This document shows positions 1 to 64,000 of a stretch of DNA of 64,000 bases, one piece after another. Within the stretch, counting starts at the first letter, position 1; each line of letters begins with the position of its first letter. The notes beneath the pieces are model-generated. The model saw only the letters and a program-made list of their open reading frames with translations, ran no database searches and had not been told where the DNA came from. The translations under genes were made by a program, and so were the position numbers. The DNA is from Phycisphaerales bacterium (GTDB taxonomy: Bacteria; Planctomycetota; Phycisphaerae; WQYP01). Location of the stretch: NCBI GenBank assembly GCA_027451365.1, contig DAIDJN010000041.1, positions 1 to 64,000 of the forward strand. Reading direction: 5' to 3'.

Positions 1-1
1 G

Positions 2-142
2 CTGCCGGGAGTGGAGGCCATTCTCGCACTACGGGCGGCGTGGAAAAGCCAAGATGCTCGCTGGGAACGGCTCTGGACCAACCGACCGGCCTACGTTTTG
101 GCCAAAACCAAGAAAAAAGCTGCATAAACTGTCACAGGCCCC
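2..142 (+). mobile_element. 3' end of an IS transposase (ISKra4/ISLre2-like DDE), truncated by the window edge, with probable right terminal repeat
   Basis: Frame 2-127 reads LPGVEAILALRAAWKSQDARWERLWTNRP...KKAA*, resembling the G-x-EAILxLR...W..W C-terminal motif of these transposases. It is followed by AAACTGTCACAGGCCC, which looks like an IS end. Confidence 0.6.
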
Positions 143-177
143 TGGCTCCACGATTGCTGTAAGGCTGTCTGTCGGAG

Positions 178-804
178 CTAATAACCCAAATAATCCATCA
201 GTCCCGGCAGTCCGCTGAATATCGATCCACCGTAGCCGCCCATTGATCCGATTCCTCCCGGACTGAAAACGTTTTGTAGATGTGTCTGGGTTGAGCGCAT
301 TGCATCCAGGTCTGCCTGCATATTCATGTTGGCGATGCCGAGTTTATCGCGCAGCGCAATAATCTTCGGGTCCTGACTATTGGTCAATTCATAATACAGC
401 CGTTGCAGCAGAGGTCTCTTGCCAACATCCAGCCACGCTCCGCTGCATTTTTTGCAAATCTGAATCGGAACCGGTATCAGCGGATTCAGCCGGTCGATCG
501 TCATTTGAACATGGCAATCGGGGCATTGCATGGGCTTTTTTGTGTCCGACTCCACGGCTAGCGCCGCCAGGGATCGCAGGTCTGGAGGCGCGCCAACTGG
601 CGGTGAAGTGGCGTCCGTTGAAGCCGGTGATTGGCCGGAAGGCGCATCGGCTGGTTCCGCGGCGATTGGTGGCGGAGTTCGCACCAGATGCATCAAGGCC
701 GGGCGCGAAACCCATTCGCCAAAGCAACTGCTGCATGTTTTGACATGGAAGTTCCCTTCCATGACATCGGTCATAATGACAAAGCACGATGGGCAACGTG
801 GCAT
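178..804 (-). CDS. Protein with two zf-TFIIB-like zinc ribbons
   Basis: CPSC...CSSCFGEW and CPDC...CKKCSGAWLD motifs joined by a Pro/Ser/Ala linker. ATG at 804 has a purine-rich upstream sequence. Confidence 0.75.
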   Translation of the reverse strand: MPRCPSCFVIMTDVMEGNFHVKTCSSCFGEWVSRPALMHLVRTPPPIAAEPADAPSGQSPASTDATSPPVGAPPDLRSLAALAVESDTKKPMQCPDCHVQMTIDRLNPLIPVPIQICKKCSGAWLDVGKRPLLQRLYYELTNSQDPKIIALRDKLGIANMNMQADLDAMRSTQTHLQNVFSPGGIGSMGGYGGSIFSGLPGLMDYLGY

Positions 805-977
805 AAAAACCGCCTTTAACACCCGGAAAAGAATGGAGCCCCGGGTCATTGCCGCATTGTCCGGAAAATGAACGAATTATACAAGTGTTCTGGCGTCTGA
901 TTCCGCCCAGGGGCGTGGGGCACCCACATGGCAACGCGATTGAAGCATGGAAGCCACGGCGACACCACATGCCGCGG

Positions 978-3086
978 TTAGTCATCAACGGTAGTCTGAA
1001 GCGGCCGGGCGCAGACTTCCGGCGATTGAATACCGGTTGATTCCTCGGCAATTTCCAGCATGACCTCTGAAAGAAGGTCAGCTGCGGGCATCGGCCGCCG
1101 AAAGTAATGGCCCTGAAACAGGTTGCAGCCGCGTGCCGAAAGAAAATCAAGCTGTTCGCCGGTTTCAACGCCTTCAGCGACCACACTTATTTTGTGATGC
1201 CGGGCGATTGCCAGAATCGCCTCCACCAGTACGACATCGTTGGAATCAGCGGGTACGCCGCGCACAAATGACCCGTCAATTTTTAGCTCGGCGACGGCCA
1301 GCTTGCGTAAATAACCCAGCGAGGAATAGCCTGTGCCAAAATCGTCGATCGAAAAGCGGATTCCTAAGCGGGCAAGTTCTTCCATTTTAAGATTGCCTTC
1401 GTCAAGATTATCGATGATCGCGCCCTCGGTTAATTCCAGCACCAGCCGGTCGGGCGAAACGCCTGTGGCCTCAATAATCCGCCGCACGGACTGTACGAAA
1501 TCAGGAGATTTGAATTGCCGTGGACTGATATTTGCGGAAATGGAAAAATCGCGGCCCGCGTCCTGGAACTGTTTTAGCAATTTGCACGATTCCAGCAGTA
1601 CCCAATCACCGATTGAACTGATTAACGAAAGACTGTCTTCAGCCATCGGAATAAATTGACCTGGCATGACCATTTCATGGTCGGTTTTCTGCCACCGGAT
1701 CAGCGCTTCGGCTCCGGTCATATTGCCCCGCGCGTCCATTTGCGGCTGAAGGAACAGTCGGAATTCGCCTCGGCGGATTGCCTCATACAATGAATCCTCC
1801 AGTGCCAGTCGCACCTCAGCGGATGTCTGCATAAATTGTTCAAAGAAACAGGTTGAATTGCGTCCCGCCTCTTTCACGCGGTACATGGCGGTGTCCGCCT
1901 GCTTCAAAAGGTCGCCGGCCGGCTGAACATCTCCGGAGAACATCGCGATGCCGATGCTTGCGGTCACGCGGTGTTCGCGATCGGCCAGTGTGATTGGTTC
2001 AGCCAGGCTGTTGCGAATGGATTCCGCAACCGAACTTGCCACATGCATGGCCGCTGAATGCGAATCTGCCAGTTCCGGCAGAAGGATGATAAACTCGTCA
2101 CCGCCTAGGCGGGCCACCATATCCTTTGGCCGCAGGGAGGCAGTCAGTCGCCGGGAAATTTCCCGCAAAAGCGTATCGCCTGCGTCGTGGCCCAGCGCAT
2201 CGTTGACATCCTTGAAGTTATCAAGGTCCATGCACATCACCGCGCCGTGCACGTTGGTTTCCGCCGCGTGCACGACGGCCCGATCCAGATTGTCCAGTAA
2301 CGCTCGCCGATTGGGTAATCCGGTCAACGGATCAAGTGTTGCAAGGCGCGAAAGTTCAAGTTCGGCCTGTTTGCGTTCCGACACATCCACGCGCAACCCG
2401 ATGAAATGGGTCGGCTTTCCGGCCTGATCGCACACGCGCAGCGCGCGCAGTTCGTACCAGCGTGTTTCGCCGTTGTGCTCGTGGCGAATCGTGGATACCG
2501 GTGATTCGCCGGAGGTCTTTTCGCCATCGCGCCAGCCGGCATAATGGGTCAATAAATCATCACCAAACAGTATTCGGCAGCCGTGGCCGCGAATTTGCTC
2601 TGCGGTAAGGCCGCTCACGCGTGCAAACGCATCGTTCACATATACCACAGATAAATTTTCATCACACGCGTCGGCGATAATCACTCCGATTCCCGCCGTG
2701 GCCAAGGCTTGACCGATGGTTTCCGGAAGGTCTGCCGATCCGCTGTCGTCGGCGTGGCTCCCGTGCAGAATGGCTGCGGGAGTCAGATTCTCCGGTTGGT
2801 AATTGGCTCGCTTTCTGGCCCATTTATAAGCTGCGCCCAGGGCGGCAATGGCGGCCACTGCCAGGCAGGCACCCGAAGTGGAATTGATTTTTTCCATCGA
2901 ATGCAGCAGACTCGTTCCCGGGCCTTTTTGCAGCAAGCCGGTTGCGGTCGCCGCAAGACGAGGTGCGACGCGCGGCGTTGGCCGCGGTCGGTCGACGCCT
3001 GGATGAAGATCGGTCGGCGCAATGGCAACCGAGTGTCGAACGGATTCGCTGTTGGCTTGGTCAGTTGGCTTCACCACAGGTTTCAT
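978..3086 (-). CDS. PAS-GGDEF-EAL diguanylate cyclase/phosphodiesterase
   Basis: PAS (VYVNDAFARVSG), DPLTGLPNRR, RPKD I-site, GGDEF, AEALIRW, DDFGTGYSS, VVAEGVET. AGGAGA lies before ATG 3086; the ORF extends to TTG 3107. Confidence 0.95.
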   Translation of the reverse strand: MKPVVKPTDQANSESVRHSVAIAPTDLHPGVDRPRPTPRVAPRLAATATGLLQKGPGTSLLHSMEKINSTSGACLAVAAIAALGAAYKWARKRANYQPENLTPAAILHGSHADDSGSADLPETIGQALATAGIGVIIADACDENLSVVYVNDAFARVSGLTAEQIRGHGCRILFGDDLLTHYAGWRDGEKTSGESPVSTIRHEHNGETRWYELRALRVCDQAGKPTHFIGLRVDVSERKQAELELSRLATLDPLTGLPNRRALLDNLDRAVVHAAETNVHGAVMCMDLDNFKDVNDALGHDAGDTLLREISRRLTASLRPKDMVARLGGDEFIILLPELADSHSAAMHVASSVAESIRNSLAEPITLADREHRVTASIGIAMFSGDVQPAGDLLKQADTAMYRVKEAGRNSTCFFEQFMQTSAEVRLALEDSLYEAIRRGEFRLFLQPQMDARGNMTGAEALIRWQKTDHEMVMPGQFIPMAEDSLSLISSIGDWVLLESCKLLKQFQDAGRDFSISANISPRQFKSPDFVQSVRRIIEATGVSPDRLVLELTEGAIIDNLDEGNLKMEELARLGIRFSIDDFGTGYSSLGYLRKLAVAELKIDGSFVRGVPADSNDVVLVEAILAIARHHKISVVAEGVETGEQLDFLSARGCNLFQGHYFRRPMPAADLLSEVMLEIAEESTGIQSPEVCARPLQTTVDD

Positions 3087-3663
3087 AATTTCTCCTGGCC
3101 ATAACAATTAGACTCGCCGCCCACCCGATCGCGGGAGCCTGCCTGGCAGGCTGCATCCACCGCGTGGCGGGGCTTGCGTACGGAACCTTGTGACAAATTG
3201 AGATACGGTCGGCGGGCGGGAAACTGAACAGATAGGAGAGAATTCTCTCCCGCGTTCCTTCCCAGGCTTTTAAACCGTTTGCGGAAGCAGTCGGCACGGC
3301 CGACGCTGGCAATCCGGTTCGTTTTGATTTACAACACTGGCCCGCCAACTGAAGTATCACACCACCATCCGGGCAGGCCGCCAATGTAGCTGCCGGATGG
3401 AGTAAACAGCCAGTGCGATGCTCCATAATGATTATCGGCAATAATGCTACATAATCACAAGCGCGATGGCGGGTGAAAACGCTCAAAAACGACCGAAATA
3501 ATTTTGCTAAATCGAATTGGCATCGCCAACAATCAATTTTATAAGACGCGGCTATATGTGAATCTTGTAACTTTTTGATTCAGTTTTCGATAAGCCGACA
3601 GGTGTGGGCCGCTTTTCCATTTGATCCGGGCCGGTCGAAGTAAAATTAGCCCGGCGGAAATTG

Positions 3664-4260
3664 TTAAATTTCACCGTGCAGTTTCATCAGTCGCGGGCTT
3701 ACCAGAAGCATCAGTTGCACACGCTCAAAATGAGTCAGCCATTCAGCTGTATTGGCGGCCAAAATGTCCGGCGGTGGGGCGACGAGGCCCGTAGCGCATG
3801 ATGCCCCCTGCAGGGCCGCCGCTTTGGCCCGGTAGGTTGCCAGCGTCCGTTCCCCGAAACGTTCGCATTCAAACCAGTCCTCGGAAAAGAAGACCAGCAC
3901 TGGCACGCGCGGCGCTCCACAAATGGAAAGTTCAATGGCCAGCGCAGTGGCCTGGTCGCCGGCATTGGGATTAAAGGTCTGTTCCCGATTCACAAACCGC
4001 AGATCAATGGCGTTGGAAGCCTCCGCAAAGCGTTGAAATATGGGGCAGGCGTTTACGCAGTCACCACACCAGACGCCGGCCATGCAAAGGACGTGCATTT
4101 TCCGGCGAAATCCGGCCAGCAGGGCGGTTTGCTCGGAAGTCAGTGAAACCGCGTCGTACACATTCTGCCAGCGGTGCTGCTTTTCCAGGTTGCCGTGCGT
4201 TTGCAGGAATTTCTTGTAAGGCTGAGCCATGTTAAAGGCGGATTTAAAATCAAATGGCAT
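3664..4260 (-). CDS. Thioredoxin-family protein (Thioredoxin_9-like)
   Basis: WCGDC active site and RVPVLVFF cis-Pro loop. Confidence 0.85.
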   Translation of the reverse strand: MPFDFKSAFNMAQPYKKFLQTHGNLEKQHRWQNVYDAVSLTSEQTALLAGFRRKMHVLCMAGVWCGDCVNACPIFQRFAEASNAIDLRFVNREQTFNPNAGDQATALAIELSICGAPRVPVLVFFSEDWFECERFGERTLATYRAKAAALQGASCATGLVAPPPDILAANTAEWLTHFERVQLMLLVSPRLMKLHGEI

Positions 4261-4290
4261 TGAATCGATTCTCCGGAATACGGGAAATGA

Positions 4291-5049
4291 TTATATACTG
4301 GAGTCCGTACCAATTCCGGCGTTGCGTGAAAACTCCTCCGCAGCCGTTACAAAGGCTTTGAAAAGGCGTCCATGCGGTTCGTCTGAAAGACCTTCCGCGT
4401 GCCATTGTACGCCGATCCAGAAGTCCAGCGTAATATCTTCCACCGCTTCCACCAGATCATCGGGCGACGTTGCCGAGGCCAGAAGGCCGTATCCGATGCG
4501 GCCAATCGCCTGTCGGTGGCGCGAGTTTACATCCAAAGCATCGGTTCGGTAGATTTTGCCCAGCCCGGATCCGCCGGCGATTTTCACACGATGCCATGCG
4601 TCCCGGCGTTCGGATTCGTCGCTGCTTCCCTTATGCGCGACCGCCGTCGTCGTGGTCAATTCGGCAATGCTCTGATGCAGCGTGCCGCCTCGCTGAACAT
4701 TCATCAACTGGCAGCCAAGACAAATACCCAGCACCGGCATGCCGCGCTGTTCGGCCATGGAAAGCATGGCCAGGTCAAACGCCTGGCGGTGGGCGTCCAT
4801 TTTTATGGTGGTGGCATGCAGCGGTTGCCCATAAACCGAAGGGTCAATATCGTCTCCACCGGGAATCAGCAGACCGTGCAGGTGCGCGAGTATTTCCGTG
4901 CGCAGTGCCGCATCAGCGGTGTAGGGTAAAAGCACCGGCAGGCCACCAGCTTTTTCAATTGCCGCCGGATAAAGGTTGGAAAGATCGTAATGAAGGGGGT
5001 CAGCTTGCACAGGGCCATGATCCATGGATATACCAATAACAGGACGCAT
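4291..5049 (-). CDS. Peptidase C26 / gamma-glutamyl-gamma-aminobutyrate hydrolase-like class I glutamine amidotransferase
   Basis: RPVIGIS, PGGDDIDP, GICLGCQ nucleophile, NSRHRQ, GVQWHAE. Confidence 0.9.
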   Translation of the reverse strand: MRPVIGISMDHGPVQADPLHYDLSNLYPAAIEKAGGLPVLLPYTADAALRTEILAHLHGLLIPGGDDIDPSVYGQPLHATTIKMDAHRQAFDLAMLSMAEQRGMPVLGICLGCQLMNVQRGGTLHQSIAELTTTTAVAHKGSSDESERRDAWHRVKIAGGSGLGKIYRTDALDVNSRHRQAIGRIGYGLLASATSPDDLVEAVEDITLDFWIGVQWHAEGLSDEPHGRLFKAFVTAAEEFSRNAGIGTDSSI

Positions 5050-5086
5050 ACGCAGCTACTCCTGAGAAAATGATTGCCATCATCGC

Positions 5087-6118
5087 CTAGGTGTTTCGCT
5101 TATGCAGGTGAAAGGCGATTACAATTCCCTGCACAACAATTGCGGCGAGAAACCATTCGAGTGATTTAAGCTGCTCTCCGACACGATAAAACCACCACGA
5201 ATTGCCCATGTTGGCCGCGGCCATTCCCGCCGCCCGAAAAGCGTCCCAGGCACCCAGTGCCAGAAACGCCAGTACTACCATCTGGCAGACAGTAGCCAGC
5301 AATAAGGATAACGAAAAATCTGTCATATTATTGTGTCGGTTCAGATGGCGAAGCTGCTGAAGCATTTCCTCAAGTAGCGGCTTGATCGTTTCCGGCCGGG
5401 GAGTAGCCGCGAATATGCGCGCCGCCACTGCGTCGGCCAGCGCGCCAGGCTCGGTATTTTCCGCCGGAACAGTGCCCTGAGCTGCTGGAGCGGCCGGTGC
5501 GCCATGCGAACTTATCGCAGGTGTTTCTTTGGAGATTATGTTCCCCTCTCGCAGCACAATCCGGGCCGCATCCGCCAGTGTGCGCACAACAAACCCCGGC
5601 GTAACCGCGGGCGCGCTTTCCTGCGGCTGCGGCGGTGATTCCGGATCACTTAGCAGAATGGTGCGGCAGCCGACCGCGGCCCCCGCCGCGATATCCCGCG
5701 GCATATCGCCGATCATCCAGCAGCGGGAAAGGTCCAGCCCGAACGTTTCTGCAGCGGCTTTCAGCATGCCCGGTTTGGGCTTTCGCCAATCATGGTCAAT
5801 GCGGTATTCGGGAACCGTGGCATCCGGATGAAATGGGCAGTAATAGCTGGCATCAATATGGGCGCCGGCCTGCTCCCGAAGTTGACGGACCATTTCCGCG
5901 TTGACGGCTTCCACCGCCGCTTCATCAAACATTCCGCGGGCGACACCGCTCTGATTGCTGACCACGATTATCCGGTAGTCCAGGCGGCGCAAAGAGGCTA
6001 TTGCCGCCGCCGCGCCGGGCAGCAACTTTACTTTCGACGGGTCCCCCAGGTAACCATCATTGGCAATGATGGTATTGTCCCGATCCAGAAAAATTGCCCG
6101 TTCTGCCATTGTGGCCAT
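5087..6118 (-). CDS. gmhB: D,D-heptose-1,7-bisphosphate phosphatase (HAD IIIA) with a C-terminal membrane extension
   Basis: FLDRDNTI, VSNQSGVARG, YCPFHP, RKPKPGML, MIGD. Adjacent to hldE. Confidence 0.85.
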   Translation of the reverse strand: MATMAERAIFLDRDNTIIANDGYLGDPSKVKLLPGAAAAIASLRRLDYRIIVVSNQSGVARGMFDEAAVEAVNAEMVRQLREQAGAHIDASYYCPFHPDATVPEYRIDHDWRKPKPGMLKAAAETFGLDLSRCWMIGDMPRDIAAGAAVGCRTILLSDPESPPQPQESAPAVTPGFVVRTLADAARIVLREGNIISKETPAISSHGAPAAPAAQGTVPAENTEPGALADAVAARIFAATPRPETIKPLLEEMLQQLRHLNRHNNMTDFSLSLLLATVCQMVVLAFLALGAWDAFRAAGMAAANMGNSWWFYRVGEQLKSLEWFLAAIVVQGIVIAFHLHKRNT

Positions 6119-6198
6119 CCATCCGTTCCTGGAAAGCGTCCGATCAAGCCCCGGCTTTCAGTCGGTTCTCAGCCTGTTTCGACAGTCTGACAGTTTCA

Positions 6199-7695
6199 TC
6201 ACTTCTCCGCAACCTTTTCAATGACCTGTGTAGTGGATCGCCCCGGAAGAAACGGCGCAAGCGCGACACGGCCGCCGGCTGATTCCACCCATTCGCGGCC
6301 CACTACAATCTTATCGGCATAGTCGCTCCCTTTAACCAGCACATCCGGGGAAATCGATTGAATCAATTCCAGCGGCGTGTCGGTGTCAAACGCGACCACA
6401 TAACTGACCGATTCGAGTGCGGACAATACCGATAGCCGGTCCTGCAATGGGTTCACCGGTCGCGAATGCCCTTTTAGCCTGCGGACTGAAGCATCAGAAT
6501 TTACGCCAACCACCAGAATGTCCGCCTGAGCGCGGGCGAATTTCAAGTATTGCACATGCCCCGCATGCAGAATATCAAATACGCCATTGGTAAAGCAAAT
6601 TCGTTCGCCGGCCTTTTTGCGGGATTTTAGCTCTGAATTCAGTTCCGCCACAGATCTGATTTTTGAATCACCGCCGCCTTCCAGACGGTGGAGTTCCCCA
6701 ATCACCTCCCGTCGGGCTAGAGGAACGCATCCAAAGCGTTCCACTTCCAGGCCGCCGGCAATATTTCCCAAATCGACCGCCGCACTCCATGAAACTTTGT
6801 GGGCCCGCGCCAGCGCGAGCATTGCCAAAACCATGTCGCCGGCCCCGGTGACATCGTACACGGTGCGGGGCCTTGTGACGTGTAATTGTCCAGGTTCTGT
6901 TCCCTGCTGCAGATACATGCCGTCGCGATCCAGAGTTAAAATACACGCGTCCAGACTCAGTTGCGCGATCAGCCGTGTGGCCACGGCCGGCGCGTCGGCC
7001 GAGTTGCGCATGGGCCGGCCGGCGGCCAGTTGCGCTTCGGCTCGATTGGGAGTAATGGCCGTGGCCTGCCGGTATCGCCGGTAATCGCTTATGGCGGCCG
7101 GGTCCACCAGGACTTCGAGTCCTCGTTGGCGCGCCATATCAATAATCAATCCGCACAAATCACCGGCAAACAACCCTTTATTATAGTCTTCCACGCACAC
7201 AATAGCATGTTGGGAAAGCTCTGCGTCGATTATTTCCAGCAGGCGCGACTGCACATTTTCGCCGATCGGGTCGGTTATCTCATGGTCCAGACGCAGCATC
7301 TGCTGTTGATGCCGATGTTGTGCCAGACCCACCACGCGGGTCTTGCTGCTGGTGGGCCGGTTCGGTGCCGTCACAAGCCCAGTAATGGAAACACCCGCCT
7401 TGACCAGCAATTCGCCTAGGCGAGTGCCGTTGTCATCATTTCCGCGAATTCCGACCACCGTCGGCCGGGCTCCAAGTGCGGCGAGGAACAGTGCGACATT
7501 TCCCGCTCCGCCTACCCGCTGTTCCCTGTACCGCTCTCGCACCACAGGAACCGGCGCTTCAGGTGACAAGCGTTCGGCGTCACCATAAATGTATTGATCC
7601 AGAATAAGATCGCCCACAACCAGGATGCGCGGCTGGTTGAAACCCTCCAGCATTGTTCGCAGTTCATGTGGCGGATGATGCATGTGAAAACTCAA
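6199..7695 (-). CDS. hldE: Bifunctional heptose-7-phosphate kinase / heptose-1-phosphate adenylyltransferase
   Basis: GDLILD...RLSPEAPVPV, DVTGAGD (PfkB fold); FTNGVFDILHAGH, VKGSDY, GRSTT (RfaE2). Start uncertain. Confidence 0.95.
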   Translation of the reverse strand: MSFHMHHPPHELRTMLEGFNQPRILVVGDLILDQYIYGDAERLSPEAPVPVVRERYREQRVGGAGNVALFLAALGARPTVVGIRGNDDNGTRLGELLVKAGVSITGLVTAPNRPTSSKTRVVGLAQHRHQQQMLRLDHEITDPIGENVQSRLLEIIDAELSQHAIVCVEDYNKGLFAGDLCGLIIDMARQRGLEVLVDPAAISDYRRYRQATAITPNRAEAQLAAGRPMRNSADAPAVATRLIAQLSLDACILTLDRDGMYLQQGTEPGQLHVTRPRTVYDVTGAGDMVLAMLALARAHKVSWSAAVDLGNIAGGLEVERFGCVPLARREVIGELHRLEGGGDSKIRSVAELNSELKSRKKAGERICFTNGVFDILHAGHVQYLKFARAQADILVVGVNSDASVRRLKGHSRPVNPLQDRLSVLSALESVSYVVAFDTDTPLELIQSISPDVLVKGSDYADKIVVGREWVESAGGRVALAPFLPGRSTTQVIEKVAEK

Positions 7696-7766
7696 GTTTT
7701 TATTTAATCAACCGGAACCGGTTCCAATTGTATGGCAGAATATAATAATCGCTTTTATCAAAAAAG

Positions 7767-8825
7767 TCACTTCGTTGTGTCAACTAATTTTTCTTTCCAT
7801 GTTTCAGCCTCCGGACCGGCGACATGGCATGCGATGCGAACGTGATAAATCGGCAGTTTGGATTCAGTTCCGCGAAGTTTCACCCAATCTTTCAATGTGG
7901 TGACCAGTGCCGACACATTGCAGGATTGTGCGATGTCATTAAGTCGCGCGGTATCGCGACTCGCATCATATTGATGATGATCTCCATACCAACACCCCCT
8001 TGCGACGTTCATACGCATTGATTCAAGGGTGCGCACAAAGCCCTCCGGATTGGCAATTCCGGCAAATGCCAGCACCCGGTCCGGAATCAGACTGACCCGT
8101 TGTCCTTGGGCGTCAAACAGGCCTACGACATGCGTATGCTGCTGAAAAATGACTCGCGGACTGCGCCATTCCGCCAGCAGTCCTGCCGCCATATCCGCCA
8201 GTTCCGGTGTCACCTGCTCACATCGCGTAAGCATAATTGCATCCGCGCGGCGCATCCCGGTTGGCGGTTCGCGCCATGACCCGGCGGGAAGCAATCCGGG
8301 AATGCCCATCGGACTTGTGGCATCCACCAGCAGCAGATTCAGGTCGCGGGCCAGCCGCCGATGCTGATATCCATCGTCCAGAATCAGAACATCGGCTCCA
8401 AATTTTTCGATTGCCTGTCGCCCTCCAGCCACGCGGTCCCGGTTTATCAACACAGGTACGCCGGGGCATTCCTCCTGAATCACCAGAACTTCGTCGGAAA
8501 CTCCATTTTGGGGTGCTTTGTAGCCGCGTGTCAGCACGGCGGGCCTGCGGCCCAGCTTGATCAGATCCTGGACAATCATGATAACCGTGGGCGTTTTTCC
8601 CGTGCCGCCGGTGGTCAGATTCCCCACGGAAATCACCGGGACGGGAAGTTTTATAACCTTTTTCCAGCCCGCATCATACGCCATGTTTCGCAGGCGCACC
8701 GACAGTCCATAAAACAGAGCAACCGCGGCCAGCACGTAACGGACCAGTGCGGGCACCAGTCCCGCGGCTTCGCCGCTTATGATGCGTTTGTACCACTGTT
8801 CCATCGTGCACCACCACGCTCGCAT
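7767..8825 (-). CDS. lpxK: Tetraacyldisaccharide 4'-kinase
   Basis: VISVGNLTTGGTGKTP, LTRGY, DDGYQH, AGIANP, DHH, TTLKDWVKL. Alternative start at 8804. Confidence 0.95.
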   Translation of the reverse strand: MRAWWCTMEQWYKRIISGEAAGLVPALVRYVLAAVALFYGLSVRLRNMAYDAGWKKVIKLPVPVISVGNLTTGGTGKTPTVIMIVQDLIKLGRRPAVLTRGYKAPQNGVSDEVLVIQEECPGVPVLINRDRVAGGRQAIEKFGADVLILDDGYQHRRLARDLNLLLVDATSPMGIPGLLPAGSWREPPTGMRRADAIMLTRCEQVTPELADMAAGLLAEWRSPRVIFQQHTHVVGLFDAQGQRVSLIPDRVLAFAGIANPEGFVRTLESMRMNVARGCWYGDHHQYDASRDTARLNDIAQSCNVSALVTTLKDWVKLRGTESKLPIYHVRIACHVAGPEAETWKEKLVDTTK

Positions 8826-8843
8826 CGGTCCGGACGATACCTT

Positions 8844-11800
8844 TTAGACCACAAGATTCAACATGCGATCTTTTATATAGACCTTCTTTTTTATCGCACG
8901 GCCTGCGAGTTTCTGCTGAATGATTTCATCCCGCAAGGCCGCGATGGCAACGGTTTCGGCATCAGACCCATTGGCTACTTTCACGCGCCCGGAAAGTTTG
9001 CCGTTGATCTGCACCGGCAGGTCAAGCTCCGAATCCGTACAAAGTTCCTCATCCCATTGCGGCCAGGCGACTGTCATGATGGATTGGGCAGATGCAGTCA
9101 ACTGCTCATGCAGTTCTTCGGCAATGTGCGGTGCAAACGGTTCAAGCAGTCGCAGCAATGTCCGGGCGGCAATATCTGGAATCCAGGTCAGTTTGGCCAG
9201 CGCATTGTTGAATTCCATCATGCCGCTAATGGCGGTGTTAAACGCCAGTCTTTCAATATCTCCGGTCACTTTCCGAATGGTCCGGTGCATGGGACGCAGA
9301 ATCGATTCGGCGTCGGCTGTGGCGACAGCGGCTTCAGCCGGGGTAAGGGGACGGGCCATCGGGCCACGGCCAAGCTGCCAGCCGCCGACGCCGTCCGGTA
9401 TGACAACGCGGCAAGGTTCATCACCACCATTGATATTCCGCCACACCCGCTGAAGAAAGCGGTAAACGCCTTCCACGCCGGTGGTGCTCCAGGGCTTAAC
9501 CTGCTCCAGTGGACCCATGAACATTTCAAACAAGCGCAGTGAATCGGCACCATAATCACGGATCACATCATCCGGATTCACCACGTTTCCACGGGATTTG
9601 CTCATTTTGAACGATCTGGCATCCACCGTAATGGTCGAATCAGCTTTCAGCACAAAACTGTCGCCTCGCTTTTCGATTTCCTCCGGCGGACAGGGCCGGC
9701 CTGTCAGCAATTCACCGGTTTGTCGCGATTTGGAGATAATTTGCGTTTTCCCATCGGGGCCGAGCCGCGAATCCCAGTTGGTGTCCACCTCCGCAAGTGG
9801 CACCATTCGTCCGGCTTCCGTGGCAAAAGCGGTGTATTCCGCTTCGCCCAGAATAAGCCCCTGGTTGACCAGCCGATGGAATGGCTCATCCGAGGAAACG
9901 TGCCCAAGATCAAAGAGAACCTTATGCCAGAACCGCGAATACAGCAGGTGAAGAACGGCATGTTCCACGCCGCCGATATATAGATCAATTCCCCGGCCGT
10001 GCATCCAGAATTTTTCCAGTTCCGGATCACAAAAGCGGCGGACATTGTGCGGATCCAAGTACCGCAAGTAATACCAGCATGACCCGGCCCATTGCGGCAT
10101 GGTGTTCACTTCGCGGCGACCTGGTATGCCGGTTTCGCCCGGCCGGGCCACACGGGCATGCTCGGCTCCGTGGGGACTGCCTGCCGGGTCGGCTGGTTCA
10201 ATCACCACGGAAATATCCCGCCATGCCAACGCCTTGGAAAGGGGCGGATCCATTGTGCCGGTGGGTTTAAAATCGGTTAATTGCGGCAATTCCAGCGGAA
10301 GTTCGCTTTCCGCCAGCGGAACATGGGTGCCATCGGTCAAATGCACAATTGGAAATGGCTCGCCCCAATAGCGCTGGCGCGAAAATAACCAGTCGCGAAT
10401 TTTAAAATTTACCTGTCGCTGGCCCACGCCGCGTGCTTCCAGCAGATCAATCATTTTCGCACGGGCTTCTGCGGTGGGCAGGTCGTTAATCCCGGGTGAA
10501 TTTGTTGCCCAGCCGTCCTGTTCCAGCGGAAGCTCAACGGGCTTGTCAGCCGCGCCGCGCGGCGATTGGGCGACAACTTGTTCAATCGGAAGACCGAATT
10601 TGCAGGCAAAATCAAAATCGCGGCGATCATGTCCCGGTACGGCCATAATCGCGCCGCTGCCATAGCCCATCAGAACGTAGTCGGAAATAAAAACCGGAAT
10701 CTTCCGGCCATTCACAGGGTTAATCGCGAAAATGCCGGTAAATGTGCCGGTCTTGTCAGTCTCTTCCTGACGCTGCCGTTCGGAACGGGAACTGGTCCAC
10801 TGCTGATAGGCCTGTACAGCCTGCCGCGGCGTTTTGGCAGTGTTGTATTTCCAGCAATCGGGCGTTTCCGCGGGCCAATCTTCGGGAATCAGCGTGCGCC
10901 CGCTGGTGACAGACGCCAGCGGATGTTCAGGTGCCAGCACCATATAGGTGGCACCGAAAAGTGTGTCTGGCCGCGTGGTAAACACTGTTACGACCTGGCT
11001 CTGGCCGGCCAGTCCAAAATGCACCAGTGCCCCATCCGACCGGCCGATCCAGTTCCGCTGCATCTGTTTAAGAGATTCCGACCATTCCAGGTTTTCCAAA
11101 CCGTCCAGCAGTCGCTGGGCGTAGGCCGTAATGCGCAGCATCCACTGCCGCATAGGTCGGCGTTCAACCGGAAAGCCGCCCACTTCGCTTTTTCCGTCAA
11201 TTACTTCCTCGTTGGCCAGAACCGTCCCCAAGGCGGGACACCAGTTCACGGGCGCTTCGACCTCGTAGGCCAGGCGGTAACCGGAAAGCAGTTTTCTGCG
11301 CTGACTGGCGGTCATATCGGTCCAGGCGATCGATTTTTCCGGGGTCGAAAATTCCACTGGAATTGGGCGTAGGCCAGTGGCAAATTCCGCAACAAGTTCG
11401 CGGATCGGGCGGCCTCTGCCCGTGGCCGAGTCAAACCAGGTGTTATATAACTGAAGGAATATCCATTGTGTCCAGCGATAATAAAGCGGATCGGTGGTGT
11501 TCACTTCGCGATCCCAGTCGTAGGAAAATCCGATGGCCTGCAGTTGGGCACGGAAGCGGTCGATATTTTTCCGCGTAATGACTCCCGGATGGGTATCCGT
11601 TTTGATCGCGTATTGTTCCGCGGGCAGGCCAAACGCATCCCATCCCATCGGGTGCATGACGGCAAAACCGCGGGCGCGCTTATAGCGGGCTACGATATCG
11701 GTGGCGGTATACCCCTCCGGATGGCCGACATGCAATCCTTCGCCCGAGGGATACGGAAACATGTCCAACACATAAAAAGGCGGCTTGCCCTCCGCTGGTC

Positions 11801-11876
11801 GCGCTGCAAACGCCGCGCTTTGCAGCCATCGGGCCTGCCATTTTTTTTCAATACTTACCGGATTGTAGCCCGCCAT
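8844..11876 (-). CDS. leuS: Leucine--tRNA ligase
   Basis: DMFPYPSGEGLHVGH, GWDAFGLPAE, FTTRPDTLFG editing domain, SRQRYWG, KMSKS. Confidence 0.98.
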   Translation of the reverse strand: MAGYNPVSIEKKWQARWLQSAAFAARPAEGKPPFYVLDMFPYPSGEGLHVGHPEGYTATDIVARYKRARGFAVMHPMGWDAFGLPAEQYAIKTDTHPGVITRKNIDRFRAQLQAIGFSYDWDREVNTTDPLYYRWTQWIFLQLYNTWFDSATGRGRPIRELVAEFATGLRPIPVEFSTPEKSIAWTDMTASQRRKLLSGYRLAYEVEAPVNWCPALGTVLANEEVIDGKSEVGGFPVERRPMRQWMLRITAYAQRLLDGLENLEWSESLKQMQRNWIGRSDGALVHFGLAGQSQVVTVFTTRPDTLFGATYMVLAPEHPLASVTSGRTLIPEDWPAETPDCWKYNTAKTPRQAVQAYQQWTSSRSERQRQEETDKTGTFTGIFAINPVNGRKIPVFISDYVLMGYGSGAIMAVPGHDRRDFDFACKFGLPIEQVVAQSPRGAADKPVELPLEQDGWATNSPGINDLPTAEARAKMIDLLEARGVGQRQVNFKIRDWLFSRQRYWGEPFPIVHLTDGTHVPLAESELPLELPQLTDFKPTGTMDPPLSKALAWRDISVVIEPADPAGSPHGAEHARVARPGETGIPGRREVNTMPQWAGSCWYYLRYLDPHNVRRFCDPELEKFWMHGRGIDLYIGGVEHAVLHLLYSRFWHKVLFDLGHVSSDEPFHRLVNQGLILGEAEYTAFATEAGRMVPLAEVDTNWDSRLGPDGKTQIISKSRQTGELLTGRPCPPEEIEKRGDSFVLKADSTITVDARSFKMSKSRGNVVNPDDVIRDYGADSLRLFEMFMGPLEQVKPWSTTGVEGVYRFLQRVWRNINGGDEPCRVVIPDGVGGWQLGRGPMARPLTPAEAAVATADAESILRPMHRTIRKVTGDIERLAFNTAISGMMEFNNALAKLTWIPDIAARTLLRLLEPFAPHIAEELHEQLTASAQSIMTVAWPQWDEELCTDSELDLPVQINGKLSGRVKVANGSDAETVAIAALRDEIIQQKLAGRAIKKKVYIKDRMLNLVV

Positions 11877-12084
11877 CGCGTCGCATCTCCAAATTCAATT
11901 CCCGCAAGGATACGTGACGTTTTCTTCCGCAACAAGCGGCCGGGACGCAGCAAGCCGGGGCAGGTGCTTCGTTCCAATATCGCGCAACCTTGGGCTTGGC
12001 CATGGGCGCGGCCGCGCACTGTTGGCAGATATTGCCAACTGCTTCCTGATTTTACCGCTTGCGGCTTGTCTGCCGGACTTGAAA

Positions 12085-12822
12085 TTAACCGAATTCATTC
12101 CCTTTGAAGGAATGTCCAAGATAGGTCTGGCGGACCAGATCGTTGTTAATCAATTCCCGCGGCGTGCCCTGCGCCAGCACTTTCCCGTCGGAAATTATCA
12201 ACGCCCGATCGCATACTTCCAGCGTGCGTTGCACATTGTGGTCGGTAATCAGGATCGCCTTGTCCATCTGCTCGCGCAGCTGCCGAATTTCCCGCTGCAG
12301 ATCTTCCACAGCAATCGGATCTACTCCGCTGAATGGTTCATCCAGCAGAATCAGGGATGGATTGGTGATCAGCGACCGGGCGATTTCCAGTTTGCGCCTT
12401 TCCCCGCCCGAAAGGGTATGAGCCTTCTGCTTCCGTGTGTGACTTAAGCCGAATTGCGCCATAAGTCGGTCGGCTTCCGCAAGCCGTTCTTTGCGCGAAC
12501 GATGTGTGAATTCCAATATGGCCAGCAGATTATCCTGCACCGAAAGCCGCAGAAAAACCGAAGGTTCCTGGGAAAGATATCCCATGCCGCGGCGCGATCG
12601 CTTGTACATTGGAAGCTGAGTGATATCGAGTCCGTCAAAAAGCACCTGTCCGCTTTCCGGCGTGACCATTCCGATAATCATCCGGAAAGTGGTCGTTTTG
12701 CCCGCGCCATTGCGGCCCAGTAAACCGATGACCTCCTTGTGCCCTACTTCAAATGACACGTGGTCCACGACGGTACGGCCGCCATATTTTTTTACAAGAT
12801 TTTGGGCTTTTAGCAGAATCAA
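12085..12822 (-). CDS. lptB: LPS export ABC transporter ATP-binding protein
   Basis: GLLGRNGAGKTT, LPMYKRSRRGMGYLSQEPSVF, LSGGERR, LDEPFSGVDP, ITDHNV. Confidence 0.95.
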   Translation of the reverse strand: MILLKAQNLVKKYGGRTVVDHVSFEVGHKEVIGLLGRNGAGKTTTFRMIIGMVTPESGQVLFDGLDITQLPMYKRSRRGMGYLSQEPSVFLRLSVQDNLLAILEFTHRSRKERLAEADRLMAQFGLSHTRKQKAHTLSGGERRKLEIARSLITNPSLILLDEPFSGVDPIAVEDLQREIRQLREQMDKAILITDHNVQRTLEVCDRALIISDGKVLAQGTPRELINNDLVRQTYLGHSFKGNEFG

Positions 12823-13034
12823 AATATTTTCCGCCTGCGTGGGCCGGAAATCTGGGTCCGGCGGATTGACTCCTTCAAGGCCGGCGCGCCGCCGACCTGC
12901 GCTTCATGCGCGAGCCGGTATTCTCGCGGTCAGGGGCACTCGTGGCAAGTCTGTCCGGTTTTGCCCACCGATCGCAGCCATCCGCGGAGCGCGTTGGAAA
13001 CCGGCTTTCCGCTTCCGGTCCGGCTGATTTCCGC

Positions 13035-14450
13035 TCAATTTCTGGCAAGCAGCCGTGCGGGCCATTCGAGCGATAAATCCGGCACAAGAAACTGTGCCGC
13101 CGGTCCGTCCGGTCGAATCGCCTTCACGACCGCCTCGGCGGCCAGATACCCGCTGCGCACGGCGCCTTCCATGGTCGCCGGCCAGTCTGTTCTGGTGTAA
13201 TCACCGGCTAAAAAAAGGTTTCCAATGCCGCCCGGCGGGGGAGCCTGCATCGGTCGCAAATCATCCGACCCCGGCAACGGTGAAAATGTGGCGCGCTTTT
13301 CCACTACAATCCGGCTGCGCGTCATGACTGCCCCGGTTTTGGCAAAGAGCCGCTTTAATTGCTGTGTAAAGGCCTCGATTGCCACCGGATGCGGCGTGTC
13401 CGCCCAGTCGCGGGCCGCGCTGATGACCCCATGCAGGACCCGCCCCTGGGAATCTTTCCGAAACAGCCATTGCAGCGGTCCCTCAAAAAGCGCTGCGTGG
13501 GTCTGCCGCATGACCGGCCGGTCAAACCAAAGGTGCACACCCAGAATCGGAACTGTTTGGAGTTTGTCCAATCCCGCAAAACGCCGGTCTTTGGAAAAAA
13601 GGTCGGCGGGAATTAAACGCGATATGGCATGGTGGTTTGTTGCCAGCACAACCGCATCGGCGGCAATCTGTTCCCCGCTGGACAGCTTGACTCCACAGGC
13701 GATGCCTGCGTTAAAACCGATCTCCGCAACACGGGTATTCAATCGCAAATCCGGGCAGGGCCGGTTGGCATACAATTCTTCCAAGGGGCAGCCAGGCAAG
13801 CCCACCACATATCCGTCCCGGTGACCGAGCATGGCATCCTGATATACCTGAATCGCATATTTAGCGCTGACTGCGCGTGAATCTTCATTAAGCGCACTAA
13901 TCAACACAGGGTCGTAAAAGCGCTGAATCAGGCGGTCAGACTGTCCCATACGGCGCAGCCAGTCGCCGAACGCTTCGCCTTCCAGACGCTGTCGGCCCGC
14001 CGGCCCCATGCGCAGCATCGCCAGCATGGCCCGGGTCATGGCCAGTCGATCGCGCACGCCCAGTGCGGAAAACAATGCCATGGAAAGCCCCAGATGCAGG
14101 GGTGCGGGCAGGCCGCCAACGGCCCATAAATTAAATTCCCGCCCATCCGCATCCAGGTAATGCACAGTGCGCTGCCACTGAATTTTTTCCGCCACGCCCA
14201 GCCGGCGGTAACAGTCCATCAGATTGGTACAGCATCCAAGCAATACATGCTGGCAGTTATCCAGCAGTTCACCGGTGTGTGCATCCTGAAATGAACTCGC
14301 CCGACCGCCCAGCTCCCGCCGGGCTTCAACCAGTGTTACCCCAATGCCCGCACTGTGCAGCGCCGCCGCCGTCGCTATACCGGCCAGTCCGCCACCCACC
14401 ACGACCACGCGCGGTGAGTTGATTTTGGGAAATTGCGTAACGTTTGCCAT
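13035..14450 (-). CDS. hpnE: Hydroxysqualene dehydroxylase (hopanoid pathway FAD oxidoreductase)
   Basis: GGGLAG, LGGRASSF, DNCQHVLLGCC, EKRATF, LAGDYT..WPATMEGAVRSG. Confidence 0.9.
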   Translation of the reverse strand: MANVTQFPKINSPRVVVVGGGLAGIATAAALHSAGIGVTLVEARRELGGRASSFQDAHTGELLDNCQHVLLGCCTNLMDCYRRLGVAEKIQWQRTVHYLDADGREFNLWAVGGLPAPLHLGLSMALFSALGVRDRLAMTRAMLAMLRMGPAGRQRLEGEAFGDWLRRMGQSDRLIQRFYDPVLISALNEDSRAVSAKYAIQVYQDAMLGHRDGYVVGLPGCPLEELYANRPCPDLRLNTRVAEIGFNAGIACGVKLSSGEQIAADAVVLATNHHAISRLIPADLFSKDRRFAGLDKLQTVPILGVHLWFDRPVMRQTHAALFEGPLQWLFRKDSQGRVLHGVISAARDWADTPHPVAIEAFTQQLKRLFAKTGAVMTRSRIVVEKRATFSPLPGSDDLRPMQAPPPGGIGNLFLAGDYTRTDWPATMEGAVRSGYLAAEAVVKAIRPDGPAAQFLVPDLSLEWPARLLARN

Positions 14451-14663
14451 TTTGCCGCCGGCCAAGGTTTTCCAGCCGGTTCGTATTGAACAAATTTGCG
14501 GGCGATGCCGGCTTAGACCCGCGCTGGCGGATTATAGCGATGTTTGGAGTTTGCGCGACATTTTTGATGCCAAGGCGGTGCCGCGCGACCACACTTGCGG
14601 GTCGCAAAGGCAAATTCGCGATACGCCAACTGCCTTGCTGCCGGAATATTTACCAGCCCGCGT

Positions 14664-17432
14664 TTACATCTCTTTTTTGTATTCCGCATATACCCGGTAG
14701 GGGGCGACCGTTGCCGTCCGCAGCCCGGCCGGTTTGTCCACACTTCGCAAACAGAGCGCAATTGTATTGGTCTTTCCGGTCGCATTGAGCCAGCAGTCCG
14801 GTAGAAAGAATTCGCGCTGGCCGCCATGTTCCCAGATTCTGCCTATATTATGACCATTTAAATATATAAATCCGTTGCCGCTGGCCGACAGCTTCAAACA
14901 CCACGGAACCCAAATGCCCGCCGCGACCTGCGGCAGTGTGAAAGCCATGCGAAACCAGGTCAACGGGGACTCTTGCGGTGCCACGGCGGACGGCAGTTGA
15001 TGATGCGACCATTGTGCGTCATTAAATTCAGGCTTTTGCCAGCCAAGTGCCTCGCCGGTCGGTCCGGTGGCCACTTCCAGATGTCCGGTCAGCCTGCCCC
15101 ATGTATCCGGCTGGGCAATAATCGCCGGTTCCCCGATGCCGCCCCAGTGGCCAAGTTCCTGAACCACCAGTGCGATTGTATTTTCCCCGCGGTGCAGCAG
15201 TGGACCAATGTTCAGGGTGGGGCCAATGCCGCCCACCATGCCGGCCGCTTTGCCATTGACAAACACCCACGCCCGACTGGATACCAGACCGAATCGCAGC
15301 AGGCCGCGACCGTGCCGCGCGTCCGCTTCCGTCATATTAAATCGTGTACGGAACACCGCGGACTGTCTGTGACCAATTTCATGGGGATGCATATTCGCCG
15401 TATGTGCCATGTGCCAGTCCGCATCGGAATAGTCCGGCTTAATTTCCGCCAGATACCTGATGTTGCGTGGAAGTTTCACCTGCTTGAATCGCCAGTGATC
15501 CAACGAGTCGGCCACGGTCTGGGTCGGTGCAAGGCCAATATTCGTTATGCCAAACGTGCTCTGCAAGCCATAGCCGGAATTGGGGTGTCCGGCATTCTCA
15601 TACACAAACAGCGCGTCGATTGCCCCATTAACCGGCGCTTCCGGCAGCGGAAAAATTGCGGGCGAGCCTGTCCGGGAGGCGGGATAGATGACATGTCCGG
15701 AAATCAGCGCTGTGGCTGAATCCTGACTGTTAAGCTGGGTGGTTATTGACGCGGCTCCCGTTGGGCTTTCTCTGTTCACATGCACCCGGCCGCGATAATA
15801 GGTGAATCCACTTTCGTAAATTCCCATCGCGGCCAGCGAATGCCCTTCAGGCACGGGACGAAAATTCTGTGGCTGTGAGTCAGGTGCCATCCGGACGCTG
15901 GTGATGACCACGGCATCGGGTATGGCCCTGGGGCGGCGAAGTGGCGCAACTTTTGGCGGCAGCCACTCACCAAGAGCTGGCCTGACTTCACCCGGCGGCA
16001 GATACAGCACCTGAAAATCCGCCCGGGCAAGTCGCACCGACAGGCCCACGCGACCCAGGCCGGCAATCTGGGCTTCCATTCTGACCGCTGCGGCCCGCGC
16101 GCGATCCGTATTGCGGATAAAAATAAAGTGAGCCCCATCTGGTGACTTGCGGGCACCGATTTCAATGTTGCGCGGCAGCCGGTCAACCCGCACCGCGGTT
16201 TCTATCGAACGTGCCAGCGCCGGGCCGTGCCGCTGAATCATTTTTCCGATCGCCGCGACCTTCAGCCATTTAGCGCCCACGCCGCCGTTTTCCCGAATTG
16301 GCGCGCAATAATCGTAGGTTGTCGCCACATTGGCACCCGCACGCCCACCGAAATTTGTGCCGCCGAACAGCATGTAATAATTTAATGCGGTCATGCCATG
16401 CCGTATGGAAAAAAGCGTCAGGGCGTTGATCTGGTCCGGCCCGACATTGTCCGCATAGGTATCATGATCGGTTTGCAGATATGGCGTGGCCCCCACGGAT
16501 GTAAAATAGCCGCCCTGCATTTCCGCAGCCATCACCGGAGCATCCGGCTGGCCATTGCGATAATGTTTTATGCGATGAAGCATGGCCGGAAACTGCCAGC
16601 CGGGATAGCGGTCAAGAGTGTCAAACACTTCGTCAGTCAGGCGATCGTGGGAGCCTAGAATAAAGCCGGCAAGGTTGGTGAATAGCGGGACTTCAATACC
16701 ATTTCCACGGGCCTGGTCAATCAGGTCCTGCAGATGCGATTTTTTCTCATTTAACGGTACGCCGATCAGGCCGTATTCATTCTCCACCTGCATCAACAGG
16801 ACGCCTTTGGTGCCCGCGGGCTTACGGTTGATCTGGTGCCGCGCAATTGTGCGGCATACCGCCTGCATCCAGTGGTTGGCCCAAGGAGTATAAGATGCCG
16901 CGTTGCTGCGCAGCCACATTCCGCGGTGATGCGGCGGAATTTTCGGAATCAGCCATTGCGGATAGCCGCCTGTGTCCCATTCGCCGCACATATACGGCCC
17001 GCATCGCACAATGGTATACAGGCCGAACTGCGTCGCCATGGTCAGGAATTCATCCAAAAGGGTCATGTCACATTGGGAAAAATCGTCCGGGCCGTTCGGC
17101 ATCCGCGGTTCATGCAGATTCCACGGGGTGTAAGTCTGCACGGTGTTAAAGCCGGCATCTCGGATTTTTTCAAAGCGGGCCGGCCAAAGCTCTTTGGGCG
17201 CGCGGCAATAATGGAATGAACCGCTGTACAAAAAGAAGGGCTGATTTTCCACATACAGACTTAAGCGGTCATAGCGAATGCGGTCCGGATGCGAAAAAAT
17301 CCGACGCCCTTTTGTCTGCCGCGCAAAAACCGGAATTTCGGTCCCGGAAGTCGCCAGCCCTGCCATCCAGCCCAGCGCGGTATATTTGCAAAAGTCGCGG
17401 CGGCTCTGGCCACGCGGTTCTCTGGATGACAT
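14664..17432 (-). CDS. Tat-exported GH35 beta-galactosidase-like glycosidase
   Basis: SRRDFCK twin-arginine signal; SGSFHYCR, WNLHEP, QVENEYG (acid/base), AEMQGG (nucleophile), YYMLFGGTNFG, TTYDYCAPI. Confidence 0.9.
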   Translation of the reverse strand: MSSREPRGQSRRDFCKYTALGWMAGLATSGTEIPVFARQTKGRRIFSHPDRIRYDRLSLYVENQPFFLYSGSFHYCRAPKELWPARFEKIRDAGFNTVQTYTPWNLHEPRMPNGPDDFSQCDMTLLDEFLTMATQFGLYTIVRCGPYMCGEWDTGGYPQWLIPKIPPHHRGMWLRSNAASYTPWANHWMQAVCRTIARHQINRKPAGTKGVLLMQVENEYGLIGVPLNEKKSHLQDLIDQARGNGIEVPLFTNLAGFILGSHDRLTDEVFDTLDRYPGWQFPAMLHRIKHYRNGQPDAPVMAAEMQGGYFTSVGATPYLQTDHDTYADNVGPDQINALTLFSIRHGMTALNYYMLFGGTNFGGRAGANVATTYDYCAPIRENGGVGAKWLKVAAIGKMIQRHGPALARSIETAVRVDRLPRNIEIGARKSPDGAHFIFIRNTDRARAAAVRMEAQIAGLGRVGLSVRLARADFQVLYLPPGEVRPALGEWLPPKVAPLRRPRAIPDAVVITSVRMAPDSQPQNFRPVPEGHSLAAMGIYESGFTYYRGRVHVNRESPTGAASITTQLNSQDSATALISGHVIYPASRTGSPAIFPLPEAPVNGAIDALFVYENAGHPNSGYGLQSTFGITNIGLAPTQTVADSLDHWRFKQVKLPRNIRYLAEIKPDYSDADWHMAHTANMHPHEIGHRQSAVFRTRFNMTEADARHGRGLLRFGLVSSRAWVFVNGKAAGMVGGIGPTLNIGPLLHRGENTIALVVQELGHWGGIGEPAIIAQPDTWGRLTGHLEVATGPTGEALGWQKPEFNDAQWSHHQLPSAVAPQESPLTWFRMAFTLPQVAAGIWVPWCLKLSASGNGFIYLNGHNIGRIWEHGGQREFFLPDCWLNATGKTNTIALCLRSVDKPAGLRTATVAPYRVYAEYKKEM

Positions 17433-17442
17433 AAGCAATTCC

Positions 17443-19374
17443 TTACGGTTTGACCGCCAGTTCCAGTGCGTCATACATGACCGCGCCAACGCGGAATGCG
17501 CGAAATCGCCGCTGTGCAGTGGCGGAAGCGGGAATTTTAATTGGATTTGTGAAGCCCAGTGTGAGCCGGTTTAACCCGGATTTCAGCAGGTTCGCCGGGA
17601 ATCGAACCAGTCGCACCTGATGCAGGCTGTCCTGACCGCCGCTGCGGTATACGGCCGCCCCACTTTTCTTAAGATGCAGCACCACCACCCGCCTGCCATT
17701 GACGCCAACCGCCAAACCACCGTGCGGGATAAGCGTTGCGCAGAAGCCGAGCGTGAGTGTGGCTGTGCCATGCTGCTGGCGGGGCAGGTTAAATTTAATA
17801 GTCCAGTATGGCTTTTTGCAATACCAACCCCATTGCGCAAAATTCCAATCCTTTGCCGGCGTACTCGACCCGATGGTGTAGGTGACATCATTGGGGAAAT
17901 TTCTGACATACCGCAAAAAGTTGCTGTAATGGCGAACATTGTTGCCATCAAAAAATTCCCGGTCGCTGCGGTCGGCTTTGCCGATTTCCCATAACACCCG
18001 CCCATGTGTATTGGGCCGCCAGTGCAGAATTCCCAAATTGGTCGTCCGGTTCGGACCGACCTGCACATGGTGCTCAATAAAATCCGTGAACTGGTTGGCA
18101 CCGCTGATCGAAAGTTTGTAGTTGCCCGGGCGTACATCCGTCAATCGGAACGCGCCAGTCGGCCCCACCCGCGTCCAGAACTCGTAATGAGCCGCCTGCA
18201 TGGCCCAGTCCGTGGAATTGTCCGCACTTAGCACCGCCCAGGCACCGGCCGGATGATTGCCGCCGGCCACCTGAATCGTGGCCGAAACCGTTCCGCGCGC
18301 CAGCGGATAATAGGCACTTTTAAGCCACTGGAATGGCCGTTGAAGCCGCAGTTGGCGCGCTTCCCGGCGGGCCGCGCGGTACATCGCTATCGGGGAATTG
18401 CCGTTGTTGACCGCGATATAAACCGGGCCGAAAAATTTGGTCCAGTTATCGTTGCGGGCGATGCGGATATCGCCAGCTCCGAAATGGCCGCCATCGAACA
18501 TTGCCAGAATATTGTTTTTGGTCAGGCGTTGCCCTACGCGTTGCTGGTGCACCGTCAGGTCCTGCCGCAGCGGGCCGCCATTGATATAGGATGTGCCTGG
18601 AAAATCCATCCACAGCCCCACATGCGGCCCGGCCAGTCCGTAACAGAGAAACTGATAGCCAAACAGGCAGTAATCATACTTGCACCATATCTGTCCATTG
18701 GAAAGAAGTTCCGTTACATCCTGCAATTTCTGCACGCAGCGCTCTTCCGGCAGTGTTCCGATCAGAGGTGAATCGACCGCATATTTATCGACGGCCCAGT
18801 CACGAAATACGCTGTGGCCGTCGGCTGCCTTTACCACAAAACGGGTCTGAAAAATCACGCCGCCCGGTGCTCCGGCGGCATGGTGGAACACCACCCAGCC
18901 GTAAATTCCCGCCTGTCCGCGGCGGATTTCAAAATGCACCCGTTCGGCAAACGGAAACCAGTACGACGCCGGACCATTGAAAATGATTTCAGCGCTTTGC
19001 TTCCCTTTTTTTTCGATGCGCATTCCCTTGCCGGTCAGCGGTACAAAGTAAGTCCGTCGCCGCGGGGCGCTGCCCGGATGCCGTGGACGCGAAGTGCGAA
19101 TGCCGTTGGCGTCAAAATAAATTCCGTAGGCTTGATTCAGCAATTCCAGCCGACGGCCACCCTGTTCGTCAATCAGGGAAACAATTCGTGCCTTGCGGCG
19201 CGAAAAGTCCACCCGAATTAGACCGTTGTTCACAATCACGTCATTGGCCGTTTGTCGCACCACGACCGGCGGCGCGGCCATGATTGCAGTCGCTGCCGAA
19301 AAGGCCGTCAATAGGCCGAGTAAAATGGCAAAGCCGCTGCGACAAACCGATGATTGTTTTTTATAGTTTTCCAT
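17443..19374 (-). CDS. PL4 rhamnogalacturonan endolyase-like protein
   Basis: Signal peptide; KYDY, GGPLRQDLTVH, GGHFG, WTKFFGP, VRPGNY, LWEIGKADRS, MYDALEL. Confidence 0.85.
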   Translation of the reverse strand: MENYKKQSSVCRSGFAILLGLLTAFSAATAIMAAPPVVVRQTANDVIVNNGLIRVDFSRRKARIVSLIDEQGGRRLELLNQAYGIYFDANGIRTSRPRHPGSAPRRRTYFVPLTGKGMRIEKKGKQSAEIIFNGPASYWFPFAERVHFEIRRGQAGIYGWVVFHHAAGAPGGVIFQTRFVVKAADGHSVFRDWAVDKYAVDSPLIGTLPEERCVQKLQDVTELLSNGQIWCKYDYCLFGYQFLCYGLAGPHVGLWMDFPGTSYINGGPLRQDLTVHQQRVGQRLTKNNILAMFDGGHFGAGDIRIARNDNWTKFFGPVYIAVNNGNSPIAMYRAARREARQLRLQRPFQWLKSAYYPLARGTVSATIQVAGGNHPAGAWAVLSADNSTDWAMQAAHYEFWTRVGPTGAFRLTDVRPGNYKLSISGANQFTDFIEHHVQVGPNRTTNLGILHWRPNTHGRVLWEIGKADRSDREFFDGNNVRHYSNFLRYVRNFPNDVTYTIGSSTPAKDWNFAQWGWYCKKPYWTIKFNLPRQQHGTATLTLGFCATLIPHGGLAVGVNGRRVVVLHLKKSGAAVYRSGGQDSLHQVRLVRFPANLLKSGLNRLTLGFTNPIKIPASATAQRRFRAFRVGAVMYDALELAVKP

Positions 19375-19546
19375 TTGCGACACCTATTCTAATCATCGGT
19401 ACGGCATTTGTCGAATGTCAGATCAAAAATTTAACGGGTGTGCGGGTAAACGCCGCGGATAGTTGACGTGAGGCCACTATAATCCTGCCAATCGGTGGGG
19501 TCGTCCTGCTCGAGGACTTTTCCCGGGATCCTCGTTCCCCGCCCCG

Positions 19547-20638
19547 CTACAAGATGATCATCGCATCTCCAAAACTGTAAAACCTGTAGCGCTGCACGAC
19601 CGCCTCCTGATACACGCGCCGAAGTTCCTCCGGCGAAATAATCGCCGCAACCAGGGCCAGCAGTGTGCTTCTGGGCAGGTGGAAATTGGTGATCAGTACA
19701 TCTACCACCCGCATTTGATACCCCGGACTTATCAGCAGGTTTGTGGACCCGCAAAAATCCGAGGTTTCGCAACCCGTGCCAGGTTCCGGAAAAATGCGCT
19801 CCGCCGCCGCCTCCAGCGACCGCACTGTCGTGGTGCCCACCGCCACAATTCTGCCGCCGACCTGGCGCACGGCGCGCACCGCATGCACGGTCGCGGCCGG
19901 TATGTTGAACCATTCGGCATGCATAGGATGCTGGTGGATTAATGTCGTTTTTACGGGAAGAAATGTTCCTAAACCGACATGAAGGGTAAGTTCACATTGC
20001 CGGATGCCCTTGTCCTTCAGGCGGGCCAATACCGCCGGGGTAAAATGCAGCCCGGCGGTTGGGGCGGCCAGTGCGCCGGGGACGCGGGCATACACCGTCT
20101 GGTAAGCCGCCACATCCGAAATTGCCAGCCGTGAATGGTGGTCCTGCTGACGCGCCTTTTCAATATAGGGAGGCAGTGGGGGCGAGCCAATACGTGCCAG
20201 TCGGGTTAAATATTCTTCCGGCTTTTCCCATTCGATAATCCACTGGCCAGGTTCGGATTCCCGGTCAATGGCCGTAGCGAAGTCTCCTGTGGCCGCACCC
20301 GCCGAATTCACCGATTCTATGCGGGATCCGAGTGTGAATCGTCCGCGCGTTTTAAGCAGCACGCGCCAGCGACCATGACTCAACTCTTCAAGAAACAGCC
20401 CGACAATCCGACCGCCGGAAGACTTGCGAAACTCCAGCCGGGCGGGGATTACTCGGGTGTTGTTGGCCACCAGCAGATCGTTCGGCTCCAGCAGCGCGTC
20501 AAGATCATAAAAATGCCGGTGTTCAATGCTTTTGTCGCCCCGGCGGTAGACCAGCAGCCGACTATGGTCTCGCGGCTCCACCGGCTGCCGGGCAATAAGT
20601 TCCGGGGGAAGGTGGTAATCAAGTTCATCCATTCGCAT
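19547..20638 (-). CDS. queA: S-adenosylmethionine:tRNA ribosyltransferase-isomerase
   Basis: DYHLPPELIA, PLPPYI, YQTVYA, AAPTAGLHF, HVGLGTF, TNFHLPRSTL, YRFYSFGDAM. Confidence 0.98.
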   Translation of the reverse strand: MRMDELDYHLPPELIARQPVEPRDHSRLLVYRRGDKSIEHRHFYDLDALLEPNDLLVANNTRVIPARLEFRKSSGGRIVGLFLEELSHGRWRVLLKTRGRFTLGSRIESVNSAGAATGDFATAIDRESEPGQWIIEWEKPEEYLTRLARIGSPPLPPYIEKARQQDHHSRLAISDVAAYQTVYARVPGALAAPTAGLHFTPAVLARLKDKGIRQCELTLHVGLGTFLPVKTTLIHQHPMHAEWFNIPAATVHAVRAVRQVGGRIVAVGTTTVRSLEAAAERIFPEPGTGCETSDFCGSTNLLISPGYQMRVVDVLITNFHLPRSTLLALVAAIISPEELRRVYQEAVVQRYRFYSFGDAMIIL

Positions 20639-21324
20639 GTGCTGTTAAGAATACCCGCGCCGGAGCACCGCATCAATAAATCGTTGCCAAATGCGGCCGG
20701 GGCCATTTAAGCCGCGAGCGGCAGGGCCTGGAAGCGAATAAACGCACGAAGGTGTCGGCGGTGCCGATCAGAGTATTGGGTGTTACTCGCTCCATCGTGC
20801 GCGAATTCCAATCCGCCTAATTGCACTTCCGATTGTCCCGGCGGTTGGCAAGCAGGTGGCGCTGTCCCTGCTTGTTTTAATCGCACTAAAGAGGCGGCAA
20901 AGGCTACGACAATAGCAGGCGATCCAAATCAGACCAGAGTAGATTGGTTCGCCCTGCAGAAAGCCGGTGGATGAACGCATCAGCCGAAGTATGTGTCGGT
21001 CGCCAAGCCGGTGATTCCGCCCGTTGGGCCGACCGCCAGCGCGGCTCAGCAGGTGTTCCCTATCAAAAAAGGGAGGATTGTGTCCATCAGCCCATGGCTT
21101 TGGAACCATTAAGTGCGGCGGTCGGCATGGCCCAAGGCGGCTTTTACAGTCGCTGGCCAAATGGACCGTGGCCAGTTATCATTTTGATCCAGTGGTCTTG
21201 CGTATGGCGGCAGTCAGGTCCGTTCTGCGCCGCAGGATTTCACTTTTGCTCCAACGCCCCCAGCCTTGCGGGTTTCCTAGAGAAACAGCGCGACGCGGCG
21301 GCCTTGCAGCGGGTGCAGTGGTTC

Positions 21325-23097
21325 ATGGAGTTGATCAAAGGTATCGGTGTTTCCGTAGGCGTAGTGGTCTGCCGGGCGATGGTGCTGGGCGAAGACGAGC
21401 TGCGTGTGGGGCGGCGTACCATAGCCGCATCGGACGTTCCGGAGGAAAGAAGGCGTCTGCAAACGGCGCTTGCCGCCAGTAGCGATGAAATTCGGGAATT
21501 GCGCGATTCCACCACCCGTTCGCTGGGGAAGGAAACGGGAGCGATATTTGATTTTCACCTGGGACTTCTTAACGACCCGCAGTTACTCAAGACATTTCTT
21601 TTTGGCATAGAAACCAATCTTTCCAGCGCGGAATACGCCGTACACAAGGCGCTGCGCGATTACGGCCGCATTTTTTTAAGCCATGAAGACGCCTTCTTCC
21701 GCGAGCGGGTAAAGGATATTTACGATATTGAGCGGCGCCTGCTGGACAAACTGATGGGCAAAGAGCGGATCCGCCTGAACGACATTACTGAGCCGGTTGT
21801 GATCGTGGCCCATGATCTGTCCCCCTCGCAAACCGCGTCGCTGAACAAGTCACTGGTGCACGGAATCGCAATCGAAGCCGGGGGAAGAACCAGCCACACG
21901 GCCATTATCGCCAATTCGCTGGGAATTCCGGCTGTGGTAGGTCTGGAAAATGTTGCGCACCGCACGACCACCGGGGATATGATGGTAGTCAATGGCTACA
22001 GCGGCCTGGTGATTCTGGACCCCGACCAGGCAACCATCAATGACCACAAGGAATATGAACGCCGGCAGAAGTTGTATCAAAGTTCGCTTGAGGTCATGCG
22101 AGACCTGCCCGCTCGCACCCGCGACGGCATTGATATTGCCCTGTATGGCAACATTGAATTTCCCAGTGAAGTTGAAAACGCCATTGCCAAGGGTGCGACG
22201 GGCATTGGGCTTTATCGCACGGAATTTCTCTATCTTTCCAGCGACCATGAACCGACCGAGGATGACCACTACGCGGCGTATGCCGAGGCAATCCGCCGGC
22301 TGGGCGGCCGGCCGGTGGTGATCCGCACCTTGGACCTTGGCGCGGATAAATATTCACCCTTTCTGGAACAGTTGCCGGAGGCGAATCCCTTCCTTGGCTG
22401 CCGGTCCATTCGGCTGTGCCTGGCCAATGAAAAAATGTTTATGACCCAGTTGCGGGCCATATTGCGGGCCAGCGTGCTGGGCAATGTCAGCCTGATGTTT
22501 CCGATGATCAGCGCGCCGATCGAACTTCACAAGGCCAAAATGATTCTTAAAGATGTCATGGAGGAATTGGATGAAGAGGGCCTTCCATTTAACCGGTATA
22601 TACGGGTCGGCATGATGGTGGAAGTGCCTTCCACAGCGCTGGTGCCGCATCCGTATATGTCCGAATGTGACTTTTTTTCCATCGGCACCAACGATCTGAT
22701 TCAGTACACTCTGGCGGTGGACCGCGGCAACCAGCGGGTTGCTTCGCTTTACTCCGGGGCGCACCCGGCGGTGCTTTCGCTGATCCAGAATGTGGTGCGG
22801 GCCGCCGGGCGAAAAGGCAAGCCGGTTTCATTGTGCGGCGAGCTTGGTGGCGATCCGCAGTTTACGCTGCTTCTGATAGGCATGGGAATTCGCAACTTTT
22901 CCATTACGCCCCAGAACATTCCGGAAATAAAGAAAATTGTCCGGAGCGTGACCATTAAAGATGCCGAAAAAATAGCACGCACCGCGATGAGCAAATTCAC
23001 CGCGAACCAGATCAGCAGTTATCTGCATGATGCGACGCGTAAGTTTCTGCCGGACATATTCAGCGAAGAAAACCCCGCTGCGGCACGCCCAACCTGA
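21325..23097 (+). CDS. ptsI: PTS enzyme I (phosphoenolpyruvate-protein phosphotransferase)
   Basis: GIGVSVG, GGRTSHTAI phospho-His, GIGLYRTEFL, RTLDLGADK, NPFLGCRSIR, SIGTNDL, LCGELGG. Confidence 0.96.
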   Translation: MELIKGIGVSVGVVVCRAMVLGEDELRVGRRTIAASDVPEERRRLQTALAASSDEIRELRDSTTRSLGKETGAIFDFHLGLLNDPQLLKTFLFGIETNLSSAEYAVHKALRDYGRIFLSHEDAFFRERVKDIYDIERRLLDKLMGKERIRLNDITEPVVIVAHDLSPSQTASLNKSLVHGIAIEAGGRTSHTAIIANSLGIPAVVGLENVAHRTTTGDMMVVNGYSGLVILDPDQATINDHKEYERRQKLYQSSLEVMRDLPARTRDGIDIALYGNIEFPSEVENAIAKGATGIGLYRTEFLYLSSDHEPTEDDHYAAYAEAIRRLGGRPVVIRTLDLGADKYSPFLEQLPEANPFLGCRSIRLCLANEKMFMTQLRAILRASVLGNVSLMFPMISAPIELHKAKMILKDVMEELDEEGLPFNRYIRVGMMVEVPSTALVPHPYMSECDFFSIGTNDLIQYTLAVDRGNQRVASLYSGAHPAVLSLIQNVVRAAGRKGKPVSLCGELGGDPQFTLLLIGMGIRNFSITPQNIPEIKKIVRSVTIKDAEKIARTAMSKFTANQISSYLHDATRKFLPDIFSEENPAAARPT

Positions 23098-23410
23098 CCC
23101 GCAGCGGCCGTCAGAACCCGAATTTACCAAAATTGCCCGCCGACCGGATTTTTACGCCGGGGTGTCCATGCCTGCATGCCAATCAAAGACCGCCGATTCG
23201 GATGCCTTTGATGCGCTCCCTCCGAACGTGTCCAGACGGGTGCCCGTTGGCATGCCAGCGTTTTTGCGGTTCCCAACAGAATCGGGCAGACTCCTGATAC
23301 CCGGGCACCGGGCGACCTGCCGGTTTTGACCGTCGGGCCGCTAATCCTTACACTACGCAAGGAATAAGCATGTGGTGCTGTGGTGCCCGGCTTGGCCGGC
23401 AGATTAAAGA

Positions 23411-24466
23411 GTGACTGTGAACAAATATAATTCGCCATCGGTTGTTTCGTCTTCCCGTCCAAAAGCCTTGTTCTGTCTGGGGCGGCAGGAGTTTCTCTGG
23501 ATCTACGGACCTGATGAACGCCGCGATATAGCCGCCCTGTGCGACATTCCCGATCAGCCGTTCACCCGCGATATGCTGCGGCAGAACCCGTCGGTGCTGG
23601 CCGACGTGGAATACCTGTTTTCCGGCTGGGGAGCGCCTCGATTGGATGAGGAATTCCTTCGACAGGCCCCGAAACTTCAGGTGGTGCTGTACGGTGCCGG
23701 TTCGCTGGCCACGGTGGCTACCGAGGCGGCCTGGAAACGCGGCATCCGCTTTTCCAGCGCGGCATTTGCCAATTCCATACCGGTGGCCGAGTATTCCCTC
23801 GCGATGATCATTCTTGGCTTAAAGCAGGTATGGCATCATGCGATTCGTACGCATGAACTTAAAGCCTGGTCCGCGCCAGGTACCTTCCCTGGCTGCTATC
23901 GCAGCGTGGTGGGGCTGGTTTCGCTGGGGACGATCGCCCGGCTGTTAATAGAAAAACTGCAGGGTTTTGACCTGTCCATTATTGCCTACGACAAATATGT
24001 TACACCTCAGGATGCGCAGGCTCTGGGTGTTGAACTTGTGTCGTTGCCGGAACTTTTTTCACGGGCCGATGTGATTTCCCTTCACACACCGCTGCTGGCG
24101 GAAACACGCGGACTTATTGACGGCAAACTGATGATGGGAATGCAGCCGAACGCCACACTCATCAATACATCGCGGGGCGCGATTATCAATGAACCGGAAT
24201 TGCTGAAGGTCGCGCGGCTGCGACCAGATGTACAGTTTATTCTGGACGTGACCGACCCCGAACCGCCGATTCCTGGCTCCGAGATTTTTAAGCTGTCCAA
24301 CATTGTGCTTACGCCGCATATCGCCGGATCCCAAGATCGGGAATGCGCACGCATGGGACGGCTTATGATCACGGAATTTCAGCGTCATCAGCGCGGTGAA
24401 CCCCTGCAATTTGAGATTACCGCGGACATTGCCCGCAACAGCATTCATCGACCGGTGGAAGTCTAG
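23411..24466 (+). CDS. D-isomer-specific 2-hydroxyacid dehydrogenase
   Basis: PVAEY, SLHTPLLAETRG, INTSRG, LDVTDPEP, TPHIAG. The Rossmann motif is an atypical SLGTIA. Confidence 0.9.
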   Translation: MTVNKYNSPSVVSSSRPKALFCLGRQEFLWIYGPDERRDIAALCDIPDQPFTRDMLRQNPSVLADVEYLFSGWGAPRLDEEFLRQAPKLQVVLYGAGSLATVATEAAWKRGIRFSSAAFANSIPVAEYSLAMIILGLKQVWHHAIRTHELKAWSAPGTFPGCYRSVVGLVSLGTIARLLIEKLQGFDLSIIAYDKYVTPQDAQALGVELVSLPELFSRADVISLHTPLLAETRGLIDGKLMMGMQPNATLINTSRGAIINEPELLKVARLRPDVQFILDVTDPEPPIPGSEIFKLSNIVLTPHIAGSQDRECARMGRLMITEFQRHQRGEPLQFEITADIARNSIHRPVEV

Positions 24467-24804
24467 TCGCGGACTATTCGCGGATCGGGTGGCCAATGAT
24501 CCGTCTCTCCGGTAAGCGCATCCATGTGGTGGGCACTCTGCCGACAGGCGTTCGCAGTGCCGGGACAATGACTGCGCATTGGCAGGTCAGGCCTGAGATT
24601 TGGTCATGTATTCAATCCCGCAACCGTAGCCGCGACGGGGATTGACGCGGTTCTATCCCCGAATGTGGGGCGGTTAAGTTCATGATTTTTCAATGTCTCG
24701 ATTGTCGGCCGTTTCGTCATTGTTTATTCGGTTCACAGCGCTGGCCCGCCGGGCGTAAAGCCGTATAATGCCGGGTTCGATTTTTGCCCTGCGGAACGGA
24801 CGGT

Positions 24805-26955
24805 ATGAATTCATTCTGGAGATTGCTTAAGGGGGTATGGCCCTATCGGTTCGGGCTGGCGGTCTCTTTTCTTTGCGCCATCGGTGTCAGCCTGTCTTAT
24901 GCATCGGGCGTGGCCACGCTTTATCCGGTCCTTAAAATATTCATCAGCACGGAAGGGGTTCATGGCTGGGCAAACCAGCGCGTGGTCGATGCGAGGCTCG
25001 GAGTCCAGACATTGAACCTGGGTGACACCGCCACCCACGGGAGCCTGGCTATTAACATTACGAAGGTGCTTCCATCGGCTCCGGCACAGCTTAAAAAGCT
25101 GGCCTTCGGCGATCAGATTGCCCGGGTTCAGATGCAAAGCTCGCGTGGTCTGTCGCTGGGCCACAGCCACAACTGGTTGGGGATGATGGCTCTTTTAGCG
25201 CATGCCCGTGCCGGACAGATGGCACGGTTGACCATCGCTTTCAAGCATAGTCTCAAGCCCGCGACGGTTGCGATTGTGTTGCCGCCAAGGTCCATCTCCA
25301 TGCGTTATTTTTCCAGGCTGGTCAACGTATTGCCACCGGGCCGCTTTATGGGAATGTGCTGGATCGTCGGCATGTTTATTGTATTGTGCATAGTGGGAAG
25401 TGCATTCCGTTATTTTCAGACTTATTTAAGCGCGGTGATCACCGCCCGCGTGATTATCGACTTGCGGCGCAGGCTTTTTAGTCGAATGATCAACCTGCCG
25501 CTGGCCTACACCGCGGGTCACGGCACCAACGATCTGGCCAGCCGTCTCACCATTGATACCAACACCCTGGCCGATGGCCTGGGTTCGGTGCTGGGTAAGG
25601 CAATTCTGGAACCGACCAAATCCATCGGGGTTGCCGTGGTTGCGGTATTGATTGACTGGCGGTTGTTTGTCGGAACACTGGTTGTGCTGCCGGTGATGGG
25701 CGTGATCATTGGCTATTTCGGCAAGCGGATGAAAAAGGCCAGCACCCGCAGCCTGCAGGGATGGTCGCAGGTGGTGGCTATCAGCAATGAATCGTTGAAC
25801 AACGTGCGTGTGGTAAAGGCTTATTCCGGTGGCGGCTACGAGCGGCGCCGATTCGCGCGGGCCAACCGGCATCTGCTGCGCATGATTAAACGCGGCATTC
25901 ACTACAATTCGCTGTCGCGTCCCGTATTTGAAACCCTTTCCATTATTCTTATCAGTATTCCGCTTCTGGTCATGTTTCATCTGGTGCTTGGCGGTACGAT
26001 CAGCAAGGATTCGTTTCTGGTGATGTTGGCCTGTCTGGGCGCTATTTTTGAACCATTGCGGAAGCTCAACGATCTGAATAACCGGGTGCAGGTGGCCAAC
26101 GCTGCGGCGGCCCGCTGTTTTGAAATTCTGGATTTGCCGACTGAAGAACCACCCGGCGACCTGCCCAAACTGCCACGGCATACCGGTAGTGTTGAATTTC
26201 AGCATGTCGGTTTTCATTATCCCAATCGCGACAGGATGGTGCTTGAAGATATTAATTTGCGCGTGGAACATGGCCGCTTTATTGCAGTCGTCGGTGCCAA
26301 TGGGTCCGGAAAATCAACGCTGCTATCGCTGCTGACGCGGTTTTATGAACCGACTGCCGGCCGGGTACTGATCGATGGAACCGATATTAAAACCGTTTCG
26401 CTGGCCTCCCTGCGCAGACAAATTGGCCTGGTCACACAGGATACCATGCTTTTTTCCGACACGGTTTACAACAATATTGCCTACGGACAGCGACATGCGA
26501 GTGCAGACCAGATTTTGGATGCCGCGCGGCGCAGTTACGTGGATGACTTCGTTCGCGACCTGCCCCAGGGCTATGAGACTCAGGTGGGGCAGGGGGGTGC
26601 CATGCTTTCCGGTGGTCAGCGCCAGCGCATTGCGATCGCACGGGCGATTTTGCGCGACCCGGCCATTCTAATTCTTGATGAAGCCCTGAGCCAGGCCGAC
26701 AGCGAAAGCGAGGCGAAAATATCGTTAGCGCTGGCGGAATTTGTTAAAACCCGGACCACTTTTGTGATTGCCCATCACTTCAGCACCGTTGTTTCGGCGG
26801 ACCAGATTATTTGTCTGGAAAACGGGCGCATTGTAGGTGCCGGTCCGCACAGCGAATTGCTGGCCAGTTGCCCCATTTACCGGCGGCTCTACGAAACGCA
26901 GCTTATGGGCCGTCCGGAAACTGCCAGCAGCAGCCCACGGGTGCCATTGGTCTAA
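24805..26955 (+). CDS. MsbA-like ABC exporter (TMD+NBD) with a large periplasmic insertion
   Basis: Several TM helices; GANGSGKST, LSGGQRQRIAIARA, ILDEA. About 140-aa insert between TM1 and TM2. Confidence 0.9.
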   Translation: MNSFWRLLKGVWPYRFGLAVSFLCAIGVSLSYASGVATLYPVLKIFISTEGVHGWANQRVVDARLGVQTLNLGDTATHGSLAINITKVLPSAPAQLKKLAFGDQIARVQMQSSRGLSLGHSHNWLGMMALLAHARAGQMARLTIAFKHSLKPATVAIVLPPRSISMRYFSRLVNVLPPGRFMGMCWIVGMFIVLCIVGSAFRYFQTYLSAVITARVIIDLRRRLFSRMINLPLAYTAGHGTNDLASRLTIDTNTLADGLGSVLGKAILEPTKSIGVAVVAVLIDWRLFVGTLVVLPVMGVIIGYFGKRMKKASTRSLQGWSQVVAISNESLNNVRVVKAYSGGGYERRRFARANRHLLRMIKRGIHYNSLSRPVFETLSIILISIPLLVMFHLVLGGTISKDSFLVMLACLGAIFEPLRKLNDLNNRVQVANAAAARCFEILDLPTEEPPGDLPKLPRHTGSVEFQHVGFHYPNRDRMVLEDINLRVEHGRFIAVVGANGSGKSTLLSLLTRFYEPTAGRVLIDGTDIKTVSLASLRRQIGLVTQDTMLFSDTVYNNIAYGQRHASADQILDAARRSYVDDFVRDLPQGYETQVGQGGAMLSGGQRQRIAIARAILRDPAILILDEALSQADSESEAKISLALAEFVKTRTTFVIAHHFSTVVSADQIICLENGRIVGAGPHSELLASCPIYRRLYETQLMGRPETASSSPRVPLV

Positions 26956-27099
26956 ACGCGCCAATTGTTGAAATTGGCCGCCTCTCTTCCGCCCGTACCC
27001 GATTCACCGCATAATAAAAGCCATAAGCCGGCCCAGGCCGCCGGATTTTTGCATGCGGTCTGGCACCCAGGCCGTCGCTTAATGGCAGGACTTTCCGGT

Positions 27100-28017
27100 A
27101 TGCTTAAACACAGACTTGTTTACGGACTTCTCTTTGGCATCGCCCTTCTGGCGATGTTTTATTTTGATCAGACTCTCTCGCGCGGCTGGCCGGCAAGGCC
27201 GCTGTCCTTTCCACCCGGGACTCTGATGGTGTTGACGCTGTTTATTATTATTCCACTGGCGGTCAGCGAAATGAGCCGTCTGCTGCAATACGAAAATGTC
27301 GTCATCTCCAAACGCGTCTGCATTCTCTCATCGCTATTGTGCATGCTCTGGCCGTGGTTGGAACAGCTTTCCGAATTACTGCTTGATCACCCAAGCGGTG
27401 CCAACCCGCTAGCGGTAAAAATCGCCACCTGGTTCCACACCGTTAAGCCGCATTACCTGGTCCCCACGGTGATGGCCGTGGCGCTGGTTGGCGCGCTGGG
27501 TATGTTTTCCCGAAGGCAAAAGGTGGATGGAGCCATGGCCAACGCGGGCGGTTCGCTGCTCGCGATCGTGTACCTTGGGGTGTTGCCGGGATTTTATCTG
27601 CCTATTCGACTCAGCCATTCCGCCGGAATGATTGTTTCCATACTGCTAATTGTGAAATCCGCGGATATGGGTGCCTATGGCGTGGGCCGACTTCTCGGGC
27701 GACACAAACTTGTCCCCTGGCTTTCCCCGGGTAAAACCTGGGAAGGATTTGTTGGTGGCGTTGCCGCCGCGGGGCTTGTGGGTGCCATGCTGACACACTT
27801 TACGCCGGAATTCGACTGGTGGCAGGGTGCCTTGGGCGGACTGCTGCTGGGCATCTGCGGTCAGATGGGCGATCTGCTGGAAAGCCTGCTGAAGCGCGAT
27901 GCGGGTGTAAAAGATTCCGGAAGCGTGCCGGGCTTCGGCGGCGTGCTGGACCTGATGGATTCCCCACTGCTCGCCGCCCCGTTCGCCTATTGGATGCTTA
28001 AACTGGTCCATGGGTGA
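27100..28017 (+). CDS. cdsA: Phosphatidate cytidylyltransferase
   Basis: DMGAY, LSPGKTWEG, GDLLESLLKRDAGVKDSG, PGFGGVLDLMDS. Confidence 0.93.
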   Translation: MLKHRLVYGLLFGIALLAMFYFDQTLSRGWPARPLSFPPGTLMVLTLFIIIPLAVSEMSRLLQYENVVISKRVCILSSLLCMLWPWLEQLSELLLDHPSGANPLAVKIATWFHTVKPHYLVPTVMAVALVGALGMFSRRQKVDGAMANAGGSLLAIVYLGVLPGFYLPIRLSHSAGMIVSILLIVKSADMGAYGVGRLLGRHKLVPWLSPGKTWEGFVGGVAAAGLVGAMLTHFTPEFDWWQGALGGLLLGICGQMGDLLESLLKRDAGVKDSGSVPGFGGVLDLMDSPLLAAPFAYWMLKLVHG

Positions 28018-28112
28018 ATGGTGCGCAATGACCGTCGCAGGCATTCCCCGTTCAGAGACATGCGCTTTGGTCCGCAGTTTCGCAGATTGCCGCCAATACC
28101 ATAAAAAGGCAA

Positions 28113-29531
28113 TTAGCCACCGACCGGTGCAAGCTGGTAATGGCACAGTTTCGGCTGGTTGGCCATGTATTCCCGGTGCACAATGGTATCCCCAAGTTTA
28201 TTCATGGCTTTTACCACGCGGGCAACCGCCCGGGCGGTGGCCGGGTCATTTTCAGTGGTGACGGGCAAATTCGGAGCGCCCCAGCCAAAATTCTGATACT
28301 CGGTCTGCACGCCATGCCAGGCGACAAAGTGATTCTGAATTTCCTCCCAGACTATGTTATTGACCTGATACGCCTGTTGCAGCATCGGTGTGAAATAGCG
28401 GGAAAGGTTCACTCCCTCGGCCAACTTGGCGGCGGTGAAGATGCCGACTTTTTGACCATTAATTGACAGCGTATACCGTGGCGCGGTCAGTCCGGTCACA
28501 GTTAACATTTCCCGATCCAATTGGTGCGTAAAGCCGCTGAGTCGATCGACCAAGGCGGTTACCGGATTGGTATATTTCGGATTTGGCTGGGGGGGCAGGA
28601 ACATATCCCATGACGGAAATTGCGGCCAGTTTTCATGCAGTGCGATAATCGGCATCGGCAGGGCGCCATCCATCTGATTCCAGGCGAGAGTGCCGCCTTG
28701 GGCGGTTACATCTGATATTTTCGTATTGACCGCATGAGCCACGGTACCTGTTGCGCTGATGCGGACGTTGGTAACCGTTGCCGGTGCACCCCAAGCCTTG
28801 AGCAACGCCTGGGCCATCATCATTTCCCCAGCCGCGCTGGGATGAACCCGCCCGGGCAGAATGCCGGCGGCCAGTTTTGGATTTATTTTTTCCGCCTCTT
28901 TGGTGACGTTCATCATCGGGGTATTAAAATCCACGCACATCAGATGATTTTTCGCGGCCAGCTTTTGAACAAAGTGGTCGTAGCGAATCAGGACCGCGTT
29001 ATAGCCGCCAGGAAATCCGGGTGCCTGAGTGAAGTCGTCATAGGGAGATGTTTCCAGAAGAACAATCCGCACACCAGGCAGGTGCTTCTTAAGCGACGCA
29101 ATAATGTGCTCATAACCCTTTTTATAGGTGTTAAAAATCCCCTGATCAAAAGGCCGGTAGCTTGCGTCATTCATGCCGAGCATGATGGTGACCACATCCG
29201 GTTTGAAGGGAAATACGTCGCGTTTCAGGCGAAGATCAATGGGGCCTGCCCAGCCACCAGTCACGCGGTCGCCGCCGACGCCGGCATCCACAAAGCGAAC
29301 ATGAAGTTTCGGAAATCGCGTCAGGACATAGGTTTGCACATCGGCCGGATAGAACCGCTGCTCGGTAATGCTGTCTCCGTAAAAGCAGACACGGTCGCCA
29401 TTTTTCAGAAAAAATGATTTTGCGGCCGCATGGGCCCGCGTGGCCGCAAATGGTGCAAGGAGAGTGATTGCCAACACCGGTAAAATACGAGATAGCCGCA
29501 CGCCGTGTCCCCTTAAAAATGTTTTACGCAT
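28113..29531 (-). CDS. Secreted SGNH/GDSL hydrolase (probable carbohydrate esterase)
   Basis: Signal peptide; FYGDSIT, AGVGGD, LGMNDA, GRVHP. Confidence 0.88.
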   Translation of the reverse strand: MRKTFLRGHGVRLSRILPVLAITLLAPFAATRAHAAAKSFFLKNGDRVCFYGDSITEQRFYPADVQTYVLTRFPKLHVRFVDAGVGGDRVTGGWAGPIDLRLKRDVFPFKPDVVTIMLGMNDASYRPFDQGIFNTYKKGYEHIIASLKKHLPGVRIVLLETSPYDDFTQAPGFPGGYNAVLIRYDHFVQKLAAKNHLMCVDFNTPMMNVTKEAEKINPKLAAGILPGRVHPSAAGEMMMAQALLKAWGAPATVTNVRISATGTVAHAVNTKISDVTAQGGTLAWNQMDGALPMPIIALHENWPQFPSWDMFLPPQPNPKYTNPVTALVDRLSGFTHQLDREMLTVTGLTAPRYTLSINGQKVGIFTAAKLAEGVNLSRYFTPMLQQAYQVNNIVWEEIQNHFVAWHGVQTEYQNFGWGAPNLPVTTENDPATARAVARVVKAMNKLGDTIVHREYMANQPKLCHYQLAPVGG

Positions 29532-30102
29532 TGGGCCAGCCTCCGCCGGTGACCCGCAGAAGTGGTAGGTTAGATTCCAATGCGGCCAATGTCAATTCGG
29601 CAGGCGGCTACGCCCAAAATAATTTGAAACTAATCGAGGAAAGTAGAACGTAAGGAAATCGGGGCATTTGCCCAAGCCAGACGGCCGATTCGTTTACGCG
29701 AGTTAGACGGGCTAAACCAGCGGCTTAGTCTGTCCCGATGGCGACCGCAATATTCACTTGTCAAACAGCCGGACGCTGTGCGTCGCAATGTTTCGCCGGT
29801 TATTGGTTCGGGGTGCGGTTCTTCCGGATTTAGCGAACCGGTGCGTTCCTCGATATCAGTAACAGGTGTGTGCGGCGGCGATAATTGCAGCGCGCAATGA
29901 ACTGGATGCCTGCGGATTCTCTGAACGAACCGCTTCACTGGAATACCGGAATGCTGTGCTTCAAGTTTTTCTTCCGTATGGGCGGCGGGCAGACGGTATC
30001 GGATGAACAGACTGCCAAGAACGTGCATTGGCTTGGTACGTTGCGGATGCCAGTGTATGATTCAAATTACCGAAGCAAGGTCGGCCTTTCTCAAGGCAGT
30101 TT

Positions 30103-31128
30103 ATGGTCGCACTGGATAAACAATTTGACCACCACCACGGCACCAAGCCACAAGGCCGTGGCCGCTGGCGCGATGAGACCTGGCAGACGGGAAAATCTCT
30201 TGGTCGCCAGACCGCAGGCATCTTGTCTGCCCGTAGTCACCGCGATACCTCCAATTCCTCCAATGCCTCCTGTGCGAATGAAATAATCTACTGCGGCTAC
30301 CGCCTTGATCCGGAATCGCAGCTTTATTACGTCCGCAATCGGACATATAACCCTGTTCTCGGCCGTTGGATTCAGCGTGATCCGATTGGATATGACGGCG
30401 GGATTAATTTGTATCAGGTTGTTGGGAGCGGGCCGGTGGGCGCGGTGGATCCGAGCGGACTGGGACGACAGGGAAATTATCCAAGCCCGCCTTATCCTGC
30501 CCCCAACTGGGGGCATGGGTACGGTAATTTAATCTATAATTACGAGCTGTTAAAGGTAAAAGTGTGTCCGGCCGACCTCGCGAATGATATCAAGGCAGCC
30601 CGGGGACAACTGGGACAGTTCTCGGCGTTCAACAAAGGCAATATTGCTAACGTGCGGCTGAATCTGATAAGAGGGGGAATCTACGCCGATTTTGGCCTGG
30701 ACTATTGGTCATTGGCGATTGGCAATTACCTCAATGGAAACGATAATTTAGTAAGGCTTATCTACGGTGGCCAATATCTGGAGGCGGTTACACAGAACAA
30801 CCATTTTTTGGTCGGAATCCGACGTTGGTATGTGATGCCGTTCTCCAAGGATTCGTTTATTGTGTTTACCCAAGCGTTTGAACGGGCGAACGGCTGGTCT
30901 AACTGGGTGGGTAACAAGGTGATCGACGTTGAATCTATCACCTTCCAAATCTGGGTTCGAGAACTGATAAACGTCGCGTTATTCATTAAGGGAATGCCGG
31001 GCGGGGCTTCCTGGGGTACCCCAATCAATTATTGGCACGAAACTCCGGGAGCGACGAACGCGAGCGGAAATCCCTGGATTCAGACGTTGCCGCCGTCGCA
31101 AAGAATTGGGTTGCCATCGACGCGATAA
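30103..31128 (+). CDS. Orphan Rhs core fragment plus C-terminal toxin-like domain
   Basis: NEIIYCGYRLDPESQLYYVRNRTYNPVLGRWIQRDPIG...NLY...PVGAVDPSGL begins at ~30277 and is followed by a ~220-aa variable tail. No YD-repeat body is present. Confidence 0.85.
   Translation: MVALDKQFDHHHGTKPQGRGRWRDETWQTGKSLGRQTAGILSARSHRDTSNSSNASCANEIIYCGYRLDPESQLYYVRNRTYNPVLGRWIQRDPIGYDGGINLYQVVGSGPVGAVDPSGLGRQGNYPSPPYPAPNWGHGYGNLIYNYELLKVKVCPADLANDIKAARGQLGQFSAFNKGNIANVRLNLIRGGIYADFGLDYWSLAIGNYLNGNDNLVRLIYGGQYLEAVTQNNHFLVGIRRWYVMPFSKDSFIVFTQAFERANGWSNWVGNKVIDVESITFQIWVRELINVALFIKGMPGGASWGTPINYWHETPGATNASGNPWIQTLPPSQRIGLPSTR
30214..30279 (+). repeat. Direct repeat copy 1 (REP-like hairpin plus Rhs-core entry)
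   Basis: GCAGGCATCTTGTCTGCCCGTAGTCACCGCGATACCTCCAATTCCTC(CAATGCCTC)CTGTGCGAAT matches 32620-32676. Confidence 0.85.
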
Positions 31129-31212
31129 GCGTCGGTCAAAATGGGACTGCGCGACGGCGATGTGCTGCACGACGCGCTTGCTTTTGTCGCCCTGTGACCT
31201 CGGAGTGTTTTG

Positions 31213-32169
31213 ATGCGGTTTGCCAGTCTTAGGTCGTGGTTTTTAATTTCCGTGATACTGTGCGGGCTGATCGCTGTGGAGGTAACGGCAGTGGTCTCAT
31301 CGCTTCACCAGATTAAGCACGCATCGCATTCGCCTGACGCGACTCCGGTGTGGATATATGTGCTGCTCCTGGCGGCCATGCCATCAGGTACGTTGCCCAC
31401 GCTGGCCTGTCTGGCGGTCGCATGCTGGGCATTGCTTCGTAGGTCAAACCGTGTCCCTTTCTTAATCGCCGGATTGGCCGTGTTAGATTACCTGTCGACA
31501 GCCGTGAGCCTTTGCGGGAGGGCCCTTTCTGGTTTTATGACCTACGGCGGATTATTCGGGCTCGGTGCCGCGTATTCCTACGGCGCGATCGCGACGTTAG
31601 CGCTCCTGATCTCCATATGCCTCACCGTTATTCTGATTTTGTGCTGCGCAATCCGGGCCAAGCGGGTTGCTCCGGCCGTTGCGGAAGTGCCGATCACCGG
31701 GAGAAAATCCGGGTTGCCCGAGCGGCTTTTGCGATATGCAGCAATGGCGTTTTTTCTTTATGTTATTATTAACTCTCTTTTTTCGACGTACAGCAACCTG
31801 GCAGGGCATCGCGCGCATGCCGAAATTCAAGCGGCTCCGCCCTGTCCCGGTTTCGCGGCGGCGATTGGCTTGGCGAGCGGTTTACTGCTTATTGTGGAGG
31901 GAATCTGGCCTTCGCCCGTTGTCATTGCTACATCAGGCGCATCGGCCGAAAAATGGAGACTGGCTCTGATCGTTTGCGGCAGCGGGGCATTTGCCGCGTT
32001 CGGGGATTCTTGCTTGGTCTTCAGCGGCGCGATGCGCGACTGGTATTTCACGCGCTGGGTGTGGTGCGAGGCGGCAGTATATTTTGCGGCCGCTTATACA
32101 GCAGTTGCCGTAATTCTTGCCATGAAAGCAAATTCGGTGGTCAATCGCTGGGGTGCCCGCCAGTTGTGA
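31213..32169 (+). CDS. Multi-pass membrane protein, candidate immunity protein
   Basis: About 8 hydrophobic segments; lies directly downstream of the Rhs-CT on the same strand. Confidence 0.6.
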   Translation: MRFASLRSWFLISVILCGLIAVEVTAVVSSLHQIKHASHSPDATPVWIYVLLLAAMPSGTLPTLACLAVACWALLRRSNRVPFLIAGLAVLDYLSTAVSLCGRALSGFMTYGGLFGLGAAYSYGAIATLALLISICLTVILILCCAIRAKRVAPAVAEVPITGRKSGLPERLLRYAAMAFFLYVIINSLFSTYSNLAGHRAHAEIQAAPPCPGFAAAIGLASGLLLIVEGIWPSPVVIATSGASAEKWRLALIVCGSGAFAAFGDSCLVFSGAMRDWYFTRWVWCEAAVYFAAAYTAVAVILAMKANSVVNRWGARQL

Positions 32170-32612
32170 TTGAATTTATTCTTCCGCGGCCGGTACGCCG
32201 GCGCGGGCGGCGGATTTTGGGTCACAGCGGATTGTGATTCAGCTAATATTCATGATAATTCAGAATTGAGAGGCTGGTGTAGCGGCCGAGGTGTGCCGGC
32301 GAAGTGTTCCAGCGAGTGCAAGTCTCGCTCCGGTAAAGGCCGTTGCGACCGGGAAGCTATCCCAGTGGCGGCGAAAGGAAAATCCATCTTCCGCAGTCGG
32401 CTGATTTCCCCAGTTTGCCGACTGTTGCGTAATTTGGATTTGGGCAATAGGCGACACGTTTTTGGTATCCGGTCCGAGAAAATATTTACCGTGAATTTGA
32501 ACAAGGGTGTAATCCAAGTCAACACAGCTTGAAAAGGGATCGCGCGTTTGGTTGCAACTGACGAAATGTTTTCGGAATGCCTGCTTGCCAGCCAAAGCCC
32601 CCGGCGGCAGAA

Positions 32613-32676
32613 TTGTGGTGCAGACATCTTGTCTGCCCGTAGTCCTCGCGATACCTCCAATTCCTCCTGTGAGAAT
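32613..32676 (+). repeat. Direct repeat copy 2, starting with a complete GTGG-footed REP-like hairpin
   Basis: TTGTGGT-GCAGACA-TCT-TGTCTGC-CCGTAGTCCTCGCGATACCTCCAATTCCTCCTGTGAGAAT. Confidence 0.85.
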
Positions 32677-33237
32677 TTAAATCATCGAAAAGCCTCCTTC
32701 ACTGGCGTCGTGTGTTTGTGCGGTCGTGGTGAAGATCAGTTGTTGTTTAATGCGCATTGTTCATTGCCATGTGAGCAAATCGCCAAAGTGTATAGAAATA
32801 TGAGGATATGTCAAAATACTACTTTTACGCGTGGAATATCCACACCATGAAATGGGCTTGCTGGAGTTGGCGACCAAGACCCGCGGCTCACCATGGACGA
32901 AAGCGTGATTCACCTTTTCCGATCATCCGATGCGGCGAATCCGCCTGCTCTGTTTGATTCGCGGGCTGTGGAAACGGAGCCTGGCTAAGATTTTAAGACG
33001 CCGGCAACCGAACAGGACGGCATACCGTTATGCCTGGCCTGAGCCACCCCGCCACAGTTCGACTCTACACGTGGATCGGCCAATTTCCCAGACGGATCGG
33101 ACAATGCCCGGTCAGCGTTCCGAATCCGGATTTACCGAAATGGCCGAATCGCGGACGCGTTTCGCCGCAGCATTCTATTGCGGCGGACTGGGAACGGGGC
33201 CGTGATTCAATTTTTTGGGTCAGGCGGCGGACTGTTT

Positions 33238-35796
33238 TCAGGCGCGCATCGCCGGCGCAATATCGTAGATGCTGCGCAATACCAACTGCCGGTTCAGTTC
33301 TTCCGGCGGCAGCGGCTTTTCCAGTGTGATATGAATCGTGCTGGTGCGGCCCGGATACAAATGAATATAATTATCCGAATACATCGCACCGGCGTTGCGC
33401 AATTCCGCCCAGAACCAGAGGGCCGGGACGTCGGTGGCAACTCGCAAATGGTAATGCCGGCCACTTCCGCGAATGGTGGATACAAGCGATGGTTTGTTCA
33501 GCTTAAGTTCCACGGGGCGCGTAAAGAAAAGTGTATTTTCCGCCACCCTGTGGCCCTGCACCAGAACCGTCGGCCAGATCAGCAGATTGGCCGCTCCATG
33601 AGTCTTGACCAGGTCGGAAAGGTCCAATGCGTGGGCCATGCGGCTGGTGCGGGCCGGAATCGTGATCATTCGGGAGCCATTTAAAAGCTCCTTGCCGGCC
33701 AAATCGGTGACTCGCCAGTACAGTTCACCGGACGCGTCCGTCTGGCGATCACTGGTAACAAACAATTCAGCCTTTCCCGTGGCAGGATCTGGAATGCCGC
33801 TGACCAGCACAGGCGCAAAGAAATGCCGCGACTGGTACTGAATCGTCTTCCAGCGGCGGTCGTAGTCGATCATCGACCAGGTGGGGCCGGGCCAGCAATC
33901 GTTATATTGCCAGATGGTGGCCGCCATCGACCGCGGCATGTCACGTCGCCAGTGTTCCACGCCGTAACGGATGCCGTAGGCCTGGTTGATCTGGGTCAGT
34001 CGAAGCGCACTTTCAAAATCGTCAGGCGTTTTTCCAAAATACAGATTGGTATAGTGCATGATGATGCCAATGCCGTGACCGGTGCCATCCATTTCGTGGT
34101 AGCGCATGACCGGCGAATGGATTGAATCACGATCCGCGGCATCCGTGTAGGTGTCCACGGTTTTGGGCGCGGGAAATGACTGCATGCCGAATTCGGTCAC
34201 AAATCCCTGAACGGTCCGGTATTGTTCAAACGGGGCGTTGCCATGCCAAACATTCCACGTGTGAATGTCTCCACTGCCGGTGGCTCCGCTGCCGACTTCA
34301 TAAAACGCGCCGGGCAGCAGACGTCGGACCGTTCCGCCGATGACTTCGCCAAAAAGATGGTAATATCCTTTGAAATCCTGAATTTCGTTGTTGCCGCTCC
34401 AGATGACAATGGAGGGATGGTTGCGGCAGCGGCGAACCTGCTGGTCAAGCTCGGTCTGAAGATTGTTCATCCATTGGTCGTCATGAACGGGATATACATT
34501 GTTGGCAAATTTGAATTCAAATTGCAGCATCAGGCCAAGTTCGTCGCATAAATCGAACAGTTCATCCTCTTCATAATAACCGCCGCCCCAGAGCCGGATA
34601 AAATTGAAATGGCAGTCTGCGGCGGTGCGCATATACCATCGCAGAAGATCCGGTGTGACGCGCGTGGGCAGATTGTCGGCGGGAATCCAGTCGGCGCCTT
34701 TTACGAATACCGGAACGCCGTTGACTTTCACGTGCATGGCGGTGCCATCTTTCGGCGGCAGAACTTCCACTTTTCGCAGGCCAATGCGGCGGCTGCGCGA
34801 GTCTAGAATGCCGTTGGGGCCGATCAATTCCACCTTTACTGAATAAAGTGGGTGGGCGCCCATGCCGTTGGGCCACCAGAGTTGCGGCTGACTCACCGTC
34901 AGGTCAATTCGAGATTCGCCCGCTGCCAGTGTTCCCGCACTTTCGGTTACCGGCACGCCCGCCATGGAAACAACGGCGCGCACACGGGTGCCGTCTGGTG
35001 CCCCCTCAGCCAGAGTATGTACAGCCAGGGCCACTGTGCCATCGGTATTGTGGGACTGCAGGATACCAACGTCCGTTATGCGGGAATCAAAGGCTTGAAT
35101 CTCTATATTTTTCCAGATGCCCTGCGTTAAAAGGCCGCGGCACCAGTCCCAGCCCCACATATAGGGACCCTTGCGAATCCAGCATCGGGCATCGCTTAAG
35201 TCAATATTGTATTTTGCCTTATACGCAGCTGATAATGTTTTGACAGTGGGTGTTAAGCTGGCAAAACGAATATGCAGAGTATTGGCGCCGGGGCGCAGGT
35301 GACGCTTGACGTCGAATGTCCAGGTGCGGAACATATTATCCGTGGTGCCCAACTGATGGCCGTTGACCCAGATCGTCGCCAGTGTGTCAAGTCCATCGCA
35401 CTGGAGATGCACATGAGCGCGATCGAGCATGGCAGCTGAAACTTTAAACGTCCGGGCATAAATCCAGTTTTTGTCGGCAACCCATTGAACGCGGTCATTG
35501 TTCTGGCGGTAAAACGGATCCGGGATTTTTCCGGCGCGCAAAAGGTCTGTATAGGTGCTTCCCGGTACCTCGGCCGGTATAGTTTGGGTTTCGCCTTCCT
35601 GCTGGAGTGTCCACCCGGCACCCGCCAGCGACAGGCATTCCGGCGTTTGGCTGAAAGCAACAGCCGGGGCGTCGTGGGTGGTAGTTGATTGACAACCTGT
35701 GATTGCCACACAGGTACTGGCCGCGGCGGCAACCTGTAAAATCTGGCGACGGCTGAGAACAGGTCCAGCGGTGGGGGTGGTTTTGTTGAATTCCAT
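33238..35796 (-). CDS. Tat lipoprotein GH2 beta-mannosidase
   Basis: SRRQIL...ITGC signal; WGWDW, KGADWIPAD, RLWGGGYYE, WSGNNE, FVTEFGMQS, WQYNDCWP. Confidence 0.92.
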   Translation of the reverse strand: MEFNKTTPTAGPVLSRRQILQVAAAASTCVAITGCQSTTTHDAPAVAFSQTPECLSLAGAGWTLQQEGETQTIPAEVPGSTYTDLLRAGKIPDPFYRQNNDRVQWVADKNWIYARTFKVSAAMLDRAHVHLQCDGLDTLATIWVNGHQLGTTDNMFRTWTFDVKRHLRPGANTLHIRFASLTPTVKTLSAAYKAKYNIDLSDARCWIRKGPYMWGWDWCRGLLTQGIWKNIEIQAFDSRITDVGILQSHNTDGTVALAVHTLAEGAPDGTRVRAVVSMAGVPVTESAGTLAAGESRIDLTVSQPQLWWPNGMGAHPLYSVKVELIGPNGILDSRSRRIGLRKVEVLPPKDGTAMHVKVNGVPVFVKGADWIPADNLPTRVTPDLLRWYMRTAADCHFNFIRLWGGGYYEEDELFDLCDELGLMLQFEFKFANNVYPVHDDQWMNNLQTELDQQVRRCRNHPSIVIWSGNNEIQDFKGYYHLFGEVIGGTVRRLLPGAFYEVGSGATGSGDIHTWNVWHGNAPFEQYRTVQGFVTEFGMQSFPAPKTVDTYTDAADRDSIHSPVMRYHEMDGTGHGIGIIMHYTNLYFGKTPDDFESALRLTQINQAYGIRYGVEHWRRDMPRSMAATIWQYNDCWPGPTWSMIDYDRRWKTIQYQSRHFFAPVLVSGIPDPATGKAELFVTSDRQTDASGELYWRVTDLAGKELLNGSRMITIPARTSRMAHALDLSDLVKTHGAANLLIWPTVLVQGHRVAENTLFFTRPVELKLNKPSLVSTIRGSGRHYHLRVATDVPALWFWAELRNAGAMYSDNYIHLYPGRTSTIHITLEKPLPPEELNRQLVLRSIYDIAPAMRA

Positions 35797-35867
35797 TAAG
35801 ACATCCTTTGCATGAAAGCGGGTATAAACTGCGGATTTGACGGATGCCGCAGATACCCGCGACAAAA

Positions 35868-36929
35868 TTATTTTTCAGTACCAATAGCCGCCTTGATCAT
35901 TCGTCCGAATGCGGTGGGCTGATAATTCCAATTTTTGATCAACATCGGGCTTGCCTTTGGATGGAAACACCAGGCGCACCAACTGATGTCATGACGTGCC
36001 GCGAAAGCCACAAGGCGCTCTCCAAACCGCACATTGGACGCATTGCCGCCGAATTCGTCGATAATCATGGGAACGGACTTGGCGGCCTGTTCAAAGTTGT
36101 GTCGCCATTTATGTTTCCACGGATACACATGGCAATCATAGACAATATTAAATCCTTTCACGGCGAAACCATGGGGAATGCCGAAGTCGTCATAAGCCCA
36201 GCCCAGCCCTCCGATGATGACAATGTTCTTTGCGCCGGCGCGACGAATGGTGTCGTATAACAACTGCATGCCCGCAGCACGATAAGTGATCACACTTGTT
36301 TTGGTTTCCCCGGCGCAGGGGCCGCCGTCAAGCCAAAGCGGCCATGGAACGCCATGCGGCTCATTGTAGACGTCATACAGCACGTTGGGAAAATGGCTGT
36401 ATCGCCTGGCGACCGATCGCCAGAATCGCACCGCGCCAGGACCCGGCATGCGGTGCTGCCCCAGCCGCGACGGATGGCCCCCCATGTCCGTCCAGTGCAG
36501 ATCAAACACCACATAAACGTGGTTTCTCGCGGCCGTGGCAATCAATTCATCAAGTATTTTCCGATAGTCCCGGCCGCCATGCTTCTGGCCCGGCATTTGG
36601 CCGAACCATCTTGCGTCGGCGGTCGGTATGCGCACGATCTGGATGTGCCATTGTTTAATCGCCACCAGTAACGACCGGCGAATGTGGTCGCCGCCATTGC
36701 TCCATTCCATGCTCGGCAGGTCAACACCATGAAGTACAACGGTGTGGTTGGCGGCATTCAGCAGGCGATGCCCGGCCGTATGCAGCCGCATGAAGCCGAT
36801 CGGATAGGGGCACGCCAGGGCGTGTGTGGGTGCCGCAATTCCAGAGGCTCCCTGCGCCCTATGCCCAACCCCAAAAAATGTCAGACATGCAACCGCCTTA
36901 AGGCCTGCAATACCGATGTGGATTCGCAT
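35868..36929 (-). CDS. Secreted GH5 endoglycanase
   Basis: Signal peptide; VRIP, DLHW, YNEP (acid/base), HVY, DEFG (nucleophile), WCAW. Confidence 0.9.
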   Translation of the reverse strand: MRIHIGIAGLKAVACLTFFGVGHRAQGASGIAAPTHALACPYPIGFMRLHTAGHRLLNAANHTVVLHGVDLPSMEWSNGGDHIRRSLLVAIKQWHIQIVRIPTADARWFGQMPGQKHGGRDYRKILDELIATAARNHVYVVFDLHWTDMGGHPSRLGQHRMPGPGAVRFWRSVARRYSHFPNVLYDVYNEPHGVPWPLWLDGGPCAGETKTSVITYRAAGMQLLYDTIRRAGAKNIVIIGGLGWAYDDFGIPHGFAVKGFNIVYDCHVYPWKHKWRHNFEQAAKSVPMIIDEFGGNASNVRFGERLVAFAARHDISWCAWCFHPKASPMLIKNWNYQPTAFGRMIKAAIGTEK

Positions 36930-37378
36930 GATTTTCCTTCGTCTTTTCTGGCCGAATGGACCGGAGTCCGCAGATTACCATCGCACCGTTTGAGTTGCGT
37001 ATGCCCTTTGGATCGACACGAATATACCCGTCAGCAGGCAAACCGCAAGAATAATGGGCGCAAAAACCAGTAGCCTAAGCGCAATTTTACCCATTTGGCG
37101 GATTCGATATACGGGTGGCCTTTCAACGCCGAATCATACCTCACGGACGCCGTATCCTTTACATCTGCTTCCAAAGTTATCATCATGCTCCAGATGCTGG
37201 TGACGACAATAGATTCTCAATTTTGCAGGCCAGGCCTAAGTCGCAGTTCGTAAGACGGACACGATCAGCTTTGGTTAACGGTAATAATCAGGCAGGCTAC
37301 GCCAGCCACGGCAAGGTTGAGTTTGCAACCCAGCGACTTGGCGTGCACGGCGAGCCGCACCTTCGGCACTTATCGCGA

Positions 37379-40300
37379 TCAATGACCGGCGAGTTCGGGC
37401 CTGCCGCCAAACTGCTGTATCCTGGGCTGTGGCGCTCCAACTTTTACGCCGCTGATGGCAAAAATCGCGGTGTTGCCCGTTTTATTTGCCGATCCGTTAA
37501 ACGTCAGTGATTCGAGCGTATCACCCGTCAGGTTAAGTCCACGGGTCACCGCAGGTGCCCCATTCACGTGGCCGGCAAGGTTTGCCATATTCAGGTAGGT
37601 TACATACCAGGCTGGGGTGCCGCTGGTGGGGGCGTTGATAGAGAAGTGGCTGTTGCTCACGATGAGCTTACCGATGCCGCGAATCGCCGCGCCATAACCA
37701 TTGCCATCCGGCGTGGTGCCGCGGGATTGAATGTTGTACCAATCCGGTGCGGCGTAATCTGTGGTCACGGTCAACGATTTTCCATCCTGATTGCGGAATC
37801 GCAGGGTTACGTTGCCAATGCCGTTGCCATAGGCGGAGGACGCCAAAATCGCCATGGAAGTGAACCGGGCGGCTGGCGTTAACACAAGATGCCCATTCTT
37901 TGGCCCTCCCCCCTTAAGAAACACTGAATTATTGGTGCCAAATGGCTGAAGCTGAAACACCGTGCCAAAGCTGGCGATGCGACCATTCACCGGTAGCCCG
38001 CTGCCGACTGGTGCTCCCGCCAAACCCGCTTGATAAAAGACCGATCCGCCATCAAAGGTATGGCCGAAATACTTGCGATCCAATGCGGTGCCAGCCACCG
38101 TCGGGATAGTATTTTTCACCACCAGATCCGCGTCATACCCACGGGCGCTAATCGGCTCCAGACGCTGTGCATAGAACCGTATATCGCCAACCTGCTGCAC
38201 TCCGGTGCTGTTGCCGTTGGATGCCGTAAAGCCGATGTAGCCATCCATGCTTGAAAGAATATGCGAAAGCTGATGGGGAAGCGTATAGCTGCCATGAAAC
38301 CGACTGGCTCCACGCTTAGCCTCAAATCGGATCGTTTTGGCGCCATCATAACGCACCACGACATCAATGGGGCCGCCCACAGCGGAAAAGTCCACCGCGC
38401 CGGTTGAGCCAATATTCTTGCGTCTTAGCCCGTAGGTTTTGCCCCGCGAATAGGCTATCTGCAGCACCGACTTGCCGTTATTGTCTATGCCCAGTCCAAA
38501 GCTATTCTGCGGCGCTCGGCCATTGTCATCGGTGAATCCTTTGGCGGCGGCCGACTGGCCCCGGAACGGCATATGCTGTGTAAAACGGTTGTTCTGTACC
38601 GCGACGTAAAATCCGCCCTTGTCAGCCTTAAGCAGGTGATACTTGAACTTGAGCGTCCAGGGGCCGCCCACCGTCACGCGCTGTTGAAACCAGGCACGCG
38701 TCTGTTCGTCGGAGTTGGCGCCCGTGAGGACTAAACGGTTGTGAATACACCCGCAGCTTTTAAGTTTGACCATGCTTATGTTCGGAACCCCCACGTTAAA
38801 CGCCGCAGGGTTGCTGTTAAGAAGCAGGTTCTTCTGCGGCCATGCCGCACCACCATGGTTGATGGCCAAAAGATTCGCCGGCGTGTCCGTGGACATTGAC
38901 GGCGGCACATCCTCCGGCGCAGACGCCCACTGCTTATTTGGGCTTTTACCCAGCGTTTCATGCAGAATTCCCCCCGCCACCACGGCAGAGGAAGCAATCC
39001 ATGGCTTATTAAGCTGGTGACCATCAAGCTCGGCGCTATGAATATACACGTTGCTGCCACCTGCGGGGGTTGCAGTAATCGTGAAGGTACCCTTCGCGTA
39101 AGGCGCACCAAGTTTAATAACCGCCTTGCGGAATCGGGGGGTGCAAAGTTCCCACGTCGTATTGGGCCGGCCCGGGTCCACCATGTACAACCCCAATTGC
39201 GTGAGGACGTACCACGCGGACATTTCGCCACAGTCGTCGTTGCCGCCGCCAGCCAAACCGCCCGGCGTATTGGTGAAGCATCGGTCCGCCTCGGCGGACG
39301 CAACCTCTTGCGTGCGCCAGGGTTCAGTGGCATAGTCGAATAGAAATGGGGCTTGCAAGTCCGGTTCATTGCCGGCGTCGTAATGGTTGTCCTTAAAAAA
39401 CTCGTCCAGTCTTTGGCAGAACGGGCGGTCGCCCCCGAGCAGATTGATCAGCCCCGCAACATCCTGGGGTACCAGCCAAATGTATTCCCATGCGGTACCT
39501 TCCACATAATGCGGCCCCCAAGTTGTCTTTTCAAAAAGGGGAACCCAGGCACCATTGGCCAAACGGGGTTGCATAAACCGTGTGACCGGGTTGTACATTT
39601 CGCGGTACTGCTGGGCCCACTCACTTAGTATCGCCGCCTCGCGAAAGTGATGCCGTTCCCGCGCGATACCCGCCAACGCCGCATACGAAAGATCGTACTC
39701 CTCCGCCGATGCCACATTGCAACTGGCGGCAAAATGTTTTTTATGATGCAACTTGGCCATATGAAGCATGGCGGCATAGGCCCGCTTCATATCAAAATTA
39801 TGAATGCCTGCATTCCACGTCGTGGCCATCACCACAGATAATGGATCCCCCACCATCACCGCACCGGGGCGGTTGGCCGCCGGCCATCGGCCAATAATGC
39901 CCGACTGCTTGGCCATTTCCACAATGGACTGCGCCATATCGCCCAGTTTCTTCGGCTCAATCATCGTCAGCAACGGCACTTCGCTGCGGTATATGTCCCA
40001 TCCCGAAAAATTGGCGTACATGTACTTGTGGCCCGCCGCGACATGATGAATTTTATTATCGTAGCCAATGTAACGGCCATCAATATCATCAAACACCGTT
40101 GGATTAAGCAGGCAGTGATACAGCGCTGTGTAGAAATTGACGCGATGATTCCGCGACCCGCCAGAAACCTTAATTACTGAGAGCGCTTTGTTCCAGATGG
40201 CTTCGGCCGTGTTGCGATACCGGTCAAAATTCCAGCTTTGCATCTCCCCTTTGAGATTCCGCATCGCTCCCTTCACGCTGACAAACGAAATGCCCACACG

Positions 40301-41104
40301 CACTTCGATGGTTTGCGGCTGGCTGCTGGCCGCATAACTCACAAAAGCCCCAATCGCCGGCCTTTGCGTTTTCATGTTCGCCACTATCTGACCGGGAGTG
40401 ATTTTGCCGCCCTTCCACATGCCCAATTGATTCGGCGCCTTGCTGAATTGCATGGCAAAGTAAACCGGCAGCGGAGGCCACGCGCTGCAAAATACGTCGC
40501 TGGTGACGTAACCGGTGAGCAGACGATGATCCACAAATTGGAGATGACATGGATAACTTTGGCTCGTCATCACATGGCTGATGGGCACAATAATATTGGC
40601 GGCTTTGCCCGCGGGAAAGGTGAACCGCGCCATGCCGCAACGCAGCGTCGTGGTCAGTTGGGCGTTAACACCCCAGGTTTTTTCAAAGACCTGGTAATAG
40701 CCCGGCAACGCGGTTTCGTTCTTATGGCTGTATAGAAAATGATATTGCGACGCGCGGGTTTTTACCGGTCCTGTGGTGGCGGTAAAAAACACATCGCCGT
40801 AATTCGTACAACCCGTGCCGCTAAGATGCGTCATGCTGAAGCCGTCTATGTGATGCAGATTGTAAACGTAACACGCACCACCATTGACACGTTTGGGCGA
40901 CATGTCCGGGCACAGCTGCGCCATGCCATTTGGCAGCGTCGCGCCGGGAAAAGTGTTGCCGCCCGAGGCGGTACCAATAAACGGATTGACCAGTTTGATC
41001 AGCGGAGTGGCTGCGGCAGCAATGGGCAGCGGAGAAAACAAACTCGCCAAACCAGCCAGCAAAAGAACGCCAGCCGCTACGCCTGCCTTGCCAAATCCAT
41101 GCAT
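37379..41104 (-). CDS. Secreted GH92 alpha-mannosidase with C-terminal lectin-like and additional domains
   Basis: VNPFIGT, NTFPGA, THLSGTGC, FSGWDIYRS, YVEG, GNEP, NDDCGEMSAW; the C-terminal region has a ConA/legume-lectin-like GYIGFTASNG. Confidence 0.92.
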   Translation of the reverse strand: MHGFGKAGVAAGVLLLAGLASLFSPLPIAAAATPLIKLVNPFIGTASGGNTFPGATLPNGMAQLCPDMSPKRVNGGACYVYNLHHIDGFSMTHLSGTGCTNYGDVFFTATTGPVKTRASQYHFLYSHKNETALPGYYQVFEKTWGVNAQLTTTLRCGMARFTFPAGKAANIIVPISHVMTSQSYPCHLQFVDHRLLTGYVTSDVFCSAWPPLPVYFAMQFSKAPNQLGMWKGGKITPGQIVANMKTQRPAIGAFVSYAASSQPQTIEVRVGISFVSVKGAMRNLKGEMQSWNFDRYRNTAEAIWNKALSVIKVSGGSRNHRVNFYTALYHCLLNPTVFDDIDGRYIGYDNKIHHVAAGHKYMYANFSGWDIYRSEVPLLTMIEPKKLGDMAQSIVEMAKQSGIIGRWPAANRPGAVMVGDPLSVVMATTWNAGIHNFDMKRAYAAMLHMAKLHHKKHFAASCNVASAEEYDLSYAALAGIARERHHFREAAILSEWAQQYREMYNPVTRFMQPRLANGAWVPLFEKTTWGPHYVEGTAWEYIWLVPQDVAGLINLLGGDRPFCQRLDEFFKDNHYDAGNEPDLQAPFLFDYATEPWRTQEVASAEADRCFTNTPGGLAGGGNDDCGEMSAWYVLTQLGLYMVDPGRPNTTWELCTPRFRKAVIKLGAPYAKGTFTITATPAGGSNVYIHSAELDGHQLNKPWIASSAVVAGGILHETLGKSPNKQWASAPEDVPPSMSTDTPANLLAINHGGAAWPQKNLLLNSNPAAFNVGVPNISMVKLKSCGCIHNRLVLTGANSDEQTRAWFQQRVTVGGPWTLKFKYHLLKADKGGFYVAVQNNRFTQHMPFRGQSAAAKGFTDDNGRAPQNSFGLGIDNNGKSVLQIAYSRGKTYGLRRKNIGSTGAVDFSAVGGPIDVVVRYDGAKTIRFEAKRGASRFHGSYTLPHQLSHILSSMDGYIGFTASNGNSTGVQQVGDIRFYAQRLEPISARGYDADLVVKNTIPTVAGTALDRKYFGHTFDGGSVFYQAGLAGAPVGSGLPVNGRIASFGTVFQLQPFGTNNSVFLKGGGPKNGHLVLTPAARFTSMAILASSAYGNGIGNVTLRFRNQDGKSLTVTTDYAAPDWYNIQSRGTTPDGNGYGAAIRGIGKLIVSNSHFSINAPTSGTPAWYVTYLNMANLAGHVNGAPAVTRGLNLTGDTLESLTFNGSANKTGNTAIFAISGVKVGAPQPRIQQFGGRPELAGH

Positions 41105-41126
41105 ACAACCACACCTTAAAATGATT

Positions 41127-41174
41127 AAAACAAATACTTGTTCAAAATATAGGTTGTACCCCCGGAGGTGTCAA
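41127..41174 (-). promoter_or_regulatory. sigma70-like promoter plus operator for the GH92 gene
   Basis: Minus strand TTGACA-17-TATATT (41174-41146), followed by operator TGAACAAGTATTTGTTTT (41144-41127). Confidence 0.7.
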
Positions 41175-41346
41175 GCCGATGACGCTCGGGTTCAGTATTC
41201 GGGTCGGCCAATATTCGCGCGCACCAACAGTTTTTGCCTTCTTAGGCGGCACTTGGGCAGTGACAAGGGCATTTCCTGTCTTCCAATCGAACGCGAGGCG
41301 ACAAACTTTGGCTGCCCCCGGTGTTCCTGCTTACCAAGCAACCGCC

Positions 41347-42462
41347 TTAGGGTGAAATCAAGGGTGCACAGGTAGAGCCGCGCAGCTCCAACATTGTTGG
41401 AAGCAACTCTTTTTTGGGCGGCGGACTGTTCGCATGTAGTGATCTATGGACGGCGATTTCCGCAGCCCGGCGACCAATCAGGTAGGGCTGCTGCCGCACA
41501 GAGGTCAAGGGTGGGTTAAGCCAGGCGGCGATATCCAGGTTACCGCAGCCAACAACCGACAAATCCCGCGGGATGACCAGTCCAAGTTGCGCCGCCATTC
41601 GGTAGCACACTTCGGCGATGTGATCCGTGGCTGCAAAAATCGCGGTCGGGCGCGGATTTTGGCTCAGCAATTGCATTGCATGAATTTCGGCGACATCGTC
41701 GGAGACTTCCACTGAAATACATGTTGCATTTCCAGCAAGGCGGATGGCTTCTTCAAATCCCCGTCGCCGCGCCGTAGCCCACGAGTGCACCTGCCGCCCC
41801 GCAAAATGGCCGAAGCGACGATGTCCCAGCGAAAGCAGATGCCTCGCCACCATTGCCCCCGCCATAGCCTCATCCGTTCCGACAAAACTGGCGTTGTGCT
41901 GCGGGTCCAACTCGTGATCAATCGTGACAATGGGGATGGTACGCGTCGAAAGTTCGGCAATGTGTGACATGTATTCCGCGTATAGCACCGCGGGAAACGG
42001 CCAGAGGATCGTACCATCTATGCGCCGGTCTATCATGCGGTAAATCTGGGCCAGGTCATCCCTGCGTTCGCTCACCGGGCTTTTATCTCGGCCGGGTTGA
42101 TGCTGCGCCCAGAGCACCAGCGGCACATGGTCGTGCTCGGTTAAACAATCATGAATTCCATACAGTACCTGCGCCCAGTAAGAATCAAACGGGGGCACCA
42201 TAACGCCAATCATCCCCGTTTTACCACTCTGGATGGCACGAACCAGAAGATTCGGGCGATACCCCAATTCATCGGCAACCTCCAATATCCGCACGCGCGT
42301 GGCGGCCGCCACGCGGATAGGCTTGTCGCGAAGTATACGCGATACAGTGCCAATCGAAACGCCCGTGCGCTCGGCAATGCGCTCCAGCCCGGCTAAGCCT
42401 TTTTTTCCGGATTGACGTCTGAAACGCTTACGGGTTTCGTTTAAAGGCGTTTTGGAAGGCAT
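41347..42462 (-). CDS. LacI-family transcriptional regulator
   Basis: HTH ERIAERTGVSIGTVSRIL, GYRPN, LGHRR, PTAIFAATD, IPRDLSVVG, PPLTSVRQ. GGAG lies before ATG 42462. Confidence 0.93.
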   Translation of the reverse strand: MPSKTPLNETRKRFRRQSGKKGLAGLERIAERTGVSIGTVSRILRDKPIRVAAATRVRILEVADELGYRPNLLVRAIQSGKTGMIGVMVPPFDSYWAQVLYGIHDCLTEHDHVPLVLWAQHQPGRDKSPVSERRDDLAQIYRMIDRRIDGTILWPFPAVLYAEYMSHIAELSTRTIPIVTIDHELDPQHNASFVGTDEAMAGAMVARHLLSLGHRRFGHFAGRQVHSWATARRRGFEEAIRLAGNATCISVEVSDDVAEIHAMQLLSQNPRPTAIFAATDHIAEVCYRMAAQLGLVIPRDLSVVGCGNLDIAAWLNPPLTSVRQQPYLIGRRAAEIAVHRSLHANSPPPKKELLPTMLELRGSTCAPLISP

Positions 42463-42835
42463 TGACCAGCAACTCCGAAAAAACTTTCGCTCATGCCTGT
42501 GGGCAGTATTGCAATCCCAGATTGTGATAATCATAACCTTAAATTATTTTGGCATTCTACTATGTAAAGCTGCAAAGAGCAATTGGAGCAGTGCTGGCCC
42601 CAAGCGGATGTACGGGCTTTAAAGCCTGCATAAAACAGCGCTTATTGCGGGCAGGTTCACATCGTCAACGCAATCCGCTGGTGTGAATCAATCGAGCGAT
42701 ACTATTAAAAGTTGTGGACGTGAGAAAAGCGGCGGCGTAACCTGAAGGTCAATTTCAATGTTCTCTCTTAAGAGTACGCCACCATGAGCAACATTATGAC
42801 CGAAACTCTGAACTTTCAAAGCCCGGTCTGCAGCG

Positions 42836-43263
42836 ATGCTCTGGCAGGGGTATACGCAATTGACGCAAATTGAAAAAGGCTTTAAGAACCTCAAGATCGA
42901 TCTTAAAATCCGGCCCATTTACCATCTACATGAGCCGCGGATGGCGGTGCACATTCTGGTGGCGTTTATCGCGTATTGCCTGACGGCAACCCTGCAGTAT
43001 GCAAACCCGCCAACATGCGCCGGAGCTTACCGCCCGGGCGGCGCTGGAACGGTCTGGCGGCAATTCAGATGATTGATGTGCACATACCCGCCACCGATGG
43101 ACGCTGCCTTGTGCTGCCACGGTTTGCCGAGTCGGGGTCGGATCGGGCGTTCTTCCTTGAGAAACTCAAGCTGACGCTGCCGCGCAGCCTCCGCCCGAGA
43201 TTTACGTCGGCCAATTGGTGGCTTTACAGGAAATTTTTGGAGACCCCGGAATCCCGAAATTAA
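42836..43263 (+). pseudogene. Frameshifted C-terminal remnant of an IS1634-family transposase
   Basis: LWQGYTQLTQIEKGFKNLKIDLKIRPIYH...HILVAFIAYCL, then in another frame IQMIDVHIPATDGRCLVLPR...LEKLKLTLP. Confidence 0.85.
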
Positions 43264-43270
43264 GGGCGGT

Positions 43271-43351
43271 TTGGTTGTGGGGGCTTTCAGGGTACCCCCC
43301 GAGAAGCCTGTGCGGTCCCGCTTCAGGCGGTCTTGCGTTTTCGGCTCACTA
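43271..43351 (-). repeat. Inverted-repeat arm A (copy of the PEP-CTERM gene 3' end)
   Basis: Its reverse complement matches 47670-47750 at 78/81 nt by manual alignment. Confidence 0.9.
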
Positions 43352-43633
43352 GACTTCAACAGATCACTGGTGATATCTGTTAAAACGCGACCCCTATCAA
43401 TCGCGCCTTTGCTACCGCGATTACGTACTTAACCAAAATAGTGACTATAAATACAAATCCAGGCTTGTTTAAGGATAATTCCGCTCTTTTCTCCGGCCAC
43501 GGCAGGCTGATGTAATGACATCAACCGACAATTCAATTTAGCGAATTAAAGAGTCCTGCGTACGTTGAAATTCAGGTGTTAAAACAAAAACGCTCGTCGC
43601 GATACCGAATGGCTGGCCTAATCGATTTTGACT

Positions 43634-43651
43634 TGGTATAATATTTAACCA
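43634..43651 (+). promoter_or_regulatory. Operator overlapping an extended -10 (TGgTATAAT) upstream of the DUF4159 gene
   Basis: TGGTATAATATTTAACCA; a weaker site CGATTACGTACTTAACCA lies at 43418-43435. Confidence 0.7.
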
Positions 43652-43709
43652 CAGTGCTGCGAACCAGGACGCACGATCACAATGCAACCATTGACTGGAG
43701 GTTTGCCTC

Positions 43710-46022
43710 TTGAATAATTGCTCTCATCGTTCCTTGTCGATTGCGGCCATCATTTTTACGCTGCTGGGACCCATTGCCATGAGTCAAGCGGCAGCGCCTG
43801 TCGGCGCGCAGGTTTCCAGCAAAAAGGTAGTGGAGGCCATTCGCAAAGGAGTAAAGTATCTGCTATCCAGAGACAACCCCGGCACGCACTGGGAACAAGG
43901 TGTTGTCAACGGAGGCCCCAATGGCAAAATGATCCCCCAATATCCGGGTGAATCCGCTCTGGTTACCGAATCGCTCCTTGATGTCCAACAAACCCTGCAT
44001 CTGCCGGAACTCAATATCTTTAAAAATCCGATGAAAAGCGCCATCAACTTTGTCGCCGAACATCATGCCAGCACAACTTATGTTGCCAGCTTTCAGGCCG
44101 CGGTCATGGGCCTGCTCCCCAAAAAAGCAAAGTATCGCAGAGTGCTTGATTGGGATACCAATTATTTATTGCGAAGCCTCAACCCGGACGGCAGCTACGG
44201 CTATATCGTATATCCGGCACCGCGCCGGGCAATCAGAAGAGGACGCAGGGTGCTTCACATGCACACCAATACTTCTGATGGAGACAATTCCAACTCCCAG
44301 TATGGCATTCTGGGAATGTGGACCGCTGCGGATTACGGCTTAAGCGTGCCGGAAAAATACTGGAAGGTCTCAGCCAATTACTGGCGCCGGACGCAGCAGC
44401 CCAATGGCACCTGGTGGTACGAGCCTGCGCGTATCGAACCTCTCCAGATGACCCCGGCGGGCGTTGCAAGCTTGCTGATATGCGATGAATACCTGGGCCG
44501 CAGACACACCGATCGACGATTTAAAGACCCAAGCGTCGAGCTTGGCTTGCAATGGATTGATGCCCACTTTCCGCCGCAGTTGGCCGAAGAATACACCATG
44601 TACTGTTACGAACGCGTCGGCCTGGCTTCAGGTCTCCAACGCTTTGGCGGACACAATTGGTATGAGGATTTCGCCCGAACCTTGCTCACGCATCAGCAGG
44701 TCAATGGAAGCTGGGTGACAACATTCTGGCCCAACCAGCATTATTGCCTGGGAACCGCCTACGCTTTGTTGATCCTGGATCGTGGCCTTAACCCTGTATT
44801 TTTTAACAAGCTGCAATACGACAAGCCTTATTTTGGCGACTGGAACGCCCGCCAACGCGATGTCGCCAACATGGTGGAATGGATCAGCAAAGAGACCGAA
44901 GCACCGTTAAATTGGCAAGTGGCCAATATCAACGCCCCCGTGAGCGATTGGCTGAACAGCCCAATTTTGTATATCAGCGGCCGCAAAGACCCGAAATTCA
45001 CCCCTTCGCAGATTGCCAAACTTCGCCGCTATGTAAATGCCGGCGGTCTGGTCTTGTGTTCCTGCGACAACAACTCCCTGGCATTTAAGCGGGCAATGAT
45101 CAAATACGGCCGCCAGGTGGTCAATAAACACTATGAGTTCCAGAAACTGACCAATAAAAACATGCTCTTTACCATGCAGCCCTGGTTTCACATGTCCATG
45201 AACATGCTGGCTCTGTCCAACGGTTCGCGCTATCTCTGGCTGGTATGCCCGAGCGACATGGGGGCGGTCTGGGAGCGGCAGGCCCTGAGCCAGAGGAACT
45301 TCTGGGAATTTCCACTTAATCTTTATCTTTATGCCACTGGCAAAGGCTCGCTCGCCGACCGCCTGCATTCAACGGCCGTGCCCCTGGCTGCCAAACCTCC
45401 CCTGCGAACTATTAAGATCGGCCTGGTGCAATATCCGGGCAACTGGAACCCGGAACCGGGGGCTTGGCCGCGGCTGGCTAAACTGCTGGCAACGAATGCC
45501 GGGACCGGCGTAATACTCTCAACCGTGGATATATCCGCCGCCGGCGCGGCCGATGCGGCCATCCTCCACCTGACCGGTACCAACGGTTTGAACCTGTCGG
45601 ACAAGGACGCCGCGGCATTGCGGCAGTATGTTCAAAAAGGGGGACTGCTGTTTGCAGATGGAACTGGTGGAAACGCGGAATTTGCCAATGGGTTTACGCA
45701 ATTAATGATGAAGGCCTTTCCCCATCATCCGCTGCAACACATTCCAGATACGGCACCATTCATTACCGGCAAAGTGCCATCCGGCGTGGATGCCGCCAAA
45801 GTGACCTACCGCAAGTATTACCTAAGCGCCAAGGGTATCAAACATAAGCCGGACCTCCTGGGCGTCAAGATCGGCAAGCGATGGGCCGTGATCTTTTCGC
45901 CCAACGATATCACCAGCGGCCTGCTGGGAACAAATACCTGGGGCATCCTGGGCTATACCCCAAAATCATCGATTGCCCTGGCACGCAACATTGTGGAATA
46001 CGCCGGACAAAGCCGCAAGTAA
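43710..46022 (+). CDS. Secreted protein with a prenyltransferase-like alpha/alpha barrel and two DUF4159-like domains
   Basis: Signal peptide; GDNSNSQYGILG, QQPNGTW, YCYERVGLASG; twice-repeated 'PILYISG..F...LRRYVNAGG' / 'LHLTG...LRQYVQKGGLLFAD' modules. Confidence 0.8.
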   Translation: MNNCSHRSLSIAAIIFTLLGPIAMSQAAAPVGAQVSSKKVVEAIRKGVKYLLSRDNPGTHWEQGVVNGGPNGKMIPQYPGESALVTESLLDVQQTLHLPELNIFKNPMKSAINFVAEHHASTTYVASFQAAVMGLLPKKAKYRRVLDWDTNYLLRSLNPDGSYGYIVYPAPRRAIRRGRRVLHMHTNTSDGDNSNSQYGILGMWTAADYGLSVPEKYWKVSANYWRRTQQPNGTWWYEPARIEPLQMTPAGVASLLICDEYLGRRHTDRRFKDPSVELGLQWIDAHFPPQLAEEYTMYCYERVGLASGLQRFGGHNWYEDFARTLLTHQQVNGSWVTTFWPNQHYCLGTAYALLILDRGLNPVFFNKLQYDKPYFGDWNARQRDVANMVEWISKETEAPLNWQVANINAPVSDWLNSPILYISGRKDPKFTPSQIAKLRRYVNAGGLVLCSCDNNSLAFKRAMIKYGRQVVNKHYEFQKLTNKNMLFTMQPWFHMSMNMLALSNGSRYLWLVCPSDMGAVWERQALSQRNFWEFPLNLYLYATGKGSLADRLHSTAVPLAAKPPLRTIKIGLVQYPGNWNPEPGAWPRLAKLLATNAGTGVILSTVDISAAGAADAAILHLTGTNGLNLSDKDAAALRQYVQKGGLLFADGTGGNAEFANGFTQLMMKAFPHHPLQHIPDTAPFITGKVPSGVDAAKVTYRKYYLSAKGIKHKPDLLGVKIGKRWAVIFSPNDITSGLLGTNTWGILGYTPKSSIALARNIVEYAGQSRK

Positions 46023-46354
46023 CCGCTGGACGCAGGGATCTGCGGGGAACATTAACTGCGGCGGCTGTTAACCATAAAGAAACCAAGCCGTAAAACAGTG
46101 ATATCGTAATAAACACATAAAAAAAAGCACGTTTATAACGTCCGTTGAAATGGCCTCTGACAGCAATCTCGCATCAGGTTCGTACAAAAGTCTGTCTTGC
46201 TATCCGCCACCAGCGCTAGCAAATATAGACAAGCAAATAATGTTCGCAAAAAAGAAATATTATGATGTAATGGTTGTATAATGTACCGCATCCTGTGCAT
46301 TGCAGGGACGTTTCAGATGTTTGCTGGAAGTTGAAAAAAGCTAAAGTTTTTCCC

Positions 46355-46410
46355 TTGACAAGCAGGCTTTTGTAGCTAGAATGAATTGTGTGGTTAATTA
46401 TTTGACCACA
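46355..46410 (+). promoter_or_regulatory. sigma70-like promoter plus operator upstream of the PEP-CTERM gene
   Basis: TTGACA-16-TAGAAT (46355-46382), then TGTGGTTAATTATTTGACCACA (46389-46410). Confidence 0.75.
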
Positions 46411-46927
46411 GCAAACGCAAAGAGGCTGCATTGCCGTTGCGTTTTACTCGCGGGTTCTGGTGATCTCTTGAGAATGGCCTGAGAACTGCGCAGGACCTCT
46501 AGAAAGGGAGGCCCGCGATTGATCGAATTTATGGTGAGCAATCATTTGCTCTATATTTTGGCAAGACCGATTGGCCCTTCATTGGATGGGCATCTGGATC
46601 ATGTCGAAGCCGAAAAACTATGGAGCCTCAACTGGAACAGCGGCTGGATTACCCGGGACCCCCCGCCCAGCGAAGTGGCAGATATGCCGTAGGTGTTAGG
46701 CCAATCCGGATCGCCTGCAACAGCAGCGGGTTGGCGCGACAGCGGAGTAATAGCTTGGATTGCGACGACTTGATTTTTGAAAAGGAGGTGGCAGACCAAA
46801 AATTTTTGTCTGGAACCGGCTTCCAGCTGGTTCGGTTTACGAGTTTGTCAGTTTCTCAATTCCATGTTTGTCGACCGCTGCGGTCGGCATGGAGAAGAGA
46901 CCAATCATTTGTTTTACGGAGTAAGTT

Positions 46928-47698
46928 ATGAAATCCATGAAGAAAGCTTTTTTACTGGCAGCGGTTGCTGCCGGATGCGCTGCAGCCGGTTCAGCCCAGG
47001 CGGGTGTGGTTAACATCCAATTTTTGGTGACGGGTGGTAATACGGCCACGTCATTTAGTGGCAGCCAAGGCGCTTATACGGGCGATGCCGTGGCGGCTCC
47101 GACTTGGAACGTCCTCAGCGTGGCGAACAACGCAAAAAGTGGCTCGACGAGCAATCTGATTGCCTCGAATGGCGCGGCGACCACCGAAGGCGTCAACTTC
47201 ACCATGACCGGCGGTTATGTCAGCACTCCCACCACCGGATACGGCAATGGCGGCGGGACCAACGATCTCTTTCAGAGTTATATTTTAAACAACCCCGGAA
47301 CCGGCACGGTCACGCTTACCGGTTTGGCTGATAGTGGAAGCTATCAGCTTTATCTGTATAGTGGGTCCGGCTCTTACAATAATGCTGCAACCGATTTCGC
47401 CATCACCACTGGCAGTGGCAGCGTGGCCGCTGGCAGCAATGCCGGCGTAGCTAACGTGGCGAACGGGAACACCGGCTTTGCCGAAAATACCAACTACGTG
47501 ATCTTCAACGCCACCGCAGATGGTACCGGTACCCTGGCAATAAGCTATACCGGGGCAGCGGGCAATGCTGAAGCCGATATCAACGGATTACAGCTCATCA
47601 GCGCCTCTAATGCGGTTCCTGAACCGGCCAGTTTGGGCTTGGTGGCTGCCGGCGCGTTAGGGCTTTTGTTAGTGAGCCGAAAACGCAAGACCGCCTGA
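46928..47698 (+). CDS. PEP-CTERM sorting domain surface protein
   Basis: Signal peptide, Gly/Ser/Thr/Asn-rich body, C-terminal VPEPASLGLVAAGALGLLLVSRKRKTA. Confidence 0.95.
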   Translation: MKSMKKAFLLAAVAAGCAAAGSAQAGVVNIQFLVTGGNTATSFSGSQGAYTGDAVAAPTWNVLSVANNAKSGSTSNLIASNGAATTEGVNFTMTGGYVSTPTTGYGNGGGTNDLFQSYILNNPGTGTVTLTGLADSGSYQLYLYSGSGSYNNAATDFAITTGSGSVAAGSNAGVANVANGNTGFAENTNYVIFNATADGTGTLAISYTGAAGNAEADINGLQLISASNAVPEPASLGLVAAGALGLLLVSRKRKTA

Positions 47699-47750
47699 AG
47701 CGGGGCCGCACAGGCTTCTCGGGGGCTACCCTGAAAGCCCCCAAAACCAA
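47670..47750 (+). repeat. Inverted-repeat arm B
   Basis: Covers the last codons of the PEP-CTERM gene (VSRKRKTA*) plus ~50 nt downstream; pairs with 43271-43351. Confidence 0.9.
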
Positions 47751-47782
47751 GCGACTCTTAATTTTGGTTAATCAAGAATCCT

Positions 47783-47822
47783 GCAGCCTGGGCCAATTAA
47801 AAGGCCCGGGCTGCTTTTTTTT
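47783..47822 (+). terminator. Rho-independent terminator
   Basis: GCAGCCTGGGCC-loop-GGCCCGGGCTGC followed by a T8 run. Confidence 0.85.
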
Positions 47823-47829
47823 GCGATTT

Positions 47830-47931
47830 GTGATTTTGCCAGAGCCGTCGTCGCCTGGCTTGGCCGTTGGCGGTGCAGTCGGAGCGATGCTGCTGCTGAT
47901 GAAGCGACGCGTGCGCACCGTCATCCGGTAA
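47830..47931 (+). pseudogene. Orphan PEP-CTERM sorting tail
   Basis: Reads VILPEPSSPGLAVGGAVGAMLLLMKRRVRTVIR* with no passenger domain; not in the ORF track. Confidence 0.7.
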
Positions 47932-48363
47932 TGCAGCAACATACCTATTGTTGATCTCTTTCGCGGGCGGGGGGCCGAATATCGGCCCACCCGCCTGCTA
48001 TTAGTGAGTGGAGTTGAATTCCTTTTCAGTGTTCAGGAGTATTATCAGCGGGCGGGCAAACCGGCCATTAACAGCGGGTGTTTTGGCCCCTTTAAACTCT
48101 GAATCTTTCGGTTTTGAAAAGCAAGGATTTTATGGATGTCACCTTGGCATCGACAGCATTGCGACCTCGCCCGGTCGCGGGGGCTACTCCATGCTTCTTC
48201 CACGAATGTTCTGCATCAGACTTCCATGCCCGACGATTCACTACCAGGGTATTTTCCCGGAGTTGATGGCAATTGCCATAAACGGAGTAAACGAGGCGGC
48301 CCAGCCGATCGGGTATCAGCAAATCACGTTCGTATACATGGATATCATTACGCAATTTGCGTA

Positions 48364-48416
48364 TTGACGAACTTAGATTTGGCATTATAATCAATTTATG
48401 ATTAAATATTTAACCA
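48364..48416 (+). promoter_or_regulatory. sigma70-like promoter plus operator upstream of the beta-helix gene
   Basis: TTGACG-16-TATAAT (48364-48391), then TGATTAAATATTTAACCA (48399-48416). Confidence 0.75.
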
Positions 48417-48440
48417 CAAATAAGCGCAAATGGGACTTTA

Positions 48441-50081
48441 ATGTTCAAAGCGTTTGACGGGTTACGTGCGGGCAGCCTTCTAATCGCGGCGGGCACGGCA
48501 GTCGCCCTGATGATGATAACCGCTGGCCTCAGTGCGTCGGCGGCTGGCGTTCCGATCGCAACCCCCGTGCCGACGGCCACCCTTTCCCGGACCTACTACA
48601 TTAATGCCCTTACCGGTCGCAATGCCAATTCCGGTACCCGTAGAAATGCTCCCTGGCGAACACTGGCCCGTGTTAACAAGCAGATATTCAAGCCGGGAGA
48701 TCGTGTCTTGTTTCGCGCGGGCGATGTCTGGCATGGTCAACTGAACTTACGCGGACAGGGCACAGCCGGAATGCCGATCAGGGTGGATTCTTATGGCTCC
48801 GGTCCACTTCCGGTAATTAACATGGGCCGGACGACGGGGGCAGCAGTCAGTGTCATCAATGAAGGGTACTGGGAAATTCGTCATCTGTGCATGACCAGCA
48901 CCGCCGACGTAACATCCCCCAAAGGACCAAGATTGGGCCTTCTGGTGAATTCAACCTGTCACCATATACTCCACCATATTGTCATCGAGAATTGTCTGAT
49001 ACGCCATATCATCGGCGGCGTTTCCCACTATGACAGCGGCGGCATATTTGTCGGACTTAACGGATGGATATCTCGCAATGCACCGTTTTCAACATACCGT
49101 GATGTAAAAATAAGCCACAACACCATCACCGATGTCGACCGTTGCGGCATCGTGGTCTGGACGCCCGCCAATAGCAATTACTTTTATAATATGGCGAATT
49201 CCCAACACTTAACCGGCCCTTTGCTGGCGAGCCGGGACGTGGTGGTATCGCACAATCATTTAAGCAACCTGGGCGGTGACGCCATTCTGGTGCTGGGCAG
49301 CGTCGGAGCCATGGTCGACTATAACCATGTCCATAACAGTTGTCTTAGGACGAAATTTGGTCAGCGCGGGAACCGTTATTCGGCGGCGGTCTGGCTGCAC
49401 AGTTGTTCGCGATCGGTGATGCAATTTAACAAGGTCTTTGACAGCCGTCCCCAGCCTGGCAACACGGACGCGGAAGCATTTGATTTTGACTTCGGATGCC
49501 GACACTGCGTTTTGCAATACAACTTCAGTCAAGGCAACTGGGGTGGATTGTTGCTGATCATGGGCAGCGCCAAGGACAACATCGTGCGTTATAACATCAG
49601 CGTCAACGACGTTCCGCCGCAGTATGCTTCCAATATTCCTGTCGCCGTCAGAAATGCCATGCCGGGAAGCGAGCATTTATTGTATCTCCCAAGCCATGCG
49701 CAGAATAACAATCTCATTTATAATAATGATTTCTTTGTCAGTCGCGGCACGGGCGTGATTTACACCGGTGCTAAGCGCTTTGCAAACAACATATTTTATG
49801 CCGTTGGGAAGGGAATTTTCAGTACGAATGGCCCGGTAACGGCCGGACAGTTTGTCCACAACGATTATTTCGGTCCCTGGCAGGGGGTGCCCCCCTCGCC
49901 TAAAGCCAACCTGCAGGTGAATCCGGAGTTCGTTAATATCAGAGGACAAGATTTCCGCTTGCGTCAGGATTCCCCGCTTATCAATCGCGGCTTGGCGGTG
50001 CCGGATAATGGCAGACGGGATTATTTTGACCGAGCTTTGCAGCGCGGCACCAGCATTGGTGCGTCCCAGGGACTGCAATAA
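48441..50081 (+). CDS. Secreted right-handed beta-helix (pectin lyase fold) protein
   Basis: Signal peptide; TYYIN..GRNANSGT..APWRTL, PGDRVLFRAG, Asn-ladder repeats, DAEAFDFD, QYNFS, DFRLRQDSPLIN. Confidence 0.8.
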   Translation: MFKAFDGLRAGSLLIAAGTAVALMMITAGLSASAAGVPIATPVPTATLSRTYYINALTGRNANSGTRRNAPWRTLARVNKQIFKPGDRVLFRAGDVWHGQLNLRGQGTAGMPIRVDSYGSGPLPVINMGRTTGAAVSVINEGYWEIRHLCMTSTADVTSPKGPRLGLLVNSTCHHILHHIVIENCLIRHIIGGVSHYDSGGIFVGLNGWISRNAPFSTYRDVKISHNTITDVDRCGIVVWTPANSNYFYNMANSQHLTGPLLASRDVVVSHNHLSNLGGDAILVLGSVGAMVDYNHVHNSCLRTKFGQRGNRYSAAVWLHSCSRSVMQFNKVFDSRPQPGNTDAEAFDFDFGCRHCVLQYNFSQGNWGGLLLIMGSAKDNIVRYNISVNDVPPQYASNIPVAVRNAMPGSEHLLYLPSHAQNNNLIYNNDFFVSRGTGVIYTGAKRFANNIFYAVGKGIFSTNGPVTAGQFVHNDYFGPWQGVPPSPKANLQVNPEFVNIRGQDFRLRQDSPLINRGLAVPDNGRRDYFDRALQRGTSIGASQGLQ

Positions 50082-50134
50082 AAAGCTGCGCCAATTAACC
50101 GCGAATACTTACTGTTTTTTTAAAAAGGGAAATT

Positions 50135-51352
50135 TTGATGCTACCTTCCTGCTTCGCCCGACGGTCTCAAGGCATCGCCTATTACCCTCAATCACTGGCA
50201 AGTCGTGGCCATTCGGGCCGCCCACTCACCTTAGTCTGCCTGATTCTGATACTGCTGATGACCACCGGGGTACCTGCGGCTTTGCACGCGGCAGCCGCCA
50301 GTCGTAATTTTCTGGCTGGGGCGGATGTTTCGTATTTTGGCTACATCGAATCCCATGGCGGCGTTTACCGGTATAACCGCCGGCCGGTTGGATTGATTCA
50401 AGCCTTAAAGCAATCGGGCTGCAATTGCCTGCGATTGCGGCTGTGGCATCACGCGACGGCGCTTGAGAAATCACAATTTAGCAAACTGGGGACGCTCAAT
50501 GATTTGGCGTATACATTGCCGCTGGCCCGGAAAATTAAGAAAGCCGGACTTTATTTTATTCTGGACATGCATTTTTCGGATACCTGGGCTGATCCCAGTG
50601 ATCAGTTTACCCCGGCTGCCTGGCGGAATCTGCCGCTGCCCCAATTGCGTCTGCGACTGCGTGCGTATTGCCAACGCGTGATTACAACACTGCGGAAGGC
50701 CCACGCCATGCCGAATATGGTACTGGTGGGCAATGAGATTAATAATGGGATGCTTTGGCCGCAGGGAAAATTGTGGGTAAACCATAAGGCGCGGTGGAAT
50801 CGCCTGTCGTCGCTTCTGAAGGCCGCAATCGCTGGTGTTTACGCGGGCAGTGGATCGCATAAACCCAAGATCATGATCCAGTTAGCCGATTCCTCGTATG
50901 CCCCGGAATTTTACCGACAGCTCATTGTCCATGGCGTGCATTTTGATGTGATCGGGTATGACTTTTATACCTATTGGGGCGGTACGCTAAAAAATCTGCG
51001 ATCGCAACTTATTAAACTGGCTGATTCCGTGCACAAACCCATTATCGTTGCGGAAACGAATTATCCGTGGAGTAACGACACGCACAGTGCCCATGAGAAA
51101 TCCAAACCGGGAATGCAATTTCCGTTCACACCCGCGGGACAGGCGCAGTATGCACAAGCGGTAATCAACATCGTGAAAGCTTTGCCCGACCATCTGGGGC
51201 GGGGCGTCTGGTGGTGGGGATCGGAGTATAATCCGGATCAGAAGGACTTTGCGGATAATCCATGGTCTTATCGGTCTCTCTTCGACAAGCACGGCAACGC
51301 ATTGCCGGCGGTGCGGGTTTTGGGGAGGGCGGCGCGCAATCAGGTCAAATAG
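50135..51352 (+). CDS. GH53 arabinogalactan endo-beta-1,4-galactanase
   Basis: GADVS, RLRLW, DMHFSDTWADP, VGNEINNGMLWP, AETNYP, GVWWW, SLFD. The true start may lie further downstream. Confidence 0.92.
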   Translation: MMLPSCFARRSQGIAYYPQSLASRGHSGRPLTLVCLILILLMTTGVPAALHAAAASRNFLAGADVSYFGYIESHGGVYRYNRRPVGLIQALKQSGCNCLRLRLWHHATALEKSQFSKLGTLNDLAYTLPLARKIKKAGLYFILDMHFSDTWADPSDQFTPAAWRNLPLPQLRLRLRAYCQRVITTLRKAHAMPNMVLVGNEINNGMLWPQGKLWVNHKARWNRLSSLLKAAIAGVYAGSGSHKPKIMIQLADSSYAPEFYRQLIVHGVHFDVIGYDFYTYWGGTLKNLRSQLIKLADSVHKPIIVAETNYPWSNDTHSAHEKSKPGMQFPFTPAGQAQYAQAVINIVKALPDHLGRGVWWWGSEYNPDQKDFADNPWSYRSLFDKHGNALPAVRVLGRAARNQVK

Positions 51353-51377
51353 CGCCGTTATTTTTACGCTTTTAGTG

Positions 51378-51424
51378 TTGACAATCCGATGTTTAAAATG
51401 CATAATAGGTTAAGTATTTGTCCA
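51378..51424 (+). promoter_or_regulatory. sigma70-like promoter plus operator upstream of the prepilin gene
   Basis: TTGACA-17-CATAAT (51378-51406), then AGGTTAAGTATTTGTCCA (51407-51424). Confidence 0.7.
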
Positions 51425-51519
51425 TCAATCGCGAGGTTTACAATGTTCGCACGGTTTTAAAGGCGCACGCATAAAAAACTGTCGGCCTAATATATCTGTA
51501 ACCTAAAAGGGATGTCGCC

Positions 51520-52410
51520 ATGAAATGCTACAGACGAGTTCAGATATCAAATAATAAATTGCGAATATCCGGGTTTACGGTCGTGGAGCTTTTGACGGTT
51601 ATTGCGGTTATCGTAATTCTAATTGCATTATTGCTGCCGGCTCTAAGGCAAGCCAGACTGCTCGCAAATCGAGTTGTTTGCGCTTCTAACCTGCGATCTA
51701 TTGGCCTGGCGAACAGGATTTATTCAATCCAATACGATGGTTCATACCCACCGGTCGACATTGGCGTATGGCCAATGGACGTGGGCTGGAATATCAACAG
51801 AAACCACTATGTTATCGGAAATGCGTCGGGACCTGCCATCTTATACAACACGGGCATTTTGCCCAACCCCGCAGTATATTATTGCCCCGAATCCGGCATT
51901 TTTGACAACCCGGCCTACGTGAATACGTTGTATGGTATACCTATTACTCCCGGATCCCAAAGTTATGAGTATGCCGCCATCAGCTATTGCTATTACGTGG
52001 GCCGAGGAGAAGGTGCTTTCGATTTCGACGGAAATGGCTGGGTCAAATTGATTGCAACAACGGGTTACGTGACAAATCCGACAACTCAGGCGGTTTATAA
52101 CAACAACTATCTTGATCCACTGCATCCTTTCGCTCAGTCGCCAATCAGCAATCCGGCGACTATTGTCGCCTCAGACGTTATGGTCAGCCAGGGTAGCAGT
52201 TGGTTCTTCAATGCCAGTCTTTCCAACGGTGGCGCTCATGTGGCAAATGGAGTGATTGCACCTTGGTCCAATCATGTCACAAGCGCCATCGGCGCACCCG
52301 ATGGCGGCAATGATCTTTACAATGATTGCTCGGTTTCGTGGGTAGGTTTTCCCTTCCTCCAATGCCGTTACACCTACCCGGCCTCAAACCAGTTGAACTT
52401 CTGGCAGTAA
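51520..52410 (+). CDS. Prepilin-type N-methylation domain protein (DUF1559/H-X9-DG-like)
   Basis: [27 protein letters not shown]....[12 protein letters not shown]-terminal NH...[11 protein letters not shown]. Confidence 0.9.
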
Positions 52411-52642
52411 GCACTCGCCCGCGAGCAATTCAACTTAATACGGGTTAATGCAGGGATTGTGCAGTAGTTTCTCCGCTCGCCTGGTGTCACACCCAGTCAT
52501 AGTCGCCGGACTTCCTGGCCCCTTGCCACCGGCATCGCGGCCGGGATATCAGCGCGTGCCGCCCTGATGACCGCTGCAATGTGGTGCACGGTGCACTGTG
52601 TACAATCGCTGTTCCATTGTGTGCGTTGGGAGCCGGCCCGGG

Positions 52643-53575
52643 CTATTTCCCAGCCTGGGCTGCCCGTGGCAGAAATTTCATTTTCTGGAGCCATGCTTTG
52701 CAGTCGGCGGGCCACTGAATTGAATCGGTACCGCCGCGCCCCATGCTGAACCCATGTTGTCCGTGTTTGAATTCGACAAACTTAACTGGAACATGCACCT
52801 GCTTAAGAGCCTTATAAAAATCGATGCTGTTGAGCGGGTTGACCACGTTATCGTCCGCAGCGCAGCAGATAAATGTCGGCGGCGTGAGCCTGCAGACCGT
52901 GAGTTCATTGGAATAATACCGATCCAGTTCCAGCGAAGCTTTGTGACCGAGCAGTTCATAATGCGACTGTGGATGCGTAAGCCCGGGCATCATGGAAATC
53001 ACCGGGTAGCACAACACCAAAAAGTCGGGCCTGGTGCTGAAGCGGTTAAGCGGATCAGATGCACGGGGGTTGCCGGGCAGAAAGTGTGTGCCGGCCATGG
53101 CGGCCAGATGTCCACCGGCCGAGAAGCCCATCACGCCTATCCGATGGGGATTGATTTTCCACTTCCGTGCATTGGCTCGTAAAATCTGCACGGCGCGGCG
53201 CACATCCTGCAAGGGCAGCGGCACGCCATTCTTGGGCAGCCGCCTTAAGGGCAACCGGTACTTAAGCACAAAGGCACTCACGCCCAGGGAGTTCATCCAC
53301 TGACCGGGTGCATACCCCTCACCGCCCATGACTTCATAGGCGTAGGCTCCGCCAGGGCAGATCACCACTGCCGTACCGTTGGGATGCGGTGCCAGCATAA
53401 CTGTCAACGTGGGCCATTCATTGTTATTGGCGTTCTGCCACTTCCTGGGCACATTGAGTTTCGGCCAGACGGGAATAATTTTTCGTACGGTCGCCGCATG
53501 CGTCGGCGCGGCCGGCAGTGCGATACAAAAGAAACCCAGTAAGCCAAGGCTCGCCAAAAAAGTACTTCGCGCCAT
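52643..53575 (-). CDS. Secreted alpha/beta hydrolase (BD-FAE/acetylxylan esterase-like)
   Basis: PGGAY, GFSAGGH, RPDF, DDNVV, HGF; AGGAG RBS. Confidence 0.88.
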   Translation of the reverse strand: MARSTFLASLGLLGFFCIALPAAPTHAATVRKIIPVWPKLNVPRKWQNANNNEWPTLTVMLAPHPNGTAVVICPGGAYAYEVMGGEGYAPGQWMNSLGVSAFVLKYRLPLRRLPKNGVPLPLQDVRRAVQILRANARKWKINPHRIGVMGFSAGGHLAAMAGTHFLPGNPRASDPLNRFSTRPDFLVLCYPVISMMPGLTHPQSHYELLGHKASLELDRYYSNELTVCRLTPPTFICCAADDNVVNPLNSIDFYKALKQVHVPVKFVEFKHGQHGFSMGRGGTDSIQWPADCKAWLQKMKFLPRAAQAGK

Positions 53576-53673
53576 ATTGAACTCCTTTGTAGGTTGATAT
53601 TGAAAAAGCGTCATTTCCGCATCTTTCGGACGCGTCGCCGGCATGGCGCGCATCCTTGGCCGACCGCAGGCGC

Positions 53674-55023
53674 TTACCGCACCGGTTTTACATTCAGCAG
53701 GCGGCAGGCATGTGATTGCAACACCGTGCTAAACCCGTGGGCAAAGTTACCCAAGATTTTGTGCTGCCATAAATCTTTGACTGTGGCCGCGCCATGAAGC
53801 CCAAGTTGCCGCCAGCGAATGCTCGCCTTTCCGGTCTTCGGTCCCGTGTTAAAAAAGGCCACTGTATAAGTTCCATTGGCATTGGCTATACGCCAAACCA
53901 TTTCCTGGGTGGCCAAGGTAAAGGGTGTGGCGGGGCGGCCAGCCTGATCAATAGCGATGACGGAGCGGTTAGTCATGATCTTAAAATCAGTGGGATTCAA
54001 ATGCGTTAAATCGGTGCCAAAATAAAGTGGCGCACAACTGATGCACCACAAGGTCATGGTTGTTTGTCGCTCGGCCAGGGTTAGGCCGTCGCGTTGGCCA
54101 TTGCCCAACTCCAGTGAATCAAGGTCGTTCCAGCCGCCGGGACCGGCATATTTTGCCCAACTGCCCGAGTCATAAAAGCGTTGTTGCACGTTGTTCCACT
54201 TGGTAAAATCCTTACCGGTTTCAATATCGTAATCCACGCGCCAGCCGTTGGTATATTTTCGCCAGAAGGCGGCGTATTTAAAGCTCAGGCTGTTGGATAA
54301 TTCATACCAGATGGGCCGGTGGGTATTGGCCAGGGCCTCTGCCCAATGGGCAATGTCCGGGCAATTGTTGGTATGCCTGAACCCCTGCACTCCGCCGCCC
54401 GGCCCCACAAAATCCATCTTGATAAAATCCACGCCCCAACGAGCCAGTAAATTGGCGCAGCTCTGGACGTAGGCCATTGCCCCGGGTTTGCTGTAGTCAA
54501 TTTTGCGATAGCCGTGGCCCAGCGTGTTGCCGCTGCGATGGGGATAAGTGATGTCCGCAATGCGATAATGGGTACCAAATATTTTACAGTTGGCACGGTA
54601 AAGACCCGGGCTGATGCCTGGGATCAGGTAGACGCCCAATTTAAGTTTGCGGGCGTGCAGCCACCGGGCCATGCCCGCCATACCGTCGGGAAATCGCTTT
54701 AAATTTGGCTTCGGACGGCCATATTTATCGAATCCTCCGCTCCAACCGGCATCAATATTCACATATCGATACCCGAACGGAAGAAGCCGCTTTGCCAGCA
54801 CGCGCGCCTGCGCCTTCACCTTGGCCTCGGTTGGATCACCTTGCAGGAAACTCCAACTGCTCCAGCCCATGTAGGGGCGCAAGGCCGGTTCGGCCTTCTT
54901 AAAAGTCGCGGCGTCCGATTGCGGCTGGAGGATCGTCGCAGTGGCGGCAACCGCAGCGGCATTGCCTGCCGCCACAACCGCAATTGCCAGCAGTATCATC
55001 CAAACGATAAATCTATTTTGCAT
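53674..55023 (-). CDS. Secreted GH27 glycosidase (alpha-galactosidase family)
   Basis: MGWSSW, NIDAGW, KMDF nucleophile, WRVDYDI, GWNDLDSL. Confidence 0.9.
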   Translation of the reverse strand: MQNRFIVWMILLAIAVVAAGNAAAVAATATILQPQSDAATFKKAEPALRPYMGWSSWSFLQGDPTEAKVKAQARVLAKRLLPFGYRYVNIDAGWSGGFDKYGRPKPNLKRFPDGMAGMARWLHARKLKLGVYLIPGISPGLYRANCKIFGTHYRIADITYPHRSGNTLGHGYRKIDYSKPGAMAYVQSCANLLARWGVDFIKMDFVGPGGGVQGFRHTNNCPDIAHWAEALANTHRPIWYELSNSLSFKYAAFWRKYTNGWRVDYDIETGKDFTKWNNVQQRFYDSGSWAKYAGPGGWNDLDSLELGNGQRDGLTLAERQTTMTLWCISCAPLYFGTDLTHLNPTDFKIMTNRSVIAIDQAGRPATPFTLATQEMVWRIANANGTYTVAFFNTGPKTGKASIRWRQLGLHGAATVKDLWQHKILGNFAHGFSTVLQSHACRLLNVKPVR

Positions 55024-55040
55024 ATGACCGGAATCCAAAT

Positions 55041-55095
55041 TGAACAAATACTTGTGCATATTTTTAACCTTAGCTGCACGCCAATATTCTGTCAA
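55041..55095 (-). promoter_or_regulatory. sigma70-like promoter plus operator for the GH27-esterase operon
   Basis: Minus strand TTGACA-17-TAAGGT (55095-55067); operator TGAACAAATACTTGTGCA at 55041-55058. Confidence 0.65.
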
Positions 55096-55288
55096 GATCA
55101 GCCTGCGTGAGGGGCGGGCTGACAGATGACCGATTGGACGGCCGAAATTTGTACCGTGGCGCACAGAAATATAAAAAAAACGACAAAAATGCGAATACGC
55201 GAATTATCGCACTTCGCAGTATACCCGTCATCGCGGCGGCCAACGCTGATCTCCCGGGGCGGATGCGGCAATGGCGTCAACTGGCTAT

Positions 55289-55326
55289 TTGACGCCATTC
55301 ATGAATGTTGGTAAAATACTGTACCA
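55289..55326 (+). promoter_or_regulatory. sigma70-like promoter plus operator for the GH29 gene
   Basis: TTGACG-17-TAAAAT; TGGTAAAATACTGTACCA (55309-55326) overlaps the -10. Confidence 0.65.
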
Positions 55327-55362
55327 AGTGTGGATATTGGATTCATTTCATAAGGAATCGCA

Positions 55363-56688
55363 ATGCATTTAACTCGAAAGTCTATGCTTTATCGCCGCGG
55401 TGCCAAGATGCTCGGCGCAGGGATGCTGCTGATTGCGCTGGTGACGGGCGCGGGCCAATCTGTGGCCGCCGCAGCGACCAATGCAAGCTGGTGGTCACAC
55501 GATCGGTTTGGCATTTTTATTCACTGGGGGCTTTACGCCCTGCCAGCCCAAGGCGAATGGTACATGAATAACGGCCATATTCCTCGCAAAGTTTATGCGA
55601 AATATGCCAAATCGTTCGATCCGGTGGATTTTAACGCCAATACGTGGGTTTCAATTTTCAAAAAGGCCGGTGCTGGTTACGTGGTGTTTACGACCAAGCA
55701 CCATGACGGCTTCTGCATGTTTAAGACAAACGCTACCAAATATAATGTCGTAGATGCAACGCCGTGGCATTCCGACCCAACTGCCGCGCTGGCGGCCGCT
55801 TGCAAAAAATATGCGCTGCGCTTCTGCACCTATTATTCGGTGATGGACTGGCATTCCCGCGATCAGCGTGCGGCCCATCCCAGCCCGACGCATCCCACGT
55901 ACGATCCTACTATCCTCCCGCCTGATCGCAATGCCGCGTATGTCAAGTACATGCGACGCCAGATTCATGAGCTGGTTCGGCAGTATCACACCAATTTATT
56001 CTGGTTTGATGGCGGCTGGATTACGGGATGGACCAAGGCCGATTCGCTCAATATTTATAACTATATCAAGAGTTTGAATCCGAATATTCTGGTCAACGAC
56101 CGGTTAGGCAACGGGGTGGGCGATTATGGCACACCCGAGCAGCATATTCCTCCCCAGGGGCTGCCCGGCCACTGGGAAACCTGCATGACCATCAACAGCG
56201 ACTGGGGCTACTGCCGCACTGACCACAATTGGAAATCGGTTGCAACACTGATTACGAACCTGATTCACTGTGCCAGCGGCGGCGGGAACTTTCTGCTGAA
56301 TGTCGGCCCCAATGCCAAGGGCATTATTCCACAGCCTGAAGTGGATCGGCTGCTGGCGATGGGCAAGTGGCTCAAAGTGAACGGAACTGCTATTTATGGC
56401 ACGCATCGCACACCGTTTAAGGAGAAACTGCCCTTTGGCTACGCCACGCAGAAGCCCGGCAGGTTGTTTCTTGAAATAACCCATTGGCCTGCGGATCATC
56501 GCATTACTGTGCCGATGCGCAGTAAAATCATCTCGGCTAATATGCTTACCGCGCCGAACGATGCACTGCGGGTTGCCGCATCGGCTGGCGGGCAAATAAT
56601 TGAATTGCCGCCAACCGCGCCCGATAAAATTGCCAGCGTCGTGGTATGTCATGTTGCAGAACCGATAGAACCCACCGTGACAAAATAA
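55363..56688 (+). CDS. GH29 alpha-L-fucosidase
   Basis: FGIFIHWGLY, TTKHHDGF, YYSVMDW, WFDG nucleophile, NDR, TPEQ, WETCMT, LLNVGP. Confidence 0.95.
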   Translation: MHLTRKSMLYRRGAKMLGAGMLLIALVTGAGQSVAAAATNASWWSHDRFGIFIHWGLYALPAQGEWYMNNGHIPRKVYAKYAKSFDPVDFNANTWVSIFKKAGAGYVVFTTKHHDGFCMFKTNATKYNVVDATPWHSDPTAALAAACKKYALRFCTYYSVMDWHSRDQRAAHPSPTHPTYDPTILPPDRNAAYVKYMRRQIHELVRQYHTNLFWFDGGWITGWTKADSLNIYNYIKSLNPNILVNDRLGNGVGDYGTPEQHIPPQGLPGHWETCMTINSDWGYCRTDHNWKSVATLITNLIHCASGGGNFLLNVGPNAKGIIPQPEVDRLLAMGKWLKVNGTAIYGTHRTPFKEKLPFGYATQKPGRLFLEITHWPADHRITVPMRSKIISANMLTAPNDALRVAASAGGQIIELPPTAPDKIASVVVCHVAEPIEPTVTK

Positions 56689-57221
56689 TCCTGCCAGTAC
56701 GAGGTCCATACCGTTGCCCAAAAATACATGTTGCATATGTATCCCATTTGTACACGGCGGCTGCGGACGGACGTGCTGCGATTTGCGGTTGTTGTATAAA
56801 AGGCCAAATGGCAACTGTGCTTCGGAGATTGGTAATGCTTTTGCCATCGGCAATTGACCTGCGGATGATGGGGTGTCTATGTGATTTGGCAAATTGAATT
56901 TCCGGAATATTCATCGGCAGCGACTGATACTGGTCGGCGACTGCTGGCCGCTTGGAACCTAAATATCGGACTCTTCGTGCAAAAGAGCCAGTTGGTTATG
57001 GCCTTGCCGATTAGCCAAACTTGCGGCAATTTCAGCGCACTTGGCAGAAGGGCGCATACCTTGCCGTGCAGGCTTCAAGGTTCCACGGCCATTCCATGGT
57101 AAACGATTCTCAAGAAAGTAGTGCGCAAATGCTTGTTTCATGCAATAACCGCGAGTACAAATCGTTTTAACACTATTGAGCCGGGCGGCCCATTGCTTCG
57201 TTTTTTTGGAGATGTCTTTTT

Positions 57222-59267
57222 ATGAAACACCACGATGCCCTCGGAAAAAATGCGCAATCAAGGCGTACTGTGGTGAAGGTGGTCGCGGTTGCGGTCGTCG
57301 GTGCGATAGGGACCTCGGCCGTGCGGGGGGCAGCGGCAACCCGCGTGGTGCACGTTGAAGACCTGAGTTTGAAAAATATACTTCAAGGCTGGGGTGTGCC
57401 ACACAAAAACCGCAGCGTGGACAATACTCCAATCATCATCGCCGGTAAGCACTTCAAACGCGGCATTGGTACCCATGCCCAAAGCGTCTTTAGAATTGCA
57501 CTGCACCAACAGGCGGAAAAGTTTACGGCCTTGGTCGGGCTTGATGCCACCGCAGGCGATCACGGTGCAGTCATATTTGAAGTGCTGGCCGATAACAAAG
57601 TTGTAGCGCAAAGCCCGTTGATGAAAGGGGGCGAAGCGGCCCGGCCGATCAGCGCGGACCTCCGCGGAGCCCATTACATGACACTGCTGGTGAAAACCGG
57701 CCCCTATGGCATGGACTTTTGCCATGCCGACTGGGCCGATCCGGTGATTACGCTGATCGCGGGTGCGACGAAACTGCCAGATTCCGCGGCGCGTTACGAA
57801 GGTGCCGATGTGGTTCCGGAAATTGCCAGTGGCGACCCCCCGCAGCCGGAATTTCATGGGCCGCGAGTGGTGGGTGCCACACCCGGGCGCGACTTTTTGT
57901 TTTTAGTGCCGCACACCGGGCAGGCTCCTGTAACTTTGCTGGCCGAGGGTTTGCCGCCGGGCCTTACAATGACGGAAGCTGGTGTAATCTCGGGCAAAAT
58001 TGCCGCCGCTGGGGAGTACAAAGTTCGTTTGACCGCGAAAAACAGCGTGGGTTCAGCGAGCCGCACGTTACGCCTCGTGGCCGGCGAACACCAATTGGCC
58101 ATGACGCCTCCCATGGGCTGGAATTCGTGGAACGCATTTGGCATGGACAATAGCGCTCGGCGCACCATGGGGTCAGCCGATGCCATGATTAGCAGCGGAC
58201 TGGCTGCCAAAGGGTTTAATTACATCAATATTGACGACGGCTGGCAGAATGGTCGTGACGAACAGGGCGAAATACTTACGACGCCAAAATTTGGCGATAT
58301 GAAAAAACTCTCCGATTATGTGCACAGCAAAGGGCTGCGTTTTGGCTTGTATTCTTCCCCGGGAAAAATGACCTGTGGACAACATACCGGCAGCTTCGGG
58401 CACGAAGCCCAGGATGCCAAAACCTATGCCCGGTGGGGTGTGGATTATCTCAAATACGACTGGTGCAGCTATGGTGACCAGGTGCCACAAAACCCCAGCC
58501 TCCAGCAATATATGCATCCGTACGTGGTGATGCGCCAGGCTCTGGATGCGGTAGACAGGGATATTTTCTTCAGCCTGTGCCAATACGGGATGGGGCACGT
58601 ATGGACGTGGGGCGGCCGCGAACCGGTATGGGGCAACAGCTACCGCATCAGCGGCGACATCAACGACTCCTGGGATTCCATGATGAATAACGGATTTCGC
58701 GCCGACCGGGCGCTGTTTCCGTTTGCTGGACCAGGCCACTGGAATGATCCGGATATGCTGGTGGTTGGCTACGGCAGCTTTGAAGATGGGCCGCTGCACT
58801 GGAGCAAGTTAACACCCGGCGAGCAGCAAACGCATATCACGCAATGGTGCATGCTGGCCGCTCCTCTGCTGCTGGGATGTAATCTGGAGCATCTTAACAA
58901 GTTCACCATTGATTTGATGACCAATACCGAGGTCTTGGCCGTCAATCAGGATGAAATCGGCGTGCAGGCGCAGTGCATGAATCGCGACCAAGGCACGGGT
59001 GTTGAAATTTGGGGCCGCCCGCTTTGGGATGGCACCGTCGCGGTGGCTTTGTATAACCTTGGGTTGATGCCGGCAAAGGCCAACATCCCCTCGTGGAGCA
59101 TGCTGGACATGGTGCTTACTCCGAACCAAAAAGCGCTGCGCGGCAAGCAGCCTGTGCGCGACTTATGGAAGCGCAAAAGTCTGGGTGAGCGAGCCGGGCT
59201 GGCGATGGAAGTTCCGGCCCACGGCGCGATCATGCTGAAGATCGGCCAGCCGCGAATGGAAGATTAA
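57222..59267 (+). CDS. NPCBM - Ig-like (He_PIG) - GH27 alpha-galactosidase
   Basis: QGWG..RGIGTHA..HADWAD (NPCBM), GLPPGL (Ig), TPPMGWNSWN, IDDGW, KYDWC, SGDI, WNDPDML. Confidence 0.93.
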   Translation: MKHHDALGKNAQSRRTVVKVVAVAVVGAIGTSAVRGAAATRVVHVEDLSLKNILQGWGVPHKNRSVDNTPIIIAGKHFKRGIGTHAQSVFRIALHQQAEKFTALVGLDATAGDHGAVIFEVLADNKVVAQSPLMKGGEAARPISADLRGAHYMTLLVKTGPYGMDFCHADWADPVITLIAGATKLPDSAARYEGADVVPEIASGDPPQPEFHGPRVVGATPGRDFLFLVPHTGQAPVTLLAEGLPPGLTMTEAGVISGKIAAAGEYKVRLTAKNSVGSASRTLRLVAGEHQLAMTPPMGWNSWNAFGMDNSARRTMGSADAMISSGLAAKGFNYINIDDGWQNGRDEQGEILTTPKFGDMKKLSDYVHSKGLRFGLYSSPGKMTCGQHTGSFGHEAQDAKTYARWGVDYLKYDWCSYGDQVPQNPSLQQYMHPYVVMRQALDAVDRDIFFSLCQYGMGHVWTWGGREPVWGNSYRISGDINDSWDSMMNNGFRADRALFPFAGPGHWNDPDMLVVGYGSFEDGPLHWSKLTPGEQQTHITQWCMLAAPLLLGCNLEHLNKFTIDLMTNTEVLAVNQDEIGVQAQCMNRDQGTGVEIWGRPLWDGTVAVALYNLGLMPAKANIPSWSMLDMVLTPNQKALRGKQPVRDLWKRKSLGERAGLAMEVPAHGAIMLKIGQPRMED

Positions 59268-59504
59268 TTTATGTCAGTGCAGGGTGGCCGCCGCAGTGGA
59301 CCGATACAGGTGCTCGATGGTGGAGACGACGGTGCACAAGGCGCGGCCTCTCCCGCATAAACCCGCGGCGGCTTGCACGGATCGCAAAGACGGCAATTGG
59401 CCTATGCGCGCGTGGCGTACAAGCCGCGGGTCGAGGTTTACCATTGCTCGCGATCCGCAATCTGATTTGTCGGGCGCGTCCTGAATTGTCACGCATTTTC
59501 ATTT

Positions 59505-59552
59505 GGAACAATTACTTGTTCATGTTGACAAAGCCCAGGCAGCAGGTACAAT
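59505..59552 (+). promoter_or_regulatory. Operator plus sigma70-like promoter upstream of the SASA esterase
   Basis: GGAACAATTACTTGTTCA (59505-59522), then TTGACA-16-TACAAT (59525-59552). Confidence 0.7.
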
Positions 59553-59656
59553 AAAACCTCCCGGAGAGTGGTTAAATGATCTTTATGTCAGGGCGTCATT
59601 GCCCGTTTGCCCGTATCGCACCGCGTTGCTGGTTGATATCGAAAGGAAACCGTCAG

Positions 59657-61225
59657 ATGTTCATAACCAGAAAAACAAACTCCTATGCAATTTTGTTCTG
59701 CACCACTCTCGTGCTTTCTCTGGGTTGCCTGCGGGCCGGTGCTGCGGTGCGATTTGCAACTATTTTCTCAGACCACATGGTTCTACAGCGCGGCATGGCG
59801 GATCCTGTATGGGGCATGGGTACCCCTGGTCAAACAGTAAAAGTATCCTTTGCCGGTCATACGGTTTTGGGGCAAACCAATAACAGCGGACATTGGATGG
59901 TCAAACTGCCGGCCATGCAGGCCAATGCCAATCCCCAAACCTTGACGGTTCAGGCGGGCAGCAGTACCAGCAGCGTCAAAGATGTTCTAGTGGGAGACGT
60001 GTGGCTTTGCACCGGACAATCCAATATGACCTACAACCTGTATGGCTGGACCCCCGGCGGCCATGGCCATGCCGCAGTCGCCAAGGCCAACTACCCGTTA
60101 ATTCGCTTTGTTGATGTACCGCAAGTGACTGCGTCTCATCCGAAGGGCAGCTTCAAGGCGTCCTGGCAGGTGTGTAGCCCCAAGACAATCGGTTGGTTTT
60201 CAGCGGTCGGCTATTACTTTGGGCGCGATTTGTTTCGTAAGTTGCATGTTCCCATCGGGCTGATTGAATCAAGTTGGCCCGGCACGCAGATTCAACCCTG
60301 GACGCCGCTGTCTGCGGTTCGCGATACGCCCCAATTGCATGGCGATTACCTGTGGATAAAAAACCAGGAGAAGCAATACCAGGCACAGAAAAAGGCATTT
60401 ATGACAGCGATTGCCGCGTGGTTACCTAAAGCACGGGTATCCCTGAACGCGGGCCACGATATACCTAATCCACCCGCAGAACCGTGGAACTTCATAACCG
60501 GCCCAGGCTATACCTCCCTTTACAATGGCATGATCAACCCTTTGGTTCCCTTTGCCGTAAAGGGTAACATTTGGTATCAGGGCGAAAGCAACGTCAACGA
60601 TAATTTGTATTATGTTCGCTTAAAAACGCTGATCAGGTCCTGGCGCAAGGCCTGGAATCAGGGGAATTTTCCGTTTTATCTCGTGGAAATTGCTCCGTTT
60701 TATTACGGCAATCCGATAACGGGTGAACCCGTGGTCTGGAATGCCCAGGAAAATGTGGTGCGTACTGTTCCCAACACCGGTATTGTCGGGACCCAGGATA
60801 TTGGCCTGTTAAATAATGTCCACCCGTTTGATAAACGCGATGTGGGCTACCGCCTGTCGCTGTTGGCTTTGGCCAAAACTTACGGCCAAAAGGGTTTTGT
60901 ATATGCCGGCCCGATGTATAAATCCATGACCATTTCCGATGGCAAAGCCGTCATTCATTTTAACTATGCCAGCGATGGCTTGGTATCGCGTGATGGCAAG
61001 CCACTGACCTGGTTTCAAATTGCCGGTAAAAACAAGAAATTTGTGACGGCCCAGGCCGCCATTGTCGGCGATACCGTGGTGGTGCAGTCTCCTTCGGTGC
61101 CTCACCCCACTGTGGTGCGATTTGCATGGAATCAAATCGCAATGCCCAACTTGATGAACAAAGCCGGCCTGCCGGCATTGCCGTTTGACACCAACGATGC
61201 TATGAAGCCTACCGTGCCACAATAA
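59657..61225 (+). CDS. Sialate O-acetylesterase-like (SASA) carbohydrate esterase
   Basis: FSDHMVLQR, GDVWLCTGQSNM, FSAVGYYF, IWYQGESN, NVHP; AAGGA RBS. Confidence 0.92.
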   Translation: MFITRKTNSYAILFCTTLVLSLGCLRAGAAVRFATIFSDHMVLQRGMADPVWGMGTPGQTVKVSFAGHTVLGQTNNSGHWMVKLPAMQANANPQTLTVQAGSSTSSVKDVLVGDVWLCTGQSNMTYNLYGWTPGGHGHAAVAKANYPLIRFVDVPQVTASHPKGSFKASWQVCSPKTIGWFSAVGYYFGRDLFRKLHVPIGLIESSWPGTQIQPWTPLSAVRDTPQLHGDYLWIKNQEKQYQAQKKAFMTAIAAWLPKARVSLNAGHDIPNPPAEPWNFITGPGYTSLYNGMINPLVPFAVKGNIWYQGESNVNDNLYYVRLKTLIRSWRKAWNQGNFPFYLVEIAPFYYGNPITGEPVVWNAQENVVRTVPNTGIVGTQDIGLLNNVHPFDKRDVGYRLSLLALAKTYGQKGFVYAGPMYKSMTISDGKAVIHFNYASDGLVSRDGKPLTWFQIAGKNKKFVTAQAAIVGDTVVVQSPSVPHPTVVRFAWNQIAMPNLMNKAGLPALPFDTNDAMKPTVPQ

Positions 61226-61352
61226 CTCGGCCGATGGGCTTGATGGCCCGATACTGGTGTTGCACTGCATGTTGGGCCGGCCTCATGGCCCAAACCAGCC
61301 ATCGTCCATGTGTTGGCACAGGGATTGTGATGGAAACTGGTGGAGTGATTTT

Positions 61353-62720
61353 ATGCGTATGAAATTTTTCGGCTGTATGGCTGCCCTGAGTATGGCGTGC
61401 ATGTTGTCGCTTGTTTTTGCGCCGCGCGGTGCGGTTGCGGCCCCAGCGGCCCCTTTGGCAAGCCCTTCCAATCTGCCGCAGTTTACCAAGGCCAACCCCG
61501 CCCCGCATCCATTTATGGGGTGGAGCAGTTGGAGTTCAATTCGCGGCGGAGTGGATGCGAAAATTGTAAAGGCTCAGGCCCGCCTGATGGCCAAACGGCT
61601 CAAACGTTTCGGATACGACTATATCAACATCGACGCCGGCTGGCAGCAGGGCTATGACCGCTATGGACGCCCGAAGCCCAATCTGAAAAAGTTTCCAGGC
61701 GGAATTGCGACTCTGGCCAAATGGATGCACAATCGCGGATTAAAGCTGGGAATTTATCTGGTGCCGGGACTTCCCAATTCGGTTTATCAGGCCAACGATC
61801 CGATTTTTGGCACCCATTACACCGCGCGGCAAATCGTCTATAAAAGATATAAACATGGCAACACGCTTTCTACAAGAAGTTACAAATTGAATTTTCACAC
61901 CCCGGGCGCTATGGCCTATCTGCAAAGTTGCGCTGATTTGTACGCTCACTGGGGAGTGGATTATATCAAATTGGATTTCGTGGGACCCGGTGGCGGCGAC
62001 TGGCCTTACGGCCGGGTTGACACCCGCTCGGAAATGGCTCATTTGTCCCTGGCGCTAAGTCGCTCCGGCCGACCGATATGGCTGGAACTTTCCAACAGAC
62101 TCAGTTTCAAATATGCCGCCTTCTGGGCCAAATACGCCAATGGTTGGCGCACCAACGGCGATATCGAAAGTTATCAGCATGATCTGACTAACTGGACCCG
62201 GGTAATGGTGCGTTTTAACAAGAACGCCCGATGGGCTCCTTATGCCGGCCCCGGCGGCTGGAACGATTTTGACTCTCTGGAAATCGGCAACGGAAAGCTC
62301 GATGGGTTGACGCCCGTTGAAAGTCAAACCGTCATGATTTTCTGGTGCATCAACTGCTCGCCGCTTTGCCTGGGTACCGATTTAACGCGCCTTACGCCCG
62401 GTGGCTTCAAAATGATTACCAACAAAGCCGCTATTGCCATCGACCAGGCCGGCCATGTGGCCAGGCCACTTTCCCAGAAAACCCCGCAGCAGGTGTGGGT
62501 TATTCACCACGCCGACGGTGCTTGCACGGTGGCCCTGTTCAACCTCGCCAAAACAGCGGCCAGGGTCGGCGTAACTTGGCGGCAACTGGCCTTGGCCAAG
62601 TCTACCGCTGCCGTCAAAGACCTCTGGGATGGAAAAAAAATGGGCACGCTTTCCCACGGCTTTAGCGCAACCCTGCCGTCCCACGGCTCACGACTCCTGC
62701 AGATAACTCCATCACACTAG
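61353..62720 (+). CDS. Secreted GH27 glycosidase, paralog of 53674-55023
   Basis: MGWSSW, NIDAGW, KLDFVGPGGG, WRTNGDIE, GWNDFDSL. Confidence 0.9.
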   Translation: MRMKFFGCMAALSMACMLSLVFAPRGAVAAPAAPLASPSNLPQFTKANPAPHPFMGWSSWSSIRGGVDAKIVKAQARLMAKRLKRFGYDYINIDAGWQQGYDRYGRPKPNLKKFPGGIATLAKWMHNRGLKLGIYLVPGLPNSVYQANDPIFGTHYTARQIVYKRYKHGNTLSTRSYKLNFHTPGAMAYLQSCADLYAHWGVDYIKLDFVGPGGGDWPYGRVDTRSEMAHLSLALSRSGRPIWLELSNRLSFKYAAFWAKYANGWRTNGDIESYQHDLTNWTRVMVRFNKNARWAPYAGPGGWNDFDSLEIGNGKLDGLTPVESQTVMIFWCINCSPLCLGTDLTRLTPGGFKMITNKAAIAIDQAGHVARPLSQKTPQQVWVIHHADGACTVALFNLAKTAARVGVTWRQLALAKSTAAVKDLWDGKKMGTLSHGFSATLPSHGSRLLQITPSH

Positions 62721-63010
62721 CCACCGGTGAATACAGATATTTGCAGCGCATAGAAGCCGGTCCCGGGAATTGCATGTTCAAACAGAACGCTCCCCGCGGA
62801 ATGAACCGAGGTCTTTACGCGGGCGGTAGCACCGGCTTAACGTGATCATCTATCAACGATGCGGCCTGCAATCAGGGCCGGCAGGCCATACGGCGATGCC
62901 ACGCCGTCATATCACCGATTGGCATCAGCAAAACTATCCGACCCTGGCTAACCGCCACTATCGCTTTGGCCGACTGGCCGAGAAATCGAAAAGACAAATA
63001 TTAAGTAAAC

Positions 63011-63813
63011 GCCGGCGGGCGGGACGCCCGCACCACAAGCGATCATCCGCAGCGTCGTGGCTGCGGCCCTTTTGAAACGCCGGCAGGCGAGACGCCTGCA
63101 CCACAAGCGATCATCCGCAATGTCTTGCCGTGGCCAATTTGAAACGCCGGCAGGCGGGACGCCCGCACCGCAAGCGACGGGTCATCCGCAATGTCTTGCC
63201 GTGGCCGAGTTGAAACGCCGGCAGGCGGGACGCCCGCACCACAAGCGACGGGTCATCCGCAATGTCTTGCCGTGGCCAATTTGGAACGCCGGCAGGCGGG
63301 GACGCCTGCACCACAAGGTGATAATCTTTTGCCTCTTTGCGAGATGGTTTGATTTGAAACGCCGGCAGGCGGGACGCCCGCACCACAAGCGATCATCCGC
63401 AGCGTCGTGGCTGCGGCCCCATTGAAACAAACCCTTGGGGGTCGGGACTCTGGCCCGACAAATCATAATCTGCGGCGTTGGGGTGCGGCCCATTTGAAAC
63501 GCCGGCAGGCGGGACGCCTGCACCACAAGCGATCATCCGCAGCGTCGTGGCTGCGGCCCCATTGAAACTCCTTCTTTGTCGGCTCCCCAGCGGAATCCGG
63601 CTAGTCATCCGCAATGTCTTGCCGTGGCCGAGTTGGAACGCCGGCAGGCGGGGACGCCCGCACCACAGGCGACGGGTCATCTGCAATGTCTTGCCGTGGC
63701 CGAGTTGGAACGCCGGCAGGCGGGGACGCCTGCACCACAAGGTGAGACTCATTTGCCTCTTTGCGAGAGGGTTTGATTTGGAACGCCGGCAGGCGGGACG
63801 CCTGCACCACAAG
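63011..63813 (+). CRISPR. Degenerate CRISPR-like / REP mosaic array (11 repeat-like units, 10 REP-like units, 2 unique spacers)
   Basis: 37-nt ATCATCCGCAGCGTCGTGGCTGCGGCCCCATTGAAAC at 63392-63428 and 63532-63568, each followed by a unique 35-36 nt spacer. The other 36-37 nt units end in TTG(A/G)AAC and are followed by GCCGGCAGGCGGGACGCCYGCACCACAAG. No cas genes in the window. Confidence 0.6.
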
Positions 63814-64000
63814 CCACGGAATCATCTTATCTGTATGACGAACTGAAATTCGGTTCGACAGTTATAATATTTGAAAAACGGACGGCTTTTCGTTTATAAT
63901 TGCGAAAATTCAGGTTCTGGCCATGAACCTGCCAAAACACAGGATCGCAAACCGTGTTCCTGATGTATAATGGATGCCGGACTTTCTGGGCAATGTGATC

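What the first reader, a model, noticed from the sequence alone, without database searches (positions are those of the whole stretch)
63011..63813. CRISPR-like array with inverted logic: variable repeats and a reiterated REP-like 'spacer'
Seen: a ~67-73 nt period with three repeat classes, all ending TTG(A/G)AAC. Class A is ATCATCCGCAGCGTCGTGGCTGCGGCCCCATTGAAAC with a CCGCAGC/GCTGCGG stem (63042, 63392, 63532, degenerate copy at 63465). Class B is GTCATCCGCAATGTCTTGCCGTGGCCRAKTTGRAAC (63110, 63181, 63252, 63604, 63676). Class C is ...TTTGCCTCTTTGCGAGAKGGTTTGATTTGRAAC (63324, 63748). The two perfect ATTGAAAC repeats are followed by unique spacers (63429-63464, 63569-63603). Every diverged repeat is followed by the same element GCCGGCAGGCGGGACGCCYGCACCACAAG, padded to spacer-like lengths of 31-36 nt. 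Known: class A resembles type I-G (I-U) repeats; the constant element is a GTGG-footed REP-type hairpin on the minus strand; atypical repeats flanking self-targeting guides occur in CAST and CreA/CreR systems. Inference: either REP elements repeatedly invaded spacer positions of a decaying array, or the locus encodes guides against a multicopy genomic REP family.
Basis: partly seen in the sequence, partly recalled or inferred. Interest (0 to 1): 0.8.

Follow-up and report, generated by a model that had tools for sequence, protein, structure and literature searches.

The report
Decayed CRISPR array overrun by REPs
A leftover CRISPR array in an uncultured bacterium has had nearly all its virus-memory slots filled by copies of one small palindromic genome repeat (a REP), most likely by decay and copying at the array's old end rather than as a working guide system; related bacteria show what look like earlier stages of the same process.

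Summary
The array is real: 11 repeats of 36-37 nt and 10 REP copies, period about 71 nt. Class A is a genuine CRISPR repeat: it forms a normal array in relative G028 and lies beside a type III-B operon in G019. Class B derives from A; class C only marginally. 'Unique' spacer 1 is itself a reversed REP variant. The same REP-B/REP-C module also forms the old (trailer) end of this genome's type I-G array on contig C42. In G028 the oldest 35-nt spacer, between two decayed A repeats, is a chromosomal REP-like copy (35/35): a plausible starting state. Best reading (0.6): a REP-bearing old-end spacer, fixed by repeat decay, then tandemly amplified and swapped between two loci. Against anti-REP guides: no TTN PAM at seed-matched REP copies, no leader, no adjacent cas genes, B/C not found in 44 relatives. 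Enrichment of hairpins at old ends was not significant in an unbiased test (P=0.20). This scan noted REPs at an array's old end once before, in another genome (e1-7033698); ten literature searches found no description.

The parts
63011..63813 (+). Whole mosaic: 11 CRISPR-derived repeats, 10 head-to-tail REP units, 1 reversed REP variant, 1 unique spacer; intergenic between an alpha-galactosidase-like ORF (61257-62720 +, name by resemblance, not scanned) and a 731-aa ORF starting at genome position 64051 (+)
63011..63039 (-). First REP unit (GTGG foot and 7-bp stem read on the minus strand); no full repeat before it, only an AAAC remnant
63042..63078 (+). Class A repeat with intact hairpin and two changes near the 3' end; followed by REP 63079-63107
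   Evidence: hairpin pair probability about 0.65 in context
63110..63287 (+). Three class B repeats (63110, 63181, 63252) alternating with REP units (63146, 63217)
   Evidence: B is A-derived, shuffle p at most 0.0035
63288..63360 (+). 36-nt REP spacer and class C repeat (63324-63360)
63392..63428 (+). Perfect class A CRISPR repeat; 36 of 37 nt identical to the repeat of the G028 array
   Evidence: Rfam CRISPR-DR16 21.4 bits, below its gathering score of 35
63429..63463 (+). Spacer 1: reverse-oriented REP variant with a GGGG-type foot, not a unique spacer
   Evidence: 27/27 match to C63:44852-44878; family members on C19, C26, C68, C83
63464..63500 (+). Decayed class A repeat (A'), followed by REP 63501-63529
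63532..63568 (+). Second perfect class A repeat; part of a roughly 140-nt internal duplication
63569..63603 (+). Spacer 2: the only unique spacer (35 nt); no target found
63604..63813 (+). B-REP-B-REP-C-REP block; best match to the tail of the host I-G array on C42 (92.7% over 205 nt)

Best explanation
A decayed orphan CRISPR array whose old-end unit, a degenerate repeat plus a 35-nt REP-bearing spacer, was tandemly amplified. Steps: (1) a class A array held a REP-bearing segment as an old spacer (inferred for this locus; the state is seen directly in G028 and G024). (2) The repeats beside it decayed into B and probably C (B shown, C weak); decay would both blunt self-targeting and stop deletion by repeat misalignment, so such a unit persists at the old end (inferred from published rules). 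(3) The unit was reiterated head-to-tail, as REPs with flanking DNA are elsewhere in this genome, and recombination in the shared block of repeat 3' end plus REP kept that block uniform while the rest drifted: this gives the 'inverted logic' (pattern shown, process inferred). (4) The module passed between this locus and the trailer of the host I-G array on C42; since B is closer to A than to the I-G repeat, the direction was probably from an A-type array to C42 (inferred). Its likely effect, if any, is that of REP hairpins at an RNA 3' end, not immunity.
For: Class A is a real repeat: 6 exact copies with unique 33-35 nt spacers in G028, 1 in G019 beside cmr1/cas10/cmr3/cmr4/cmr6. B vs A shuffle p 0.0005-0.0035, vs I-G 0.023-0.071, vs I-C not significant (the A reference there was shifted by one base). 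REP units 94% identical on average, A vs B 72%, A vs C 53%. 31-nt spacer = 35-nt spacer less 4 nt; TTGAAAC/TTGGAAC and 3G/4G loop alleles occur with both B and C and in both loci. C42:78400-78950 holds 8 REP units and 7 B/C repeats directly after the last perfect I-G repeat. REP family: 79 hits at 45 loci vs 1 per shuffled genome in 3 shuffles; 11 loci multi-copy, with unrelated linkers at C19, C41:140 kb, C68, C83. G028's oldest spacer lies between two decayed A repeats and is 35/35 identical to an intergenic copy on G028:C127, with 5 near copies in a non-CRISPR cluster of G063. G024's last spacer (35 nt) has the same foot and stem as this REP; G001 and G003 trailers show hairpin plus repeat-remnant reiterations with 58- and 118-nt spacing. 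Literature passages: REP clusters reiterate singletons with flanking DNA (PMC3733652); mutated repeats and missing PAMs defuse self-targeting spacers (PMC6509639 citing Stern 2010); last spacers are deleted less, perhaps through mutated last repeats (PMC11472070).
Against: No RAYT/Y1 gene in this genome (93% complete) and none of 20 Y1 loci fetched from relatives carried this REP pattern, so the mobiliser is unidentified. Class C is only marginally like A (ungapped p 0.03-0.14). Unit length stays at CRISPR period and both repeat ends are kept in B and C, which selection for processing would also give. The unbiased test of old-end hairpins was not significant: 2 of 13 array ends vs 5 of 96 internal spacers with stems of 7 bp or more, P=0.20; the 4 of 13 REP-like ends were judged by eye. 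The G024 element is single-copy and the G001 element nearly confined to its trailer. Whether the founder entered through Cas1-Cas2 or by REP insertion is not shown.
Confidence: 0.6

Rival explanations
1. REP cluster first: a REP landed next to a terminal CRISPR repeat by ordinary REP spread, never as an acquired spacer, and tandem reiteration captured repeat DNA as linker; the 71-nt period is coincidence. The end state is the same as in the best explanation; the entry differs.
For: G001 and G003 reiterate hairpin plus a 3' repeat remnant at non-CRISPR spacing, 58 and 118 nt; G003's copies lie beside a Y1/RAYT-like gene. REPs sit 16 nt after the last I-G repeat on C42, 13 nt after the terminal I-C repeat on C56, and 6 nt after a terminal repeat in L066, none in spacer register.
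Against: REP-bearing segments are 35-36 nt here, in G028 and in G024, matching native spacers of 33-37 nt; in G028 and G024 a single copy lies between two repeats.
Confidence: 0.2
2. Functional atypical array: host I-G Csb2 cuts the intact A hairpins (and perhaps B/C) in trans, giving REP-directed crRNAs that bind REP loci without cutting, or decoy RNAs that occupy Cascade.
For: Csb1, Csb2, Cas3g and Cas4g/1g are present. A shares its 7-bp stem and a 17-nt block with the host I-G repeat. Csb2 binds the hairpin, not the 8-nt handle (PMC9638904 passages), so 63042 could be cut despite handle changes. A hairpins fold in context (0.63-0.99). One copy of the module is in line with the I-G array.
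Against: B and C lose the hairpin (-3 to -9 vs -14 kcal/mol). REP spacers fold on themselves (-10 to -17 vs mean -5 for 20 native spacers). 0 dispersed copies with at most 1 seed mismatch have a TTN PAM; best target C86:9284 has TAA (ungapped search, 4G variants not matched to 3G copies). No leader-like match upstream and no sigma-70-like site before the array. No Cas10 or PF03787 RAMP hit in the genome. B/C in 0 of 44 family genomes.
Confidence: 0.12
3. Plain false-CRISPR tandem repeat or assembly chimera, with chance likeness to CRISPR repeats.
For: 11 of 12 inter-repeat segments are REP-type; no cas genes or leader nearby; no public contig spans the array; Rfam scores are below gathering.
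Against: 36-nt exact identity of A to a normal array in G028; B significantly A-derived; locus-specific B alleles on C41 and C42; a variant contig joins flank and array.
Confidence: 0.05

Closest known systems
Tandem (head-to-tail) clusters of GTAG-superfamily REPs with flanking DNA (Di Nocera et al. 2013, PMC3733652; section 5 and passages read); BIMEs (PMC2817692, start of abstract only)
   Same: Foot tetranucleotide (GTGG variant) plus 7-bp stem, multicopy and extragenic; single REPs reiterated in tandem with flanking DNA; mosaic of a few conserved linkers.
   Different: Linkers are CRISPR repeats or their decayed forms, at CRISPR period; REPs are head-to-tail, not alternating as in BIMEs; both clusters are tied to CRISPR arrays; no RAYT gene found in the genome.
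Decayed orphan CRISPR arrays and trailer ends with mutated repeats beside self-targeting spacers (PMC6509639 passage citing Stern 2010, which was not read; PMC11472070 and PMC6610086 passages)
   Same: Real repeat, degenerate old-end repeats, self-matching spacers without a PAM, spacer-repeat duplication.
   Different: One self-matching spacer reiterated 10 times here and 8 times at a second array; the spacer is more conserved than the repeats; the module is shared by arrays of two repeat types.
False-CRISPR tandem repeats (Zhang and Ye 2017, PMC5294841, passages read)
   Same: Repeat-spacer look without diverse spacers or neighbouring cas genes.
   Different: The repeats here descend from a true CRISPR repeat.
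Atypical-repeat guides: CreA/CreR and CAST homing spacers (recalled, no paper read)
   Same: Diverged repeats keeping the 3' end, flanking a self-matching guide.
   Different: Those are short, conserved units beside a cas or transposon locus with one defined target; this is long, shuffled, not found in 44 relatives and without a PAM-flanked target.

Membership tests
CRISPR array | Regularly spaced 36-37 nt repeats related to a bona fide CRISPR repeat | tested here: met
   A identical over 36 nt to the G028 array repeat; B A-derived
CRISPR array | Class C derives from a CRISPR repeat | tested here: inconclusive
   10-12 of first 30 positions match A, p 0.03-0.14
CRISPR array (active) | Diverse unique spacers | tested here: not met
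   1 of 12 segments is unique
CRISPR array (active) | Leader and adjacent cas genes | tested here: not met
   Only 11-16 nt matches of the flanks to 3 leaders and 2 other flanks; ORFs of 50000-70000 read by eye show no cas genes (not HMM-scanned); cas1 hits lie on C29, C48, C81 only
CRISPR array (active) | Processing into crRNAs | not testable with these tools
   Needs small-RNA data
Type I-G guide array | TTN PAM beside seed-matched targets | tested here: not met
   0 for all 9 spacer variants tested; TTN from PMC9638904 passage
REP (GTAG superfamily) | GTAG-like foot plus 6-9 bp stem, short loop | tested here: met
   GTGG foot, 7-bp stem, 3-4 nt loop on the minus strand; GTGG feet are described. 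Match to a numbered family was not tested (figure not seen)
REP (GTAG superfamily) | Multicopy and dispersed | tested here: met
   79 hits, 45 loci, vs 1 in each of 3 shuffles; present in relatives
REP (GTAG superfamily) | Cognate RAYT/TnpA-REP gene flanked by the REP | tested here: inconclusive
   None in G000; PF01797 hits in 41 of 44 family genomes; 0 of 20 fetched loci carry this REP pattern
BIME | Regularly spaced REPs with conserved linkers | tested here: met
BIME | REPs in alternating orientation | tested here: not met
   10 of 11 REP-type elements point the same way
CreA/CreR-type regulatory mini-array (features recalled) | Conserved two-repeat unit beside a cas operon | tested here: not met
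   11 repeats, no cas nearby, B/C in 0 of 44 family genomes
CAST homing guide (features recalled) | Tn7-like transposase genes in the locus or genome | not tested
   No Tns/TniQ search was run

The most novel reading that the evidence does not exclude
REP palindromes are a recurring, unrecognised class of old-end CRISPR spacer, and in this lineage the decayed-repeat plus REP unit has become a small non-autonomous element that spreads between CRISPR arrays by repeat homology; riding on the I-G pre-crRNA, it is cut at surviving hairpins and yields REP-directed or decoy RNAs that load Cascade without causing self-cleavage.
Probability: 0.12. Interest if true: 0.8.

Novelty: new variant of a known kind. 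Interest (0 to 1): 0.45.

Why it matters
It links two repeat classes usually treated apart. If REP-bearing spacers are often fixed at old array ends, as G028, G024 and this genome suggest, that gives a testable route by which arrays die and turn into REP clusters, a source of mis-called arrays, and a hint that REP DNA feeds spacer acquisition. The function of this locus itself is probably slight; the interest lies in the recurring process, which is suggested here but not statistically established.

Tried and rejected
No RNA holder listed. Exact junction pattern (repeat end, 3 nt, REP): 0 hits in genome contigs and 0 in metagenome contigs (own and very near records may be left out). I-G-type repeat end plus hairpin in genome contigs: 2 hits, one REP after a terminal repeat (L066), one ordinary spacer with a hairpin (L065). 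Phylum sample: 3 of 400 other genomes hit, none in an array. Spacer 2: no credible hit in phages, plasmids or viral contigs. REP pattern in viral contigs: 3 hits, not opened. 28 native I-G and I-C spacers have no second match in the genome, so no PAM could be derived locally. Synteny: best alpha-galactosidase-like matches in G001 and G028 have other downstream genes, so no empty site was found. X5 covers only 62652-62843. PF03787 missed the I-G Csb1/Csb2 RAMP proteins later found by NCBIfam, so its blank is weak; the Cas10 blank is the better test. Literature: searches returned no paper whose listing describes REPs as reiterated CRISPR spacers; most subscription papers are not in the library, and no supplements or figures were seen (the REP family figure of PMC3733652 bears on naming this REP). 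Rejected: coding explanation (ORFs over the array are short overlapping read-throughs); 'unique spacer 1'; strict BIME membership.

Full report
Observation. The window is G000:C41:1-64000. All 9 diverged repeats are followed by the element; the 2 perfect class A repeats are followed by other sequence. TRF gives period 71, 10.5 copies. The elements are 94% identical on average, whereas A vs B is 72%, A vs C 53% and B vs C 58%: the 'inverted logic' is real. One public contig with strain differences joins the upstream gene to the array start; none listed spans the array, and the three good runs are one mine-drainage study that may be the source.

The repeats. Class A is a true CRISPR repeat. A 36-nt pattern found it in 2 of 44 other family genomes: six exact copies with unique 33-35 nt spacers in G028, and one exact copy plus a partial one in G019 next to cmr1, cas10/cmr2, cmr3 (below its cut-off), cmr4 and cmr6. 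Rfam gives only a sub-threshold CRISPR-DR16 match. A shares its stem and a 17-nt block with the host's I-G repeat, 27/37 overall. B is A-derived (shuffle p at most 0.0035, keeping the last 7 nt fixed; the reference was one base off in that run) and fits the I-G repeat less well (p 0.023-0.071). C has A's length and start but is only marginally similar (p 0.03-0.14). B and C no longer form the A hairpin.

The constant element. On the minus strand it is a GTGG foot followed by a 7-bp stem, the build of GTAG-superfamily REPs (PMC3733652, section 5 read). A broad pattern finds 79 hits at 45 loci against 1 in each of 3 shuffled genomes; 11 loci are multi-copy, several with linkers unrelated to CRISPR, as are tandem clusters in G055 and G027. 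Spacer 1 (63429-63463) is a reversed variant of the family, with a 27/27 match on C63, so only spacer 2 is unique; it has no credible target. No Y1/RAYT gene was found in this 93%-complete genome, though 41 of 44 relatives have PF01797 hits; 0 of 20 fetched loci carry this REP pattern.

A second copy. The host has type I-G (C29: csb1, csb2, cas3g, cas4g/1g), I-C-like (C81; hits below cut-offs) and Cas12b (C48) loci and no Cas10 hit. The I-G array on C42 ends in 8 REP units alternating with 4 C and 3 B repeats and a truncated repeat start. That C29 and C42 hold two parts of one array is inferred from identical repeats at contig ends. B alleles are locus-specific, while handle and loop alleles are mixed across B, C and both loci: expansion within each locus plus exchange through the shared block. 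The 31-nt spacers are the 35-nt spacer less 4 nt, so few founders are needed. The I-C array on C56 also has a reversed REP variant 13 nt after its terminal repeat. With 43 other REP loci in about 574 kb outside long ORFs, a rough hand estimate of a REP within 100 nt of a given array end is under 1%.

Relatives. B and C were found in 0 of 44 family genomes, and the exact junction in neither large collection. But similar states exist. I fetched 20 regions at I-G/A-type repeats; 3 ran into contig ends, 5 were two-repeat mini-arrays, 1 showed no end; the other 11 plus the G028 and G019 class A arrays gave 13 ends. Four look REP-bearing by eye. G028: the oldest spacer, 35 nt between two decayed A repeats, is 35/35 identical to an intergenic copy on G028:C127 and within 2-3 mismatches of 5 copies in a non-CRISPR cluster of G063. 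G024: the last 35-nt spacer has the foot and stem of this REP with another loop, but is single-copy there. G001 (same genus): a hairpin plus 3' half-repeat three times at 58 nt, with only 2 weak matches elsewhere. G003: a hairpin after the terminal repeat, twice, beside a Y1-like gene. An Acidobacteriota array ends the same way with one REP. Against: an unbiased stem count gave 2 of 13 ends (first 36 nt) vs 5 of 96 internal spacers, P=0.20; 3 hits in 400 phylum genomes were not arrays; 119 metagenome loci held no reiterated case.

Mechanism. Shown: CRISPR origin of A and B, REP nature of the spacer, two loci, allele mixing, a single-copy precursor-like state in G028. Inferred: a REP-bearing segment became an old spacer; neighbouring repeats decayed, which defuses self-targeting (PMC6509639 passage citing Stern 2010) and lowers deletion (PMC11472070 passages); the unit was then reiterated as REPs with flanking DNA commonly are and passed to the I-G trailer. 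Confidence 0.6. Entry by plain REP insertion with the same outcome: 0.2.

Function as guides (0.12). For: Csb2 is present and recognises the hairpin rather than the handle (PMC9638904 passages); A hairpins fold in context; repeat ends and unit length are kept. Against: no TTN PAM at any dispersed copy with at most 1 seed mismatch, for 9 spacer variants; strongly self-folding spacers; no leader-like sequence or promoter-like site upstream; no conservation in relatives. CreA/CreR and CAST are recalled comparisons; no paper on them was read and no Tn7 gene search was run.

Novelty. It works like a tandem REP cluster and descends from a CRISPR array; it fails tests for an active array and for a strict BIME. 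Ten literature searches listed no description; the library lacks most subscription papers. An unchecked note of this scan reports REPs at the old end of arrays in another genome (e1-7033698). The label Phycisphaerae/planctomycete for this genome comes from earlier notes and was not tested. Verdict: new variant of known kinds, interest 0.45.

Noticed in passing
L229, L236, L240, L242, L244 (G010, G068, G065, G028, G068): Two atypical repeats flank a similar 35-nt spacer in four relatives; the conservation suggests a regulatory mini-array of the CreR kind (name recalled). Neighbouring genes were not checked.
   Followed up: no
L047:2840-3020 (G028:C38): A second copy of the decayed repeat / REP spacer / decayed repeat block lies about 1.1 kb from the array end, with part of the neighbouring gene start duplicated; the gene after the array is an RtcR-like sigma-54 activator.
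   Followed up: partly
L093:300-370 (minus strand): A GTAG-footed REP-like hairpin lies between one full and one truncated I-C-like repeat, away from any array.
   Followed up: partly
G000:C29:1-126: The I-G array breaks off into a sequence that looks like an insertion-element end at the contig edge; not identified.
   Followed up: no
L238 (G009:C38): A long array in which most repeats differ from one another while spacers look unique.
   Followed up: no
window:63871-63900: Near-consensus sigma-70-type promoter (11 of 12) downstream of the array, facing the two-partner-secretion-like genes beyond the window (gene names by resemblance).
   Followed up: no
G000:C41:140000-141200: Another tandem cluster of the same REP family with unrelated linkers, already noted by this scan.
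   Followed up: partly
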